In this document: positions 1-64,000 of the stretch, piece after piece
How positions within the stretch are numbered: the first letter of the stretch is position 1
Layout: every line of letters begins with the position of its first letter
Source of the DNA: Acidobacteriota bacterium
Lineage (GTDB): Bacteria > Acidobacteriota > UBA890 > WLXD01
Length of the DNA: 64,000 nt
NCBI GenBank assembly: GCA_963666055.2
Contig: CAXWPH010000005.1
Coordinates: forward strand, 1 to 64,000
Direction: 5' to 3'
Program-made: the position numbers and the translations under genes
Notes under the pieces: model-generated
What the model was told of the DNA's origin: nothing
Database searches by the model: none
Seen by the model: the letters and a program-made list of their open reading frames with translations, nothing else

Positions 1-256
1 CAATGAGGGTGAGGGGGGGCCTCAGGGACGCCGACAAAGGCAGGGGGCGTCTTAACCGGACTGTCACGGGTGTTACCGTAACGATCTGAGAATGAAACCG
101 CCCAGATGGTTCTCAGGATGTGGGTAGCCATGGCTTCGGAATCCCCGTTCGAAGCATGTGGCGTCGACCGTCCACTACCTTGTGGCATCTCGGGAGGAGC
201 AGGGGTGTACTGGAACATTGCCAAGCCGTGATCTGAAAAGAAATCAAGGAGGTAGC

Positions 257-622
257 ATGCGGCGCTTCGTAGTCGTCTTGACGGCGGTTGTCCTCGTGAA
301 TGCGGTACCGGCTCTGGCCAGCGAAGTTACTGTCACCGGTGAGCTCGTCGACCACGTGTGCTTCGCCAGGAGCGGCGCAGACGGCGGTGCGGGCCCTGAC
401 CACGCTGCCTGCGCCAAGTCGTGCGCCAGCAACGGGGAGCCGGTAGCGCTCGTGACCGACAGCGGCGATGTTTACATGCTGGCCGGCACGGTCACCGCCG
501 ACAACAACGCCGCCCTGGTGCCGCACATGAGCCACACGGTCGAGGTGACCGGCGAGCTGGGCGAGGTGGACGGGATTCCGACCATCACGGCCGCGGCCGT
601 CAAGCACGTCTCCGCCGGCTGA
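257..622 (+). CDS. small secreted protein with Cys/His motifs (VDHVCF...HAACAKSC)
   Basis: AGGAGG RBS before ATG 257; signal peptide ending ALA; family not firmly identified. Confidence 0.75.
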   Translation: MRRFVVVLTAVVLVNAVPALASEVTVTGELVDHVCFARSGADGGAGPDHAACAKSCASNGEPVALVTDSGDVYMLAGTVTADNNAALVPHMSHTVEVTGELGEVDGIPTITAAAVKHVSAG

Positions 623-626
623 GCGC

Positions 627-1073
627 ATGCAAGTGAGGGCGTTTGCGTTCGCGGCGGTGCTGACCCTTGCAGTGGCCCCGCCGGTGTCGGCGCAGATCAT
701 GGAGATGAACGGGACCTGGGAGATGATCCCCGACAAGTGCCTCGGCTCCTGGCCGGATCAGGAGACTCTGGTGTTCAAGAGCGTCGAAGGCATCCAACGC
801 TACACCGCGACGTGGATCGACAACGGCGAGAGCGGAGGCCGCGAGCTGGAGATTCAGTACGACGGGCACGACCACGCGGCCAGCGGAGTCCTGGCCGACA
901 CCGTCTCGATCCGTCGTCTCGGCGAAAAGTCGGAGTTCGTGGTGAACAAGCGCGACGGGCAGATCGCCGAGACCTACACGCGCGTGCTGGTCGACGACGA
1001 CCGCACCCTGATCTCGGTCGGTCGCAGTGCGACCGGGGAAGTTCGTTGGGTGCGGGTCTTCGAGAAACAGTGA
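627..1073 (+). CDS. secreted lipocalin-like hypothetical protein
   Basis: signal peptide, NGTW motif, C-terminal VRVFEKQ; 4 nt after the previous gene. Confidence 0.7.
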   Translation: MQVRAFAFAAVLTLAVAPPVSAQIMEMNGTWEMIPDKCLGSWPDQETLVFKSVEGIQRYTATWIDNGESGGRELEIQYDGHDHAASGVLADTVSIRRLGEKSEFVVNKRDGQIAETYTRVLVDDDRTLISVGRSATGEVRWVRVFEKQ

Positions 1074-1311
1074 GTCGGTCGGTCGCCGCATCGAGATGAC
1101 GAGACGGTTGGACCGCACCGACCCCGCAATCAGAGTCCAGCACACGGGCCCCACGGGACTCGAAGCTGGCCGTGCTCACCACGGTGGAGATGTGGTCGAA
1201 CGGGATCACGGCCGAGCTGGCGCCATCGTACGAGGCGGCGGAGTTCGACTGCTCGGCATCCGTCTCCAAGAACCGGGCCCGTTACGAGACGCTACAGGAG
1301 CTCGATCTCCA

Positions 1312-1887
1312 CTAACCTCCGCACAGCGGGCTCATCGCCATCGTCCACGTGCCGCCGGGCGTGAAACCGGTGATGATGTCGTCGAAGAAGAACGACGACG
1401 GACCCACCAGTCCGGCGAGCAAGCTGTCGCCCGCCGCGCTCGCCTCGGAGGCGAGGCTGTTGGTACATTTGTGCTCGCCATCGGCGGCCACCTGAGAGCA
1501 GACGGACTCGCCACGCACCTTGCCGCTCAGCTCACCCAGCTCGTTTCCCTGGTCATCGAGCACGCGCACGAACAGCTTCCCGGTGATCCGGTGACGCTTC
1601 AGCTTGGCGTTCGCCTGACGCTGCACCGCGGGAAGCAACAACCCCCGCAACGTCCACTCGACCTGTGCCGGGTTGGCGAAGCTACAGCCCGCGAGCTCGG
1701 CGACGTCGGCCGTCGACAGGGTCACCGCCGCGGCGGAGAACACCACGCGCGTTCTGCCGTTGTCGAGCGGCTTCTCAAGCTCAGTGGTGAACTTCTCGAA
1801 GTTGAGCGTGATGTCAGCGTGGGCCACGGAAACGGCCAGCAAGCTGAGGGCGCAGAAGACGACAATGCCAGCGGTGCGTCGAGGCAT
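1312..1887 (-). CDS. secreted hypothetical protein
   Basis: signal peptide MPRRTAGIVVFCALSLLAVSVAHA; GAGAGAG upstream. Confidence 0.6.
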   Translation of the reverse strand: MPRRTAGIVVFCALSLLAVSVAHADITLNFEKFTTELEKPLDNGRTRVVFSAAAVTLSTADVAELAGCSFANPAQVEWTLRGLLLPAVQRQANAKLKRHRITGKLFVRVLDDQGNELGELSGKVRGESVCSQVAADGEHKCTNSLASEASAAGDSLLAGLVGPSSFFFDDIITGFTPGGTWTMAMSPLCGG

Positions 1888-2349
1888 GGGACACTCTCTC
1901 GGTGAGGGTTGTCGACTCGGATCACGGACTCGGATCATGACGCGTCCATCGTACGCGACGAACCGCCTGAGCGCCCGAATCCCGGCCGGAGGCGAGGCGC
2001 GGCGTATCCGGCCGGAGGCCCCGCGATCAGTCGGTGCGCAGAGCCTCCATCGGCGCGATGCGGGCGGCGCGTCGGGCGGGCACGAGGCAGGCGAGCAGAC
2101 CAACGATGGCGACCAGAGCACCAGCCAGCAGGTAGGTACTGTCAAGTTACTCGAAATTGGCGAGAAACGTGTGATGTATGAACTCAAGTCCGTTGTCCTG
2201 TGGGCGTTTCACGTCCGGCCAAGAGGCCTCAGCTCCCCATAATTGACTTTAACTTGACAGTACCCCTGAAGCCTATCGCCGGAGCGGGCGAGATCCAACG
2301 GTGGGCAATGTCAGCTCACAAGCCGACCCGCGCGACCAAGTTCTCGAAT

Positions 2350-2588
2350 CTCGGGTCGGAGCGGACGCTCCGATCAAGTTCACGTACAAGGCGGACACGT
2401 CCGGCGATCTTCAACTGGGCTTCATTGCAGAGGACGTGCCAGAGTTGGTGTCGATCCCCGGCCGGAAGGGCGTTGCGCCGATGGATCTCATTGCGGTGCT
2501 GACCAAGGTCGTGCAGACGCAGCAGGAAAGGATCGCCGACCTTGAGGAGCGGTTTCAAGAGCTAGAGGAATCCTCGCGTCGTCGGTAG
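2350..2588 (+). pseudogene. C-terminal fragment of a peptidase S74-type (tail-fibre chaperone) domain protein
   Basis: PIKFTYK...LGFIAEDVPELV...MDLIAVLTKVVQ followed by a coiled coil; no N-terminus. Confidence 0.6.
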
Positions 2589-2632
2589 TCGGCGGAGCTG
2601 AAGGTCGACCTGGACTCCTGCGTGACTCCGGT

Positions 2633-2691
2633 CCACCAGCGCCAAGCTGCTCGGTGATTTCGTAGGGGCCTAGTTTGGTGCCGGGGTCCAT
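2633..2691 (-). pseudogene. 5' remnant of a Ser/Thr kinase gene
   Basis: [20 protein letters not shown]; 47/50 nt identical to the kinase start at 58344-58393, then homology stops. Confidence 0.8.
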
Positions 2692-2941
2692 GGCGCTCCC
2701 GCTCCCGAGGCAGGGTGGGTGAGCGCCTGAAGCCTATCGCCGAGGCACGCGAGGGTCCACGGGAAGCAACGTCTCTCGGCGTCAGATTGTCTGTGTGCCT
2801 GGGCGCCCCGGGGTCGTTTTTTCTTCAGAATTCCCATACCCGACCACATCCGACGACCGCAGGTGGTCAGGTCAATTTCGCTGCACGCGGCCGCATCCCT
2901 CGCTCCCTTGCTGTCGCTTTGCGAAGCAACCCGACCGACAC

Positions 2942-2966
2942 GGGGGGGGGGGGGGGGGGGGGGGGG
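2942..2966. repeat. poly-G homopolymer (25 nt)
   Basis: direct reading; possibly a sequencing artefact. Confidence 0.9.
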
Positions 2967-3216
2967 AGGTCTGGGACTCCTGGGCGACGAGAGGGCGCTA
3001 GCGACCGTACGCGTTGTGCGAAAAATACTTGGTACGTTCCTTGCTTCGGCGACGGGTCAGCGATCCGATCACCGTCCTTCGAGAACATAGCGCCCCACTC
3101 TCCACCGGAATTGGTCTAGGCCAACGTTTCTCGAGCAACCTCGAGTCACTGACTGCAACCGCACGGAATTTCAGCTTCTTGCCGAGCAACTGGAGCGGAT
3201 GGCTCCGGTGTTCCCC

Positions 3217-3284
3217 TTGACAGCCTAGGAAAGAGTTTGCTAACGTCTCTCCCTAGTCGACCTAGGAGAGCTGATGACCAAACG
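3217..3284 (+). promoter_or_regulatory. sigma70 promoter plus palindromic operator, duplicate of the padR promoter
   Basis: TTGACA 3217-3222, 18 nt, TG-extended TAACGT 3241-3246; palindrome CCTAG-TCGAC-CTAGG 3252-3266; near-identical to 4327-4393. Confidence 0.75.
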
Positions 3285-3299
3285 CGCAAGGAGGCGCAC

Positions 3300-4181
3300 A
3301 TGCGTATAGGCAGACTGATGACAGGTCTGGTGGGACTCGTGGCGTTGACGATGCTGCTGGCGGGCGGGGTCGGAGCCGAGGGCACCGAGGCCTACGCCGG
3401 TGAGGCGTACCAAGAGAAGGAGAAAGGCAACAAGAAGTGCAATGACGGTATCGACAACGACGGCGACGGGAAGATCGACGACAAAGACCCAGACTGCGGG
3501 GGCGGCCCATCCGGCGGCGGCGGCGCCACGCCGCAAGAGGCGATCTACCTCCTGACATTTACCGGCACGAACGTCTTCGCCGCCCTCGACGGCGTGCTCA
3601 CCGGCACCATGCGTGCCGACGGGCAACTTGGGGGGAATGTGTTCAGCGGCGCCGGTTTCCCGGTGTGTCTGAGGGGTCTCGAGGATGACGCACTTGCAAC
3701 GTCCGGTCACCCGGCGGGGGTTCACCTAGTGCAGCCCCTTGGCGACGGTTGCGTCGATCCCTGGTTCAAAGGCAAGGTGGCTGACCTGCGCTCCATGAAG
3801 GTCGGCGACATGGAACGGATGCGCCTGGACATCCGATGGATGGCCAACGGCACTGACGGGCTTGACCCTCTCCCCTGGGCCAGCAGGAAAAGGACCTGGA
3901 GCTGGGTGCTACGGTGGGTGAATCCGCCCTTCACAGTGCTCTCGCCCGAGGACATAAACGAGCGCGCCGGGTCGCTGGAGGTGACGCGAACCGGACCCAA
4001 CCTGTGGGAGGTTACGGATCCGCTGGGCCGTAACGTCACGCTCCAGGAGAGCATCCTCCCGGGCAACGGTAAGCCGACGCTGACGGACGAGGAGAAGCGC
4101 ATCTTCCATCAGGTCAACCTCCCGGGATTCGGCTTCTTCCTTGAGTGCATGGACGCCAACGAGTGCCTGCCTCCAAACTAG
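3300..4181 (+). CDS. secreted protein with CNDGIDNDGDGKIDxxDPDC acidic (Ca/metal-binding-like) motif
   Basis: AGGAGG RBS, signal peptide, acidic Cys-bounded motif. Confidence 0.75.
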   Translation: MRIGRLMTGLVGLVALTMLLAGGVGAEGTEAYAGEAYQEKEKGNKKCNDGIDNDGDGKIDDKDPDCGGGPSGGGGATPQEAIYLLTFTGTNVFAALDGVLTGTMRADGQLGGNVFSGAGFPVCLRGLEDDALATSGHPAGVHLVQPLGDGCVDPWFKGKVADLRSMKVGDMERMRLDIRWMANGTDGLDPLPWASRKRTWSWVLRWVNPPFTVLSPEDINERAGSLEVTRTGPNLWEVTDPLGRNVTLQESILPGNGKPTLTDEEKRIFHQVNLPGFGFFLECMDANECLPPN

Positions 4182-4326
4182 GGCACCTTCGGGGTCGCGG
4201 TTCCATCAACCCCGTCGGCAAGTAGTCCCGAGAAACAAGACCATCAAGACGGAGCGCCCCTGGGCACCACGCCTGGGGGCGCTTCAGTTGCTGCGCTAGG
4301 CAGACGTATGGGGCGAGCTCTTCTCC

Positions 4327-4382
4327 TTGACATCCCAGGAAAGAGTTTGCTAACGTCTCTCCTAGCCGACCTGGGGGAGCCG
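4327..4382 (+). promoter_or_regulatory. padR promoter and putative autoregulatory operator
   Basis: TTGACA 4327, TAACGT 4351, imperfect palindrome CCTAG-CCGAC-CTGGG overlapping the RBS. Confidence 0.7.
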
Positions 4383-4724
4383 ATGACCAAACGTGCTGAC
4401 CTTCTACCCGGAACCCTTGACCTGCTCGTGCTCAAGGCTGTCTCACTCGGCTCGGTGCACGGGTACGGGGTTCTGTTACGTATCGAAGAGGTGACCGAGG
4501 GCGGGCTACTGGTGGAGCAAGGGTCACTCTATCCGGCACTTTACAGGCTGGAGAAGGAGGGGTTGCTGGCAACGGAATGGGGGGTGTCCAGCAACAATCG
4601 TCGCGCCAAGTTCTATAGCCTCACGACACCCGGACGCCGGCGCCTGAAGGCCAAGAAGGCGAGCTGGCAGCGACTCTGCGCGGCCATGGAAGCGGCGCTG
4701 GACGCCAAGCCCCGAGAGGTCTGA
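4383..4724 (+). CDS. PadR family transcriptional regulator (acidobacterial type)
   Basis: LLPGTLDLLVLK...HGYGV...QGSLYPALYRLE...NNRRAKFY. Confidence 0.95.
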   Translation: MTKRADLLPGTLDLLVLKAVSLGSVHGYGVLLRIEEVTEGGLLVEQGSLYPALYRLEKEGLLATEWGVSSNNRRAKFYSLTTPGRRRLKAKKASWQRLCAAMEAALDAKPREV

Positions 4725-4728
4725 GGCA

Positions 4729-7556
4729 ATGTGGATACGCCTCCGGCTGGGGGTAACGGGGATCCTGGGTAGGCGCCGCTTTGAGCGCGAGCTGGCAGAC
4801 GAGGTGTCGTTCCACCTCAGCAAGCGCACCGAGCACTGGCAACGGGAAGGGCTGACGCCAACAGAGGCCCGGCGACGGGCACGGCTCGAGTTCGGCAACG
4901 TCGACAAGATAAAGGAGGAGGTACGCGACGCGAGGTTCGGCGGGTGGGTCGAGCAAGCGCGGCAGGACCTACGCCACGGGTACCGTGCGCTGGCGAACAA
5001 CCGGGGCTTCACCGCCGTCGCGGTGCTGTCGCTGGCGATCGGCATCGGCTTCAACACGACCATCTTTAGCGTGGTCGACGCTGTCCTGTTGCGCCCGATG
5101 CCCTACGAGGCTCCGGATCGGCTGGTAGCGATTGAACGGATCTTTCCGGACGCCGGCCGCTGGGACATCACGTTTCGCCAGCACCGGTCGTGGCGTCAAC
5201 AGACCGACTTGTTCGAATCCATGGCCTTCGGCTGGTCGTGGTTCGAGGCCACCGTGGCGAGCGAAGGGTACGCGCCCGAGAGGGAACGCGGGTTCTCCGT
5301 CGACACCAACTTGTTCGCGACGCGGGCGTCGAGCCGATCCTTGGTCGCCATTTCTTGCCCGAGGAGGGACTGCCCGGGGCGGACGATGTGGTCATCCTGA
5401 GTTACCAGGCCTGGCAGCAGCGGTTTGACGAAGACCGGAACGTGATCGGCGCGACCCTGTGGATCGACAGGGTACCTGCCACCGTAGTGGGCGTGATGCC
5501 AGCCGGGTTCGACTACATGTACAACCGTCGCGGCTACAACCAGTTCTGGATCCCGGCCCGGCTCACCGAGGCCGAGGACATGAGGCTCGTGGTCTCGGTC
5601 GCCCGGCTGGCGCCCGGCGTCACCCTCGAGCAGGCGCAGCTGGCGATGGATGTGATCGCGCGGCGCGACCAAGCCGAGTCGGTCGATGCGGGTTTGCCGT
5701 CGTGGAGGCCGGAGAGCTCGAGCCAGCCCTGGGGGGTGAACGTCCTACCGCTGTCGCGGTCGCTGTCGCGGTCGCTGTCCAGCGACATTAGGCCGAGCCT
5801 CATGGTCTTGTGGAGCGCGTCCGTTGTGGTGTTGCTCGTGGCCTGGGCGAATGCCGCGGGCCTGCTGGTGGCCCGCGGCGTATCGCGGCGGAAAGACTTC
5901 GCGCTGCGCATGGCGCTCGGCGCCAGCCGTTGGCGGGTTGCGCGCCTCTTCCTCGCCGAGGGTGTGCTGCTGACCCTGGCCGGCGGGGCGCTGGGCTCGC
6001 TGATGGCGATATGGGGCGTTCGGGTCATCCGGCTTATGAATCCAGACAACAACAGCCTGATTGGCGGCGATCCCATCACCTTTCCGCGGCTCGACGAAGC
6101 GAGCGTCGATCTGCGAGTGCTCGGCTACACGCTGCTGGTTTCGGTGCTGACGGCGCTGCTGCTCAGCATCGCGCCGGCCATCAGGGGCTCGAAGCTCGAA
6201 CTCGATGATTCGTTGAAGGAATCAACTCGCAGCGCGCCGGCCGGCTCGCGCCGGCTCCGCCTGCGAGGTGGGTTGGTCGTTGCCCAGGTAGCCCTGACGC
6301 TGGTGCTATTGAGCGGCGCCGGGTTACTAGTCAACACCATGCTCAGTCTCTGGGAGGTCGACCCGGGGTTCAGCGCAGCGGGCCTGCTGACGTTCAAAAC
6401 CCAGCTGGAGGCCGACCGCTACTGGGAGGAACCGTCGACTCCCGGCGAGGCTCCTACGGCGCTCAGCCCTCGCCTCGACGCCTTCTTCGAACAGGTGCTG
6501 GACCGGCTCGTTTCTCTTCCGGGTGTAGATGCGGCGGCCGCCATCAACATCCTTCCTTTGAGTCACCAGCAGGCCCGCAGCCGCTTCGTAATCACAGGCC
6601 GCCCGATCCCCGCCGGAGACGAACCCTGGCATGGACGTATCGGCTATGCGGCCGTGATGGGCGGCTACTTCGACGTGATGGGCATTCCGCTGCTGCGGGG
6701 CCGCGCGGTCACCGAGGGCGATACCGCCGCGGCTCCGTGGGTGGTCGTGATCAACCAGAGCATGGCGGAGCGGTTCTGGCCCGACGAGGACCCAATCGGC
6801 AGGCAGATGACGATCGTGGGGCACACCTCGGGCGCACCGATCCCGGGGGAACGGCCACGCGAGGTTATCGGCGTGGTTGGCGATGTCCATCGTTGGAGCC
6901 TCCAGAAGAACCCCGAGCCGATGATGTATGTGCCTGCGGTGCAGCAACCACTCGAGGCACTGGAGTCCGGGAGGCTCTCACGCAGACTGCAAATGTCTTA
7001 TGTGCTCAGGACCGCGGGCGAGCCCATGCGCTGGGCGCGCCAGGTGCAGAGCGTGGTGGCGCAGATCGATCCCGACCAGCCTGTTCACGCTGTGGCTCCG
7101 ATGCAGGAGCTGTTCACCATCTGGACAGACGGAGCGCGCTTCTACACGATGCTGATCGTCGCCTTCGCGGCGGCCACTCTGGCCCTTTCCCTGATCGGCA
7201 TCTACGGGATGCTGGTCTATTCGGTCACCCGGCGCACGAACGAGATCGGTATCCGCATGGCTCTGGGTGCGCGCCGTGCCGGCGTGATGAAGCTTGTCGT
7301 CAGGGAAGGTCTCGCTCTCGCCGCTTCCGGTGTGGCGATCGGGCTCGTCGGCGCTTACTGGCTGACAGGTCTGATATCGGCGTTGCAGTTCGATTCCTAC
7401 GACGACGAAACCATCCTGTACGGCATTAGCCCGACGGACCCCGCCAACTTCGCCGCCGTTGCGGCACTCATGCTCGCCGTGGCGCTGCTGGCCTGTTACC
7501 GACCCGTCCGCCATGCCACGCGAGTCGATCCCATGACGGCGCTGCGCTCGGAATAG
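4729..7556 (+). CDS. ADOP-type duplicated ABC permease (MacB/FtsX), 1-nt frameshift near 5323
   Basis: LAIGIGFNTTIFSVV, RMALGA twice, VDPMTALRSE; inserting one T restores LFATLGVEP. Confidence 0.9.
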
Positions 7557-7683
7557 CCGGTGGCGCGCTCAACCGAGCTCTTTCCGCGCGGGTTTGTTGA
7601 GTAAGAGATCAGATGGAGATCCACAAGCGTCCAGTCGAGGAACCATTGTCAAAAGAGATCCAGCCGATTGGAGGATGCTCGGC

Positions 7684-9576
7684 ATGACGCTGAGCACTTC
7701 AACACGTGCCACCCTGCTGCCGTTTCTGGTGGTTTCGCTTGCCCTCGCCAGCCACACGGGCGCCGCCACCGCACAGGGGAAAGGGCAGGGAAACAAGCAA
7801 AGCCGCCGGAGCCTTCACACAGCTCCGACGGTGACGCGAAGCGGTGACGTGGCGGTGATCGAGGATGACGGCACCCTCCTCATCCCACCCAACCTCGTCG
7901 ATCTCGCCGGGCACGGCATCGACTTCAAGCGCCGCAAGGACGGCCTCCGAGCGACCATACGAAACTCCGTCTCTCTCAAAGAGGATCTGGGCTCCAAGCT
8001 CGACATGGCGCTTAGTACAAGCGTCTTCGTGGAGTTCCCGACGCGCTTCCAGTTCCCCTTCTTCGGCAGCAAGTACGACGGTGTGTACGTCAACTCGGAC
8101 GGCAACCTGACCTTCACCCAGCCCGACACAGTCTCCCTGGACACCAACAGCGTGGCTCGGGTGCTCACCGGCCCGCCGCGAATCGCAGCGCTGTTCTACA
8201 AGCTCGATCCGAGCAAGGCGGAAGGCACCGCCGGCATCTACTCGAAGCGCACCGCCAAGAGCCTCCAGATCACCTGGTTGAGGGTCCCGCAGTGGGCAAG
8301 GATGCGGGGGCGGCAACGCGAAAACACCTTCCAAGTCACGTTGTTCAAGAGCGGTCGAATCCTCATCGCCTACGGGGAGCTGGGCCTGCTGCCTCCTGCC
8401 GGCGGAAGGGAACCCCGCTCGGGACACAGATCTGCGGTGGTCGGTGTCGCGCCCGGCGGCGGAGGCGAGCTGGAGTTGCTCGACTACACGGCGGACCTGC
8501 CAGTCGCTACGACTAACAGGGCGCTCCTGGAGCGCTTCAACCGAAGCCCCGTACTGGACGATCAGGCGGTCGCCCAGGCCTTTTACAGCCGCTTTGCGGA
8601 TGTCTACGACCAGCTGATCGTCTGGCTGGATTTCCCCTTCGTCGGAGGCGGTCAGATTGAGGTGGGCGCTCTTTTGGTGGCCCCGTTCTACTTCCCAGGC
8701 TACGCGCTCATGCCCAGCAATCCGGTGCAAGGCATCGGTCGCGACCTCTACGACCTCTCGGCAGCCTACGGTAGCGATGGCAATCTGAGGGGTTACGCAC
8801 AGATGGGGGAGCTGGCCTTTTACTCGCTTGATCCAACGGAAGACGTCTGTGTGCCCCAAGGGGTTGATCCCACCGATCTAGGGTCAGAAAACGTTGATGC
8901 CTGCACCGGCAAGAACACCTGGGGTGCGGTGGCACACGCAGTAGGCCATCGCTGGCTGAGCTACGTGCGCTTCCGGGATGCGGAGGGCAATGCTAGCGAC
9001 CAACTCAGGGAATTCGATGTATTGGAATGGGGCCTCGGACCCACGCCAATGAGCCTGGAGACTCACTGGAGCAGCTTGGTGGGCGGCTTGTCATCGGTAG
9101 TTGCCTCCCGCCGGGCAATTCTCGATTCGGACGCCTCGATCATGGGTGGCTACGATCTGAGGTGCGACCGAGGAATCCCCTGCGTAGCGATCGACGCCAA
9201 CGAAGGCTACAGCCGTCTGGATCGATACCTCATGGGTTTGATCCCGGCCCAACAAGTGGGCGACATTTCCCTGGTCACCGACGTCACGGACATGGTTGGG
9301 TTTGATAGTGCCCCCGACGGGCTCGGATCCTTCAACGGCACCACGCTGGACCTTAGCGTCGACGACATCATCGCCATTGAGGGCGAGCGGGTGCCGAGCA
9401 GCAAGGACGCCCCAAAGCGCTTCAAGATGGCCTTCATCGTCGTGGGCCTTGAGGGAGAGCCGCCCTCGAAGGCATCCATCGACAAGGTCAACGCGATTCG
9501 CAAGCGCTGGGGTCCCTATTTCCGCAAGGCCAGCGTAAACGGGACGGTCAAGACGAAACTAGTCGAGAGAAACTAG
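7684..9576 (+). CDS. secreted NIDO-like/zincin-like protein with degenerate HAVGH motif
   Basis: signal peptide; FPFFG..Y..VYVNSDGNLTF; HAVGHRW; YSRLDRYLMG. Confidence 0.7.
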   Translation: MTLSTSTRATLLPFLVVSLALASHTGAATAQGKGQGNKQSRRSLHTAPTVTRSGDVAVIEDDGTLLIPPNLVDLAGHGIDFKRRKDGLRATIRNSVSLKEDLGSKLDMALSTSVFVEFPTRFQFPFFGSKYDGVYVNSDGNLTFTQPDTVSLDTNSVARVLTGPPRIAALFYKLDPSKAEGTAGIYSKRTAKSLQITWLRVPQWARMRGRQRENTFQVTLFKSGRILIAYGELGLLPPAGGREPRSGHRSAVVGVAPGGGGELELLDYTADLPVATTNRALLERFNRSPVLDDQAVAQAFYSRFADVYDQLIVWLDFPFVGGGQIEVGALLVAPFYFPGYALMPSNPVQGIGRDLYDLSAAYGSDGNLRGYAQMGELAFYSLDPTEDVCVPQGVDPTDLGSENVDACTGKNTWGAVAHAVGHRWLSYVRFRDAEGNASDQLREFDVLEWGLGPTPMSLETHWSSLVGGLSSVVASRRAILDSDASIMGGYDLRCDRGIPCVAIDANEGYSRLDRYLMGLIPAQQVGDISLVTDVTDMVGFDSAPDGLGSFNGTTLDLSVDDIIAIEGERVPSSKDAPKRFKMAFIVVGLEGEPPSKASIDKVNAIRKRWGPYFRKASVNGTVKTKLVERN

Positions 9577-9601
9577 ACCCTACCGGGGCGGGAGATAGCC
9601 G

Positions 9602-10788
9602 CTGTCGATCCGCACTGTTGTACTCGAGTGGCTCCTGCTGGTTCTGATCGCCGCCACGCCCGCGCTTGTGCTGGGACAAGCGTCGGCGCAAGAGCCGCAG
9701 ATCCGCATCGTCACTCCGAGGACCGCTGACGACCCTGAGTCGGTGGGCCGCATCCAGGTGCTGGTCCGTGCCGGCGACGGCCCGGTTGTATCGGTTACGG
9801 CGTTTGTCGACGGGATACCGCTGGAACCACTCGCGGGGCCGCCGTACCGGTGGGATATGCCTCCGCGGGCCGGTGACTCTACGATTAGCGTGCGGGTCAC
9901 AGCTCGCGACGAGCACGGCCATCAAGCATCTGAAGAAGTGCTGGTTGGAGGAGCCAACGAAGTCCCGTTGTTCCACTCCGATAGCCAGGCCGTCACACTG
10001 AACATCGGTGTTTTCGACAGCTGGAAGCGACGGATTCTCGACTTGCAGCGGCACGAGGTCATCGTTCGCGACAACGGCCGCCCCCAGGAGATTCTGGGGT
10101 TCGGGCGCGAGAACATTCCGCTCCGGGCTCTGGTGCTCCTCGATCACAGTGGCAGCATGGATGGCCGTATGGAGATGGCGCGTCAGGCGCTCGATCAGCT
10201 CCTGAGTAGGCTCGATGCCCGGGACCAGTTGAAGCTGGTGGCATTCAACGACCGCATCAACCAGATGGTCGATTTCACCCAAGACCGTGATGCGATCCGC
10301 GTCAGCGCAGCCTCTCTGGAGGCTGGTGGCGGCACGGCGCTTTACGACGCGATTCTGTTCGCGCTGCAGAGCTTCGAGACCGACACCTCATCGCCGACCC
10401 GGCCGGCCATGGTGATTCTCTCGGACGGTTGGGATCAAGACAGTGTCAACCCAATGAGCCGCGTCATCGATCGGGTTCGAGAAGTGGGCGCTACGATCTT
10501 CGCAGTGGGGCACGGTGAGGCGCTCGAGAGCGACAAGCTGCGTGCCACACTGCGCGAGATTGCCCGTTCTACGGGGGTGAGGCGTTCTTCGTGCCCCGCG
10601 CCGACCACCTTTCCCCGATCTTCGCGCAGATAGCCAGGCGCATGCGGGCCATGTACTTCGTTTCCTTCATATCCGACACTCGGTCGTCGGGGTGGCACGA
10701 GCTGACGGTCGAAGTGCCGGAGCGTCGTCGTTTGACGCTCCTTCACAAGCTGGGCTACGTCGCCGTGGGCGACGACGGGGGACGGTGA
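9602..10788 (+). CDS. Ig-like plus VWA domain protein, frameshift in G5 run 10573-10577
   Basis: MIDAS DHSGS, GGTALYDAI, ILSDGWD; start uncertain (CTG 9602 or GTG 9668). Confidence 0.8.
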
Positions 10789-13382
10789 AGTTGGGGAGCC
10801 GGCAGTTGTGGGTCCACGCCCTTGCTGCGCTGCTGGTCAGCGGGTTCCCGGCACTGGACCTTTACGGTTCGGTTGCTCCCCAGGAGACGGTTGCCGCGCA
10901 GGAGGGCGTCGTTGTTCCTGGCGGTAAAGAATTCGCCCGCTCGTATCTCGGCATGGTGGAGGGGCGTAGCAAGGACTTTCTTCACGAGCTTGCCGAGTAC
11001 CTCCAGGAACCCGGCATGCGCACGCGTGCCTTGCGTCTGGACAAGGCGATCGACGAGCTCCTTGATTACGAGAAGCTGCAGCAACAGCTCCGTGGCAAGC
11101 ACGGTGCGGAGCCGCCGAGCTTCGCGCACCCGGATGCTTCTGCCTATGCCAAGGCTCGCGACCTGGTTGGTTGGTTCGGTGTTCGGCCCGTCGAACTTGA
11201 CGGCCCTCTGAGCCTGGAGCTGCGTGGCGGCGACTCACAGAAGCTCAGGCGCGAGGTATTTGCTCACCTCGGCTACGACATCCCCGAGCTGATCGCGCTC
11301 TGGGCGAGCGGTGAGCCCATCCACATGCCCGTGCCGAAAGAGACGGCTGCCGTGATGTTCGGTGGCGGCGCCTGGAAGCAGGAGGTCTTCGACAAGCAGT
11401 TCACGCCCACAGAATTGTTCCGCGAGTTCCTGCGCGACAACGAAGCGCGCTGGGTGATGCTCGGCTACGTACGACTCGACCCCGACACTCGCGATCTGTT
11501 GCGGGCGACGATGGGGCTGCGTGAGCCGTATCGGGACCGCCGCTTGAGCAGCGTGTTCGCCGAGCTGGCCCACTACCTCCGAAGTCATGACGGCGCGCTC
11601 GTGCTGCCGGGCGAATCGCGCCTCGCCTGGACGAAGATACTGGGCTCCTGGAACTCGCCCTCGGATCTCGTGCGACGGCTCGTGGATCGCGACGACGGAC
11701 GCGCACTCCACCTGTGGCGGGCGCTTTCCCTGGTGCCACCACGCCGGGCCCGCTTCCTGCTGACACACGGTGCCACCGACCGGGAGAGCATCGAGCGGTG
11801 GGCGAGCGATCTCTACGGCAGCATCCGCATCCCCGGTCGCCAGCAGGCGCTGCGCTGGCGGGGTGACCTGGCCGACCTGTTCCTGCAGCTGCGCCTCCGT
11901 CCCGACGGCGAAGGCATCAGCTGGCTCGGCGGCGGCAAGGCATGGATCGCGGCACTCCGGAGCGACCGCGTGGTGAGTGACCGCGCCGCCCTGGACAAGG
12001 AGCTGCGCGACGAGCGGGTTCGAGAGGCGGCGGATCACGGTGCTGCCGTCGATGCCGAGATCTTGCGACGACTCGTCCAGGGGTTCGAGGGCTCCGAGCT
12101 TCAGCAAGGTACCCACGCGATCGAGCGGTTTGTCGCCATTCAGGCGGCCTTTCGGTACCAGCCTGCGGCCGCCACGCCCAGGACGGTCACCCTGTTGTAT
12201 CGAAACTACGATCGCTTGGCGCAAGCCTACGGGTTTCTTGTCGGCCCCACTCCCATCCATGCCGATAGCGTCGAACGCCTGATCTACTTTCTGGGGCGTG
12301 CGGCAAGCCCGCACGACGATAAGCAACGGGAAGCCGCGGCAAGGCAGGCGCAGGCGACGCTGCTCATCCTCAAACGACTCCTGGATAACGGCCGGGTGCC
12401 CGCGGAGCAACGCCACGAGGTGCTCGGGCAGCTTTTGGATCTGCCGCTCGATCAAGAAGCCGGAGGCTTCGGCCGCGGCCTCGCCGACTGGTGGCGGCAG
12501 ACACTCCTCCCTGCCATCGGCCACCAGGGCAACTTCGCCGACGCCGAGAGCCTCAGCCAGAGTCTGGTCGCAGCCCTGGCGGACCGGGCACCGGCAGCTG
12601 AAGTGACGGTCGACGGCATCCAACTCCGCTTCTCCACCGGCGACATGTGGGTCTCACGCATTCATGACAGCCTCCAGATGCAGCGGTTGGCACCGTTCGG
12701 CCACGTACTCGAGCTCGATGCGATAGCCGCCGAATACGGGGACAAGTCGAGCGCCGAGCTGGGGCAGCTGGGCAACGAGATCGAGGCACGGGTACGTCCC
12801 GTCTGGAACGCGCTGCGGGATTCCGTCGCCACGGCGATCTATGAGGGCGACGGCGATGACGAGGTCCCTCTGCCGCTCAAGCGCCAGGATCTCCCGGACC
12901 AGGTGGGGCGCCTACTGCGCGATGCCGGCAGGAACGAGAACCGTCCCGAGGACTTCGCGGACGTCCGCAAGCACCTCACGAGCTGGTTCACCGACTCCCT
13001 GGTGGCGGTTGCCTACGCGATTCATATCAACGATCCGAGGGGGCTCTACTTTGACGATCGCCAGCCCGCCTGGCTGCATCGACTCGGTCCTCTCCAGGAG
13101 TCGCCTAGAGACACCGGGCCGTGGCTGCACACGCGGGAGGTGCGCGACCAAGCATCAGGTCTGCAGCTGCAGAACAGCTTGCTGGGCGTACCCGGTCACC
13201 TTGGCCACTGGGCGCTGCGCATGCAGACACTGCAAAGCGGGGTCAGCTTCGCGGCGGGGTCGGCGGCGGAGTCATGGAGTGAAGCGGTGTTCGCCGTCCA
13301 TCCCGCCGCGCTGAGTGCTCCGTCGCTGCAGGCTCTGACGGCACGGCTAGATCGCGCCGCCGATGTCGCCATCAAGGTGTGA
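10785..13382 (+). CDS. large secreted hypothetical protein, probably 3'-truncated by fusion to a kinase remnant
   Basis: GTGA overlap with the VWA gene; long ORF ending in the kinase-like DVAIKV*. Confidence 0.7.
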   Translation: MKLGSRQLWVHALAALLVSGFPALDLYGSVAPQETVAAQEGVVVPGGKEFARSYLGMVEGRSKDFLHELAEYLQEPGMRTRALRLDKAIDELLDYEKLQQQLRGKHGAEPPSFAHPDASAYAKARDLVGWFGVRPVELDGPLSLELRGGDSQKLRREVFAHLGYDIPELIALWASGEPIHMPVPKETAAVMFGGGAWKQEVFDKQFTPTELFREFLRDNEARWVMLGYVRLDPDTRDLLRATMGLREPYRDRRLSSVFAELAHYLRSHDGALVLPGESRLAWTKILGSWNSPSDLVRRLVDRDDGRALHLWRALSLVPPRRARFLLTHGATDRESIERWASDLYGSIRIPGRQQALRWRGDLADLFLQLRLRPDGEGISWLGGGKAWIAALRSDRVVSDRAALDKELRDERVREAADHGAAVDAEILRRLVQGFEGSELQQGTHAIERFVAIQAAFRYQPAAATPRTVTLLYRNYDRLAQAYGFLVGPTPIHADSVERLIYFLGRAASPHDDKQREAAARQAQATLLILKRLLDNGRVPAEQRHEVLGQLLDLPLDQEAGGFGRGLADWWRQTLLPAIGHQGNFADAESLSQSLVAALADRAPAAEVTVDGIQLRFSTGDMWVSRIHDSLQMQRLAPFGHVLELDAIAAEYGDKSSAELGQLGNEIEARVRPVWNALRDSVATAIYEGDGDDEVPLPLKRQDLPDQVGRLLRDAGRNENRPEDFADVRKHLTSWFTDSLVAVAYAIHINDPRGLYFDDRQPAWLHRLGPLQESPRDTGPWLHTREVRDQASGLQLQNSLLGVPGHLGHWALRMQTLQSGVSFAAGSAAESWSEAVFAVHPAALSAPSLQALTARLDRAADVAIKV

Positions 13383-13404
13383 CCTCAGGATTTCGACCGA
13401 CCCG
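13362..13404 (+). pseudogene. Ser/Thr kinase subdomain II remnant (DVAIKV*PQDF)
   Basis: 18 nt identical to 61150-61167, with similarity continuing past the stop. Confidence 0.65.
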
Positions 13405-13591
13405 TTGTCGTTAACTTTGACATTCACTGTTCCCGTCGTCATTCTTCGACCTTCAAAACGCGAGGCAGTCTGTCGGGTCGGGGCAGACGCATCCGGTCAC
13501 CACCCGGCGCGACAACCGGTTGCTGGCAAGACCAGACGCGCGCGGCGTCTCTTACGACAACCACGCGCAGTCCCAGGGGAGGAGAAGACAG

Positions 13592-14944
13592 ATGGCCACA
13601 TATGAATTCGACCGCCGGGCTTTTTTTGCCGGCTCGGCAGCCTCAGCGGCGTGGGCGCTTTCCGGTCGGGAGGCAGCGGCCAGCGGTGGCATCAATACCC
13701 AGGCCGTGCAGGAGGCAATAGCCGCCACCCTGGACGGGCACCCTGGTCCACCCTTCTCCAGAGCCGAGTACGCGGACCGGTTGCGTCGCGTTCGAGAGCG
13801 CATGGCGCACGACAACATCGACATGCTGTTGGTCACCATGCCCGAGGGCATGTGTTACCTGCACGGTCTGCAGTTGAACTGGTATCAGCAGAACGATGGC
13901 AGGTCGCGGATGCTGAATCTGACCGCCGTGCATGTCGATCACGACAAGCTGATCCACTTCGACAGCCACGCGGAGATCTTGGCAACCACATCGGTCGCCG
14001 AGGATATCCGCCGACCGGGCGGCGGCGCACAACGCTACGAGTCCGTGGCTAGGGAGCTGAAGGCAGAGGGCTGGCTCGAGGGGACCGTCGGGATCGAGTA
14101 CTGGAGCTATCGTCCCAACCCGGGAAACTGCAAGCGCCTGGAGGCGGTGTACGAGGCCCACGGTTGCACACTGGTCGACGGCTCCGACGTCTTGTCTGAT
14201 GTGCGGGTGCAGAAATCGCCGGCGGAGATCGCCGTGATGGAGGAGGCTGGACATATCTGTGACCTCGGGCTGCAAGCGATCACCGACAACCTACGCCCGG
14301 GCGTCACCGAGTTGCAGCTCTACGGGGCGATGATGCAGGCAATGGCAGATGCCGGTGGCGAGACCGCAGGCCTGTTGCAAGGCGTGAAGGCAGGCGGTTG
14401 CAAGTTTCTCCACGGCATCTCATCGACACGAGTGATCAAGCAGGGCGATCACGTTGTCGCCGATATCTGCGGGGTCAAACACCGTTACCACACCAACACC
14501 TGCCGTGGCTGGTATGTCGGGGATCCGCCGGCAGCGCTGGTGGACATCTACAAGAAGAACGGCCACGCGTCGCAGGTGCTCCTGGATACTGCCAAGGCGG
14601 GCACTCCGGTCGCAGATCTCACCAGGGCTCTACGTCGTTACTACAAGGAAGTCGGGGTGTGGGAGATGAAACAGAAGGGCGTGTTGCCCGGCTGGACCGG
14701 CGGCTACGAGCTCGGCCTCAGCTTTCCACCCAGTTGGGTCGGTTGGCATGGCTTCGCGGTCACCGACACGGACGTTCAGTCCACGTCTAGTCGCAGGCCC
14801 TACACCGCGTTCCAGGAGCGCCAGATCAGCAACTACGAGAGCTTTGCGACCGGCAGCACGGCGCTAATCGACACCTTTGTCTTCGAGGCCAACAGTGCGC
14901 GAGCGCTGACGGACGTTCCGGCGGAGTTGATCGTCGTCGGCTGA
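13592..14944 (+). CDS. Tat-exported M24/creatinase family hydrolase (ectoine hydrolase DoeA-like)
   Basis: RRAFF Tat motif; FSRAEYADRL; KSPAEI; GYELGLSFPPSW. Confidence 0.85.
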   Translation: MATYEFDRRAFFAGSAASAAWALSGREAAASGGINTQAVQEAIAATLDGHPGPPFSRAEYADRLRRVRERMAHDNIDMLLVTMPEGMCYLHGLQLNWYQQNDGRSRMLNLTAVHVDHDKLIHFDSHAEILATTSVAEDIRRPGGGAQRYESVARELKAEGWLEGTVGIEYWSYRPNPGNCKRLEAVYEAHGCTLVDGSDVLSDVRVQKSPAEIAVMEEAGHICDLGLQAITDNLRPGVTELQLYGAMMQAMADAGGETAGLLQGVKAGGCKFLHGISSTRVIKQGDHVVADICGVKHRYHTNTCRGWYVGDPPAALVDIYKKNGHASQVLLDTAKAGTPVADLTRALRRYYKEVGVWEMKQKGVLPGWTGGYELGLSFPPSWVGWHGFAVTDTDVQSTSSRRPYTAFQERQISNYESFATGSTALIDTFVFEANSARALTDVPAELIVVG

Positions 14945-15150
14945 TACAAGCCGTGGATCGTGAGATCCGGGACCATACCCGCCGGGATGTGTATCATCGG
15001 GTCGGTGCGTCGGAGGTCGAGCCGCGGAGCTGGCCTCACCCTTGCCAGTCGTCCGTTCGCGCGTACAATCTGCGCGCGAGCCGCTGTCGCGACCGACGCC
15101 AGCCGGTATCGCTACCAACGCGACTCAACGCGAACGATCGGAGGTGGATC

Positions 15151-16284
15151 ATGCGGGTTCCCGAAGCGCTCCGTTCTTTGCCCATCGTCCTGACGGCCCT
15201 GGCCGTGGGGGCATGCGGGGGCGACGCCCAGCCGGAAGCTGGCACCGACTCGACTCCCTCTGTCGATCCTGCCGAGGTCACCGACCCAGTGCTGGGCGGC
15301 AACCTACCGAACCCAACTTCGGAGGTGATCAAGGGCTGGGGACCCCTGCCCGATGGGCGGTCGTGGGGGTCTACCGCGGGGGTGGATATCGATCCTATCG
15401 ACGGGCACGTCTGGGCCTACGATCGGTGCGGCGCGTACGCGCTGGCCGGAGGCTGCGACGTCTCCGACGTCGACCCCATCCTCAAGTTCGATCGCCATAC
15501 GGGTGAGGTCCTGGCCAGCTTCGGTGCGGGACTGTTCGTGCTACCTCACGGGATTCACGTGGATCGGGAGGGCAACGTCTGGGTTACGGATTCGATGGGG
15601 AACGAGGCCGGGACCAAGGGACATCAGGTGATCAAGTTCAGCCCCGAGGGCGAGGTCCTCCTGACCCTGGGTCGGCCGGGCGTCAAGGGCAGCGAGCCCG
15701 GCCTGCTGAGCGAGCCATGCGACGTGATCACCGCCCCGAACGGAGACATTTTCGTTTCGGATGGGCACAGCGGCCAGAACGCCAACCCTCCCGAGGGGAC
15801 GACGGGCCGCATCATCAAGTTCAACGAGGACGGCGAGTACATCACCGAGTGGGGACGCATGGGCTCGGGTGCGGGTGAGTTCCGTACCCCCCACGCCCTT
15901 GCCTTCGATTCGCAAGGCCGGCTCTTCGTCGCGGACCGCGGCAACCACCGCATCCAGATCTACGATCAGGACGGCAACTACATCGATTCGTACGATCAGT
16001 TCGGTCGCGTCAGCGGCCTGTTCATCGACGACGACGACACCCTGTACGCCATCGACTCCGAGTCCAGCCCGAACAGCCACGCTGACTGGTCCACCGGTAT
16101 CCGGATCGGGCACGCCTCTCGTGACGAGGTGACGGCGTTCGTGCCTCCCCACGAGTCCGAGGACCCACAGGGCGAGGCTGGCGAGGGCGTGGCCCTGGAC
16201 GCGGACGGCAACATCTACGCAGCTGAAGGGCCCAACTCGCGTGACGCGGCCGAGGGGGGCCTGACGAAGTACATCCGACGCTAA
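15151..16284 (+). CDS. NHL-repeat lipoprotein (peptidyl-alpha-hydroxyglycine amidating lyase-like)
   Basis: lipobox VGAC; PHGIHVDREGNVWVTD; FVADRGNHRIQ. Confidence 0.9.
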   Translation: MRVPEALRSLPIVLTALAVGACGGDAQPEAGTDSTPSVDPAEVTDPVLGGNLPNPTSEVIKGWGPLPDGRSWGSTAGVDIDPIDGHVWAYDRCGAYALAGGCDVSDVDPILKFDRHTGEVLASFGAGLFVLPHGIHVDREGNVWVTDSMGNEAGTKGHQVIKFSPEGEVLLTLGRPGVKGSEPGLLSEPCDVITAPNGDIFVSDGHSGQNANPPEGTTGRIIKFNEDGEYITEWGRMGSGAGEFRTPHALAFDSQGRLFVADRGNHRIQIYDQDGNYIDSYDQFGRVSGLFIDDDDTLYAIDSESSPNSHADWSTGIRIGHASRDEVTAFVPPHESEDPQGEAGEGVALDADGNIYAAEGPNSRDAAEGGLTKYIRR

Positions 16285-16391
16285 TGGCCACGGGCCGACC
16301 TGTCGTTACAGAGATCCGTTACAGCGCAAGGGGGCGATAGCCTCTCCCGTGGATACCGGCGTGCCCCGCATGCCACCCCGGATCATGTTCG

Positions 16392-17807
16392 TCACGATCG
16401 ATGCACGATGACCATCTTGAGCTCGGTCATCTCCTGCACCGCGTAGCGTGGCCCTTCCTTGCCCAACCCGCTGTCCTTGAGGCCGCCGTACGGCATGTGG
16501 TCGGCGCGGAACTGGGTGCCGCCGTTGATATTGAGGTTGCCCGCGTCGACCTCGAGGGCGAATCGAAGGGCGTTGTCGAGGTTCTCGGTGAAGATCGCCG
16601 CCGACAGCCCGAAGCGGGTGTCGTTGGCCAGCGCGATCGCCTCGTCGATATTGGCTGCGGGAGTGACGCCCACCGCGGGGCCGAACAACTCCTCGCGTGA
16701 GAAGCGCATGTCTGGAGTCACGTCGGCCAGAATCGACGGCTGCACGACAGCGCCATCCCGGCTGCCGCCGGCGACGAGTCGGGCACCAGCGTCCACCGCC
16801 TCGCCGATCCAACTTTCGACCCGTACCGCATCCGACTCGCGCACCATGGGCCCGACGTTGACAGATTCTTGCGACGGGTCGCCGGTTGTCAGCGCCTCTA
16901 CTTTGGGTACCAAGGCGTCGAGATAGTCGCCGTAGATCGACTGGTCGACGATCACACGCTGGGTCGAGATGCACACCTGGCCGGCGTTGGAGTAGCCGCT
17001 CGTCACGGTGGCCGCCACCACCTTGTCGAGGTCGGCATCTGGCAGCGCGATGAGCGGTGAGTTGGAGCCCAGCTCCATGGTCACCTTCTTCAAGCCCGCC
17101 GTGCAGATTATGTGCTCGCCTACCTCCTGGCTACCGGTGAAGGTCACCTTGCGCACCGCCGGGTGCGACACTAGCGCGTCGCCGATAGTGCCGCCGGAGC
17201 CGGTGAGGCACTGGATCGTCTCGGGCGGCAGACCTGCCTCGAGCAGCACCTCGGTCAGCTTCAGGGCCGACAGCGGCGTGTCGCTGGCCGGCTTCATCAC
17301 CACGGCGTTGCCGGCCGCCAGCGCCGGGCCGACCTTGTGGGCCACCAGGTTGAGCGGGAAGTTGAACGGTGAGATCGCCACCACCACGCCCACCGGCACC
17401 CGGATCGTGAAGCCGAACTTCATCTCGTTGCCGGGGGCCGCGTCGAGCGGAATGGTCTCGCCACCGAGGCGCTTGGCCTCCTCGGCAGACAATGTCAGGG
17501 TCTGGACGCAGCGATCGGTTTCGAGCAGTCCCTCGGGGAGGATCTTGCCCTCCTCGCGGGTGATGGTGCCGCCGAAGTCCTGGCGCCGTGCTCGCACCAG
17601 CTCCGCAGCCCGCATCAGAATCTCATAGCGCGCATAGGCGCTCAGCGCGCGCATGGCGCGCGCGCCGCGTTCGGCGCTTTCCATCGCCTTGTGGACGTCG
17701 CCGAGCGTGGCCGCGGGAACTGTGTCGAACGCCTCGCCGCTGTACGGGTTGACGACATCCATCGAGGCGTCGCCGCTGATCCATTCGCCGCTGACGTACA
17801 TCTTCAT
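16392..17807 (-). CDS. aldehyde dehydrogenase
   Basis: SPFNFP, FTGS, MELGSN, NAGQVC, EELFGP, PYGGLKDSG. Confidence 0.95.
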   Translation of the reverse strand: MKMYVSGEWISGDASMDVVNPYSGEAFDTVPAATLGDVHKAMESAERGARAMRALSAYARYEILMRAAELVRARRQDFGGTITREEGKILPEGLLETDRCVQTLTLSAEEAKRLGGETIPLDAAPGNEMKFGFTIRVPVGVVVAISPFNFPLNLVAHKVGPALAAGNAVVMKPASDTPLSALKLTEVLLEAGLPPETIQCLTGSGGTIGDALVSHPAVRKVTFTGSQEVGEHIICTAGLKKVTMELGSNSPLIALPDADLDKVVAATVTSGYSNAGQVCISTQRVIVDQSIYGDYLDALVPKVEALTTGDPSQESVNVGPMVRESDAVRVESWIGEAVDAGARLVAGGSRDGAVVQPSILADVTPDMRFSREELFGPAVGVTPAANIDEAIALANDTRFGLSAAIFTENLDNALRFALEVDAGNLNINGGTQFRADHMPYGGLKDSGLGKEGPRYAVQEMTELKMVIVHRS

Positions 17808-19330
17808 GATCGGTCCTCTCGCTCGCTCGGTTTGGTCGCAGATCGCGGCGGAAGCATACGATGCGACCCGCCTCGGCAAAGCCCACGGCTCGCTGCAACG
17901 GACGTGCTCAGTGTCGTCTGACCGCACCGCCCTGGGCGCGCCTCGGGAACCAGCTCGCCGCCGTCGACGACGAGCGTCCCGTTCACCATGACGTAGGTGA
18001 CACCATTGGATGGGATGGTGGGGTCGGTGTAGGTCGCACGATCGATCACCGTGGCGGCATCGAAGACGGTGATGTCGGCATCGGCGCCGGCCCGCAAGCG
18101 TCCCTTGTCGGCCATCGCCGGCACGTAGCTCTCCAGCCGCTGGGCGGGCTCGATGGTCATCTTGCGCAGCGCCTCCATCAGCGTAAGCGCCTCCTCCTCG
18201 CGAACGTACTTGCCGAGAACGCGGGAGTAGGTTCCGGAGGTACGAGGGTGCCCCATTCCGGCGACGATGTAGCCGTCGCTGGCGATCATGGTGAGAGGGC
18301 TTCGGATGGCGATACGGGTCATCTCCGGCGTGCGGCTGTGGATGATGACCTCGCCGCCCTCTTGTCTGAAGCGCTCGAAGCTGTCGCGCGCCAGACGCTC
18401 ACCGGTCCGCACCCACTGATAGGTTGCGAACTCGTCGTCATCCCACGATTCCCAGTCGTCGAAGAGGGCGGACTCGATCTCGGTCATGCCCGCCTCGTAG
18501 GGATACATCTCGGTGGTGACGTCCTGTCCGGTGGCGCGGGCCTCCTCGATCATGACGAGGAACTCGGCGATGGAGGCGCCACCGCTGGAGTTGGCATGCA
18601 CCACGTGGAGCGCGGCTCCGGTTCGAGAAGCGGCCTCGATCGCCGCTCGCAGACCGTTGAGTCCGGCACCTACATGGATATGTGAGGAGGCACCGCGCGC
18701 GGCAGCGACCCGGAGCATGACTTCGAACTCGGCCACGCTGGCCGCTGGCGTATACGCCATACCGAAGCCGACTGCGGCCGCTCCCTCCACCAAGCCCTGC
18801 TCGATGCGGCTTGCCATCTCGGCGATCTGCTCGTCGGTCGCCGACTCCTGGCCTCCCGGTCCGCTGGGCAGGAAATTCCCTTCGTCGCCCATCACCGCCA
18901 TGCGCACCCGGATGTGCCCGATGCTCACGCCGTAGTTGACGATCTGAGCTCCCTCACGTTCGGCGTACCAGCCGGGAACATCCTCGGTTCCCACCTCGAG
19001 CTCCAGCGCGGTGGTGACACCGTCGCGCACCATCAGACGAAAGGCCTCGTCGGACTGCCCGTGGACGTGCAGGTCGATGAACCCGGGGGAGACGACGAGC
19101 CCGGAGACATCGATGAACCGCTCTGCGTCGAGTCCGCCTTCGCTGATTGCCTCGATACGGTCGCCTCGAATGCCGACGTTCCGTACCGCGTCCAGGCCCG
19201 ACTCCGGGTCCATTACTCGACCACCCAGCAACACAAGGTCGTAGCGCTCGGCGGGGGCGTCGGAGGGGGCGCAGCCGAACAGAGCGAGCGCCAGCAGCCC
19301 CGCCATCCGACCGGCCGCCGACCCAGTCAT
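17804..19330 (-). CDS. amidohydrolase, N-acyl-D-amino-acid deacylase-like lipoprotein
   Basis: lipobox LFGC; PGFIDLHVH; IASDG; HPRTSGTYSRVLG. Confidence 0.9.
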   Translation of the reverse strand: MTGSAAGRMAGLLALALFGCAPSDAPAERYDLVLLGGRVMDPESGLDAVRNVGIRGDRIEAISEGGLDAERFIDVSGLVVSPGFIDLHVHGQSDEAFRLMVRDGVTTALELEVGTEDVPGWYAEREGAQIVNYGVSIGHIRVRMAVMGDEGNFLPSGPGGQESATDEQIAEMASRIEQGLVEGAAAVGFGMAYTPAASVAEFEVMLRVAAARGASSHIHVGAGLNGLRAAIEAASRTGAALHVVHANSSGGASIAEFLVMIEEARATGQDVTTEMYPYEAGMTEIESALFDDWESWDDDEFATYQWVRTGERLARDSFERFRQEGGEVIIHSRTPEMTRIAIRSPLTMIASDGYIVAGMGHPRTSGTYSRVLGKYVREEEALTLMEALRKMTIEPAQRLESYVPAMADKGRLRAGADADITVFDAATVIDRATYTDPTIPSNGVTYVMVNGTLVVDGGELVPEARPGRCGQTTLSTSVAASRGLCRGGSHRMLPPRSATKPSEREDRS

Positions 19331-19341
19331 CGCCGTCCTCC

Positions 19342-19587
19342 TCAGCCGCCAATAGGCGTGCAGAGCTCAAGCAGAACGCCGGAGGGGCAGCGAACGTAGG
19401 AGACGACCTGCCCCCACGGCTTTTGCTGGGGTGGCTTAAAGGCCAACACGGTAGAGCCGGTGTCCAACTCGCCATAATCGCCGGACTCATGGAGAAAACG
19501 GCGAGTCAGGCCGAAGGCGCCCTCGTAGAACCGCAGGGCCGCTTCCACGTCGTCAACGTAGGCGATGGCGTATCCGAACTTGACCAT
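19342..19587 (-). pseudogene. VOC/glyoxalase protein with an apparent in-frame internal deletion
   Basis: N-terminal and C-terminal VOC motifs (YVDDVEAALRFYE; KPWGQVVSYVRCPSG) joined in only 81 aa. Confidence 0.6.
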
Positions 19588-19589
19588 GT

Positions 19590-21581
19590 TCAGTCGTCTA
19601 GGTCGAATGCCAGCAACACGTTGCCCGGCGCGCCGCCGAGGATCGCGTACCCGGAGCCCACGTACAGCATGCCGTCGACGATCGACGGGCCGGCGCCGCC
19701 AAAGCCACCCCCGAAGCCCTCGATCCCGTTTATGGTCTCGTAGTCATGCAGCGTCTTGAACTCCCAGAGGATGCTGCCGTCTTCGGACGAGAACGAGCGC
19801 ATGATGCCGTCGCGCGAGCCCGTGAAGACGGCGCCCTCGATAGCGCTCGCCGCGGCCCAGTTACCCGAGTGGCACGTTTGGGTCGACTCCGGATCCTCAC
19901 AGTCGGTGCGCTGCGGAATCGGCGTGTGCCAGACGCGGGAGCCGTCTTCGACGCGAAGCGCGGCGATGCTGCCGCTGCCGTCCGCGAAGGGCAGCGGCTT
20001 GAAGTAGTACTCGCCGTTGAAGGCTCCACCGAACCCGGCGTTCGAAGCGGCCATCGTGTCGCCCGCCTGTGCAACCCACAAGATGGCGCCGTCGTTGTCG
20101 GGATCGAGTGCGGTGACCCGACCGCTCTCCTGCCCCTGGATCAGGATCCGCCGGCCGTCGGCGAGCGTGTGCAGCACGGGTGACCCTGACGGATCGTCGT
20201 CGGGACCGTTGACAAAGCCAGGGCAATTGACGCGTATCTCTTCTGCCGTCATCCCGCAGCCACCACCGTGCCGGTCGTAGACGACCCGCAGCAGCTGTGT
20301 CCACCAAAGCCGCTCGCCGGTGTCCATATCGAAAGCGAAGACGGCGTTGCAGGCGCCGTCGTCGTAGCGGTACTCGTCCTCGAAGAACTCGGTGATGTAA
20401 CAGTTGCCCGCCGTCGCATAGAGCTTGCGGTTTTCGAGATCGAGGGTCGGGGCGTTCCACACCGCCGCGCCGGCCGGTCCCCAGAGCTGCGTGCCGGCGG
20501 CGTTCGTGCCAAGCGGCTTCGCAGGTTCGGGGAACGTGTAGGTCGCCCAGATTTTCTCGCCCGTGTTTACGTCAACGGCGACGACGCTGCCCTGGAACTT
20601 GCAGCATCCGTACTCGAGCGCCATGCCGGGCATCTCCTCCCAGGAGGCCACTCCGACATACAGATGGCCGCCAGGCGACGGATCGAGTGTCGGCGGACCG
20701 GTCATCTTCGAGGCGGGATGGTCGTCGGGCCGCATCGTCCACAGCTTCTCGCCGGTCTCGGCGTCGACCGCGCTGACGTAGCCCATGTAATCGCCGAACA
20801 TTGCCGCGTAGCGCACGCCCGGGACTTCGGTCACCTCGCCGATGCTGATCGCGGTGCGCACCTGACCCGGTGCCTCGAACGACCAGTGCACACAGCCCGT
20901 CTTGGCATCGAGCGCATAGACGAAATTGTTGTCGCTACCGATGAACAGTGCTCCGCCCACGATGGTCGGCTGCGCCCATGCAGCCGACGCGGCGCCGGGG
21001 AACGCGAACGCCCATTTGAGCTTCAGGTTCGAGGCCTGGGCGCCGGTGAAGCCGGCGGCCGCCTGCGGCTGGAACCGGTACGACCGCGTCGGGTCCGGAG
21101 TCCAACCGTTCCACGCCGGCTTCGAAAAGGGGTCGTCGAGACGCAGCGGGCTGGCACATGGGTTACTCATGGCGTCCGCCGTCCGATCGGCGATGTCGCC
21201 GAATGGCTTGCCGCTCGCCAGCTCCGCCATCGCGCGTAGCTGCTCCTCGTTGAATTCCGGCACGAACTCTGCCATCGGCCCGCTGGTGAGCGCCTGCAGG
21301 ATGCGCTCCGGATCCATGCGTCGCAGCGCCTCACGGCTCGGGGCGCGCATGTCGGGGTCGTTGCTTTCGTGACAGTTGATACAGAACCACTCGAAATACG
21401 GGACCATGCCGGCCATGGATGCGTCGCCTGGCCGTCGGAATTCCTCCTGCGGCTGAGGTGCGGCGGTCGAACGGACGGCTGGCTGCGCGTCGGCGGCTGA
21501 GGGGACCGTGTACAGCGCCAGTGCGGTGGCAAAGGCGAACGCAACGACGGCGCTCAATGACATCAAGGTTCGACTGAACAT
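19590..21581 (-). CDS. quinohaemoprotein PQQ dehydrogenase (PVA dehydrogenase-like), copy 1
   Basis: CINCH haem motif, LKLKWAF, vicinal CC (YGCCKFQGS), PQQ propeller repeats. Confidence 0.9.
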   Translation of the reverse strand: MFSRTLMSLSAVVAFAFATALALYTVPSAADAQPAVRSTAAPQPQEEFRRPGDASMAGMVPYFEWFCINCHESNDPDMRAPSREALRRMDPERILQALTSGPMAEFVPEFNEEQLRAMAELASGKPFGDIADRTADAMSNPCASPLRLDDPFSKPAWNGWTPDPTRSYRFQPQAAAGFTGAQASNLKLKWAFAFPGAASAAWAQPTIVGGALFIGSDNNFVYALDAKTGCVHWSFEAPGQVRTAISIGEVTEVPGVRYAAMFGDYMGYVSAVDAETGEKLWTMRPDDHPASKMTGPPTLDPSPGGHLYVGVASWEEMPGMALEYGCCKFQGSVVAVDVNTGEKIWATYTFPEPAKPLGTNAAGTQLWGPAGAAVWNAPTLDLENRKLYATAGNCYITEFFEDEYRYDDGACNAVFAFDMDTGERLWWTQLLRVVYDRHGGGCGMTAEEIRVNCPGFVNGPDDDPSGSPVLHTLADGRRILIQGQESGRVTALDPDNDGAILWVAQAGDTMAASNAGFGGAFNGEYYFKPLPFADGSGSIAALRVEDGSRVWHTPIPQRTDCEDPESTQTCHSGNWAAASAIEGAVFTGSRDGIMRSFSSEDGSILWEFKTLHDYETINGIEGFGGGFGGAGPSIVDGMLYVGSGYAILGGAPGNVLLAFDLDD

Positions 21582-21724
21582 AACTGTTCCCTCCGTCGGA
21601 CAGCTCCGGGTACCGTCGGGGCGGATCTTAGGGATGGTTCCGCAGTGAGACAAGTGGGGCGATAACTTTGCGGCTGGGCGGTCAGGCGAGCCTGCTCGGA
21701 ACGCCTACTTTTCCTGCCGCCTAC

Positions 21725-23668
21725 TCACTCCAGGCCGAACGCCAACAGGACGTTGCCCGGTGCGCCGCTGAGGATCGCGTAGCCGGAGCCCACGTACAGC
21801 ATGCCGTCGACGATCGATGGGGCAGCGCCGCCGAAGCCTCCACCGAAGCCCTCGACGCCGTTAATGGTCTCGAAGTCCCGCCGCGTATCGAACTCCCACA
21901 AGATCCCTCCGTCTTCGGTCGAGAACGAGCGCAGCACTCCATCGCGTGAGCCGGTGAAGACAGCGCCGGGGGTGGCGCTCGCCGCCGCCCAGTTGCCAGA
22001 ATGGCACGTCTCGGTCGAATCAGGATCCTCACAGTCGCTGCGTTTGGGGATCGACGTGTGCCAGACACGAGATCCGTCAGCTGCCCGCAGCGCCGCGATA
22101 CTGCCGCTGCCGTCTTCGAACGGTAGCGGCTTGAAATAATACTCGCCGTCGAAGGCGCCACCGAAGCCGCCATTCGGTGCCCCCAGCTCGTCGCCGGCCT
22201 GCGCCACCCACAAGATGGCGCCCTCGTTGTCCGGATCGAGGGCGGTCACTCGCCCGCTCTCCTGCCCCTGAATCAGAATGCGGCGGCCATCCTCGAGCGT
22301 GTGCAGCACGGGCGATCCCGAGGGGTCGTCGTCGCGGCCGTCGACATAGCCGGGGCAGTTGATGCGCTGCTGCTCCGGGGTCATTCCACAGCCGCCGCCA
22401 TGCGGATCATGGGCTTGCAGCTGTGTCCACCAGAGGCGCTCACCACTGTCCATGTCGAACGCGAAGACGGCGTCGCAGGCACCATCGTCGAAGCCGAAGC
22501 GTTCCTCGAAAAACTCGGTGATGTAGCAGTTGCCGGCGGTCGCATAGAGCTTGCGGTTGTCCAGATCGAGCGTCGGCGCGTTCCACACCGCGGCCCCTGC
22601 CGGCCCCCAGAGTTGTGTGCCGGCGGCGTTCTTGCGAAGCGGTTTCGGACGCTCGTGGAAGGTGTAGGTCGCCCACACTTTCTCGCCCGTATTGACGTCG
22701 ACCGCGACGACGCTGCCCTGGAACTTGCAGCATCCGTATTCAATTGCCATCCCGGGAATCTCCTCCCAAGAGGCCACACCGACATATAGATGACCGCCAG
22801 GCGACGGGTCGAGCGTTGGCGGCCCGGTCATCTTGGCGGCTGGATGGTCGTCCGGACGCATCGTCCATAGCTTCTCGCCGGTCTCGGCGTTGACCGCCGT
22901 GACGTAGCCCATGTAGTCGCCGAACATCGCCGCGTAACGCACCCCCGGCAGCTCGGTCACTGCGCCGATGCTCACCGCGGTACGCACCTGCCCGGGCGCC
23001 TCGAACGACCAGTGCACGCAGCCTGTCTTGGCATCGAGCGCATAGACGAAATTGTTGTCGCTACCGATAAACAGCGCTCCGCCCACCACGGTCGGCTGTG
23101 CCCAGGCAGCCGACGCGGCGCCGGGGAACGCGAACGCCCATTTGAGCCTCAGGTCTGAGACCTGTGCACCGGTGAAACCAGCCGCCTCCTGCGGCTGAAA
23201 TCGGTACGACCGAGTCGGGTCCGGAGTCCACCCGTTCCACCCTGGCTGGGCAAAGGGGTCGTCGAGCCGTAGCGGGCTGGCACACCGGTTGCTCATGGCG
23301 GCCGCGGTCCGATCGGCGACGCCGCCGAACGGCTTGCCGGTCACCAGCTCCGCCATCGCCCGTAGCCTCTCCTCGTCGAATCTCGGCACGAACTCGGCCA
23401 TCGGCCCGGTGGTGAGCGCCTGGAGAACGCGCTCTGGGTCCATCAGCCTGAGCGTCTCGCGGCTCGGTGCGCGATTGTCCGGATCCGTGCTCTCGTGGCA
23501 GGTGGCGCAGGCAAGCTCGAAGAACACCACCATGCCGGCGGTGGAGGCGTCGGGCAGGGGCCGTTGCCGCTGCGCCCATGCCGTCGAAGGCGAGGCGTAC
23601 AACGCCAGTGCCAAGACACTGCCAGACATCACCACGGCACTTGTCGAGAGCACAACTCGCCTGAACAT
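21725..23668 (-). CDS. quinohaemoprotein PQQ dehydrogenase (PVA dehydrogenase-like), copy 2
   Basis: CATCH; highly similar tandem paralogue of copy 1. Confidence 0.9.
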   Translation of the reverse strand: MFRRVVLSTSAVVMSGSVLALALYASPSTAWAQRQRPLPDASTAGMVVFFELACATCHESTDPDNRAPSRETLRLMDPERVLQALTTGPMAEFVPRFDEERLRAMAELVTGKPFGGVADRTAAAMSNRCASPLRLDDPFAQPGWNGWTPDPTRSYRFQPQEAAGFTGAQVSDLRLKWAFAFPGAASAAWAQPTVVGGALFIGSDNNFVYALDAKTGCVHWSFEAPGQVRTAVSIGAVTELPGVRYAAMFGDYMGYVTAVNAETGEKLWTMRPDDHPAAKMTGPPTLDPSPGGHLYVGVASWEEIPGMAIEYGCCKFQGSVVAVDVNTGEKVWATYTFHERPKPLRKNAAGTQLWGPAGAAVWNAPTLDLDNRKLYATAGNCYITEFFEERFGFDDGACDAVFAFDMDSGERLWWTQLQAHDPHGGGCGMTPEQQRINCPGYVDGRDDDPSGSPVLHTLEDGRRILIQGQESGRVTALDPDNEGAILWVAQAGDELGAPNGGFGGAFDGEYYFKPLPFEDGSGSIAALRAADGSRVWHTSIPKRSDCEDPDSTETCHSGNWAAASATPGAVFTGSRDGVLRSFSTEDGGILWEFDTRRDFETINGVEGFGGGFGGAAPSIVDGMLYVGSGYAILSGAPGNVLLAFGLE

Positions 23669-23682
23669 CTCTGGACCTCCCT

Positions 23683-23711
23683 CTAGCAGAGTTTCTTCAG
23701 CACCCTGCTAG
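23683..23711. repeat. 29-bp mini element CTAGCAG...CTGCTAG (MITE-like remnant)
   Basis: same terminal 7 nt as the MITE; right CTAG is the aminotransferase stop. Confidence 0.45.
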
Positions 23712-24925
23712 ATCAGCCTGGCCAGAACGCCGAGCAGCCTCTCCACGTCGGCCCGATTGTTGAATAGCGCCACCGCGGCGCGCAGTAGCTTACCGTCTTC
23801 CTGGAATGTGACCGGGACGCGGTCCGCCCTGAGTGCGTTGAGCAGCTTCTCAGAATCCAGCCCATGGTAGAAGCTGACGATCGGCGACGTATTGCCCGGC
23901 GGCGTGAACAAATCGAGGCCGAGCTCGGCGACTCCGGCGCGCAGCTCGCCCGCAAGCGCCACGGTGTGCCGCTCGATGCGATCGAGCCCCACCTCCTCGA
24001 GCACGGTCAGCGCTGCGTCCATGGCGGCCATGGCACCATACGACACGTTGGCATATTCGAACTTCTCGGCTGTTGTCTTGAGACGAAAGTGATGATCCGG
24101 AAGGATCTCGGCGACCTGACCGTGGCCGTAGCGGTCGGGTGCCATCCACTCGAGGTGCTCCCGGCGAACGTACAGAGGTGCACAGCCGAAGTCGGCGAAC
24201 AGCCACTTGTAACCGTTGCCGCAGGCGAAATCGGCACCCTCGTCGTGGAGATTCGTCGCGAAGGTCCCGAAGGCCTGAATCGCGTCGGCGTAGAGGTAGG
24301 CGCCATTGGCGTGGGCAAGCTCACCGAGCGACGGCAGGTGGTGGCGAAATCCGTTGCGGTTCGAGACCCAGGCGACGCTGATCAATCGCGTGCGGCCGTC
24401 GACACGGGCCTCGAAGTCCTCGATGCGCGCCCGTCCGCCATGCGAAGGCACGATGCGCAACTCGACTCCGGCGCGCTTCTCGAGCTCGCGATAGAGGACG
24501 AAGCTGGTGGTGAAATGAAGCTCATCGAGCACGACGTTGTCGCCCGCTTTCCAGTCCAGGGCGCCGACCACGACGTTTTCGCCGTCGCTGGTGGCGTAGA
24601 GAAACGCGATCTCGTCCTCGTCGGCACCGAACAGCGCGGCGAACTTGGCCCGGGCGCGCTCTTTGGCCGCGCGCCCCCGGCTCGCCGGGTTCCGGTAGAG
24701 CATCTTCTCGTCCGCGTACGCCACCATGGCGTCGCGAACGGTTCGCGACAGCGGGCCCAGCGACGCGGTGTTGAGGTAGGCGAGCTCGTCCGTGACCGGG
24801 AACTCGGAACGCACCCCGAGCGGATCGTCCTCGGACGGCGAGGCGAGCCCGCGTGTCGTCGGCAGCGCCGCGAATCCGGCGACGGCGGTCGTTCTCAGGA
24901 AGTTGCGACGGTTCAAAGTGCTCAC
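23708..24925 (-). CDS. Tat-exported class V PLP aminotransferase
   Basis: RRNFL; YLNTASLGP; DAIQAFG; GYKWL. Confidence 0.9.
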   Translation of the reverse strand: MSTLNRRNFLRTTAVAGFAALPTTRGLASPSEDDPLGVRSEFPVTDELAYLNTASLGPLSRTVRDAMVAYADEKMLYRNPASRGRAAKERARAKFAALFGADEDEIAFLYATSDGENVVVGALDWKAGDNVVLDELHFTTSFVLYRELEKRAGVELRIVPSHGGRARIEDFEARVDGRTRLISVAWVSNRNGFRHHLPSLGELAHANGAYLYADAIQAFGTFATNLHDEGADFACGNGYKWLFADFGCAPLYVRREHLEWMAPDRYGHGQVAEILPDHHFRLKTTAEKFEYANVSYGAMAAMDAALTVLEEVGLDRIERHTVALAGELRAGVAELGLDLFTPPGNTSPIVSFYHGLDSEKLLNALRADRVPVTFQEDGKLLRAAVALFNNRADVERLLGVLARLI

Positions 24926-24968
24926 GAGGATCTCTCCCGACTGGGTACCTGGCTCGAGTATCTTTCTG

Positions 24969-27221
24969 CTAGACCTGCTCGCGGCGCACGCGGTCTTGCC
25001 AACGGCGCGTCCGTACCACCTCGTCGTTGTCGAACAGCGTGCATTCGATGTCCAGCGTGAACGAATCAGCGTCGCTGCTGAGCTTGCCGTCGGCACGGGC
25101 GTCGATGCGGCGGTTACCGTCGGTACCGGTGTACGTGCCCTTGAACTCGACCGAGGCAACTGCCGGGTCATTCTCGTTGACACGACACCAGATGCGATCG
25201 GCTCCTTGCTCGTAGTTGCCAAGCTCGAAGTAGGCTGTGTGGTCACCCGTAGCGACGTCCTGGATTCGCCGGTAGACCTGCACGTTATCGCTTTCCGCCG
25301 CCGCCGACCTGGGATCGTCCTCCGGCAGCAGGTGTAGCTCCGCCGCCCCGTAGGGTTGCTGTTGAAGAACCGGCAGGTCGACATGCGACGGACGATCGCC
25401 GCCGGTGTAGAGGGTCGTCGTCATCAGATGCGGCGAGGGCCAGATCACCGGGAAGTCGGCGTTGGTCACCACCACGCGAATGCGATGGCCGGGCTCGAAG
25501 GTGTAGCCGACACACCAGAGCTCGACCTCGATCTCGTAGACTTCGCCCGGGGCGAGGGGCGCGGGATTGCGGTGCGAGGTGCGGTGGGTGCCGTTGAGAT
25601 AGCCACGCGACACCAGGTACGAGGTGCCGTCGGCGGCGACGTCGTTGAGCCTGACGATCCAGGTGGCAACCGGAGCCGTGCACGACACGAACAGGCGAGC
25701 CTTGGTGAACCCCAGAATTTCCAGCGGCTGGCGCAGTGGCTCGGTGTCGAAAGCGAGGCCGTAGGTGTCCTCGGCGCGATGGTCGATACCGTAGTAACCC
25801 TCGCCGCGCGTCGGGCCGAACGACTGCCCCCATCCACCCGTTGCCGGGTGATAGCGCAGCGCCAGAGCGGACGCTTCCCCGGACATCTGCGCCAGCTGCC
25901 CGCCGCTGCTGAGAGTGGCGTCGGTGGCCAGCGCCGCGCCTGACGCCTCGGCCAAAGGCAGCTGCGGTTCCGGCCGCAGATAGAACCGCTCCGTGGGTTC
26001 GAATGCCGTGTCGGGCCATTCGTCAAGGTGTCGCCACTCGCCCGGCACGATGCCCTTGTACCGGAAGCTCTGAGGTTGCCAGCGCGGCATGTAGAACGAC
26101 GCCCGGGGCTCGCGGTCGATGCCGTTGTCGATTCCCTTGAGCCAGCGGTCGAACCACTTCAGGCGCATGGCGTCCCAGTCCATCAGTGGGCCGGGGCCGC
26201 CGTTGTGGTGCCAGGGCCCCAGCACTCCTCGGGTGACGGCGGGGGAGTTCCTCATGATGCGCGGCACGAAGTTCTGGTAGATGTCGAGGTAGCCGCCGCC
26301 AAGGAACGTCGGCGTTGTCAGCCGGCCGTAGTCCGGCGCCAGGGAGCCGTGCTCCCAGTACGGGCCGTACCGCTGGTGATGCAGGAAGCCCTGCAGCCAT
26401 GGGGGGGTGTCCCAGCGGTCCATCGAGGCCTGGCTGTACAGCGGGTAGTCCGGGGCACCCGGCATGGAGTTCGACGCCACCATGCCGATGGCCCAGGAGT
26501 TGTCGACCATCAACATGGCGCCACCGGGGAAGTGGATGTCGTCGGTGTAGCGGGTGTCGTTGCCGTTGAGCACGAAGATGGCCTTCAGGGCGGGGGGCTG
26601 GATCGCTGCCGCAACCCACACGGTGTTGATCGCCGAGTAGGAGCCGCCATACATACCGATGTTGCCGTTGCACCAGGGCTGCTTGGACAGCCAGTCGATG
26701 ATGTGGGCGGTGTCCTCGTGCTCCTGGGCGGAGTACTCGTCGAGCGGCGTGCCCTCGGAGCCGCCGGTGCCCCGGACGTCGACGAAGAGCGACGCGTAGC
26801 CGTGGTGCGCCAGGTAGTTGTCGGCGTTCGGAGTGGCGCGATACGGCCTGACGCCCACTAGGCCCGGGACCTTGTGGCCACCGGACAGCGACGCGGGGAG
26901 GTAGAGGAAAGCGTGCAGGCGCACCCCGTCGGGCATCGCCAGCCGCAGGCTCTCGAGGTACACGCCCGGCATCATCTCCGGCAGAGTGGTCCAGGGGCCG
27001 CGCGACACGCGGACGTTTCCGGCGTCGACAGCCCGCAGCGACTCTTGCGCGACCGGGCGCCATGCGCCGGCGTGCCAGGCGCCGAGCTCGCCAGAGATTA
27101 GGCCGCCGCCGGCGAGCAGTCCTGCCCGGCCCAAGAAGAGACGTCGGGAACCGTCGAACACGTGCCCATGCTCCTGCGTACTGGCCCCTCGGGGCGAGGA
27201 TGTCGGCTGGGCGGTATGCAA
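24969..27221 (-). CDS. CocE/NonD family serine hydrolase
   Basis: RRLFL Tat-like motif; VDVRGTGGSEG; GGSYSA; GPWHH. Confidence 0.92.
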   Translation of the reverse strand: MHTAQPTSSPRGASTQEHGHVFDGSRRLFLGRAGLLAGGGLISGELGAWHAGAWRPVAQESLRAVDAGNVRVSRGPWTTLPEMMPGVYLESLRLAMPDGVRLHAFLYLPASLSGGHKVPGLVGVRPYRATPNADNYLAHHGYASLFVDVRGTGGSEGTPLDEYSAQEHEDTAHIIDWLSKQPWCNGNIGMYGGSYSAINTVWVAAAIQPPALKAIFVLNGNDTRYTDDIHFPGGAMLMVDNSWAIGMVASNSMPGAPDYPLYSQASMDRWDTPPWLQGFLHHQRYGPYWEHGSLAPDYGRLTTPTFLGGGYLDIYQNFVPRIMRNSPAVTRGVLGPWHHNGGPGPLMDWDAMRLKWFDRWLKGIDNGIDREPRASFYMPRWQPQSFRYKGIVPGEWRHLDEWPDTAFEPTERFYLRPEPQLPLAEASGAALATDATLSSGGQLAQMSGEASALALRYHPATGGWGQSFGPTRGEGYYGIDHRAEDTYGLAFDTEPLRQPLEILGFTKARLFVSCTAPVATWIVRLNDVAADGTSYLVSRGYLNGTHRTSHRNPAPLAPGEVYEIEVELWCVGYTFEPGHRIRVVVTNADFPVIWPSPHLMTTTLYTGGDRPSHVDLPVLQQQPYGAAELHLLPEDDPRSAAAESDNVQVYRRIQDVATGDHTAYFELGNYEQGADRIWCRVNENDPAVASVEFKGTYTGTDGNRRIDARADGKLSSDADSFTLDIECTLFDNDEVVRTRRWQDRVRREQV

Positions 27222-27316
27222 CCACGAATCCCCGACCGTCTCCAGGGATGCGTGGCGAGCAGCTGGCGAGGGTCTGTGCGGTAGTCAAGTGACTATCATG
27301 CGATCGACCGTAGCTC

Positions 27317-28801
27317 CTACAGATCCATCACCGCTTCAATGTCGGGATCGAGCCGCGGCGGCGGGCTGAGGCTCGAGATCCCCAGGAAGAGGGTGAGCGA
27401 AACAGCCAGCGAGAAAGCCCCGACGTCGATGTTGAACGGCATTGTCATGCCCGCCGCCTTTACCCCGAAGTTGATCACCAGGCTGGTGATGACGGCGACG
27501 TTGGCCGCCAGCGGGGTGGCACGTTTCCAGTTCAAGCCGATAGCAACGACCGGGACCAGCGCGGCGGCGAAGGTGCCCCAGCCGAAGGCTCCGAGCAGGG
27601 CCACCAGGTCGCCTGTGTAGAGAGCGAACATAGCCGCCGCCACAGCGATTACCACGGTTGTGACGCGTGCCCACAGCAGCTCGTGCTTCAGGGCGGACCC
27701 CTTCAGGGCCTTCGGGAGATCGTGCACTACAGCGGCGGTGCCGATGTTCAGAAACCCGTCGGCGGTAGACATGATGGCAGCGAAGAGTCCGGCGAAGACG
27801 ACCCCGGCGAGCAGGGGATGGGCGTACTGCTGGAGGAACTGAGGTGCGGCGGCGTCCGGAGTAGCGAGGACGGGATGGGCGCCGCTCACCACCAGCGCTC
27901 GCATCACCAGGCCGATGCTGATCCACAACAATCCCGCAACCAGGAAGCCCAACGCCGCCACCGGCAGGATGTGGCGCGCGTCGCGGATGCGTTTGTTCAT
28001 CATCATCTTGGTGATCACATGAGGCTGTCCTGCTCCGCCGAGGCCGAAGACGAAGAACCAAGACAGGCACCCGATCATCCCCAACGTCCCCCACGGACTG
28101 ATGGCTTCGGGATCGTCGGCCAGGATGACCTGGTTCATCTCGGTGATCCCGCCATCGAAGGTGAAGGCAACCGTCAGGAACACGAGCACGGCTGCAACCA
28201 CCATCACCGCACCCTGGATCAGATCGGTGTAGACCGAGGCGACGATGCCGCCAGCTACCGAGTAGAAGACCAGTACCGCGCAGGAGACGAGCACGCACAT
28301 CTCCAGGCTGATGGCCGGCAGCGCGGCCGATTCGCGCAGGATGTCCTGCAAGACGACGGCCATCGCCAGCATCTGTGTGGCCAGGTAGCCCATCACCCCC
28401 AGCAAGATCGCCACCGAAACCCAGGCGCGTACCGATTCGCTCCGGTAGCGTGCCGCCACCACATCCGGCAACGACATACAGTTTCGAAGCTCGGCGAAAA
28501 GGCGGATGCGCTTGGCGAGTAGCGAAAAGGAGATCAGGTAGCCGACCGTGCTGCACACCACCATCCAGACCGAGCTCATGCCCATGCGGTAGACGAGCCC
28601 CGGCCCGCCGACGAACCCGAAGCCGCTCATGGTGCTGGAGAAGACGGCGAAGGCCGTCAGCATTACCCCGAGGTCGCGCCCGGCCATGAAGAAATCATGG
28701 GTGGAACGAGTCCTGCGCAGCGCCCACACGCCCACCGCCACGCAGATCAGCATGTAGCCGCCCACCGACACCAGGATGATTGCGTCGCGAGCTGCTTCCA
28801 T
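27317..28801 (-). CDS. sodium:solute symporter (PutP-like)
   Basis: FFMAGR, SGFGFVGGPG, GQPH, AAIMSTAD; many TM helices. Confidence 0.93.
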   Translation of the reverse strand: MEAARDAIILVSVGGYMLICVAVGVWALRRTRSTHDFFMAGRDLGVMLTAFAVFSSTMSGFGFVGGPGLVYRMGMSSVWMVVCSTVGYLISFSLLAKRIRLFAELRNCMSLPDVVAARYRSESVRAWVSVAILLGVMGYLATQMLAMAVVLQDILRESAALPAISLEMCVLVSCAVLVFYSVAGGIVASVYTDLIQGAVMVVAAVLVFLTVAFTFDGGITEMNQVILADDPEAISPWGTLGMIGCLSWFFVFGLGGAGQPHVITKMMMNKRIRDARHILPVAALGFLVAGLLWISIGLVMRALVVSGAHPVLATPDAAAPQFLQQYAHPLLAGVVFAGLFAAIMSTADGFLNIGTAAVVHDLPKALKGSALKHELLWARVTTVVIAVAAAMFALYTGDLVALLGAFGWGTFAAALVPVVAIGLNWKRATPLAANVAVITSLVINFGVKAAGMTMPFNIDVGAFSLAVSLTLFLGISSLSPPPRLDPDIEAVMDL

Positions 28802-29382
28802 CAGGTGGTCCCACCTTGCCGTCGGTTCTCTTCGACAAGCTTCCGGAACCGCTCCAAGTCTTCCCCGGTGAGGACCCAGCGGTCGAACCTGACCATGTAG
28901 AGGACCACGAGGAGCAGCGGGAAATGCCACATCCCGTAGAGCATCCAGGCCGTCGGCAGCGGAAATCCGCCGAAGAAGGCTGCTTCCGAGGGGCTCTTCG
29001 TATACGTGGCGTAGGTCACCGTCATAGCGGTGAACACGAGCGCGTATACGACGAAGCCGATCATTATCAAACGGCTCAGCGGCGTGCCGGCGTCTTGTTT
29101 GCGAAGGCCGATCCACACGCCGGTGGCCATCACCGCGAGTATCAACAGGCCCATGCCATAGCCGAGCCAGAGCGCCTCCGGTCGATCGGCGAGTCCGCCG
29201 GTGCTTTGCAACACGGAGGCCGCATCGGGGTGGAGCCGAGCCGTCGGCTGCATTGCGGCAGGTAGCCAGCGGCTCACCCACATGACCAGCACGAGTGCCG
29301 CTGATAGGCCCAGCAGAACGCGAATGCCGCCGTTGGGTATAGCCTGGGCGCTGGCGCCAGAGGTTGGGGGTCCGTCGCTCAC
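28801..29382 (-). CDS. membrane protein translationally coupled to the symporter
   Basis: hydrophobic segments; TGATG overlap. Confidence 0.7.
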   Translation of the reverse strand: MSDGPPTSGASAQAIPNGGIRVLLGLSAALVLVMWVSRWLPAAMQPTARLHPDAASVLQSTGGLADRPEALWLGYGMGLLILAVMATGVWIGLRKQDAGTPLSRLIMIGFVVYALVFTAMTVTYATYTKSPSEAAFFGGFPLPTAWMLYGMWHFPLLLVVLYMVRFDRWVLTGEDLERFRKLVEENRRQGGTT

Positions 29383-29529
29383 CGGCTACGGCCGAGCGTG
29401 GCGTGGCTGGTACACACCGATGTCGCCGCCGCCACGATCGCGTATGCGCCGTTGATCATTTTCGGTCGTCCTCGTTCTGTTGGCCGAATCTCTTGCGCGA
29501 CTGCACAGGCGACTGGCATGGAATCGGTG

Positions 29530-30264
29530 TCAGCTTCCGACAGAGCCTTTGGTGACGGGCGATAGCCGCTTCTTGAGGTAGTCGCTCGTCAGGTGCTTGA
29601 GCACGTCGGTGGGTTCGCAGCTGGTATTGCCGTAGTCGACGTGCACCGGACCGATCGCCTTGACTGCCTTGATGGCGGCCTTGTTCAGCTTGCGGCTGCG
29701 CTTGCCGATCCCCATGAGCGCCGCGAGCATGGAGTCCTTCACCCAGTTTTCCTCGCCGTGAATCGACTCCTGGATGCAATCGATGTGGGCGAGAAAGAAG
29801 GCGTCGTCCGGGGCGCTCTTCCTTTTGTCCTTGGAGGCCTCGTACAGCAACGAGTAGCCGCAACGGCGACGTGCGGCGTCCTTCCTGTTGACCCACTCAG
29901 CGGCGAGATCGACGGCGAACGGCGCCTTGGCCAGCGTCGCGTCGCAGGACGCGAACACATGAGCGAGCATGCCGCCGTCGAGCTCCTCGACCTGCTGCTC
30001 GGCCTGTTCGCGCGTCATCTGCTTGGGCTCGTCGATCAGCAGGCCGATTACCTTGGCGTCGTACACGTTGCCCCTCCACAGCGTACTGGCCAGCTTGCGA
30101 TCGTGGCCAATCTGCTTGGCGAGCTTGCGCAGCTGTGTCAGGCCGATGCCGTAGCTCTTCAGGCCTGCGGTGTCGGAACCCAGCTTCTTCCAGTGCTGCA
30201 CGCCGCGTTCGTTCTGGTTTGCTTTGAGGAGCGCCAGAACCTCCGTCTTGGTCATCTCCGCCAA
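29530..30264 (-). CDS. DNA alkylation repair (AlkD-like HEAT repeat) protein
   Basis: YGIGLTQLRKLAKQIG...LASTLW; IGPVHVDYGNTSC. Confidence 0.85.
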   Translation of the reverse strand: MAEMTKTEVLALLKANQNERGVQHWKKLGSDTAGLKSYGIGLTQLRKLAKQIGHDRKLASTLWRGNVYDAKVIGLLIDEPKQMTREQAEQQVEELDGGMLAHVFASCDATLAKAPFAVDLAAEWVNRKDAARRRCGYSLLYEASKDKRKSAPDDAFFLAHIDCIQESIHGEENWVKDSMLAALMGIGKRSRKLNKAAIKAVKAIGPVHVDYGNTSCEPTDVLKHLTSDYLKKRLSPVTKGSVGS

Positions 30265-30499
30265 TCCTCCGAGTCGGTGAGCCCGCCTGCGGTCAGGCGA
30301 TGTGTTTGGCCAGCCGCGCCGCCCGAGCGCCCAGTCTCAGCGTCGGGTGGATCTCGCGCTCCAGAACCGTTCTGCTGCCGCTCCCGACACACCTCAGACG
30401 TCCAACTTGCCGGTACGTTCAGCGTTCACCGGCAGATCGGGATCGCTGACGAACGCCAAGAGCGCGTCCCCCATGCAGGTCGCGCCGAACCCATCGGGA

Positions 30500-31012
30500 C
30501 TATTTCGGATCTCGATCACCCAACGGCCCAACGCCGCCCCTGTACCTGACGTCCTGCAGTTGCACGCGGATGCCGTCGGGATCAGTGAAGTACAGCTCTT
30601 TGGTTTCGCCTCGAAGGCGGATGTTGGCGTCCACACCGCGGTCGATGAGCGCCTGGCGTACGGCCTCGGCATTGAAGCTCTCGAGGCCGAGGCAGAAGTG
30701 GTGGATTGACCCGGCGGAGTCTGTCGGGGCCGGATAGATGCCGAGAAAGCCCGATTCGGTATCGAGGTTGATACCCGGATCCTGACGGGTCAGCACAGGC
30801 ATGCCGAACAGATCCTGGTAGAACTCCGTGGACCGGGAGACGCTCTGAGCGAAGATCGTCACGTGGTTTAGTTGCTTGGCCGCACCGATCTCCGGCTGCC
30901 CCTGCGCGGTGCGCGGCGCGCCGATGAATGCGGTGAGCGTGCCCAGTAGTTCACGGCGCGAGATGTGGCCGCTCTCGTAACGGCTGAGCAACTGATCGAG
31001 ATCGAGACTCAT
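30500..31012 (-). CDS. VOC family protein (Tat-like signal)
   Basis: SRRELL; LNHVTI; IHHFCLG; YFTDPDGIRVQL. Confidence 0.88.
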   Translation of the reverse strand: MSLDLDQLLSRYESGHISRRELLGTLTAFIGAPRTAQGQPEIGAAKQLNHVTIFAQSVSRSTEFYQDLFGMPVLTRQDPGINLDTESGFLGIYPAPTDSAGSIHHFCLGLESFNAEAVRQALIDRGVDANIRLRGETKELYFTDPDGIRVQLQDVRYRGGVGPLGDRDPK

Positions 31013-31034
31013 CGGACTCTCCTGGTCTCCGCGG

Positions 31035-31724
31035 TCACCGTACTTCCACGAACGCCAAGCTCACGGGAGCGGGGCCTGGGTTGCGAAGCTCGTATTGCGC
31101 TTCTGTGTCCTGGACGAAGAACCCACCGCGCACCGCCGCTTCGGCCGTACGGCCGCGCTGCGACGCCACCACGAGTCCTTCGGTGACCACTACAGCAACC
31201 ACCGGGCGAGCGGAACGGTCCCACAGAACGCGTTGACCGGGTTCCAGCGTCAATCGAGAAACGCGGAACCAGCGGCTCTCTGCTTCGAGACTCCCGATCA
31301 TCGCCGGGGCCGAGAAGGAGCCAGCGGCTGCGCCCGGCCCGTAGTTGATGATTCCCATCAAACGGAAAAGGCTCGGGCCCACGGTGGTGACTCGGTGAGT
31401 CAATGGCTCGGTAGCGTAGCTCAGGTTCCAGGTGACCTGACCCGGCCTCCAGGCAGGGTCAGCTGAAGCGTCGGGTTCTCCCCACTCGCCGTCGAGTGGC
31501 TGTGTGTTTACTGCGGAGGCATCGATGGCTACATAGGCGATCGGTGCATCGTGCGTGTGGAAGAGCGTCGTGTCCCCCGACGCGAGTCGAATATCGAGAA
31601 CGCGGAAGTCGTCACCATCGCGGACAAGATGGTGACGCGGCTCCTCGTGAACGGGTACGACCGTCTGGCCGGGCGCGGGCGCCGCCACCACAGCCAGGAG
31701 AATCGCCAGGAGTAGCCGGGGCAT
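31035..31724 (-). CDS. secreted cupin-like protein
   Basis: signal peptide; VHEEPRHHLV; TLFHTH. Confidence 0.75.
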   Translation of the reverse strand: MPRLLLAILLAVVAAPAPGQTVVPVHEEPRHHLVRDGDDFRVLDIRLASGDTTLFHTHDAPIAYVAIDASAVNTQPLDGEWGEPDASADPAWRPGQVTWNLSYATEPLTHRVTTVGPSLFRLMGIINYGPGAAAGSFSAPAMIGSLEAESRWFRVSRLTLEPGQRVLWDRSARPVVAVVVTEGLVVASQRGRTAEAAVRGGFFVQDTEAQYELRNPGPAPVSLAFVEVR

Positions 31725-31790
31725 GAGCTCTACGGCGCCTGTCCGAAGCCGCGCCAGTGGCCAGCGGAGTCTCGTACAGCGTCGCGCATC

Positions 31791-31806
31791 CACCACGGCC
31801 TGCTAG
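31791..31806. repeat. isolated MITE terminal repeat (CACCACGGCCTGCTAG)
   Basis: identical to the outer 16 nt of the MITE TIR. Confidence 0.8.
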
Positions 31807-31810
31807 CCCC

Positions 31811-32254
31811 TCAGGAAGCCGCCTCGGGGAAGATCTTGTCGCCCTCGTAGTCTCTCAGTCCACAGAAGCCGTACACTTCGAAACCGTTCTCTGCCAACAA
31901 AGCCGCGGCACGCGCGGCTCGACCACCGCCGTTTCAAGCGGTGAGGATCGGACGATCCCTCGGTAGCTCGTCGAGGCGGCCGTCCAGCTCGCCGATCGGT
32001 ATGTTGGTGTAGCCCTCCACCGTGCCCAGCTCTTCGAGCTCGTCGGGCTCGCGGACGTCGAGCAAGAAGACGTCGGCGTTGTGGAGCGCACTGGCGAGCG
32101 CCTCGCCGGTGAGCTGCTGAGCTTCCGCAGGGGTGTTGACGGCGGGCTCGTTCATCGGCGTCTCCTCGGCCGGCGGGGCCGACTGACCCTGGCAAGCGAT
32201 GCCGACAAGCCCGAGCGACAGCATGAACGCTGTGCACGACTTTGTCCTATTCAT
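31811..32254 (-). CDS. rhodanese-like lipoprotein, probable selenoprotein (UGA 31934-31936)
   Basis: LLDVREPDEL...ILTA-UGA-NGGGRAARAAALL continues in frame to a stop at 31811; SECIS-like hairpin follows. Confidence 0.85.
31900..31920 (-). promoter_or_regulatory. putative SECIS hairpin
   Basis: GAGCCGCG-CGTGC-CGCGGCTT; loop starts 21 nt after UGA, G at loop position 2. Confidence 0.6.
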
Positions 32255-32306
32255 GGGTTCCTCCAGTTCGGGATCCGTCAAGATACCAGCTCGGCGTCGA
32301 AGGACA

Positions 32307-32585
32307 CTAGCAGGCCGTGGTGAAAGTGTGGTGGGTCTGGTTACGGCGAGTTGAGGCCAGATGCAAGGCGGCCTGACACTGGCGATGCCCCGGCCATCGT
32401 CGAGGAAGGCCAACGCCGCAAATGGCCCCAAATCGCCGTAACCCTTCTGGCGACAGAGGGTTGCGCGCGCATGCTGCGTCGTTCCTCGTCAACGATGGGG
32501 TACCCATCGCCTCCTCCTCTCTTCTTGCCTCCACTTCGCAAGACCCTGTCACCAGATCCACCACACTTTCACCACGGCCTGCTAG
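32307..32585 (+). mobile_element. MITE copy A (279 bp, 34-bp TIRs including CTAG)
   Basis: CTAGCAGGCCGTGGTGAAAGTGTGGTGG(G/A)TCTGG at both ends; no transposase; further copies in the window. Confidence 0.9.
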
Positions 32586-34381
32586 CTCCCTTCGACGTAC
32601 CCCGGGCCGCGCACCACCATGCCCGGACGCGCTCCCGTGATGCGTCCCTGGTCGACCACGATCTGCCCGTTGACCAGCACGTATTCCACCCCTTCCGAGT
32701 AGCGGTGCGGTTGAGCATAGGTGGACCTGTCGACAATGGTCTCCGGATCGAAGATCACGATGTCGGCGTAGGCCCCCACCCGAAGAGTCCCCCGATGGCG
32801 GATTCCGAGCCGCTGAGCCGGTAGGGAAGTGGCCTTGCGGATGGCCTCCTCGAGGCTGATGTCGCCAAGCTCCCGTACGTAGCGCCCGAGGATCCTGGCG
32901 TAGGTTCCGTAGGATCTGGGGTGAACGAGCCGATCCGACAGCGGCCCGTCGACGGCCGCGAGCCCACCGTCCGTACCTATCGCAACCCAGGGCTGCCGCA
33001 GGGCAAGGCGCATGTCGTCCTCATCGGTGAGGTGCGAGACGAAGCCGGCGGCGCCCGTCTGGACTATGTCCATGATCACGTCGCGCGCGTCTTTCCCCTG
33101 TTCGGCGGCGATATCCGCGAGGCTTTGCCCCTCTAGGTGCTTGAGTTCCGTATTGCCACCGACGTCGGTGATGACGAAGCCCTCGGCGCCGCCGACCCCG
33201 TAGTATTCGTTCTCCCACTCCGTCGAGGGGATCTCGAGCTCGCGCTTGATGCGTTCGCGGGTCGACGGATCCGCCAGGCGCTGTCTGATCTCCTCGCTGC
33301 TTCCCTGGCGCGCCCAGGGAGGAAGCAGGGCGCGCAGGCCGGCTGCACCCCAGAGATACGGATACACGTCTGCGGCAACGTCGAGGCCTTGCTGACGGGC
33401 GGCGGCGATGCGCTCGACAACCTCAGACATCTCGCCCCAGTTCTGCACATACGCTGCCTTCAGGTGGGTGATGTGGGCTCGGATATCGGCCTCTCGAGCG
33501 ATGCGGAACACCTCCTCGAGCGAGGCGAAAAGCGCATCGCCTTCGCTGCGCTGGTGCGTCTGATACGCACCGCCGTATCGAGACGCGACGCGTGCCAGAG
33601 CGATCAGCTCCTCGGTGCTGTTGAACCGGTCGGGCACGTACATCAGTGCCGAGTAGATGCCGAGGGCGCCATCCTCCATGGCCTCGGCAGTAAGCCGCTC
33701 CATCTCCGCGAGCTCGGTGGCGGTCGCGGGGCGGTCTACCGTGCCGATGACCAACTCGCGGAGCGTCGACGTGCCCACGTAAGTCGCGAAGTTCAGGGTC
33801 GGTGGATTGGCCTCCAGTCGCGCGAAGAAATCGTCGAGTGTTCGCCAGTCGGGATCGATTCCGAAGCGCTCGAACCGCCCCATTCTCTCGGCGAGGTGCG
33901 CATCGCTGGTGGGGGCGACTGAGCTGCCTTCTCCTTCGACCAGCAGGGTGATGCCCTGCGTTACCGCGCTGGCGGCGCGTGGATCGACCAGCAGATACCA
34001 AGACGAGTGGCTGTGCATGTCGATGAAGCCGGGGGCAACGATCTTGTTGTCGGCGTCGATCGAACGGGTGGCTGCCATGCCTGCCAGGTTGCCGATCGCG
34101 GCGATGTGCCTATCGCGAATGCCAACGTCGCCCCGGTACCACGGATTTCCGCTGCCATCGACGATGCGTGCGTTGCTGATTAACAGGTCAAAGGAGCTGG
34201 CCTGCGTTGCCTGTTCGGTCGGTGTACAGGCACCGGGCAACAGAGCCCCGACCATCAGCAGAACCGCCGCGACTCGGGTTGTCGGGTTGCCCAGCCGCTG
34301 TGATGGAGCTGATGCCCTCGACCCCGCTCGACGTTTGATCAAGCTCCACCAAAGCGCTAGCAGGAACCGCTCGTCGCGCAC
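32582..34381 (-). CDS. N-acyl-D-amino-acid deacylase (D-aminoacylase)
   Basis: PGFIDMHSHS; HPRSYGTYARILG; stop TAG lies in the MITE CTAG; start uncertain. Confidence 0.92.
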   Translation of the reverse strand: MRDERFLLALWWSLIKRRAGSRASAPSQRLGNPTTRVAAVLLMVGALLPGACTPTEQATQASSFDLLISNARIVDGSGNPWYRGDVGIRDRHIAAIGNLAGMAATRSIDADNKIVAPGFIDMHSHSSWYLLVDPRAASAVTQGITLLVEGEGSSVAPTSDAHLAERMGRFERFGIDPDWRTLDDFFARLEANPPTLNFATYVGTSTLRELVIGTVDRPATATELAEMERLTAEAMEDGALGIYSALMYVPDRFNSTEELIALARVASRYGGAYQTHQRSEGDALFASLEEVFRIAREADIRAHITHLKAAYVQNWGEMSEVVERIAAARQQGLDVAADVYPYLWGAAGLRALLPPWARQGSSEEIRQRLADPSTRERIKRELEIPSTEWENEYYGVGGAEGFVITDVGGNTELKHLEGQSLADIAAEQGKDARDVIMDIVQTGAAGFVSHLTDEDDMRLALRQPWVAIGTDGGLAAVDGPLSDRLVHPRSYGTYARILGRYVRELGDISLEEAIRKATSLPAQRLGIRHRGTLRVGAYADIVIFDPETIVDRSTYAQPHRYSEGVEYVLVNGQIVVDQGRITGARPGMVVRGPGYVEGS

Positions 34382-34615
34382 TAGTCCGATTTACCCGATC
34401 TGTAGAAGCGGACCTCGACTCGCTCCGCGGTCGCCAAGCCCTCTTCGACGGCCTCGTCGATTACCGGCAGGAAGGCCTCGATCTCCGCCGCGAGAAACCG
34501 TCGCACTACTTCCAAGCCGGTGATCCTCTCTTAGAATCGCTGCATGGTGTCGAGATCGTCAACGCGAACCGCGATCTCTCCAAGAGGCAATTCCCAACTA
34601 GACAGAGGGGTGAAG

Positions 34616-35539
34616 GTGCACAGCATCGGATTGAAAAGCCTCGCGGCATTAATCCCTGCCATCTTGTTGGTGGCATACGTCGGCGCGAACACGGGCGCAG
34701 TGGATGGCACCTTGGAGGACGGCTCCTTCCCGGAACACTGGATCGATGGGACCGACTGTGACGTCGAACCGCCGGTGCAGATCCACGCCTACAACGATGA
34801 TCTGTTCATCCTACGGCAGTCGCTTTGCACGGATTTCGAGGCACCTTTCATCTATCTCATCTTCGGACAAGACCGAGTACTGATGCAGGATACCGGTGCC
34901 GGAAGCATTCCAATCAGGGCAATCGTCGACGACATCATTTCCCGTTGGCTCGATACGCACGACCGAACCTCCATCGAACTGATCGTAAGTCATTCCCACT
35001 CGCACGGAGATCACGTCGCAGGCGACAGTCAGTTTTCCACCCGGCCTAACACCAAGGTCGTCGGGCGGACGCGGTCAGCCGTGCAGTCCTTCTTCGGAAT
35101 CGAGGCCTGGCCGACGCAAGTTGTCGAATTCGATCTCGGGGGCGGGCACATCGTCGACGTCATCCCGCTTCCTGGTCATCAGGATGCCCACATCGCGCTG
35201 TATGATCGGCGTGCCGGGCTGCTCTTCACGGGTGATTCTTTCTACCCGGGGCGACTGTACTTTTCAACATCGGAGTTGCCGGCGTACAGGGCAAGTATGC
35301 AGCGATTGTTGGCCTTCGCGGAGGGCAGGGAAGTCCGCCATATTCTGGGTACGCACATCGAGATGAGCTCGCGATCGGGGGTGGACTTTCCGCCGCAATC
35401 AACGCAGCATCCGAACGAGCATGGCCTCGAACTGCGGCTCAGCCAACTTGTCGAGCTCGTCAACGCCCTAGCCGCGATGGGGAACGAACCGAGGCTCGAA
35501 AGGCACGACGATTTCATCGTCTTTCCGCGTGCGCAGTAG
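34616..35539 (+). CDS. secreted MBL-fold metallohydrolase
   Basis: HSHSHGDH, PGH, LFTGD, GTH. Confidence 0.88.
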   Translation: MHSIGLKSLAALIPAILLVAYVGANTGAVDGTLEDGSFPEHWIDGTDCDVEPPVQIHAYNDDLFILRQSLCTDFEAPFIYLIFGQDRVLMQDTGAGSIPIRAIVDDIISRWLDTHDRTSIELIVSHSHSHGDHVAGDSQFSTRPNTKVVGRTRSAVQSFFGIEAWPTQVVEFDLGGGHIVDVIPLPGHQDAHIALYDRRAGLLFTGDSFYPGRLYFSTSELPAYRASMQRLLAFAEGREVRHILGTHIEMSSRSGVDFPPQSTQHPNEHGLELRLSQLVELVNALAAMGNEPRLERHDDFIVFPRAQ

Positions 35540-35602
35540 GGAATCGCTGACCAATCATTTGTGATCGTCAAGTTCATCGAGGGGCCGGCCGAGCGCGAGA
35601 AA

Positions 35603-36259
35603 ATGTGGGGCCATGGGGCCATATCGAAGCGTCGCGGACGCACCGCCTGGCTGACGCTGTTCGGGGGAGCCTTCGGCCTCCTCGAGGCCGCAGTGGTGGT
35701 GTATCTGCGCGAGCTCTACTATCCCGACGGCTTCCGCTTCCCGATCGTCGTCATTCCGGACCACATCTTGACGGTCGAGCTGCTGCGCGAGCTGACGACC
35801 CTGCTGATGCTGTTCGCCGTGGCCATCGTTGGCGGCCGCGACCGCATGGATCGTTTCTTCGTCTTTGCTTTCCTGTTCGGTGTCTGGGACATCGTTTACT
35901 ACCTTGGCCTGTGGCTCCTTCTCGGCTGGCCGCCGTCGCTGCTTACCTGGGACGTGCTGTTCTTGATCCCGGTACCGTGGCTCGGGCCGGTCATTTACCC
36001 GGTGCTGGTGTCAGTGTTCCTCATCGCCGGGTTCGGAGTGCACGAGCGCATCCGCGCGCGAGGAAACACGGTGTGCCTGACGCGCGCCGAGTGGGCCGTC
36101 GCCTGCGCCGGCGCGATGACGATCATCGTCGCCTTCTGTTGGAACTGGGGCGTCGTCGCCGAGGGAACAACTCCACAGAGCTTCCCGTCGGGGATGTTCG
36201 CCGTCGGCCTGGCCGCCGGCGTGCTTCCTTTTGCGCGGTCCGGATTGCGGTTGCCATGA
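35603..36259 (+). CDS. integral membrane hypothetical protein
   Basis: LEAAVVVYLRELYYP; FGVWDIVYY; DVLFLIPVPW. Confidence 0.8.
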   Translation: MWGHGAISKRRGRTAWLTLFGGAFGLLEAAVVVYLRELYYPDGFRFPIVVIPDHILTVELLRELTTLLMLFAVAIVGGRDRMDRFFVFAFLFGVWDIVYYLGLWLLLGWPPSLLTWDVLFLIPVPWLGPVIYPVLVSVFLIAGFGVHERIRARGNTVCLTRAEWAVACAGAMTIIVAFCWNWGVVAEGTTPQSFPSGMFAVGLAAGVLPFARSGLRLP

Positions 36260-36305
36260 GACTCTCGATGCCGACCGGCCAGTGTTCGAGGCGTCAAGTC
36301 ACGCC

Positions 36306-38249
36306 CTACGGTGCGCCGTCGAGACTGCGGTAGATCATCTCGATCCAGCCGTCGGCGGACATGTAGCCATAGCCCCAGCTCTCGTACTCGCGACCGAGTC
36401 CGGCGGCGACGATCTGGTCGAGGCTGCGGCCCGCCGTCTTCCCGGCCCGCACCAGGTTGATGGTGTCGTCGAGCATCTTGCGCACGCGGTACAGCTCCGG
36501 CTTGTCGGCTAGCGGTCCGTGCCCGGGGATGACCGCGGCGTCGTCGGGAATCATCGGCAGCAGGGCATCGAGGTTGGCCAGCATCGCCAGCGCGTTGCCG
36601 CCCGATTGCAGGTCGGCGGTCGGGAAGCTCGATGTGCCGGAGTTGAACAAGTCTCCCATGTGCACGACGTTCGATTCGGTGAAGAACACGACGATGTCGT
36701 TGTCGGTGTGGCCGCCGGGGATCGCCAGTGCTCGCACTTCCTCGCCGTTGAAGTGCACCGAGAGGGTCTCGTTGAAGGTGATCGTCGGCCAGTGGGCGCT
36801 GTCCTTGGCAAGCAGGCGTTCGCGGGCCCGCTCGTGGGCGACCACCAGCGCGTCGCTGCCGCGTGTCAGGTTGGCGTTGCCATCGCTGTGATCGTCGTGA
36901 TGGTGGGTGTTGATGATGAAACGCAACGCGCCGCCGTCGAGCGCGCTCAGGGCGTCGGTGATGGCCTCGGTCAGCTCGGCCCATTGATCGTCGACGATGA
37001 GGATGCCATCGGGCCCCACGGAGACGGCGATGTTGCCGGCGACATCGCCGGTGGCCTCGAGCATGTAGATGTTGCCGGTGACCGGGTGGGTGACGATCTC
37101 CACACCAGTGAGATCTGGCTTCTGCGTCGACATCGCCGGGACTTCGGCGGCGCGCAACCCGTCGATTGCGATACGGAAACCCATATGGTCGTCGCTCGAA
37201 TTTTGCTCGTCGCCGGTGCGTGCCGCGGCGCGGATGCTGTGGCCCCCCTGCGGGGCAACCCATCCGTCGGTGTCGACCCCGGCCCAATCGACCCAGGAGC
37301 CGCCGCGGTTGACGCGGTCGATTTGCTCGTCGGGGACTGCGGGCGGTCGCTCTGGCCCGCTGGGGTTTCGACTCGGGGAGCGTGCGTAGTATCCCCTGTC
37401 GTAGATGTCGTAGACCCATTCGCCGAGGTTGCCGGCCATATCGTAGATACCGTATGGCGATTGGTCTGGACCGTAGGCGTCGACCGGCGAGGTCTCGACA
37501 TAACCGTCGTCGATCTCGGCGTCGGGGCGCCGCGTGTGCGGCCCGTATTTGCCGATGAAGTTGACGTCGGCGTAGTTGGCCCGGCGGCCGTCAGGGGCCT
37601 CGTTACCCCAGGGAAAGCGCAGGCCCGCGGCGCCGCGCGCCGCCTTCTCCCATTGAGCCTCGGTCGGCAAGACGACGAGGAGGCCGAGTTGGTCCGAAAG
37701 CCAGGCGCAGAATACCTGCGCGTCGTTCCAGCTGACGCTACCCACCGCATGGTTGTCGGCTTGCTCGAAGTAGATGTTGTTCCAGCCGCCGTCCAGCCGT
37801 GGCTCCCAGGGATCACGACGTTCGCCGGGCCCCGGAATCTCGCCCGTCCATTGCCACGAGCCCTGGCCCCGTTCGGCGTCGGTCACGTACTCGGTGGCCT
37901 CGACGAAGGCGCGAAACTGCCCCACGGTGACCGGGAACTTGGCGATCCAGTAGTCGTCGAGCTCGACCGTATGAACCGGGCGCTCGCCTTCGAGCCCCTC
38001 GTCCGACCCCATGGGAAAGGGCCCGGAGGGCACCAGCACGAAGCGATGGCCGTTGCCGAGATCGACCTCTCGTTGCCCGGCGGCGTTCGTGCTCGTCCGT
38101 GTGGCAGCGGCAAGCACCTGGTCGACGATCGACTGGCCGTTGGTTGAGGAAACCGGGTCGTTCGTAGCGGAGTCTACCGAGCCGACTTGTTCGGACGAGG
38201 GCGTGTAGCTCAGCGCCGGCAGCGCGGCCACGACAGTCGCTAGAATCAT
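36306..38249 (-). CDS. FGE/SUMF1-like domain fused to an MBL-fold (cyclase-like) hydrolase
   Basis: LPTEAQWEKAARG, DMAGNLGEW, RGGSW; then NTHHHDDHSDGN, GGHTDND, PGHG. Confidence 0.88.
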   Translation of the reverse strand: MILATVVAALPALSYTPSSEQVGSVDSATNDPVSSTNGQSIVDQVLAAATRTSTNAAGQREVDLGNGHRFVLVPSGPFPMGSDEGLEGERPVHTVELDDYWIAKFPVTVGQFRAFVEATEYVTDAERGQGSWQWTGEIPGPGERRDPWEPRLDGGWNNIYFEQADNHAVGSVSWNDAQVFCAWLSDQLGLLVVLPTEAQWEKAARGAAGLRFPWGNEAPDGRRANYADVNFIGKYGPHTRRPDAEIDDGYVETSPVDAYGPDQSPYGIYDMAGNLGEWVYDIYDRGYYARSPSRNPSGPERPPAVPDEQIDRVNRGGSWVDWAGVDTDGWVAPQGGHSIRAAARTGDEQNSSDDHMGFRIAIDGLRAAEVPAMSTQKPDLTGVEIVTHPVTGNIYMLEATGDVAGNIAVSVGPDGILIVDDQWAELTEAITDALSALDGGALRFIINTHHHDDHSDGNANLTRGSDALVVAHERARERLLAKDSAHWPTITFNETLSVHFNGEEVRALAIPGGHTDNDIVVFFTESNVVHMGDLFNSGTSSFPTADLQSGGNALAMLANLDALLPMIPDDAAVIPGHGPLADKPELYRVRKMLDDTINLVRAGKTAGRSLDQIVAAGLGREYESWGYGYMSADGWIEMIYRSLDGAP

Positions 38250-38262
38250 CGCCGCGCCGAAC

Positions 38263-38414
38263 CGCCGTAACCCTTCGGGCGACAGGGGGTTGCGCGCGTA
38301 TGCTGCGTCGTTCCTCGTCAACGATGGGGTACCCATCGCCTCCTCCTCTCTTCTTGCCTCCACTTCGCAAGACCCTGTCGCCAGATCCACCACACTTTCA
38401 CCACGGCCTGCTAG
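38263..38414 (+). mobile_element. half MITE (right portion)
   Basis: near-identical to about 32434-32585; left half absent. Confidence 0.85.
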
Positions 38415-38548
38415 CCCCGTTTGCCCAACGGTGTGGGTGCCCACCCGCAACCAGGCTACCTATTGGCGCCGCCGGGCTCAACGCGTTTGGAACGTCGGCC
38501 TGCAGTCTGCACTTCGGCCTCGATATCCCGGTGCTCGCGTGGTCGTGC

Positions 38549-39031
38549 TCAGGGCCCGGAGCCGCGGACCAAAGTCATCACCTTGCCCTCGACCCAATCG
38601 ATCGGCGAGAAGAGGACACAGGCGAGGTGGGTGCGTCGGCCAAGAACGAGCGCCGGAAACGCCAGGACCTCGCATCCCGGGTGTCCGAGGGCGGCGATCA
38701 GCAGCAGGGAAGCGCCGATGAACACGACCGCGCCGGCATCGAAGACGCCGCCACGCAGGAACAACAGGAACACCGGGGTCACGGCGATGACGGCCCCGAT
38801 CCAAGGGTGGAGCCACCCGAAGTAACGGCTGACCACCAGGTGCACCACGGTGTAAAGAGCCATCAAGCCGACAACGACCGCCAACACTTCCAGCCGCGAT
38901 TCCCAAGATGCTCCTCGCAACGCCGGCGCCACCATGCCGATCATGCCGACACCGAGCGCGGCGCGGAGCAGGCGACTGATCGGCGTTGCCCGGGGGAGGG
39001 TGGAAATCTTCTCCGACGCAAGCGTGCTCAT
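38549..39031 (-). CDS. membrane protein with PGCE motif
   Basis: TM helices; GHPGCEV...HLAC. Confidence 0.75.
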   Translation of the reverse strand: MSTLASEKISTLPRATPISRLLRAALGVGMIGMVAPALRGASWESRLEVLAVVVGLMALYTVVHLVVSRYFGWLHPWIGAVIAVTPVFLLFLRGGVFDAGAVVFIGASLLLIAALGHPGCEVLAFPALVLGRRTHLACVLFSPIDWVEGKVMTLVRGSGP

Positions 39032-39576
39032 GACGATCCTCTCTTGGCTTCCCAGCGGTCCACGTTATCTATATGTCCGGGGCAATAGTGCTCCGGTCGG
39101 GCACGACCGGTGGCCAGCGACCATAGATGGGAAATCGCCCGCATCTCGCATCCCGGGGTGCCGATCGCGGCAGACAGAAGAAATGAAAAGCCCAGCCAGC
39201 CAAGTGTCAGCACTTGCCATCCGGCCACCGACCAGCCGAGCGCCGGCGACCAGAGCGCACCGGTCAGGAACCAGCTCACGGCCACGCCGGCGGCGATCCA
39301 CAGGCCGACGGCATAGCGTGGCCAGGCGCGCCAGCTCACACCCAGGCCGATATTCACCACGTAGGGCGTGACGACGAGCAACAGCACCGTGGTAGCCCAC
39401 CAGGTCCAGGCCGACGGCATCTGGTAGCCCGTGTGGTACCGCGTCGTCGTCGCAATCGACCAGGCGCCGTACGCGCAGACCACTCCCCAACCGAATCGAA
39501 CCAGTCGGCCGACCGGGCCAGGAGGCGCCAGGCTTCCCTGGCTTCGGAATTGGGTGTCGAGCTTGGATTCGCTCAC
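39028..39576 (-). CDS. membrane protein with PGCE motif (distant paralogue of its neighbour)
   Basis: GTPGCEM...HYCPG; ATGA overlap. Confidence 0.75.
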   Translation of the reverse strand: MSESKLDTQFRSQGSLAPPGPVGRLVRFGWGVVCAYGAWSIATTTRYHTGYQMPSAWTWWATTVLLLVVTPYVVNIGLGVSWRAWPRYAVGLWIAAGVAVSWFLTGALWSPALGWSVAGWQVLTLGWLGFSFLLSAAIGTPGCEMRAISHLWSLATGRARPEHYCPGHIDNVDRWEAKRGSS

Positions 39577-39622
39577 GCGGGCAGCCTCCCTCGGGGAGAA
39601 TGGGAATGATTCAAGACATATG

Positions 39623-39661
39623 TACTACGATCATAGTAATTAATCAACTACGGTCGTAGTA
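39623..39661. promoter_or_regulatory. two tandem ACTAC-N4-RTAGT palindromes (putative repressor operator)
   Basis: TACTACGATCATAGTA 39623-39638 and ACTACGGTCGTAGT 39647-39660 in an AT-rich patch. Confidence 0.6.
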
Positions 39662-39725
39662 GTTTTGTTCACCGGCCAACGACAGATCCCCATCGGTCAC
39701 GCTGCCTGAGCCGAGGGGGCCGCCC

Positions 39726-40238
39726 CTACTCTCCCGCGAAGTCCGCGTCCGGCACGATCTTGCCGATCATCTCGCGTGCTGTGAGGCGCAGCTCCTCTGG
39801 AGTCGGTCGCCCGACGAAGTACCAGCCGTTGAACAACCGGTGAATGGTCAGGTCTGGGAGTAGTGCGAAGGTGAAGGGGACCGGTAGTGGACCATGTCGG
39901 GAATCAGTTGTCTCGCGGATGCCGAGCTCGTCGGTAAGCCGTCGTTCCGCGTCGCTCAGGAAGGGGAAGCGTGCTCCGAGCTCAGCTTTGAGGGAGGCTT
40001 GCACCTCGGGCGGGTCGACCGAGACCACTGCCAACCGGCAGTAAGCTACTGTGGCGGCGTCTTGGAACTGGACCAGTTCCGACAGCTGAAGCTGGCACTT
40101 CGGTCACCAAGGGCCACGGTAGAAGGCGAGAAACAGCGGTTGACGTTCAGCGACCTCGGCGATCGACATCACGTTGCCGCGGTCATCCGTGAGGCTGAGG
40201 TCGGGGAACTTCTGGCCGACTTCGTACTTGAGTGGCAT
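39726..40238 (-). CDS. peroxiredoxin-like (AhpC/TSA) protein, probable selenoprotein with UxxC (UGA 40104-40106)
   Basis: MPLKYEVGQKFPDLSL...FYRGPW-UGA-PKCQLQL continues in frame into VVSVDPPE...FPFLSD. Confidence 0.88.
40064..40080 (-). promoter_or_regulatory. putative SECIS hairpin
   Basis: GGAACTG-GTC-CAGTTCC; loop starts 30 nt after UGA and begins with G. Confidence 0.6.
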
Positions 40239-40268
40239 CGATGACTCCCGCTGGCGGTCCAGGCTGTG

Positions 40269-41507
40269 CTACGTCGACATTCCTCGTGCCGCGATGCGCC
40301 AGACGGCTTCGACGCGATCGCCACGAATGGCGTACATCTGATCGTAGAGGTTCACCACCGGGTCACAGTGCGACACGATCAACTCCAGCTTGTCGCCGAC
40401 GCTGTAGGTACGTGAGGGGTCATCGTAGCGGAGCACGCCGAACTCGTCGGATCCGCAGCGATACTCCATGCCGGACTCGCCCTTGACGATCGGCCATGGC
40501 TGATTGATGGTGCATGCCTTGGCCCCCGCGTCGGTGGTGACCTGACCTTCGTACTGGTCGTTGAGCACCGTCGCGAGAACGGTCAGCGAGGGCTGGAAGT
40601 CTGAGTACACCTGCGGGTCGTGAGCCCCGCCGATTGCCAGGTACTGCGCGTCCATGAAGACGTAGCTGCCCACCTGCACGTCGGTCAAGCCGGAGGTCTC
40701 GTGGTCGATGTTGTACGTACCGGTGCCGCCGCCGCTGAAGATCTCGGTGCTCAGACCGGAGCGCTGCAACATCATGAAAGTATCGGCGGCCGCAGCGAGA
40801 CGCTCGAGGGTCTGCTCCCGGCGCGCCTCGAAGCCGTGCTTGTGTTGTGAGCCACCGTCGTAGCACAGCATGCCGCGCGGCCGCAGCCCGGGCAGGGTGT
40901 CGACCAGCTGCGCCAGCTCGAGAGCGGGCTGTCCTGCGCTAATGCCGGTGCGATGTGTTCCCGGGTCGACGTCGACCACCACGTCGGCAGTGATGCTGGC
41001 CGCCTGCGCCGCATCCGAGAGGTGACGGGCATTCTCGGGTGTGTCCGTGGCCTGGACGAACTCCGAGCACAGCTTCCTCAGGCTCATCGCCCGGGCGATC
41101 TTGAACGGCGTCACATTGGTGGTCGTCATCAGGATCTGCTCGATCCCGTGCTCGAACATGACCTCGGCCTCACTCACCTTGGCGGTGCAGATGCCAACCG
41201 ACCCGCCCTCGAGCTGCAGCCGGGCGATTGCCGGGCACTTGTGCGTCTTGGCATGAGGGCGGCTGGCGATACCGTTGCGCGAGACTGTCTGCTGACACGT
41301 GGCCAGGTTGGCCTCGAGCGCATCGAGGTCGACGCAGAGTGCCGGCGTGTCGAGCTCCCACTTGGATACGTCGGCCTGCATCGCACCCTCTGAGGCCATC
41401 GAGCGCATCTCGGCGGCGGTACGCCCCTTCACTGACGTTGGAATCCACACGCCTGCCGCCCCGGCGGTCTGCAAGAAGCGGCGGCGGGATAGCGGCATGT
41501 TGGTCAC
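40269..41507 (-). CDS. Tat-exported DSD1/D-threonine aldolase family PLP enzyme
   Basis: RRRFL; LDTPAL; RPHAKTHK; SGGGTGT; HCDPVVNLYD. Confidence 0.92.
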   Translation of the reverse strand: MTNMPLSRRRFLQTAGAAGVWIPTSVKGRTAAEMRSMASEGAMQADVSKWELDTPALCVDLDALEANLATCQQTVSRNGIASRPHAKTHKCPAIARLQLEGGSVGICTAKVSEAEVMFEHGIEQILMTTTNVTPFKIARAMSLRKLCSEFVQATDTPENARHLSDAAQAASITADVVVDVDPGTHRTGISAGQPALELAQLVDTLPGLRPRGMLCYDGGSQHKHGFEARREQTLERLAAAADTFMMLQRSGLSTEIFSGGGTGTYNIDHETSGLTDVQVGSYVFMDAQYLAIGGAHDPQVYSDFQPSLTVLATVLNDQYEGQVTTDAGAKACTINQPWPIVKGESGMEYRCGSDEFGVLRYDDPSRTYSVGDKLELIVSHCDPVVNLYDQMYAIRGDRVEAVWRIAARGMST

Positions 41508-42016
41508 AGGCGGTCTCCGAACTCGGGACGGTAGCGGGCCACTCCTCGAAGTGGCTTGGTTCGGCTGGCGTCCAGCGCCAGGATCATGAACGCGTCGTCA
41601 GCGACACCCTCCCACTGACAGCGCACCCCGTACTCGGACGCGCAGACGAAGCCGAAGCGCGGATAGTAACGCGGGTGACCCAATACGACGACGAAGGGCC
41701 ATGCGGCGGCGCGTGCTTCGATGAGCGTGTGCTCCAGGAGCCGGGTCCCGATGCCCTGGTTCTGGTGAGCCGGAAGAACGGACATCGGACCCAGGCCGCG
41801 CCCCTCTGTAGTGCCACGCGGATGATGGATCGACACTGGGGAGAACAGGACGTGGCCGACCACCTGGTCGTCGATCAGCGCCGCCCACGAGGCCACGTTG
41901 GGCAACCCGCGGAGCCTCTCGACGATGTTCGCCTCGTCAGGCTGGCCGAAAGCCAGCTGGTTGACGTTCCGAATCGCCGCATAATCGCTCTGTTGCTCGA
42001 GACGAATCGTAACCAT
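41504..42016 (-). CDS. GNAT N-acetyltransferase (YhbS-like)
   Basis: LGPMSVLPAHQNQGIG; VVLGHPRYYPRFGF. Confidence 0.92.
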   Translation of the reverse strand: MVTIRLEQQSDYAAIRNVNQLAFGQPDEANIVERLRGLPNVASWAALIDDQVVGHVLFSPVSIHHPRGTTEGRGLGPMSVLPAHQNQGIGTRLLEHTLIEARAAAWPFVVVLGHPRYYPRFGFVCASEYGVRCQWEGVADDAFMILALDASRTKPLRGVARYRPEFGDRL

Positions 42017-42052
42017 GTTTTCCTGTTCGCAACCGCGATCGGGCGACCGGAC

Positions 42053-42316
42053 TCACACTACCCGCACGGCTCCCTGGTTGACCTTGGCCGCCGGGCGGCC
42101 GCGAATCATGTGGAGGGTCGCCACGCGGCTGCCACAGCCCGGGCAGTGGATCTCATCATGGAGCTTCGGCGGTGGCTCGGTATGGAAGATCCCGGCGCGA
42201 TCCACCGCGATCTTGTCGAGGAACATCTTCACCAGCCGACCCTTGCCGCTCTTGCGGTAGCGAGCCAGTGGGGCGCCGCAATCGCAGGCAACGTCGATGA
42301 ACTGGCGCTGGGCCAT
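42053..42316 (-). CDS. small zinc-ribbon-like protein
   Basis: CDCG and CPGCG pairs. Confidence 0.6.
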   Translation of the reverse strand: MAQRQFIDVACDCGAPLARYRKSGKGRLVKMFLDKIAVDRAGIFHTEPPPKLHDEIHCPGCGSRVATLHMIRGRPAAKVNQGAVRVV

Positions 42317-42580
42317 AGTCTGAGCTCGTCTTGCTCTTCCGCGCACGGCGTGAAGATCGATGTGTAGCTGCCGATCCAATCGGTCGCGATCAAGCCCAGC
42401 CGCGGGTCGCGATCGCGGTAAGCTGATCGTCGCCGATCGGGTACCGTGAGTCTATTGTCCACCAAATAGCGGCGCTGCTCGGAGCCCTGGACCGGAACCC
42501 GGAACAGATTGGCTGGACGGCGTTTGGGTGAGCCGCTGGGCGCCCGTTGAAGAATGCGCCTGAGCGGCCGAACGCCGGGG

Positions 42581-43939
42581 ATGGAAACGATGACGACTAC
42601 CGAAAAGCAGTCACGGTCAACGGCCCGCTACCTTGATGACACGTCGCGCTCCAAGGAGCTCTACGAGCGCGCCCTACGTGTCATGCCTGGCGGCAGCAGC
42701 CGGCACACCCTGGTGATGGATCCGTATCCAGCCTACGCAGCTAGCGGCCAGGGGTGTCGCGTGACCGACGTGGAGGGCGACGAGCGTATCGATTTCATCA
42801 ACAACTACACGTCGCTGATTCGTGGCCACGCGGATCCGGTGGTTACCGCAGCAGTGCGCGGGGTGGTTGGTCAGGGGACGGCGTTCTCGATGCCCACGGA
42901 GACCGACATTCGGCTGGCCGAGCTGCTCGTCGATCGGGTACCGGGCATGGAGCAGATCCGCTTTGCGAACTCGGGCAGCGAAGGTGTGCTGTTGACGATC
43001 CGCGCGGCGCGGGCGGCCACCGGGCGTTCCAAGATCGCCAAATTCGAGGGTTGCTATCACGGCGTCTACGACTACGCGCAGGCCAGCGATAGCTCACGGC
43101 CGCATAACTGGGGCGATCCGCAGCGCCCCAGCACGACGCTGGAGCCGAGCATGGCGCGCAGCCTACTCGACGAGGTTGTCACGCTCCCATGGAACGAGAT
43201 CGAGGCCTGCCGGGGGCTCATCGAGGACCACGCCGACAGCCTGGCAGCGGTCGTTTTCGATCCGCTTCCGGCCGCCCTCGGATTCGTCGCACCGGACCAG
43301 AGTTTCGTCGGGTTTCTCCGTGAGATCACCGAGAAGCACGGCATCCTGCTGATCGCCGACGAGGTGCTGTCGTTCCGGGTTGGCTACGAGGGTGCCTGCG
43401 CCGCCCACGCCATCGAGCCCGATCTAGTCTCCCTGGGCAAGATCATTGGCGGTGGGTTCCCGGTCGGCGCGGTCATGGGAAAGAAGTCGGTGATGGACGT
43501 GTTCGATCACCGCGTCGGCGAGAAGGTCCATCACGGTGGTACCTACAACGGCAACCCGGTCACCATGGTGGCGGGCTACGAGACCATGCGGCAGATGACG
43601 CGCGAGGCGTACGACCGTCTGGAGTCGCTCGGAGATCGACTTCGAGCGGCCGTTGCCGAGACAGTCGGTCGGCACGGGATCGCGCACCAGGTTACTGGGC
43701 GCGGGTCGCTCTTCGGACTGCTGTTCAGCGAGGCCCCGGTTCGCGATTTCCGTGGCTTTATCGCGAGCAGCTCCGCCGCGCCCGGGCAAAAGGAGATGTC
43801 TGTAGAGATGTTGAGCCACGGCATCCTGCTGGGACAGCGTGGGGTGCTGGGCTGTCTGTCGACCCCGATGGGCACCGACGAGATCGACGCCTTCGTCGCC
43901 GCGCTAGACGAGTCGCTGAGCGTCGTCGCGCGCCGCTAG
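42581..43939 (+). CDS. class III PLP aminotransferase (glutamate-1-semialdehyde aminomutase-like)
   Basis: NSGSE, KFEGCYHG, LIADEV, LGKIIGGGFPVGA, GTYNGNP. Confidence 0.93.
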   Translation: METMTTTEKQSRSTARYLDDTSRSKELYERALRVMPGGSSRHTLVMDPYPAYAASGQGCRVTDVEGDERIDFINNYTSLIRGHADPVVTAAVRGVVGQGTAFSMPTETDIRLAELLVDRVPGMEQIRFANSGSEGVLLTIRAARAATGRSKIAKFEGCYHGVYDYAQASDSSRPHNWGDPQRPSTTLEPSMARSLLDEVVTLPWNEIEACRGLIEDHADSLAAVVFDPLPAALGFVAPDQSFVGFLREITEKHGILLIADEVLSFRVGYEGACAAHAIEPDLVSLGKIIGGGFPVGAVMGKKSVMDVFDHRVGEKVHHGGTYNGNPVTMVAGYETMRQMTREAYDRLESLGDRLRAAVAETVGRHGIAHQVTGRGSLFGLLFSEAPVRDFRGFIASSSAAPGQKEMSVEMLSHGILLGQRGVLGCLSTPMGTDEIDAFVAALDESLSVVARR

Positions 43940-43942
43940 CTG

Positions 43943-44917
43943 CTAGCGGCTCGAGTTAGGGTCGACAAGCCGACGCAGCGCTTCCTGTACCGCCGCCCAC
44001 GCCGCGGCGAAGGGTACCGATGGCTCGAAGTGGCCAGCGCCGTCGATTCTCTCCAGTCGTGCACGATCGCCGGCGGCGATCGCGGCGTCGGCGAAGGCGC
44101 GCACGCCCCTGGTGGTAACGATGGTGTCCTGGGCGCCGCTTACCAACACCATCGGTGCTCCGATAGGAAGCCGCGCACTCGGCGAGGCGTCGGCATAGCG
44201 ATCGGGGTGCTCTTCCGGAGGGCCGCCCATCAGTGAATCGACAGCTCCATGACAACTCTGGGTTGGACCAACGCGGTATGCGGACAGGTCAGCGATCGGC
44301 GCTAGCCCGATCACGCCGTGGATCGCCAGCGGAAACGGGCGGTAGAGCTCGCTCTCAGGAGTCAGCCGGTCGCGGGTCGCACTCCACAGGGCAAGGTGGC
44401 CGCCTGCCGAGTGGCCGATAGCGACGACCCTTTGCAGGTCGAGCGGATAGATATCGCCTAGATTGCGCAGATGGTCGATGGCGTCGGCGACGTCGAGAAA
44501 GGTCATCGGCCAGCCACCGGCGCCTGCAACGCGGCGATACTCGATCGTCCAGGTGGCGATGCCCAGCTTGGTCACCGCCGCGGCCAGGTGGCGGAAGTAC
44601 ACATAGTCGAACTCTTGCAGCCAGCAGCCACCGTGGATCAACACCGCTACCGGGTGCGGTCCCGGTCCCGGCGGCAGGCGCAGCTCACCAAACTGGTCGG
44701 GCAGCGCCCCGTAGGCGATCCGGGTACCGGGCGGCGGAGCGAGCAGCGCCTGGACTTCCGACCATGTCACGGGGGAGCTCGGTTGCTCTGCTCCTGGGTG
44801 CGTATCCGCGATCGCCGGCTGCGCACCGACAGCGGAGCGATCGGCCACCGAGGCACAACCGCCAAGGATCGACATCCACACGGCCGCTGCGAGGGCGATC
44901 GATTTCCTGGTATCCAT
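43943..44917 (-). CDS. alpha/beta hydrolase lipoprotein
   Basis: lipobox LGGC; HGGCW; GHSAGG. Confidence 0.9.
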   Translation of the reverse strand: MDTRKSIALAAAVWMSILGGCASVADRSAVGAQPAIADTHPGAEQPSSPVTWSEVQALLAPPPGTRIAYGALPDQFGELRLPPGPGPHPVAVLIHGGCWLQEFDYVYFRHLAAAVTKLGIATWTIEYRRVAGAGGWPMTFLDVADAIDHLRNLGDIYPLDLQRVVAIGHSAGGHLALWSATRDRLTPESELYRPFPLAIHGVIGLAPIADLSAYRVGPTQSCHGAVDSLMGGPPEEHPDRYADASPSARLPIGAPMVLVSGAQDTIVTTRGVRAFADAAIAAGDRARLERIDGAGHFEPSVPFAAAWAAVQEALRRLVDPNSSR

Positions 44918-44992
44918 GCCTGGTTACCCCATTCGCTACGCCAAATTATCAGGAATTGAGGGCATGCTATCGTGCAGGGCCGACACGCCGAC

Positions 44993-45270
44993 CTAGCAGG
45001 CCGTGGTGAAAGTGTGGTGGGTCTGGCGACAGGGTCTTGCGAGGTGGAGGCAAGGAGAGAGGAGGAGGCGATGGATACCCCATCGTTGACGAGGAACGAC
45101 GCAGCATACGCGCGCAACCCCTGTCGCCCGAAGGGTTACGGCGATTTGGGGCCATCTGCAGCGTTGGCCTTCCTCGACGATGGCTAGGGCATCGCCTGTG
45201 TCAGGCCGCCTTGCATCTGGCCCCAACTCGCCGTAACCAGACCCACCACACTTTCACCACGGCCTGCTAG
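44993..45270 (-). mobile_element. MITE copy B (278 bp, inverted relative to copy A)
   Basis: same TIRs and CTAG ends; interior highly similar to copy A. Confidence 0.9.
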
Positions 45271-45285
45271 CGGCGCGGAGGATCC

Positions 45286-46824
45286 ATGAGCGCAAGCATT
45301 TCGTCGAACCGGATGCTGTTCACCGCATCCTTTGTCGCCCTGGTCACGACCGCCTTCGCCTTCATGCTGCGCATCAATCTGATGGGAGTGTGGGAGATTG
45401 CCTACTCCCTGGACAAGACTCAGGTGGGCACGATCTTCGGCGCCGGATTCTGGCCTTTCGGCGCCAGCATCATCCTCTTCAGTCTGATCATCGACAGGGT
45501 GGGCTACGGCAAGGCGATGGCGTTCGCGTTCGTCTGCCACGTCCTCTTCGCAGTGCTCACGATAACCGCCACCGGCTACCGCATGCTCTATTGGGCGAGT
45601 GTCATCGGTGCGCTCGGCAACGGCGCGGTCGAGGCGGTGATCAACCCGCTGATCACCACCGTGTACGCGAAGGATAAGACCAAGTGGCTCAACATCCTCC
45701 ACGCCGGCTGGCCGGGAGGTCTCGTCATCACGGGCGTGCTCGTCCTCAGCGTGGGCGATGCGGTGCCCTGGCAGTACCAGATCGCGGTGATCCTCATTCC
45801 TACCTTCATCTATGGCGCGATGATGCTGCGAATGGAGTTCCCGGTGAGCGAACGGGTGGCCGCGGGCGTCTCGTATCGCGCCATGCTTGCCGAGGTTGGC
45901 TGGGGCGGTGCATTCGTCGCGTTTCTCCTCATCGTGATGGAATTAACTACCAACGTTCTCGGTATCGAAGCGTTGATGAACATCTGGGTCCAGGTAGGGA
46001 TCGCCGCTGCGCTGGCCGCGGTGTATGGCTTCTACGCCCGGTCGTTTGGCCGGCCCCTGTTCGTCTTCATGCTGGTGCTGATGCTGTTTCTCGCCACCAC
46101 CGAGCTCGGAACCGACAGCTGGGTCAAGGACTTGCTCGGGCCTGCGATCGGCACGACGCTCGGCATCGATTCAGGCTGGGTGCTGGTCTACACCGCACTG
46201 ATCATGATGGTCCTTCGCTTGTTAGGGGGCCCCCTGGTGAAGCGCCTACAACCGCTGGGAGTTCTCGCGGTCAGCGCCGTGCTGGCGGCCGCAGGCATCT
46301 ATTGGCTGTCGGTGCTCGGAGGCGAACCGAGCACCACGGCCATGGTGATCATCATTGCCGCGACGATCTATGGCGTCGGGCAGACGTTCTTTTGGCCGAC
46401 CACACTGGGCTTCATCTCCGAGCAGTTTCCCAGGGGCGGCGCCATGACCCTCAACGTCATCGCTGGCGTGGGCATGCTCGGCGTCGGCGTCCTCGGCAAC
46501 GTCTGGCTAGGCAATTTGCAGGACAAGTCCGTCGTCAGCGCTCTCCAGGAGCGCAGTCCCGAGCTGGTGGCACGCTATGTCGAGGAAAGGCCCCCGAGCA
46601 TCTTCGGCGACTATCGTGCCCTTACTGACGAGGCCGTCGAGGTAAGGGAAGCCAACGTAGCCCCCGACGCCGACGCACTTGCGACAGCCACCAATGAGGG
46701 CAAGATGACGGCGCTGCGCAAGGTCGTGGTCCTCCCCCTCATCATGCTGCTGGCCTACCTAGCACTGCTGTTCTGGTTCAGGTCGAGGGGTGGCTATCGA
46801 CCGGTTGAGTTCGGTTCCGGCTAG
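45286..46824 (+). CDS. MFS sugar transporter
   Basis: about 12 TM helices; NGAVEAVINP; HAGWPGG; FFWPTTLG. Confidence 0.9.
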   Translation: MSASISSNRMLFTASFVALVTTAFAFMLRINLMGVWEIAYSLDKTQVGTIFGAGFWPFGASIILFSLIIDRVGYGKAMAFAFVCHVLFAVLTITATGYRMLYWASVIGALGNGAVEAVINPLITTVYAKDKTKWLNILHAGWPGGLVITGVLVLSVGDAVPWQYQIAVILIPTFIYGAMMLRMEFPVSERVAAGVSYRAMLAEVGWGGAFVAFLLIVMELTTNVLGIEALMNIWVQVGIAAALAAVYGFYARSFGRPLFVFMLVLMLFLATTELGTDSWVKDLLGPAIGTTLGIDSGWVLVYTALIMMVLRLLGGPLVKRLQPLGVLAVSAVLAAAGIYWLSVLGGEPSTTAMVIIIAATIYGVGQTFFWPTTLGFISEQFPRGGAMTLNVIAGVGMLGVGVLGNVWLGNLQDKSVVSALQERSPELVARYVEERPPSIFGDYRALTDEAVEVREANVAPDADALATATNEGKMTALRKVVVLPLIMLLAYLALLFWFRSRGGYRPVEFGSG

Positions 46825-46836
46825 CAGGCCGTGGTG
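46821..46836. repeat. isolated MITE terminal repeat (CTAGCAGGCCGTGGTG)
   Basis: overlaps the MFS stop and the FGGY kinase GTG start. Confidence 0.8.
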
Positions 46837-48327
46837 CAGGGGCCTCGCGAGGCGCTGGTGATCGGGCTGGACCTGGGCACCGGTGGGGCGCGGGTGGTGA
46901 TTGCCAGTGCCGGCGGCGAACTCCGAGCGACGGGTCACGCCGACCTCGAGGCCGGTGCAAGAGTGCCGAGCCCCGCGCCGCCGGGCTGGCACGAGCAGGA
47001 TCCCGAAACCTGGTGGAAGGCTGCCAGATGGGCGATCCGCGACGCCCTGCGACAGGTCCGCAAAGTCCCGCATGTCGCAGACTGTCTGCGAGCCATCTGC
47101 GTCGATGGAACGTCGGGAACGGTCGTTGGCATAGACCGCGATGGCAACGCTACGACGCCCGCACTGATGTACAACGATGCGCGCGCCGAGGCGGAAGCCC
47201 ACCAACTCGACGCGCTGGCTCATGAGTATGGTGAAGCGACCGGTCCGCGCATCAGCGCGTCCTTCGGCATCGCAAAGATGCTGTGGATCCAACGGCACCT
47301 GCCGGAAGCATTCGCTGCGACACACATGTTCGCGCACCAGGCCGACTTCATTGCCGGCCGGCTTACCGGCCAGGTGGGCACGACCGACTACAGCAACGCC
47401 ATGAAGTCGGGGTTCGATCTCACCCGCGGGTCGTGGGCTGAATGGATCGACAAGTACCCCGACCTGCGCTCCAAGTTGCCCCGCGTCATGGCGCCAGGTG
47501 AGTCGCTTGGCGACGTATCTGGCGCCGTCGCCGACGAGCTCGGGCTGCCTCGTGGCCTCACTGTAATCGCCGGGGCCACCGATGGCACGGCCGCCTTTCT
47601 GGCGTCCGGGGCGCGTCGCATCGGCGACAACAACACCACCCTGGGAACGACGCTGGTGTTCAAGCGCGTGGCTGACCGCTACGTGCAGGATCCGGATGGT
47701 CTGCTGTACTGCCACAAGTTGCCTGGCGGATCCTGGCTGCCGGGCGCTGCCAGCAACGTTGGTGGAGATTGGATTCGAAAGGACTTCGCCGGCGCCGATC
47801 TCCGGCAACTCGACGATGCGGCAGGCGAGTTGCTGCCGACGCAGCAGCTTGCCTACCCGCTCCGCACGCGGGGCGATCGCTTCCCCTTCAAGTCCATCGA
47901 CGCGGTGGGCTTCTGCGAGCCGGAGGTCACCGAGTCGAGTGTGCGCTACGCGGCCAACCTCCAGGGCACAGCGTTTGTGGAGCGCCTGGGCTACGAAGTG
48001 TTGGATCGCGCCACAGCTGGTGGCGATCAGATCACGTCTGGGGCGGTCTATGCCACCGGCGGTGGCAGCCGAAGCGATGTCTGGATGCAGCTTCGAGCCG
48101 ACGTGTGCGGTCGTGCCTATCATCGACCGAGCTGCCACGAATCGGCGTTCGGAAGCGCCATCCTGGCGGCGGCGGGCACGATTCATGAGAGCCTGCGGGA
48201 TGCGAGCCAGGCTATGGTAAGAATCGCCAGGACGTTTCGCCCGGATCGAGCCCGCCATGAAATGTACGAAGAGCTCTACCAGCGATTCCTGCGGCTTCTC
48301 GAGCAGCGCGGTTTCCTGACCAGGTAG
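46831..48327 (+). CDS. FGGY family carbohydrate kinase
   Basis: GLDLGTGG, EQDP, DGTSGT, GATDG, TGGGS. Confidence 0.93.
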   Translation: MVQGPREALVIGLDLGTGGARVVIASAGGELRATGHADLEAGARVPSPAPPGWHEQDPETWWKAARWAIRDALRQVRKVPHVADCLRAICVDGTSGTVVGIDRDGNATTPALMYNDARAEAEAHQLDALAHEYGEATGPRISASFGIAKMLWIQRHLPEAFAATHMFAHQADFIAGRLTGQVGTTDYSNAMKSGFDLTRGSWAEWIDKYPDLRSKLPRVMAPGESLGDVSGAVADELGLPRGLTVIAGATDGTAAFLASGARRIGDNNTTLGTTLVFKRVADRYVQDPDGLLYCHKLPGGSWLPGAASNVGGDWIRKDFAGADLRQLDDAAGELLPTQQLAYPLRTRGDRFPFKSIDAVGFCEPEVTESSVRYAANLQGTAFVERLGYEVLDRATAGGDQITSGAVYATGGGSRSDVWMQLRADVCGRAYHRPSCHESAFGSAILAAAGTIHESLRDASQAMVRIARTFRPDRARHEMYEELYQRFLRLLEQRGFLTR

Positions 48328-48332
48328 CTCCC

Positions 48333-49016
48333 ATGACCCAGATCGTCACAGAGATGATTGAAGCGGCCCGACAGCTGGTGAGCACCGGCCTCGTAACGGG
48401 AGCAGGTGGCAACGTCAGTGCTCGCGACGGCGACCATATGTGGATTTCTCCGAGCGGATTCTCACTCGAGGACGCGCGGCAAGAGCACTATCCATGCATC
48501 TCGGTCGCAACCGGGGACATCGTCTCGGGCGATTTCCGTCCCTCTTCAGAAGTCCTGATGCACCTCTACGTCTATCGCGCGCGACGCGACGTGAACGCCG
48601 TCTTCCACGCTCATCCGAAGATGACCATCGCCCTATGTTCGGCGGGCCACGACCTGCTCCCCATGTTCGCGGACTACTATGTCTACCTGGGGGCCAATGT
48701 CCCGCACGTGCACTACGTCACGGTTACCACGCCGGAGCTGGCGCGCATCGTCGAGCGCGAGTTCAAGGCTTCCGATTGCAAGGGCATGGTGCTCCGGAAC
48801 CACGGCACAATCACGGTCGGGGCTTCGGTCAAGGAGGCCGCCTTCCGCACGTACGCGATGGAGGAGCAGGCGTTCATCCAGTGGCATGCGCTGCAGGTCG
48901 GCGATCCGACCTATCTGACAGCAGAGGATTGCGCGAAGCTCGATGCGCTCGGCAGCGAGGAGTACCGGAGACGGTTGCTCGCGGAGATGAAGTCGACCAC
49001 CTCAAACGCGTCATGA
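48333..49016 (+). CDS. class II aldolase/adducin family protein
   Basis: GGNVSAR, PSSEVLMH, HAHP, LRNHG. Confidence 0.93.
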   Translation: MTQIVTEMIEAARQLVSTGLVTGAGGNVSARDGDHMWISPSGFSLEDARQEHYPCISVATGDIVSGDFRPSSEVLMHLYVYRARRDVNAVFHAHPKMTIALCSAGHDLLPMFADYYVYLGANVPHVHYVTVTTPELARIVEREFKASDCKGMVLRNHGTITVGASVKEAAFRTYAMEEQAFIQWHALQVGDPTYLTAEDCAKLDALGSEEYRRRLLAEMKSTTSNAS

Positions 49017-49035
49017 GCACACGGAGCGCCCTGCA

Positions 49036-49749
49036 TTGACGTCCCGCGCACTGCTGTTCGACCTCGACAACACCCTCTACCACTACACCCCCTGCGACGA
49101 AGTGGCGCTGGTTGCGACGCGGGCGGTGCTTGCGCAGCACATCGACATCTCGGCCGCCGAGTTTCGGCGACTCCACGACCGCGTTCGTAGCGAGCTCGCG
49201 GAGCGCCTGGGCGGCCAGGCCGCGTCCCACAATCGCACCTTGTTCTTCAAGTCCATGGTCGAGCAACTTACCGGGGCGTGCGGCGGTGATCTCGCCTTGC
49301 GCATGTCCGACCGTTACTGGGAGACTTTTCTCGACTACATGAAGCCCGCGCCCCGCACCCGCGGTGTTCTGGAGAGCCTTGGCGCGAGGCACGATCTGGC
49401 GCTGGTCGTCAACCAAACGGCATATGTCCAGCTGAGGAAGATCCAGCGGCTCGGAATCGAGCGCCACTTCCCGGTGGTGGTAACGAGCGAGGAATGCGGC
49501 GCCGAGAAACCGGACGCGCGCGTGTTTCAGAGAGCCCTGAGCGCGCTGGGCGTCGAGGCGGCCGCGGCGGTGATGATCGGTGATGATCCACACTGCGATA
49601 TCCGCGGCGCCTCCGATCTCGGGATCTCAACGGTTCAGACGACGGAGTTCACCGGCGCGCGCCTCGGGGACGACCAGGTCGGCGCCGGACCCGACGACGT
49701 TATCGGCTCGCTAGGCGAGCTTCCGGAAGTGCTGTCCCGCCTTTCCTGA
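49036..49749 (+). CDS. HAD family hydrolase
   Basis: FDLDNTL, EKPD, MIGDD. Confidence 0.92.
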   Translation: MTSRALLFDLDNTLYHYTPCDEVALVATRAVLAQHIDISAAEFRRLHDRVRSELAERLGGQAASHNRTLFFKSMVEQLTGACGGDLALRMSDRYWETFLDYMKPAPRTRGVLESLGARHDLALVVNQTAYVQLRKIQRLGIERHFPVVVTSEECGAEKPDARVFQRALSALGVEAAAAVMIGDDPHCDIRGASDLGISTVQTTEFTGARLGDDQVGAGPDDVIGSLGELPEVLSRLS

Positions 49750-49813
49750 GATGCGCCGGACTCAAAATCCGGTGGGCTTACGCTCGTGAGGGTTCGAGTC
49801 CCTCCCTCGGTAC
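49749..49813 (+). pseudogene. 5'-truncated tRNA-Leu(CAA), left att site
   Basis: anticodon arm CCGGA-CTCAAAA-TCCGG, long variable arm, T arm GAGGGTTCGAGTCCCTC; 5' acceptor strand missing. Confidence 0.8.
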
Positions 49814-49928
49814 TTTTGTTTTCAACAACTTACACAGATTCATTCCTTGCCGGCTCACCATCTCGTTGATCGCTATCGGGGCGAAGGGTGAGGTGCAACC
49901 CCGTGATTGAACGTGGGCTGCTCAAGCG

Positions 49929-49992
49929 GGATAACGGACACTCGCTTAAGCTGCAGCGCGAAGCGCTGTCAGTCTTCAAGCGATTGTTAGGC
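49929..49992 (-). other. integron attC site
   Basis: minus strand GCCTAAC-AATCG-CTTGAAGACTGACAGCGC-TTC-GCGCTGCAGCTTAAGCGAGTGTCC-GTTATCC: RYYYAAC...GTT ends and imperfect palindrome. Confidence 0.85.
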
Positions 49993-50803
49993 CGCTGCAC
50001 CTTCTTGATCCGGGCACCAACGCCACGTACGCCCCCACTGGATCCTGAAGCACCGCATATGCGTACCCCCGATCGTTCGCCGGTGTCTCCTTGATGATCT
50101 TACCCCCTTCCTGCGGTACGCGACGGAGACTTTCGGCGAGGTCGCCAACGGGGAGGTAGAGCATCCAGACAGGCGGCACATCCAGGTTCACGCCGCGGGC
50201 ATGGCAGACGCCCGCCGCGGCGTTTCCATCATCGCCGAGCATATTGTAGTCGGCGTAGCGCTTGCTCGCGTCGTCCATCTCGACGTCCTTCGCGCTCCAG
50301 CCAACGACCTGTCCGTAGAACTCACGAGTTGCCGTGGCGTCAGATACCGTCAAGTCGAGCCAGGCGACGCATCCCACAGGCGCCGACGGGTCGCGAGATG
50401 CGGCGCCGTCTGATGCGGAAATTTCGTCCGCAGAAACGACTGGAATGATCCCGAACGCCGCCCCATTGGGATCGAGCAGCACCGCCCACTGGCTCTTTCC
50501 ATCGTCGTCCTTGCCATGCATGAGCTCGCTCCCGCCCAGACCCAGGGCACGCTCAACACTCGTTGCGACATCATCGACCTGAATGTGCGGCATCCATTGG
50601 AGCGGGAGCATCTCATGCTCCGTGCTACGCGCGCCCAATCCGATGATCGGCATGCCGAGGTTGTTCATTAGATCCTCGCGCCAAAGCGGGCTCTCACCCG
50701 TGCTGAGTACACGCGAGTAGAAGCGCACTTCACGTTCGTGTTCGGGAACGGCGATGTCGGCGCTGAGGACTCCGCCGACGCGTGGAGCAAAGGGGTCACT
50801 CAT
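49976..50803 (-). CDS. two-domain VOC/glyoxalase protein, integron gene cassette
   Basis: WMPHIQVDDV, DPNGAAFG, WLDLTV, DPVGA; flanked by GTTAGGC and attC. Confidence 0.9.
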   Translation of the reverse strand: MSDPFAPRVGGVLSADIAVPEHEREVRFYSRVLSTGESPLWREDLMNNLGMPIIGLGARSTEHEMLPLQWMPHIQVDDVATSVERALGLGGSELMHGKDDDGKSQWAVLLDPNGAAFGIIPVVSADEISASDGAASRDPSAPVGCVAWLDLTVSDATATREFYGQVVGWSAKDVEMDDASKRYADYNMLGDDGNAAAGVCHARGVNLDVPPVWMLYLPVGDLAESLRRVPQEGGKIIKETPANDRGYAYAVLQDPVGAYVALVPGSRRCSGLTIA

Positions 50804-50869
50804 GGTTTGACCTTCTCGAAGAATCGTGCCGGGTGAGGTCACACTTCGTGTCGGTTTGATCCGGGGTCG

Positions 50870-51052
50870 GCCTAACTAGTATTCGACTGCATTCATCGAT
50901 CCGCCATGGTTGACGATTCCCGCGTCTAACGCAACGGCCACGAGAGCTCCAAGTTACTGAGTGGAAAGGAATTGAACGGTCATGGCGAGGACGGCTGGCT
51001 GCGAGGTCCGCGGCTAAGGATCCCGGCGGAAACTCGGGGCGCTCGCGTCTAA
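50870..51052 (-). other. attI-like site
   Basis: GCAGTCGAATACTA-GTTAGGC core at 50870-50876; three TTAG(A/C)CGCG repeats at 50921, 51009 and 51044; directly after the intI remnant. Confidence 0.6.
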
Positions 51053-51136
51053 GCGTCTTCGAGTTCATCGGCCGGGCTGACCACACCTCGGCCTTTGTTC
51101 AGGACGTGGGGTGTAGATAATCGTCGTCTTGGACAG
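51049..51136 (-). pseudogene. intI: integron integrase C-terminal remnant
   Basis: LSKTTIIYT (+1 frameshift) HVLNKGRGVVSPADELEDA*, matching the IntI TTxIYTHVLNxGxxGVxSPxD tail. Confidence 0.8.
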
Positions 51137-51157
51137 GGTACGATTCGGACCGTCGAG

Positions 51158-51441
51158 GAAGTCCTGCTCCTCCCGCATCGACTGGGTAACCAGTGGAAAC
51201 TAGTCGGGTGACGAGCGCTAGCGAGGAGCCAACCAGTCCCCCCTGCTTGTCGGCGCCGATGTTGTCCGCAGGAGCGAAGCGACGAGGACTAGCCCCTCAG
51301 GGCTACAACATCGAGAGCCAGACTTCGGCCCTTTTGGTCGGAAGGTGCGAGCGTGCGAGCTCCTGACGATCCCGACAGCCGTCGAAACGATAGGAAGCGG
51401 AAAAGGGGCGAAAGTCGGGCTCGTGCCCGACAAGCAGGGGG
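51158..51441. repeat. multi-hairpin non-coding element, copy 1
   Basis: homologous to 56526-56705; nested inverted repeats; 15-bp perfect IR 51239-51253/51427-51441. Confidence 0.75.
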
Positions 51442-51562
51442 AACCCGTAAATGCCTATCCCACAAGGGTTTTGTGGGAACCCCTACCCCTACAAACCCTA
51501 GACAACTCCGCCTTCGGAGCCAGGAAACTTTCACACTTACTTACACATTCGCGTGACGAACA

Positions 51563-51618
51563 GGACTCAAAATCCGGTGGGCTTACGCTCGTGAGGGTTC
51601 GAGTCCCTCCCTCGGTAC
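51563..51618 (+). repeat. tRNA-Leu 3' fragment, right att site
   Basis: begins inside the anticodon stem. Confidence 0.85.
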
Positions 51619-51622
51619 TTTT

Positions 51623-51651
51623 GTTTTCAACGACCTATGGTTGTTGAAAAC
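51623..51651. terminator. terminator-like hairpin after the tRNA fragment
   Basis: GTTTTCAACGACC-TAT-GGTTGTTGAAAAC. Confidence 0.5.
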
Positions 51652-51712
51652 CAGCGGCGCCCGCTGACTTCTACCAGATAGGCACGAGGTCCGGAGCGTA
51701 CGCCATCGGTCG

Positions 51713-53479
51713 TTAGCGGACACCTGGGAGCGAAATCCTCTCTTCACGGATCTCATGTACGACCCTACCGTCGAAGACCGTCATGTCAGTGCGGACTTTG
51801 TGGATCTCGAGCTCCGGTACTGCGAAGAGGTTCTTCTCGAGAACGACGAGGTCTGCCAGCTTGCCGACCTCGATCGAGCCTCGCTCCAGCTCATCGAAGG
51901 ACAGGTATGCACCGGAGATCGTGTAGGCGGCGATCGCCTCCGCCAGGGTGATCCTCTCGTTCGGTGCCCAGGACTCGTCGGTTTGGCCGTAGGTATCGAC
52001 TCCGCCGAGGTGTCTGCGCGTGACCGCAACCTCGAGCCCGTCCAAAGGGCGCAATGAGGTCACAGACCAGTCGGTTCCCCACACGAGTCGGGCACCGGCC
52101 TGCAGGAGCGTGCGGTGGTTGTAGACCCGTTGAGCCCGATCCGCTCCGAGGTGTCTCAAGTTGTAGATAGCCGTCCAATCATCGCCCTTGCCCCAGAAGG
52201 GTGTCATGTTCGCGGCCACCCCCAACAGGCGCAGACGCGGTACGTCGGCCGGATCGATCAGTTGCACATGCGCCATGTTGTGGCGCGCGTCGCGCGGGCC
52301 ATTGGCCCGGCGAACGGCCTCGAACGCATCGAGAGATTCCCGCACCGCCCGATCACCGATGGCATGGATCTGGACCTGGAAGCCCTCTCGGTCAAGACGC
52401 GTGACCACCCGTTTCAGCCGTTCCGCTTCAACATGGGGTTCGTAGACAACGGGTTGGTCGCTGTATGGCTCGAGGAGTGCTCCGGTGCGTTGCTCGATGA
52501 TGCCGTCGTTGCCGATCTTGATACAGGTCGCTCGGAGGTTGCCTGAGGAGAGTTCCTGGCGCCGAGCGATGAACTCCCGGATCTGCTCCTCGTCATCACG
52601 GGAAGGGCTGTAGCGCTGGCAGGTCACGGCCCGCAGGTTCATCTCGCCAGCGCTCAGCAGACGCGCGTAGAGTCGCTCCCCCTCCGCCGAGGATGAAGCG
52701 TCGTGGATCGAGGTGATCCCGAGACGAGTGAACTCGGTGAAGGCGCGCCGCAAGCCATCGACGCGTTCCTGATCTGTTGCCGGCGGCATGTGGCGGCGCA
52801 CGAGACCCTGTGCGCTGTCGATCAATAGGCCTGTCGGCTCGCCGTTCTCGTCGCGCCTGATGATGCCGTTGACTGGGTCGGGCGTTGCCGCTGTGATGCC
52901 GGCGATCTCCAAGGCACGGCTGTTCACCCAAGCGGCGTGCGTGCCGGAAAAGGTCAGGTAAGCAGGTCGATCGGTGACAATCTCATCGAGCATGTAGCGA
53001 TCCGGGTTCCCGGAAGGCTTGAAGGCGTCTGCTTCCCAGCCACGACCGACGATCCAATCGAGCTCGGGATGAGCCTGCGCGTATTCTTCGAGGAGGCGAA
53101 AGACCTCGTCTCGATCAAAGACACCGTTGAGCCGAATCCGGCCCAGGCCGGCCCCCCCACCGGCCGGGTGAACATGTGAATCCTGGAAACCGGGCAACAT
53201 CATGCGGCCGCGAAGGTCGACGACCGGTGTTCCAGCGCCGACGAACGGCACCGCACCGTCGTCAGTGCCTACGTAGACGATGCGGTTGCCCGCGACAGCT
53301 ACTGCCGAGGCCCAACTGCGCGCAGCATCGACCGTGTAGATCGCACCATTGCGAAATACCAGGTTCGCTACCTGACGCCCGTTGTGCTCCCCGATTGGCC
53401 CATCGTTCGCCGGAAGAACCGGTGTCGCGGGGGCCACAACAAGCAACAGGCTCAGCGCCGTCCTAGCCGTGAAACTCAT
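51713..53479 (-). CDS. secreted amidohydrolase (Amidohydro_3/YtcJ-like)
   Basis: PGFQDSHVH, HAIGDRA, GTDW, GKLADLVVL. Confidence 0.92.
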   Translation of the reverse strand: MSFTARTALSLLLVVAPATPVLPANDGPIGEHNGRQVANLVFRNGAIYTVDAARSWASAVAVAGNRIVYVGTDDGAVPFVGAGTPVVDLRGRMMLPGFQDSHVHPAGGGAGLGRIRLNGVFDRDEVFRLLEEYAQAHPELDWIVGRGWEADAFKPSGNPDRYMLDEIVTDRPAYLTFSGTHAAWVNSRALEIAGITAATPDPVNGIIRRDENGEPTGLLIDSAQGLVRRHMPPATDQERVDGLRRAFTEFTRLGITSIHDASSSAEGERLYARLLSAGEMNLRAVTCQRYSPSRDDEEQIREFIARRQELSSGNLRATCIKIGNDGIIEQRTGALLEPYSDQPVVYEPHVEAERLKRVVTRLDREGFQVQIHAIGDRAVRESLDAFEAVRRANGPRDARHNMAHVQLIDPADVPRLRLLGVAANMTPFWGKGDDWTAIYNLRHLGADRAQRVYNHRTLLQAGARLVWGTDWSVTSLRPLDGLEVAVTRRHLGGVDTYGQTDESWAPNERITLAEAIAAYTISGAYLSFDELERGSIEVGKLADLVVLEKNLFAVPELEIHKVRTDMTVFDGRVVHEIREERISLPGVR

Positions 53480-53585
53480 CGGTGGCCTCCTCGGTCTAGT
53501 GTCAACACACATGTACCCTGCAGCGTGGCCAGGCTAGTTCCCTGACAGGTTGCCGTCCAGGGCTGCCGTCGGTGGCTGACCCAGA

Positions 53586-56192
53586 CTACCGCTGCATCGT
53601 GAAAGTGAACTTAGCGGTGAGCGTGCGGTCGTCCAGGCGGTCGAACAGCCCTCCGAATGCCGTCGACTGCCGGTACACGAGGTAGAAGTCGTCGCCGGTG
53701 CGGTAGATGTAGCGCAACCGTACGAACGCTGATAGCTGGTCGGAGTCGCTGCTGTGTTGTAGCAGCGAGTCGACCAGCACGCGGTCGGAAAACGTCAGGT
53801 TGGCGCGTATCCGCCTCAGGTGGGTGTCGAAGCTGTCGCCGGGCAGATGGATGCGGTTGAAGCTGTACTGGGGGCTCAGGTTGAAGCGATCGCTGAACTT
53901 GAAGCTGGGCCCTCCGCCAATCCCGAAGCGGGTGCCGTCGTAGAACTCGCCCAGGTTGAAGGTAAGGTTGCCGCTCACCGCACGACGGGGAGCGGCGCGC
54001 AGGCTGATCTGGCCGTCGGTCCAGGAGTACTCGCCGATCGGAATGGTGACGTTCTCGTCGATTGGGAAATCGGTATCCAACAGCTCGTAGTTGCGGCTAA
54101 CGCGGAAACGCACGACGTCATTGGACTCCAGATCCAACTGCGTGCTCAGGCTCCCCAGCCGCGAGACCAATCGGCCACTGGTGTCCGTAATGCGCTCCAA
54201 TGAAGGGCTCACCGACACCCGCCGCATTAGCGGCCAGCTCGGGCGCGTCGACCAGCGCCCCTGGTATTTGTAGCGCACGATGTCCTGCCGCAGGATGAAG
54301 CCGAGATCGCTGTCAAAGTCGTCGGCCACATAGGTGACATCGCCTCCGAGTCCCCACGCTTCGGTGTCCCACCCGGCGCTGAGCTGCCCCACCCAGGAGG
54401 TGCCATCGATGTCGTTGTCCTGGCCACCGGCCACGAACCCCGACAGGAACAAGTGGTTGAACAGTATGAGATTGGTGTCGACGCCGAACACGCGATTGTA
54501 CTGGCCGTCGCGACCCTGGACGTTTGTGACCAGCGCGCCGACACTGGATCGATCAAGAACCGACTGCTTCCAGCGGAAGGCGGTGTAGTTCTGCCCGGCG
54601 CCGAACTGTGAGTCCCCGGTCTGTACGTTGACGAAACCGAGGTTGCCGCTGCCGATCGTCCCCGTTAGCTTGCCGCCGTAGCGAATCGGTACCGGCTGCC
54701 CCTCGGGCCCCAGGCCAATGCGACGCGAGAAGAACAGCAGTGCCAGCGGCGGTTGCCGCTGGAAGCCGCCGCCGCCCCCTGCCACACCCCGACGACTGAG
54801 CGTGCCGAAGGTGAAGTTGTCGGCAGCCTCCAGGAAGAACTCGCGTTGCTCCGGAAAGAACAGCGAGAAGCGCGTCAGGTTGACCTGCTGGGTGTCGGCC
54901 TCGACCTCGGCGAAGTCGGTGTTCACCGTCAGGTTCGCAGTGAGGCTGGGGGTCAGTTGTACCTGAAACCTCTCGATGCCGATATCGCCCCTGCCCTCGG
55001 AGAGCGGATCGTCGCGCTGCTGGAACGAGTCGTAGCCCCCGGTCACAAAGGGCTTGAGACGGAACCGGTCGGTGAGCGCCAGCTCCTGCAGCCCGACGAG
55101 GTTGCCGTACTGTGAGACGGCCAGCCAGTTGTAGTCGCGGCTGAGGTTGTTCCAGTTGATGCGCTCCTTGTTATGTGCAACCTCGCGCTCGAACTCGATG
55201 CCCCAGACGTTGCTGCCGGTCGGATACCGCAGCGCGGCAAAGGGGATGGCGAGCTCGGCCTCCCAGCCGCGTTCGGTGATGCTCGCGGCGGCCTCCCAGC
55301 TCTCGTCCCAGTTCATGTTGAGCTGACTCTCGTCGGTTATCGTGTAATCGAACTTGGCGCCGAGCGCGTTGACCTGAAAGCCGAAGGCGTTGCGGCGGTC
55401 GCGAAACGGGTCCAGGAAGACCGCCGCATAGTCCTCCCCGCCCATTGTCGCGTCGCGTCGCATGTCGTTGGCGACGATCTTGTCGGGTTCATCGTCGAAG
55501 TTGATCCAGCCGACGTACAGGTTGTCGTCGTCGTACAGAACGCGCACCTCGGTGCGCTTCGTCGGCGCCACGCGGTTGTCGGGATCCTTCTGGACGAAGT
55601 CGCTCACCACGTCCGCCAGCTCCCAGGCCGCGTCGTCGATCCGACCGTCGAGGACGGGGGGCGTGTTTGTCCGCGTCGCGGCAGCGCGTTTGCCGTCGAT
55701 GGGCAGGTCAGCCGTGAATCCCGAAGCCGCGCCTGTGTCCGTCCGCGGCACCGTGTCGCCGACGGAGTCGACGTTAGCGAGCATCAGCGTCGGGGCTTCG
55801 CTTTCTGGCGGCGTCGGGTCGTTTGCTGGCGTGATGATAGGGGCAGCCGCGACCGAGGGATCGGGCATCGTGCCGGAAACCTCGGATCCGTCCGGGATCG
55901 CGCCCGGGCTCGGTGTGTCGGACGGCGGTGTCGGCGGCAGTGTCGAGGGCAACGGGACAGGGCCGGTCTCGCCGGGTCGAATCATCCGCACCGGGATGCT
56001 CCGTCGACCCTGGCGCACCGGGCTCGCAGACTCGCCGGGCTGAACGAGGCGCACCGGAATCTGCCGTCGACGCGGTTCCTGCTCGTCGCGCTGTTGCTGG
56101 GCGATCACGGCCGGGCTGGCCAGCGTCACGGCGACGGCGGCGAGAGTCAGCGCCCCGCGCCCTGCTGCACCCAGCCCCGGCGTCAGGTTCAT
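53586..56192 (-). CDS. CBM9-like/DUF5916 outer-membrane protein
   Basis: PPVLDGRIDD, TEVRVLYDDDNLY, NTDFAEVEAD, FPEQREFFLE, FSRRIG. Confidence 0.88.
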   Translation of the reverse strand: MNLTPGLGAAGRGALTLAAVAVTLASPAVIAQQQRDEQEPRRRQIPVRLVQPGESASPVRQGRRSIPVRMIRPGETGPVPLPSTLPPTPPSDTPSPGAIPDGSEVSGTMPDPSVAAAPIITPANDPTPPESEAPTLMLANVDSVGDTVPRTDTGAASGFTADLPIDGKRAAATRTNTPPVLDGRIDDAAWELADVVSDFVQKDPDNRVAPTKRTEVRVLYDDDNLYVGWINFDDEPDKIVANDMRRDATMGGEDYAAVFLDPFRDRRNAFGFQVNALGAKFDYTITDESQLNMNWDESWEAAASITERGWEAELAIPFAALRYPTGSNVWGIEFEREVAHNKERINWNNLSRDYNWLAVSQYGNLVGLQELALTDRFRLKPFVTGGYDSFQQRDDPLSEGRGDIGIERFQVQLTPSLTANLTVNTDFAEVEADTQQVNLTRFSLFFPEQREFFLEAADNFTFGTLSRRGVAGGGGGFQRQPPLALLFFSRRIGLGPEGQPVPIRYGGKLTGTIGSGNLGFVNVQTGDSQFGAGQNYTAFRWKQSVLDRSSVGALVTNVQGRDGQYNRVFGVDTNLILFNHLFLSGFVAGGQDNDIDGTSWVGQLSAGWDTEAWGLGGDVTYVADDFDSDLGFILRQDIVRYKYQGRWSTRPSWPLMRRVSVSPSLERITDTSGRLVSRLGSLSTQLDLESNDVVRFRVSRNYELLDTDFPIDENVTIPIGEYSWTDGQISLRAAPRRAVSGNLTFNLGEFYDGTRFGIGGGPSFKFSDRFNLSPQYSFNRIHLPGDSFDTHLRRIRANLTFSDRVLVDSLLQHSSDSDQLSAFVRLRYIYRTGDDFYLVYRQSTAFGGLFDRLDDRTLTAKFTFTMQR

Positions 56193-56326
56193 GAGCTATC
56201 TCTCCCCCGAGCCACCCCGCCCGCGTGAATCGGAACGGCGCCAAAGTTGGCATTCTGCCACGTCGGATGTCTAATCTGATCAAGCTCGTGGTCGCCGCCC
56301 AGACCATGACGGCCAACAGCGGACTA

Positions 56327-56356
56327 GCGCTCACCGACCGGTTCCGTCTCAAGCCC
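56327..56356. repeat. 30-bp exact inverted copy of 55050-55079
   Basis: GCGCTCACCGACCGGTTCCGTCTCAAGCCC. Confidence 0.9.
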
Positions 56357-56525
56357 GATCGGCGGGTGGCGACTACCTACCCGTGGTACTTCTAGCCGAC
56401 GGCTCGGTGGGGGCCGTCACGCCGATTCAGGACGAACGACGGGGTCGCTGGAGCTTCACCTGGTGGCGGTTCAGTCGGCGGATGCGGGTCGAATTAGTTG
56501 CTGGCGCGCGCCATCTTCTCTTGGC

Positions 56526-56705
56526 GGGACGAAGTCCTGCTCCTCCCCTATCGACTGGGTAACCCGTGGAAACCAGTCGAGCGATTCGCATCAGCGATCG
56601 CTAACAAGTCCCCCAGCTGTCGGAGCCGATGTTGTCCGCAGGAGCGGAGCTCCGAGGACTAGCCCCAACAGGGCTACAACTTCGAGAGCCAGACTTCGTC
56701 CCTTT
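56526..56705. repeat. multi-hairpin non-coding element, copy 2
   Basis: homologous to 51158-51335; closed by an 11-bp IR GGGACGAAGTC/GACTTCGTCCC. Confidence 0.75.
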
Positions 56706-56734
56706 GTGAGGCCGGTACACGGCTCGAGGAGACG

Positions 56735-58327
56735 GTGGCCGAGACCGAGCAGTGGGCGCAGCGTCGCGTCAACTTGTCCGACCTCGCGGGGCAGACGGTG
56801 TCGCTGACCCTGGAGGCGAATGCGGATCACGCCGGCAGCGTCGCGCTCTGGGGGGCACCGACCCTGAGCGGAGCCCGCACCAAGGAGACACCCAACATCA
56901 TCTTCTATGTGATCGACGGTGGTGGGGCTGACCTCATGAGCCTGTATGGCTACAACCGGCGTACCACCCCGCACCTGGTACGGATAGCCGCTGAGGGCGC
57001 GGTCTTCAACTACGCCTACAGCAACTCCACCTGGACGCGCCCCTCGACGCTGTCGTTCCTCACCTCGCTGCAGCACAGCGTGCTCGGGGGCCTCAGGAAC
57101 GGCCGCAACACGGCCCCTGAAGAGGTACTGACCATCCCACAGCACCTGCGGCGGGCCGGATACCAGACAGCCTTTTTCACGTCGAATCCCAATGCTGGCA
57201 GAATCAGCGGTCTTGATCGAGGCATCGATGTCCTCCGCGACGCGGGAGGCGGCGACAACTCCACCTCGTCCATGGAGCTGCACGGCGATTTCTGGCGGTG
57301 GCGTGCGGCGTACCCTGCCGAACCCTATTGGGTACGCTTCCAGACCACCGACGTCCACGCACCGAACACTCCGGTACCACCCTTCGCCGGCCTGTATGTG
57401 AGTCCGGATCAGCGAGCGACCTACAGGGCGTGGATGCGCCAGATCGACGCAGCCGGGGGCTCGTTCCCATACTCGGACGCCTTCGAGAAGACCGGCATCA
57501 ATCGACAGGCGTTCTTCGACGTCGCCCGCGGCCTCTACGACGAGACGATGGCGCATCAGGACTACCAGCTCGGGCGCTTCGTCGAGCGGCTGAAGGCGAC
57601 GGGGGACTGGGACAATACGCTGCTGATCGTGGCGGCGGATCGCGGGCACATCGCCGGCAGCGAGCATTTTGGTGTCGGGCTCGCCGACCCTATGCCCGCC
57701 ATGTGGGAAATCGCGATGGCGAGTTCCTACCACACGCGGGTTCCACTGGTGATCGTCTGGCCCGCTCGCATCCGCGGGGGGCAGCGGTTCGACGAACCTG
57801 TCTCGATGATCGATGTGCTGCCGACGGTTCTGGCCCTCGCGGGCTTGCCGATGCCGGATGTCATGCAAGGACAATCGCTCGCGCCTCTCTTGCTGGGCAA
57901 CGAAGGATGGGAGCCACGCCCGGTGATCCTCGATGAGTTCGACGTCGATCCCGGCACCGACGAGCTCCGAGGAACGATCGAAGTGATCGACGGGCGCTGG
58001 GCGGCGTCGCTGTTCATCGACCCACGTCCTGGCATGTCAACTCTGCCGCTCAGAGGTCATCACGACGGGCTCGCGGCCAAGAAGGCGGCATGGAATCAGC
58101 GCCCGCAGAGCGTCCCACGCCTGCTGTTGTACGACCTGTGGAGCGATCCGCGAGCCTTTTACAGCGTGCATGAGGAACACCCTGCGCTAGTCGAGCACTA
58201 CACGGCGTTCCTTGAGGCGCAGTTCGAGGCACACGAGTTGCTGGCGCAGAAGTTCACGCCAGGCGAGGATTCGCCACTGACTCCTGAGCAGCTACGGTCT
58301 CTTCGGGCACTTGGCTACATCCAGTGA
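56735..58327 (+). pseudogene. sulfatase-like hydrolase, apparently 5'-truncated
   Basis: [23 protein letters not shown]; no signal peptide or RBS; ADRG where DHG is usual. Confidence 0.7.
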
Positions 58328-58337
58328 GTTGAAGAGG

Positions 58338-61051
58338 ATGATCGGCACCAAACTAGGCCCCTACGAGATCACCGAGCAGCTCGGCGCTGGCGGTATGGGA
58401 GAGGTGTACCTGGCGCAGGACACGCGCCTGGGCCGCAAGGTGGCCATCAAGGTGCTGCCCGCCGAGTTTGCCTCTGACCCCGAGCGCCTCGCCCGCTTCG
58501 AGCAGGAGGCTCGCGCTGCCGCCGCTCTGAACCACCCTCACATCGCGGTTGTTCACGATATCGGCACCGAGGATGGCACCCACTTCATGGTGCAGGAGTA
58601 CCTGGAGGGGAACACGCTACGGGAGCCGCTACAGAAGGGTGCCCTGCCGCTCAAGAAGGCACTCGGGTTGGCCACCGAGATCGCCGAGGCACTCGCAGCA
58701 GCACACGCTGCGGGGATCATCCACCGGGATTTGAAGCCGGAGAACATCTTCGTCACCAAGGAGGGGCACGCCAAGGTGCTGGACTTCGGCCTGGCGAAGC
58801 TGACCGAGATAGCGGCAGGATCACCGCGGTGCAACGCAGTCACCCACGATGATGGGCACGGTGGCCGGTCAGGTGATGGGTACTGCCGGCTACATGGCAC
58901 CGGAGCAGGTTGAGGGCTCCGAGGAGATCGACCATCGGGCCGACTTGTTCGCCTTCGGCTGTGTGCTCTACGAGATGGCTGCGGGCAGGCAAGCATTTGC
59001 CGGTGAGAGCATCCACGACACCCTCCACCGCATCGGACACCGGGAGCCCAAGCCACTCGATGAGATCGATGACAGCCTCCCATCCCAGCTCCTTTGGATC
59101 GTCCGCAAGTCGCTCGCGAAGGAGCCGGGACGGCGCTACAGGGTGCTGATGACCTCATGGTGGACATGAAGGCATTGGCGCTTGAGGTGGAGTCGGGTGC
59201 GGCACAGCCGGTCAGCGGAGAGGCCCCGACAACCCCTGTCGCCGTGGAAACGGCTCGCGGCATCCCGTGGAAGCTGGCTGCTCCGATCGCGATTCTACTC
59301 GTGGTCGTTGCTGCACCGCTCGGCTGGTGGGCAAGGCAACCGGAGCCCAGAAGCACCATCCGCGTGCAGCTCGACCCCCTCGTCGACACGATCATGAGTC
59401 GGTTCGGCTCCGCAGTCGCGTTATCGCCCGATGGACGGCACGTTGCCTACGTCGAGGGTGACCTGTTGGATGGAAGCGCGCTGTACCTTCGCGCTCTCGA
59501 CCAGCAGGACTCGACGATACTCGCGTCGTCGGCAACCATCCTGGGTTCGCCGTACCATCCCTTCTTCTCGCCCGACGGGCAGTGGGTAGGGTTCGTCACC
59601 CAGACGGAGCTGAAAAAAGCGTCCGTAATCGGAGGCACCCCGCAGTCGATCGCGCCGGTGGACTTTAGTCGAGGTGCGGATTGGGGGCCCGACGATACGA
59701 TCGTCTTCACACCAAACCCCACCAGCGGCCTGTTTGTCGTGTCGGCTGTCGAGGGTGAGCCGGGACCGCTCACCGAGCTTTCCGGGGGCGAGCGCAGCCA
59801 CCGCTGGCCCCAGTTCTTACCCGGCGGAAAGGCAGTGCTATTCACTTCGGCCGAGACCGAAGACTTCGACAGGGCCAACCTCGAGGTCGTAGATCTCGAG
59901 ACCGGCGAGCGCCAAGTCGTGCACCGGGGCGGCACCTATGGCCGATACGTGCCGACGGGCCATCTGGTGTATTCAGACGCTGGAGCGTTGTTCGCGGTGC
60001 CCTTCGACCTCGATACCCTGGAGACGACCGGCTCGCCGATACCCGTGGTCGACAACCTCCCCGCCGACGACGCTGAAGGCGGGGTCTCGTTTGACTTCTC
60101 CGAGACCGGGATGCTCGTCTATCACATCAGAAGTGGCGGCGCTTCGGGCCGTTCCCAACTCGCCTGGGTGGAACGTGACGGCCAAGTCGAGCCGCTGCCC
60201 TTCGAGCCGCGTCCGTCTTGGTTCTTGGACCTCTCGCCGGATGACCAGCGCATCGCGCTCGAAATCCCCGGAGATGACGGGGAGTGGGACATCTGGATCT
60301 ACGAGGTCGAACGAGGAGGCAGCCAGGTGCTGCTGACCACGGAAGGCAGCAACCGAACCCCCGTTTGGTCTCCGGATGGAGAGTGGGTTTTCTTCCGATC
60401 GGATCGGAGTGGCAATGACGACATCTGGAAGCGGCGGGCTGACCGGAGTCTCGACGCCGAACTGGTGTTGGATACAGAGGCTCCCGTGTTCCCGACGTCG
60501 ATCTCGGACGACGGTGAGATGCTGCTGTTTGTGAGTGGGCTCCTCCCGAATCACGACGTGGGGATACTGGCTCTCGATACAGGTGATACGGAATTGATCC
60601 TCGATACCGCCGCCACTGAGTCTTGGCCCAGTTTCTCGCCGGACGGCCGCTTCTTCGCCTTCTTTTCGAACGAGACCGGGCAAGACGAGGTGAACGTGCG
60701 GGAAGTATCGAGCGGTCGGACGTTTCCGGCCTCTACGAGTACCCGTGGTGGCTGGTTCCCTAGCTGGTCGCGGGATGGAAGGGAGATTTACTACCGCTCC
60801 TTTAACAGCCCCGGCATCCTCGTTGCGGAAGTGGATTTGGAGTCGTTTTCCGCATCGGACCCTGTCGAACTCTCGGACATCGAAATGCGTGCCATTGGCA
60901 ACTTCGATGTCACCGCCGATGGACAGAAGTTCCTTGTGACGGTGCCCGTTGGAACTGATGAGACTGGGGCACGGCACCGGGCACACGACTCAACGTCGTC
61001 CTCAACTGGTTCGAGGAATTGAACCGGCTAGTGCCGACGGGCGGCTCCTGA
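58338..61051 (+). CDS. Ser/Thr protein kinase with PD40/TolB repeats; frameshifts near 58825, 59139 and 60975
   Basis: [44 protein letters not shown] repeats, [10 protein letters not shown]. Confidence 0.9.
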
Positions 61052-61332
61052 TGGTCGGCAAGACGCTCGGCCACTACGAGATCCTCGCCCCGCTCGGTGA
61101 AGGCGGGATGGGACAGGTGTATCGAGCCCGCGACACGACGCTGGATCGTGATGTCGCCATCAAGGTGCTGCCTGAGGACTTCGCCAGCGATGCTGGTCGG
61201 CTGGCGCTCTTCGAGCGACAGCCGGAATGGGAACTATTAGACGAGCTCCAGGACGCACGGCTCCTCGAGAGACGGCGGGTGGCGGCGCACGCTCCCCGGA
61301 ACGGACTACCTCCCGTGGTCGGCAAGACCTGA
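61051..61332 (+). pseudogene. truncated second Ser/Thr kinase (first ~55 aa only)
   Basis: [40 protein letters not shown]...FER, then unrelated sequence. Confidence 0.85.
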
Positions 61333-61402
61333 TTGACCTGTGCCGCCGTCCCGAGTCACCATGGGCGGCCAAGAGGGGTCGGAATCTCGCGGGGAGGCAG
61401 AT

Positions 61403-63988
61403 ATGACGCTGCGTCGCAGCCAGCTCGTGCTTGTCACGATCGTCGCCGTCTGCGCGGTGACGGCGCTCGGCATCGAGTCTGCGGCGGGGACCGGCGGGCA
61501 GCAGGAGGAGGACTCCACGATCCCGGTCCTCACGGCTACCGCCGACGGGCTTGCTCGTCAGGCGTTCGCGATCCTCCGCGAGAACTGCTTCGAGTGCCAC
61601 GGCCTCGACGACGTGTTGGGCGGCCTCGACCTGCGCTCCGAGACGACCCTACAGGCCGGCGGCGACCACGGAAACGTGGTTGTGGCGCACGACGCCGACG
61701 CGAGCCTCCTGTATCAGGCCGTCGCCCGTACCAGCAGGCCGTACATGCCCTACGGCCGTGCCCCGCTGCCCGACGAGCAGGTCGAGATCATCCGGCAGTG
61801 GATCGTTAGCGGCGGCTCCCTCGCCGCGGTGCGTCTGGCGATGCCACACACCAGCGCTGCGGAGCTGGCTGCGCTCGAGGAGCGGCCGATCACCGAGGAG
61901 GAGCGCGCTTACTGGGCCTTCGTCAAGCCGGTGCGCCCGGCAGTGCCCGAGGGCAACCGTCGGAGCAGGAGCGACAACCCGATCGACGCCTTCCTGTTGG
62001 ACGCGACGCACGCCAAGGGGCTCACCCGCGCTCCTCCGGCCGACAACCGCAGTCTCGTGCGTCGCGTCTACCTCGACGTTCTCGGCTTGCCTCCCAGCCC
62101 CGAGGAGATCGACGAGTTCCTCAACGATGGCTCCCCCGACGCCTGGGAGCGGCTCGTCGACAAGCTGCTGGCTTCGCCCCACTACGGCGAGCGCTGGGCA
62201 CGTCATTGGATGGATCTGGCCCGCTACGCCGACTCCGGCGGTTACGAGTTCGACCTCGACTGGCCGCAGATGTACCGCTACCGCGACTACCTGGTGGAGT
62301 CGTTCAACAGCGACAAGCCCTACGATCAGTTCGTGCGGGAGCAACTCGCGGGCGACGAGATCGCCCCCGGTTCCGACGAGGCGATCGCGACAGGTTTCTT
62401 GCGCGTCGGTCTCGAAGGGACCGACGTAGAGCTCAACCGGCTCGATGAGGTCGACGACCTGATCAGGGCGACCTCGCTCACCTTCATGGGTCTCACAGTG
62501 GGCTGCGCACGCTGCCACAACCACAAGTTCGACCCCATTCCGCAGAAGGACTATTACCGGATGCAGGCAGTGTTCTGGCCGACGGTGAAGGCCGAGTTCC
62601 CCCTGGTGCCGGCCGACGAATGGGAGACAAACCGCGCCGAGCGCGAGCGGATCGAGGCGATGATCGAGCCTCTGTCCGAGGCCAAGAAGGCCACCGAGAA
62701 GCCGTACCACGACATGCTGGTCGTGCAGCACGTCGCCAATCTGCCCGAGCACATGCAGATCGCCTGGCACACCGCGGAGGAGGAGCGCACGGAGGCGCAG
62801 AAGCTCAACGTCGTCCAGATCGAGGCGGCCCTCAGCGTCGGCGACGTGACCGAACTCATCACCCAGGAGCACCTGATCGAGCTGATGCCCGCCGAGGTCA
62901 AGGCGGTCCATGCGATCGTGGCGGCGGCGATCAAGGATCTCGAGGAGAAGCAGCCCGAGCGCCTGGCGGCCGCCAGGGTCATCGGCGAGGAGGGCCGCGA
63001 GCCGGAGCCGTCGTACTTCCTGCACCGGGGCAGCCCCGGCGCCAAGGGAACGGTGATGTCGCCGGGGGTACTCACGGTGGCCAGCAACGGCGAGTGGGAC
63101 TTCGCTCGGCCGCCTGAGGAAGCGACCTCGAGCTGGCGCCGACGGGGGTTCGCGGACTGGCTCGTGAACGAGGACAACCCGCTGACCGTCCGCGTGATGG
63201 TCAATCGCCTGTGGCAGCATCACTTCGGCGAGGGCATCGTCAGAACGCCGAGCAACTTCGGCAAGATGGGCATGCCGCCGACCCATCCGGAGCTACTCGA
63301 CTGGCTCGCCGTCGAGTTCATGGAGCGCGGCTGGAGCATGAAGGCGATGCACCGGTTGATGCTCAACTCGCAGGCCTACCGGATGGCCGCAGCCGACGTG
63401 CCGGGCAATGCCGAGATCGACCCCGAGAACCTGCTGCTGTGGCGCATGCCCCGAGTGCGGCTCGACGCCGAGACCATCCGCGACTCGATACTGGCAACCG
63501 CGGGCACCCTCGACCGGACGATGGGCGGGCCGGGAGTCTTTCCCTACATCGACCCCGACCTGTTCGAGGTGACCTCCGAACGCGAGTGGCGAGGGCTTCC
63601 GGACAGCGATCCAGCCACCTGGCGCCGCAGCCTCTACGTGTTCTCCAAACGCACCATTCGCTACCCGATGTTCGAGACGTTCGACCAGCCCAACATGATC
63701 GACTCGATCGACCGGCGGCAGCGCACCACTGTGGCGCTGCAGGCGCTGATCCTGATGAACAACGAGATGGTGCTGCTGCAGTCCGACAAGTTCGCGGAGC
63801 GGGTTCGGCGTGAAGCAGGCAACGACATCGGCGCCCAGATCGACCGGGCGATTCAGCTGGCGCTGGGCCGGCCGGCAACCGCACTGGAGCGGGACCAGGC
63901 CATGGAGCTCGTCTCCACGTCGACCAAAGGGTTGGCCGAGCTCTGTCACCTGCTATTCAACCTGAACGAGTTCGTCTACCTTCCATGA
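61403..63988 (+). CDS. PSCyt1/DUF1549/DUF1553 planctomycete-type cytochrome c protein
   Basis: CFECH, YGERWARHWMDLARYAD, CARCHNHKFDPI, VNRLWQHHFGEG, NLNEFVYL. Confidence 0.93.
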   Translation: MTLRRSQLVLVTIVAVCAVTALGIESAAGTGGQQEEDSTIPVLTATADGLARQAFAILRENCFECHGLDDVLGGLDLRSETTLQAGGDHGNVVVAHDADASLLYQAVARTSRPYMPYGRAPLPDEQVEIIRQWIVSGGSLAAVRLAMPHTSAAELAALEERPITEEERAYWAFVKPVRPAVPEGNRRSRSDNPIDAFLLDATHAKGLTRAPPADNRSLVRRVYLDVLGLPPSPEEIDEFLNDGSPDAWERLVDKLLASPHYGERWARHWMDLARYADSGGYEFDLDWPQMYRYRDYLVESFNSDKPYDQFVREQLAGDEIAPGSDEAIATGFLRVGLEGTDVELNRLDEVDDLIRATSLTFMGLTVGCARCHNHKFDPIPQKDYYRMQAVFWPTVKAEFPLVPADEWETNRAERERIEAMIEPLSEAKKATEKPYHDMLVVQHVANLPEHMQIAWHTAEEERTEAQKLNVVQIEAALSVGDVTELITQEHLIELMPAEVKAVHAIVAAAIKDLEEKQPERLAAARVIGEEGREPEPSYFLHRGSPGAKGTVMSPGVLTVASNGEWDFARPPEEATSSWRRRGFADWLVNEDNPLTVRVMVNRLWQHHFGEGIVRTPSNFGKMGMPPTHPELLDWLAVEFMERGWSMKAMHRLMLNSQAYRMAAADVPGNAEIDPENLLLWRMPRVRLDAETIRDSILATAGTLDRTMGGPGVFPYIDPDLFEVTSEREWRGLPDSDPATWRRSLYVFSKRTIRYPMFETFDQPNMIDSIDRRQRTTVALQALILMNNEMVLLQSDKFAERVRREAGNDIGAQIDRAIQLALGRPATALERDQAMELVSTSTKGLAELCHLLFNLNEFVYLP

Positions 63989-64000
63989 GCAACCGCCGCC

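Follow-up and report, generated by a model that had tools for sequence, protein, structure and literature searches.

Layout of the locus and its surroundings

The window, a stretch of 64,000 nucleotides (C5:1-64000) of the 5.73-Mb genome G000, carries on its minus strand the remnant of an integron integrase gene (intI), an attI region, a VOC gene and an attC, in this order and with every part where the initial annotation had placed it (Table 1). Upstream of the remnant on the same strand lie the 3' half of a tRNA-Leu with a hairpin and an arm-like motif, followed by a structured repeat. Downstream of the attC, a remnant of an alkylation-repair gene precedes a second, longer tRNA-Leu piece, which is abutted by the stop of a HAD hydrolase gene.

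Table 1. Features of the relic integron and of the segment that encloses it (window positions).
Feature	Position	Strand	Basis
Right boundary, attR-like: arm-like motif (51528-51547), tRNA-Leu 3' half (51563-51620), extension and hairpin (51623-51651)	51528-51651	+	75-bp direct repeat
Structured repeat, ~300 bp, with 18-nt inverted arms (51236-51253, 51427-51444)	51155-51460		second copy in the window, two in G003
IntI gene 3' remnant, last 26 codons	51049-51130	-	IntI C-terminal HMM; DNA identity to G002
attI region	50870-51052	-	colinear with DNA behind co-oriented intI in G002 and G019; core in metagenome loci
attI, R-box-like direct repeats	51052-51044, 51017-51009, 50930-50921	-	
attI, inverted heptamer	50915-50909	-	
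attI, core	50890-50870	-	
Gene cassette, 941 bp	49935-50875	-	complementary ends, 5' end in G021, sediment coverage
Two-domain VOC (glyoxalase-like) gene, 275 aa, Rv0577-like	49976-50803	-	PF18029, PF00903, 3oxh
attC, 64 bp	49929-49992	-	covariance model and bottom-strand fold
DNA alkylation repair (PF08713) gene end, ~20 codons, rest deleted	49840-49901	-	97-99% identity to the gene ends of G003 and G004
Left boundary, attL-like: tRNA-Leu(CAA) without first ~20 nt, 3' extension, arm-like motif	49749-49836	+	

Short-read contigs from two host-associated studies, one of them possibly the source, span the junctions at 50847-51592 without difference or gap, and the IntI tail is covered gap-free by sediment contigs from two other studies. 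Because contigs span both without difference or gap, the junctions and the frameshift described below are not assembly errors. An acidobacterium-like host had been proposed from the sequence; the identity of RecA to two Acidobacteriota genomes (70-71%, against 60-66% to three other phyla) fits this proposal and is no proof of it.

Several features were recorded around the locus. A transporter/FGGY kinase/class II aldolase/HAD cluster (window 45570-49750) shares 90% identity with its counterpart in G002, beyond which a 31-nt piece of tRNA-Leu is found at a distance of 3 kb; the cluster may itself be island cargo. A stretch of 280 bp with internal inverted similarity (window 44991-45270) is 97% identical to G002 L058:6660-6940, where its order relative to the neighbouring cluster differs. 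At window 58311-61332, a Ser/Thr kinase-like gene is broken across frames (58311-58913, 58849-59169, 59094-61022), with a second kinase-like start at 60949; similar kinase 5' ends are found by the dozens in G000. Just past the window, at C5:65608-65685, ARAGORN detected a tRNA with anticodon CUA (tRNA-Pyl).

Integrase remnant, attI and cassette

The intI remnant reads KTTIIYT at 51130-51110, followed by one extra C and by HVLNKGRGVVSPAD from 51108. The codon of the catalytic Tyr is 51115-51113, and the extra base sits in the C run after it. A frameshifted IntI C-terminus with the catalytic Tyr, as originally claimed, is therefore present, whereas the stop does not follow straight after SPAD: the frame continues for five codons (ELEDA) to a TAG at 51051-51049. 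The window no longer contains the part of the gene that encodes the IntI-specific additional domain (patch III region).

A C-terminal HMM was built from the last 30 residues of 79 IntI proteins, taken from 79 of the 80 loci with relatives of the G002 IntI. In the six-frame translated genome, its best match was the second piece of the tail (20.3 bits, E 0.002). The whole tail, with X at the break, scored 37.6 bits, compared with 11.5 bits for the best non-IntI (Xer-like) recombinase; the two Xer-like recombinases concerned scored 11.5 bits or were absent among the best 25 matches listed. At the DNA level, the tail is 75% identical to the intI end of the congener G002, a 286-aa open frame that reaches 350 bits with TIGR02249 (cut-off 265) and 134 and 119 bits with the XerC and XerD models, respectively. 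The concern raised at the outset, that the peptide might match XerC/D, is met by the IntI-like score of the tail, which, as far as can be read from its sequence, derives from an integron integrase gene and not from XerC/D.

The IntI tree was calculated by a quick method from 86 rows, with L065 (no motif) and the short L083 and L132 left out. Its co-oriented rows require three changes, so that they do not appear as a single clade; the IntI of G002 and G019 group together (support 99) within a weakly supported set of 19 rows, ten of them co-oriented and none divergent. The window tail is too short for placement in this tree.

The spacer between the tail and the cassette has a length of ~175 bp and ends in the crossover G/TTAGGC at 50876/50875, the heptamer GTTAGGC occupying 50876-50870. 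The three TTAG(A/C)CGCG repeats attributed to this region of ~180 bp were found at their positions, with starts at 51052, 51017 and 50929. Such 9-mers occur 16 times in the genome, counting both strands, and 0.0003 would be expected per 190 bp.

From the intI end to the crossover, the window could be aligned with G002, the first two repeats and the core being in register. The G002 locus consists of a co-oriented intI, the repeats and core at the same spacing, and then seven attC on the intI strand. G019, a member of another family, has a frameshifted intI, the end of which lies at the same distance from the core as in the window. Of 26 genomes of the class, 8 have the core with at most one mismatch (reversed control: none). 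A metagenome search for the core yielded 37 loci, including some duplicates and probable chance matches in coding DNA; a co-oriented intI or intI end lies 330-390 bp upstream in seven of them, and one has a divergent intI. Where attC were recorded at these loci, 21 of 22 are downstream on the same strand, and at L200 and L207 whole IntI genes adjoin the same core. In the set of 80 G002 IntI relatives, attC are downstream and on the intI strand in 13 and in the classical arrangement, upstream on the opposite strand, in 10; both integron layouts thus occur in this set. By homology and position, the spacer is assigned as attI. The homologous order in G002, G019 and the metagenome loci likewise bears out the placement of attI at the intI 3' end, that is, the co-oriented (inverted-integrase) layout.

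The attI1 site carries the accessory IntI binding sites DR1 and DR2, and by analogy the repeats in the window may be accessory IntI binding sites. The third repeat was also inspected by eye as the possible end of a hidden attC and rejected, the nearest R''-like heptamer being just 36 nt away. No cassette promoter (Pc) conforming to the sigma-70-type consensus was detected in 49700-51750. A search of the main text of papers for two exact spellings of the core gave no co-occurrence with the word 'integron'.

Three more attI cores are present in G000, bringing the total to four. At C3:132496(+), the full attI and the last intI codons are followed by a small gene and an attC; at C10:46237(-), most of attI precedes a transposase-like ORF, presumably IS5-like; and at C15:1046412(+) the core alone is retained.

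The R' box of attC follows the consensus GTTRRRY. In the window attC, R' (GTTATCC, 49935-49929) departs from it, and R'' (GCCTAAC, 49992-49986) is the exact complement of the GTTAGGC at the 5' end of the cassette, the complementarity of the cassette ends extending to 9 nt. A covariance model of our own, not that of IntegronFinder, was built from 22 attC of other genomes without any window sequence (paired cells 93.5% versus 77.6% when shuffled). It ranked the site first in the 64 kb with 31.6 bits (E 7.6e-5 by a rough calibration), the next match having 14.4 bits, which agrees with the attC originally proposed here on the complementarity of R'' to the cassette start. The bottom-strand fold has a z-score of -4.36, with 1 of 200 shuffles as good, both R boxes being unpaired and R' pairing poorly with R''; the top strand folds slightly better (-18.6 versus -17.5 kcal/mol), and no bottom-strand bias is seen. 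A strict search rule with a spacer of 5-6 nt missed the site together with most G002 sites; the relaxed rule (5-10 nt) was tuned after the window site was known, the covariance model being independent of it. In the genome-wide model search, in which 150 of 8543 candidates were scored, the window attC was absent from the matches listed. Elsewhere in G000, five attC lie behind an IS3-like element at C15:773819-778504(+), a CALIN in whose vicinity no intI was detected; a single attC stands by itself at C14:42053-42114(+).

The cassette had been delimited correctly, and its ends are complementary. In G021, from another family, the same cassette 5' end directly follows the attC of a different cassette, and boundary 50875 is therefore fixed independently; this assembly comprises 780 contigs and is 81% complete, and the contig concerned, which ends inside the VOC gene, may be mis-binned. 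In four sediment runs, each from a different study, near-identical contig pieces extend over 49933-50876 and hardly at all into the flanks, the runs having been found with the cassette stretch itself and their depths summed across organisms. The sharing of its 5' end with another array marks the cassette, at the level of sequence, as mobile.

The VOC gene, present within the cassette as initially annotated, most likely starts at the ATG at 50803. It ends inside attC because this allele has lost the usual stop of the family; its product has 275 aa, whereas a length of 265 aa prevails among the 120 homologues listed. Based on its PF18029 and PF00903 domains and the match to 3oxh (E 3.5e-14), the predicted product is a two-domain VOC protein similar to Rv0577. 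Homologues made up 2774 of 5577 candidates, the named ones coming from Planctomycetota, Acidobacteriota and Gemmatimonadota.

Given that the tail measures just 26 codons and that lone cassettes are described as common, alongside attG sites, in the available account (bioRxiv 10.1101/2022.09.11.507474), the locus could be viewed as a lone cassette (SALIN) at a secondary site attG, where the apparent tail and attI had arisen by chance or from an island or Xer recombinase. This is contradicted by the colinearity of tail and attI with co-oriented integrons at the DNA level, by the rank of the tail with the IntI HMM and by the ending HVLN..G.GV.SP.D, which is missing from the 14 listed tyrosine recombinase C-termini of G000 itself, the C10 intI pseudogene apart. 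With attI and intI remnant both present, we consider an attG insertion highly improbable.

Loss of the integrase and the tRNA-Leu segment

A profile search of G000 revealed no whole intI above the TIGR02249 cut-off. The best IntI match was a second pseudogene, C10:50422-50736(-), with a TAG at the position of the catalytic Tyr. The window tail differs from this native copy and therefore likely came from another integron. The truncation of the window intI and its frameshift recur in G004, which has the same truncation point and extra base in a stretch 94% identical to window 49969-51204, and in sediment contigs from the two other studies. We conclude that the integron is dead, because G000 has no whole intI and the same truncation and frameshift are found in a congener and in sediment contigs. 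At E 1e-60, no whole intI was detected in 26 genomes of the class, the best being that of G002, which is without the first ~40 profile positions.

The native co-oriented integron of the genus, to which the C10 pseudogene belongs (further loci L055 and L056), sits behind a toxin-antitoxin-like gene pair, which we take to be MazEF-like. Its intI has eroded from the 5' end to unequal depth, with profile starts at 42 (G002), 100 (G004) and 201 (G000). At the metagenome loci L201 and L202, the attI core seen in the window is likewise preceded by 5'-truncated intI tails, which cover profile positions 309-329 and 277-329, respectively.

No tRNA gene was found in the window by ARAGORN, and an Rfam search of the window returned a sub-threshold tRNA match alone. 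The intact tRNA-Leu(CAA) of G000 is located at C15:521264-521348, and the left piece in the window matches it in 65 of 66 nt (C15:521284-521349). The two window pieces form a 75-bp direct repeat (97% identity) with an arm-like motif inside each end, and they enclose a segment of 1.8 kb that is displaced from the intact tRNA. Within this segment, the VOC gene is the sole ORF with a Pfam match, and no match to PF00589 was obtained. The segment resembles a cis-mobilizable element in its att-like, tRNA-derived ends and in having neither integration nor transfer genes of its own; the left tRNA copy lacks its first ~20 nt.

The arm motif adjoins tRNA-Leu fragments in G003 and G004 as well; of 301 genomes of the phylum, three carry it, and these belong to a single genus. 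Two viral matches to the motif proved to be unrelated. An integrase matching the arm motif was not found, and a search of a plasmid collection gave no match.

In G003, an intact tRNA-Leu(CAA) forms the left end of the segment. Behind it come the alkylation-repair gene, IS copies, the right flank (93% identity) and a tRNA fragment, and integron parts are absent. The IS block begins inside the alkylation-repair gene, near the G004 junction, and ends at the equivalent of 51184. This segment is the first in a tandem array of 42 kb (G003 C33:493279-535155; L163, L164, L053) with one intact tRNA-Leu(CAA) and nine 3' fragments, in which the segments measure 0.56-11.7 kb and two kinds of arm-like motif lie upstream of the fragments. 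A tblastn search with 15 queries found neither a tyrosine recombinase nor an intact island in ~54 kb of the G003 array and the G004 stretches; the sole match, an integrase, lies in G002, 1.5 kb upstream of the tRNA. Separately, a 4.9-kb segment that begins precisely with a tRNA-Leu fragment is shared by G002 (L171:3450-8371) and G000 (C15:476177-481095) at 99.4% identity, the near-identity suggesting recent transfer as a unit between species-level genomes.

The structured repeat, to which the IntI tail is joined at a distance of 24 bp, was seen solely in G000, G003 and G004; the second copy in the window (56528-56705) is 84% identical. Its fold has a z-score of -3.69, and a paired two-sided change was observed at 1 of 91 pairs in three copies. 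Covariation on these three copies gives no evidence of a conserved RNA, and no Rfam or Pfam match was obtained for the repeat.

Carriage on a tRNA-targeting element, as advanced in the initial annotation, accords with the att-like ends; an intact tRNA end, an integrase and an intact island or working integron were not found. In the congeners, the G004 copy is already dead. The case for carriage is drawn solely from G000 and G004 because the G003 segment, which does sit at an intact tRNA, lacks the integron parts. A real relic could also have been placed by IS-driven or other rearrangement in a plastic region that piles up island remnants, the tRNA-derived ends not being its vehicle. The IS copies that G003 holds in place of the integron are in line with such a history, as are the absence of the segment at the intact tRNA in G000 and in G004, the different gene that G004 carries between tail and right end, and the position of the other three attI cores of G000, none of which is beside a tRNA-Leu fragment. 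Against it, the relic is bounded in both G000 and G004 by the shared left end and by a right end that bears the common arm motif, and the IS block of G003 replaces just the stretch that holds the integron. Placement by rearrangement is, on balance, unlikely, and these comparisons of sequence make it likely that the relic was carried on the tRNA-Leu segment.

Our preferred reading, to which we assign a probability of roughly 85%, is a decayed co-oriented integron in an integrase-less 1.8-kb segment, which is likely what is left of an element that had integrated at tRNA-Leu(CAA). According to established integron biology, a once-whole IntI would have recombined the G/TT of the double-stranded attI with the folded bottom-strand attC of a circular cassette, placing the VOC gene at 50875. 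The comparison with G004 suggests that a rearrangement beside the structured repeat then truncated intI and that the frameshift followed, both before the G000 and G004 copies split, by which the array would have been frozen. Later deletions would have taken most of the downstream alkylation-repair gene; in G004, where the copy of this gene matches PF08713 (E 1.1e-18), attC is cut by a deletion running into it. The segment would now move solely if another element supplied a tRNA-Leu integrase, in the manner of a cis-mobilizable element, and movement of the cassette would require that an IntI arrive from elsewhere and act in trans. A promoter located upstream likely drives the VOC gene.

A different view of the same decay is that attI still serves as an integrase-less docking platform, which takes up cassettes with IntI supplied in trans, outlasts the erosion of intI and is distributed by tRNA-targeted segments. 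The four cores of G000 are all without a whole intI, and two of the others keep an attI of ~200 bp and the last intI codons; 6 of the 37 metagenome loci likewise consist of a core and a downstream attC with no intI in the 900-1500 bp upstream. In addition, G000 and G004 share 97-100% identity over the first 900 bp of the relic (76-90% in the last third of the VOC gene), compared with 90% in the amidohydrolase nearby. The first cassette is, however, the same in G000 and G004, so that no capture after the loss of intI is seen here, and the four attI copies are unequal at their left ends, the pattern expected of random erosion. Eight runs, all of them contig sets, which drop rare forms, contained no excised form or empty-site joint, and the lack of a whole intI in the 26 genomes of the class also speaks against an attI in service. 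We therefore regard continued use as doubtful. The same applies to the broader proposal of dispersed integrase-free attI platforms, four of them here, that would be loaded by IntI in trans and move between species on tRNA-Leu(CAA) segments; two nested layers of cassette-like mobility, neither with a recombinase gene, would follow from it and are just as improbable. If a solo attI were active in trans, this would constitute a further route to the origin of CALIN and SALIN elements.

Comparison with known systems

Transcription of intI toward attI has been described in Treponema (PMC3607928), archaeal attI sites are located downstream of intI (PMC9668308), and the inverted-integrase group is given as paraphyletic (PMC4889954). 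The window resembles these co-oriented integrons in that intI points toward attI and the cassettes, the first GTTAGG heptamer lies ~200 bp past intI, and the cassette carries its attC on the intI strand. It differs from them in that 26 codons of a frameshifted intI and one cassette are left, and in its setting in an island remnant and not at a fixed chromosomal locus; compared with the integrons of Treponema and archaea, the attI sequence is from another lineage.

Pseudogenes account for nearly one third of intI genes in the survey of PMC2426708, and were reported near 15 of 279 CALIN (PMC4889954). As in the pseudo-integrons, CALIN and SALIN of these accounts, an attC here remains without a working integrase through loss of intI. 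Unlike a CALIN, which has at least two attC, the window has a single one, and although this makes it formally SALIN-like, the retained attI sets it apart from an attG insertion. The tail is also too short for the usual pseudogene search, in which more than 50% of the profile has to be covered. Moreover, two species-level genomes have this intI pseudogene in common, a situation described as untypical in PMC2426708.

Cis-mobilizable elements and tandem accretion at tRNA genes, as presented in PMC5704250, share with the segment the att-like tRNA 3' ends, the lack of integrase and transfer genes and the tandem arrays, seen here in congeners. Unlike in these elements, the left end in the window is a tRNA that has lost its 5' part and lies apart from the intact gene, and no cognate integrase was found. 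In the treatment of additive flexible islands by PMC3698932, integron and tRNA islands are handled as separate loci.

According to PMC4889954, attI sequences are unknown for most integrons. The present locus supplies a defined example whose core is shared and whose three repeats are fixed in position, while published attI alignments could already hold the core. Together with the whole IntI genes beside the same core (L200 and L207), it allows an attI x attC assay to be designed for co-oriented environmental integrons. Co-oriented integrons, intI pseudogenes and decayed islands are each already in print, and the relic is an ordinary case of known decay, to which the shared attI core, with its four copies in G000, makes a modest addition.

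Follow-up and report, generated by a model that had tools for sequence, protein, structure and literature searches.

The window analysed here, a 64,000-nt stretch, contains two copies of a structured element, the first of which lies inside a 1.8-kb islet flanked by two tRNA-Leu(CAA) 3′ halves, a setting absent from the earlier description. The left, att-like boundary is a direct repeat composed of the 3′ two-thirds of tRNA-Leu(CAA) and a left-arm flank (49749–49832, + strand). Its tRNA portion matches at 98% over 66 nt the intact tRNA-Leu(CAA) of the same genome (G000:C15:521264); no intact tRNA was found in the window. Next to it on the − strand is a cargo segment (49901–50932) with a VOC/glyoxalase gene (49976–50842; Pfam Glyoxalase_6) between attC-like ends recognized by eye, and G004 carries the same cargo. 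What is left of an integron integrase, a frameshifted C-terminal piece, follows (51049–51154, − strand); by eye its translation lines up with the intI C-terminus at G000:C10, and it appears to have been fused by deletion to the left end of copy 1 (51155–51501, + strand). The islet closes with a right arm (51502–51637, + strand) bearing short direct repeats (51529–51547) and the second tRNA-Leu(CAA) 3′ half (51555–51620), an att-like boundary, such that the whole is bounded by direct repeats of the tRNA 3′ part with arm-type repeats. Copy 2 (56507–56705, + strand) retains its left end, and its cut end abuts a 5′-truncated sulfatase gene (56706–58327, + strand; Pfam Sulfatase) missing about 320 N-terminal codons compared to a paralogue. 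No right att was found near copy 2 within the window.

The first-pass annotation described two diverged copies with common sequence and stems, and these are real. Pairwise alignment of 51155–51334 with 56528–56705 gives 84% identity over 181 nt (E 2e-45), and all named stems are present (GAAGTC/GACTTC, CGACTGG/C(C/T)AGTCG, CGATGTT/AAC(A/T)TCG and TAGCCC/GGGCTA), as are the mini-hairpin, GCGAAGC in copy 1 and GCGGAGC in copy 2, and the perfect 15-bp inverted repeat of copy 1, in which 51239–51253 is the exact reverse complement of 51427–51441. The GAAGTC/GACTTC stem, presented as the outer one, does occur in the copies, but full-length copies are predicted to swap in a downstream partner. BLAST, nhmmer and covariance-model searches of the 5.7-Mb genome (G000) detected no further copies. 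Judged by alignment, both window copies are truncated pieces of a longer, ~420-nt element that is complete in metagenome contig L016 and nearly complete in the relative genome G003, which has two copies, A and B. Measured against these and by folding, copy 1 (type 1) lacks ~8 nt on its left and ~70 nt on its right, where it breaks after CCCTAG; copy 2 (type 2) is cut internally, after the three-way junction. Copy 2 is 93% identical to G003 copy A, also of type 2, against 83% to copy 1, and has Watson–Crick pairs where type 1 has tandem G•A pairs. Variants of the element occur in all eight sequencing runs examined, and in two of them (X11 and X12) the sequence runs on into the right arm seen at G003 copy B. 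The element is non-coding; a coding remnant was rejected, as reading frames are not maintained between copies.

The predicted fold is more stable than chance (z −4.4 and −4.5, with no shuffle equally stable). These scores do not separate the + from the − strand, and the folded strand was called from G•A and G•U asymmetry instead. On the + strand, an upstream anti-stem arm (51158–51163) is predicted to pair with 51321–51326 only for as long as the 3′ half cannot take part. It is followed by hairpins H1 (51179–51206) and H2 (51207–51230), the latter with two tandem G•A/A•G mismatches that are largely Watson–Crick in type-2 copies. A long-range 15-bp stem, formed by the inverted repeat (51239–51441), closes the main domain. 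Within it lie the most conserved part, a three-way junction (51257–51313) that is all a distant homologue in run X2 matches; a 23-nt hairpin inside the junction (51266–51288) with tandem G•A pairs below a C-GAA-G triloop; and a main stem (51321–51335 with 51401–51416) enclosing hairpin H4 (51336–51371), which has two tandem G•A mismatches. Copy 1 finishes with 51459–51501, which holds hairpin H7 and part of terminal hairpin H8, namely its left half and loop; H8 is whole in G003 copy B and L016, and one may speculate that it is a nick-site hairpin. In total, type 1 has five tandem G•A/A•G mismatches on the + strand and C-GNA-G triloops, and neither UNCG nor conserved GNRA loops were found in the element. 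The region is multi-hairpin, non-coding and folded on one strand, in the 150–400 nt size range of single-strand origins (sso). Pairing potential is conserved: G003 copy A differs in both arms of the long-range stem with pairing retained, and a compensatory change is seen in the L016 version of H7. On the points of the check proposed earlier, homologues exist and are not coding fragments, and covariation does not rise above shuffles (110/500) among five close sequences.

The 23-nt hairpin recurs on plasmids. It matches at 22–23 of 23 nt in plasmids of Arsenophonus, E. coli and Yersinia, and over 20 nt in those of Xanthomonas (18 of 26 hit records); each match has an E of 0.03–1 and spans 23 nt only, the plasmid flanks not being common to the element. 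Among six inspected, three are 385–551 nt from a Pfam-confirmed Rep gene, two are upstream of a small ORF in 4–5 kb plasmids, and one is within a gene. The plasmid segment around the motif is present in 363 plasmids, and 38 of 40 rows sampled across the list show no gene listed beneath it. It has both flanks and a GAGC-N3-GCGA apex in common with ColE1 1309–1364, which we take to be the ssiA/n′-pas site for PriA. These ColE1-type basal flanks are absent from the element. The phiX174 F–G spacer, in a stretch that is presumably also a PriA site, contains AGCGAAGCG. The plasmid segment likewise has both flanks and the apex in common with a stretch of pCS36-4CPA immediately beyond oriV, in which an 82-nt ssi has been placed (PMC5935869). 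A 19-base form of the motif has 10 matches in IMG/VR versus roughly 0.3 expected, as scaled from 70 chance matches of a 15-mer, and no Rep was found among the ORFs scanned around the five non-coding ones. Taken by itself, the 11-nt apex shows no enrichment in G000 (48 occurrences vs. 52 for the reversed control). Seated on a G•A-rich stem, the apex is present in copy 1, G003 copy B and L016; it is absent from copy 2 and G003 copy A, and is therefore not required for whatever maintained type 2.

As a family, the element is uncatalogued within the databases and literature searched. Rfam covariance models gave no match at gathering over the window and none over either copy at E up to 10. Whole-element BLAST against plasmids and phages returned short chance-level pieces or nothing. 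IMG/VR pattern scans yielded no full element: some patterns, that of H8 included, had no matches; one had six, of which the one inspected was coding and four were scanned with the model to no effect; two others had 70 and eight, none extending. At E 0.01, 5 of 41 genomes matched, two of them through chance-level 27–36 nt pieces, and further sets gave 3/26 and 2/401. Covariance model R1, with few candidates scored per genome, found 2/26 and 1/150, a sequence pattern 1/400, and an apex pattern with one mismatch 5/26, similar to its control. A GTDB-wide pattern, of a form that would miss L016- and X2-type variants, recovered the two G003 copies only. Scanning the genome for clusters of G•A hairpins disclosed no second origin, with copy 1 itself below threshold. 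The literature search met no paper printing the element or motif; some primary ssi/pas studies lie outside that search and may pin the ssi assignment down further, and the searchable text of the supplements of PMC3167613, PMC2831885 and PMC6854812 holds no ssi sequence. An HDV-like ribozyme was rejected by eye, the pairing being absent and the motif missing from type 2.

Copies keep company with tRNA fragments. G003 copies A and B lie within one array of eight tRNA-Leu(CAA) 3′ halves, the L016 element is upstream of a tRNA-Met half, and three of the five sequenced copies (window copy 1, G003 copy B and L016) end 50–230 nt before a same-strand tRNA 3′ half. Copy 1 does sit beside the intI break and copy 2 beside the truncated sulfatase, as first noted. 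The implied insertion or capture mechanism is not supported: the junctions fall at differing internal points of the element among copies. We read the broken neighbor genes as deletion junctions rather than insertion targets. No Rep, relaxase or integrase gene is found beside any copy; all copies sit in deleted islets. In G000 (95.7% complete), Rep_trans and Zot were not found, 29 tyrosine-recombinase matches include one beside the intact tRNA-Leu(CAA), and PriA is encoded. None of 27 unannotated island ORFs matched PHROGs. An inovirus intergenic region, which would be linked to a morphogenesis ATPase (Zot/pI) and a Rep, is not indicated: Zot is lacking in G000 and a full element in the IMG/VR pattern scans.

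We infer that the element is probably a lagging-strand priming signal (sso/ssi) that folds in single-stranded DNA, a relic of a tRNA-integrating element that has lost its rep and int genes. This narrows the first-pass proposal of an ssDNA-acting mobile-element origin, whose companion suggestion of a noncoding RNA is less supported. To call it an undescribed system is too strong; the family is uncatalogued, yet ssi/sso and GEBRO-type motifs are an established kind, and the searches turned up no trans-acting partner. Its size is in keeping with known sso, given as 234–340 nt in PMC4595007. What remains of the small integrating element would be its att ends, the priming signal and passenger genes. 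Following excision by a tyrosine integrase acting in trans, nicking by a Rep or relaxase would lead to displacement of the + strand. On it, the initial ~190 nt of the element may fold with the upstream anti-stem and, once the 3′ part becomes single-stranded, refold into the main stem. Host PriA, by primosome loading of the phiX/ColE1 type, or another host priming system would recognize the G•A-rich arms, and second-strand synthesis is predicted to be primed on the folded + strand. Tandem integration followed by internal deletion could leave att-bounded islets and broken neighbors.

The element could instead be mainly a nicking origin (dso/oriT) or a packaging signal, with H8 as nick site and the G•A arms as scaffold. 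H8, a small and perfectly paired hairpin, does lie at the 3′ end, where M13-type layouts have their plus-strand origin; the break of copy 1 falls in its loop, and H7 and H8 are both kept in G003 copy B and L016. However, the cognate Rep was not found, the H8 pattern has no viral matches in IMG/VR, and copy 1 and G004 both break at CTAG. Since CTAG-targeting elements are reported in G000, a transposon-adjacent deletion explains the break equally well, and we hold a nicking or packaging role to be unlikely, if worth keeping in mind.

Action as RNA, be it an attenuator, an antisense-controlled leader of a lost rep or int gene, or an RNA primer, also strikes us as improbable. The predicted two-state switch would track 5′-to-3′ synthesis, a T-run lies downstream of the anti-stem, and some changes are one-sided, to G•U. 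Nor are tandem G•A pairs exclusive to DNA, as they are found in RNA too. Against this stand the Rfam result, triloops in place of UNCG or conserved GNRA loops, the match of the best-conserved hairpin to a plasmid DNA motif and, more weakly, the absence of a sigma-70-like promoter or terminator across the element. Far less probable still is a non-autonomous transposon (a MITE, or an IS91/ISCR- or IS200-type end) inserting into or capturing neighbor genes. Broken genes abut both window copies, and complete copies have, by eye, a weak 12-nt terminal inverted resemblance. But the defined ends, target duplication and dispersed copies of a MITE or IS end were not found: copies are few (two each in G000 and G003) and cluster at tRNA att arrays, no target duplication was seen, internal junctions occupy four different positions, and the sole linked transposase belongs to an IS3 inserted into one copy.

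To our knowledge, nearly all known single-strand origins come from Firmicutes or from enterobacterial plasmids, and sequence searches detect them with difficulty. The large, two-state candidate described here, from uncultured marine Acidobacteriota and with a hairpin common to enterobacterial ssi-like sites, provides a short searchable signature and makes it inexpensive to ask whether PriA-type priming signals cross phyla in mobile DNA. Should the islets still be mobilized in trans, single genes could be exchanged through them at tRNA arrays; if the islets are merely decayed remnants, their interest is modest. A bolder and rather doubtful extension has them as phagemid-like cassettes of att, single-strand origin, nick hairpin and one cargo gene, copied and moved by a trans-acting Rep and integrase and stacked in integron-like arrays at tRNA 3′ ends. 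The fold switch would then hold back priming until all of the origin has become single-stranded, and PriA-type signals would extend far outside Proteobacteria.

Among known systems, GEBRO, ARRPOF and PAGEV are large structured motifs of mobile DNA, 223–349 nt long and suspected of acting as ssDNA in replication (PMC5737381). The element is likewise a large structured motif of mobile DNA, but has no Rfam match and sits at chromosomal tRNA islets rather than in the plasmids and phages searched. With the sso of rolling-circle plasmids and of ICEBs1 and Tn916 (PMC4595007, PMC5812530) it has in common its size, several stem-loops, a single folded strand and a location in a tRNA-integrating element; it differs from them in lacking a sequence match and an adjacent Rep or relaxase, and its own sso activity is only predicted. 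The GAGC-N3-GCGA apex over tandem G•A pairs relates it to ssiA/n′-pas sites of the ColE1/phiX174 type and to the enterobacterial ssi-like palindrome, whose plasmid motif its hairpin reproduces at 22–23 of 23 nt in a host that encodes PriA. Those sites are single stems of ~60–80 nt, whereas the element is ~420 nt and multibranched, without the plasmid flanks, with the apex missing in type 2 and in a host outside Proteobacteria. Tandem accretion-and-deletion islands, or CIMEs, at tRNA genes are arrays of att-bounded remnants without an integrase. The arrays described here have the same makeup but differ in their units, which are 0.6–5 kb long with one or two cargo genes each; G003 has eight att halves within about 30 kb.

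The two segments that the first-pass annotation had proposed as diverged copies of a multi-hairpin element are indeed homologous: 51155-51334 and 56528-56705 share 84% identity over 181 nt. Every stem it named is present in the sequence, as is the 15-bp inverted repeat claimed for copy 1; both copies fold far beyond their dinucleotide shuffles (z -4.4 and -4.5), and the Rfam scan it called for returned no match to the element. Judged against their homologues, both copies are fragments of a longer element of about 420 nt. Type 1 comprises window copy 1 (51155-51501), copy B of the congeneric genome G003 and a complete copy on L016, one JGI metagenome contig (93-99% over the shared core), while type 2 comprises window copy 2 (56507-56705) and G003 copy A, 93% identical to each other and 82-83% to type 1. 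The two G003 copies lie 1.9 kb apart, and another genome, G004, retains 55 nt of the left end, accompanied by the intI/VOC cargo seen in the window. BLAST, profile and covariance-model searches of the window's genome found no third copy; the genomes searched yielded none outside the genus, and plasmids, phages and IMG/VR no whole element. Part of the element is present in 20 of 21 listed sequencing runs, and contigs carrying it, further variants included, occur in all eight runs examined, sediment, marine sediment and seawater among them; run X2 is not independent, as it may be the source sample. A 1.1-kb contig from X2 holds a distant homologue keeping the three-way-junction core alone, and a copy in run X12 has 2.1 kb of further upstream DNA on its contig. 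These two contigs are the best candidates for places to find partner genes.

In every copy, the + strand of the element is the tRNA-sense strand. Its predicted fold runs from hairpins H1 and H2 through the 15-bp long-range stem and a three-way junction to a main stem with H4, and then to H7 and H8. Sequence changes counted as support for this fold are a C-G pair turned into A-T (junction hairpin), A-T turned into G-C in H7 of L016, changes to both arms of the long stem in G003 A and, in type 2, G-C and A-T pairs in place of the tandem G.A/A.G mismatches. The paired fraction falls from 94% to 26-43% in slid controls. The covariation check that the first-pass annotation had called for showed no excess over shuffles (110 of 500; alignment of 5 close sequences). 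The type 1 + strand contains five tandem G.A/A.G mismatches. Triloops, C-GAA-G among them, cap the hairpins; UNCG loops are absent, and no GNRA loop is conserved. Such tandem mismatches and triloops are stable in single-stranded DNA. When a 5′ prefix is folded as DNA, the segment at 51321 finds its partner upstream (P 0.74-1.00); in the full-length element the partner lies downstream (P 0.98-1.00), a predicted two-state switch.

Copy 1 sits inside a 1.8-kb unit bordered on both sides by tRNA-Leu(CAA) 3′ halves. The left arm comes first, then the VOC cassette, the intI remnant and the element, and last a right arm with short direct repeats. In G003, an intact tRNA-Leu(CAA) is followed by eight 3′ halves in about 30 kb, with one or a few cargo genes per half. 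This tandem array (G003:C33, about 505000-535100; loci L074, L009 and L010), with several different arm-repeat types, is an integron-like att array; a scan of 11 ORFs of L009 and 13 of L074 turned up no integrase or Rep, and the remaining L009 ORFs resemble IS3 transposases and enzymes. Tandem accretion and deletion has reportedly been proposed for att-bounded islands, and the arrays here agree with it. Arms and cargo are common to the window islet, islet B of G003 and the fragment in G004, which therefore probably go back to a single inherited insertion rather than to independent events. In runs X11 and X12 the element continues into a right arm of the G003 type, and in L016 a tRNA-Met 3′ half follows 230 nt after its end. 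The window's genome has several tRNA-Met copies or 3′ halves, at C7:13050, C5:65840, C7:130100, C11:7200 and C14:334340, with a downstream arm as in L016, which suggests a second att-array system at tRNA-Met. The tRNA with a CUA anticodon that ARAGORN predicts just past the window (C5:65608-65685) borders directly on a tRNA-Met half; it is possibly what is left of a degenerate att site.

The broken genes beside the element are deletion junctions. The breaks in the element itself differ from copy to copy: in G004 it ends after H1, in copy 2 beyond the three-way junction, in G003 A beyond the long stem and in copy 1 within the H8 loop, four internal points in all, with no duplication seen at any of them. 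Two of the four cuts fall at CTAG, the reported target of a MITE of this genome (repeat family D1). A palindromic ~280-bp repeat family with CTAG at its ends, apparently this MITE, occupies 32295-32597, 38254-38421 and 44990-45277. Non-coding 56324-56356, ahead of copy 2, is a 33-bp inverted copy (97%) of 55050-55082, in the interior of the neighbouring DUF5916 gene, and starts with CTAG. Elsewhere, a conserved promoter-like motif with core TGAAGCCTATCGC precedes Ser/Thr kinase starts at 48 listed places in the genome (2267 and 2728 in the window included), many of them heading a mere short 5′ fragment of a kinase gene. A beta-propeller Ser/Thr kinase at 58311-61332 is spread by frameshifts or assembly errors across three overlapping ORFs, and the 5′ fragment of a further kinase comes next. 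About 26 consecutive G at non-coding 2941-2966 are possibly an assembly artefact, and a CCTTCTT 7-bp unit is repeated about 27 times in tandem at C2:355300-355495, in a prophage-like island with adjoining HTH and integrase genes.

The functional clue lies in the hairpin at 51266-51288. Plasmids of Arsenophonus, E. coli and Yersinia match it at 22-23 of its 23 nt, and Xanthomonas plasmids over 20 nt (18 of 26 records in all; E 0.03-1). Of six matches inspected, three lie 385-551 nt from a Pfam-confirmed Rep, two upstream of a small ORF in plasmids of 4-5 kb, and one within a gene. In the enterobacterial records the hairpin caps a longer, ssi-like stem, present at L042-L045, L047 and L060 and in 363 PLSDB plasmids, almost never with a listed gene beneath it; in one small plasmid it precedes a RepL-related ORF by 320 nt. 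The flanks and apex of this stem (GAGC-N3-GCGA over tandem G.A pairs) are shared by ColE1 1309-1364, which, like a phiX174 stretch, we take to be an ssiA/pas site. They recur in pCS36-4CPA 87-141 nt past oriV, roughly at the site of an 82-nt ssi described for it (PMC5935869). Excerpts of two further papers describe ssiA/pas, without sequence, as the hairpin where PriA loads the primosome (PMC3167613, PMC5778457), and ssi-like palindromes of small enterobacterial plasmids, possibly this same stem, appear in excerpts of two others (PMC6854812, bioRxiv 2022.12.05.519187). In IMG/VR, a 19-base form of the hairpin has 10 matches versus about 0.3 expected; five look non-coding, there are two near-duplicate pairs, and none of the five has a Rep among the neighbouring ORFs scanned. 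On low-GC viral contigs (L049, L050, L052, L055, L057) the 23-nt hairpin stands by itself, within non-coding patches that are GC-rich. Plasmid stem and lone viral hairpin together may offer a general signature by which to search for ssi sites.

On balance, we lean towards a lagging-strand priming signal that once served a small tRNA-integrating element and was retained after rep and int had been lost. Such an element would excise, be nicked and undergo strand displacement; the displaced strand would pass through the predicted fold switch and load PriA, which the genome encodes. Later deletion of rep and int would leave the priming signal in the islet. The ssDNA-acting origin first proposed is thus favoured in this particular form, by way of the plasmid hairpin match, but no partner gene was found, the plasmid match spans 23 nt only, type 2 lacks the apex, and the 11-nt apex by itself is not enriched. 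A nick or packaging origin is improbable. The predicted switch would suit a transcript and a displaced strand equally well. A structured RNA seems about as improbable as the nick or packaging origin, and a transposon end very unlikely.

Lacking the basal flanks, the element is not classed as a ColE1-type pas. In its working it is likened to sso/ssi, as portrayed in excerpts of the literature (PMC4595007, PMC5703833), and in kind it resembles the GEBRO/ARRPOF/PAGEV motifs (PMC5737381). The suggestion of an undescribed system therefore holds for the sequence family, uncatalogued in the collections searched, and not for the kind: among the sso/ssi signals already known, the element would be a variant, sited in decaying islets.
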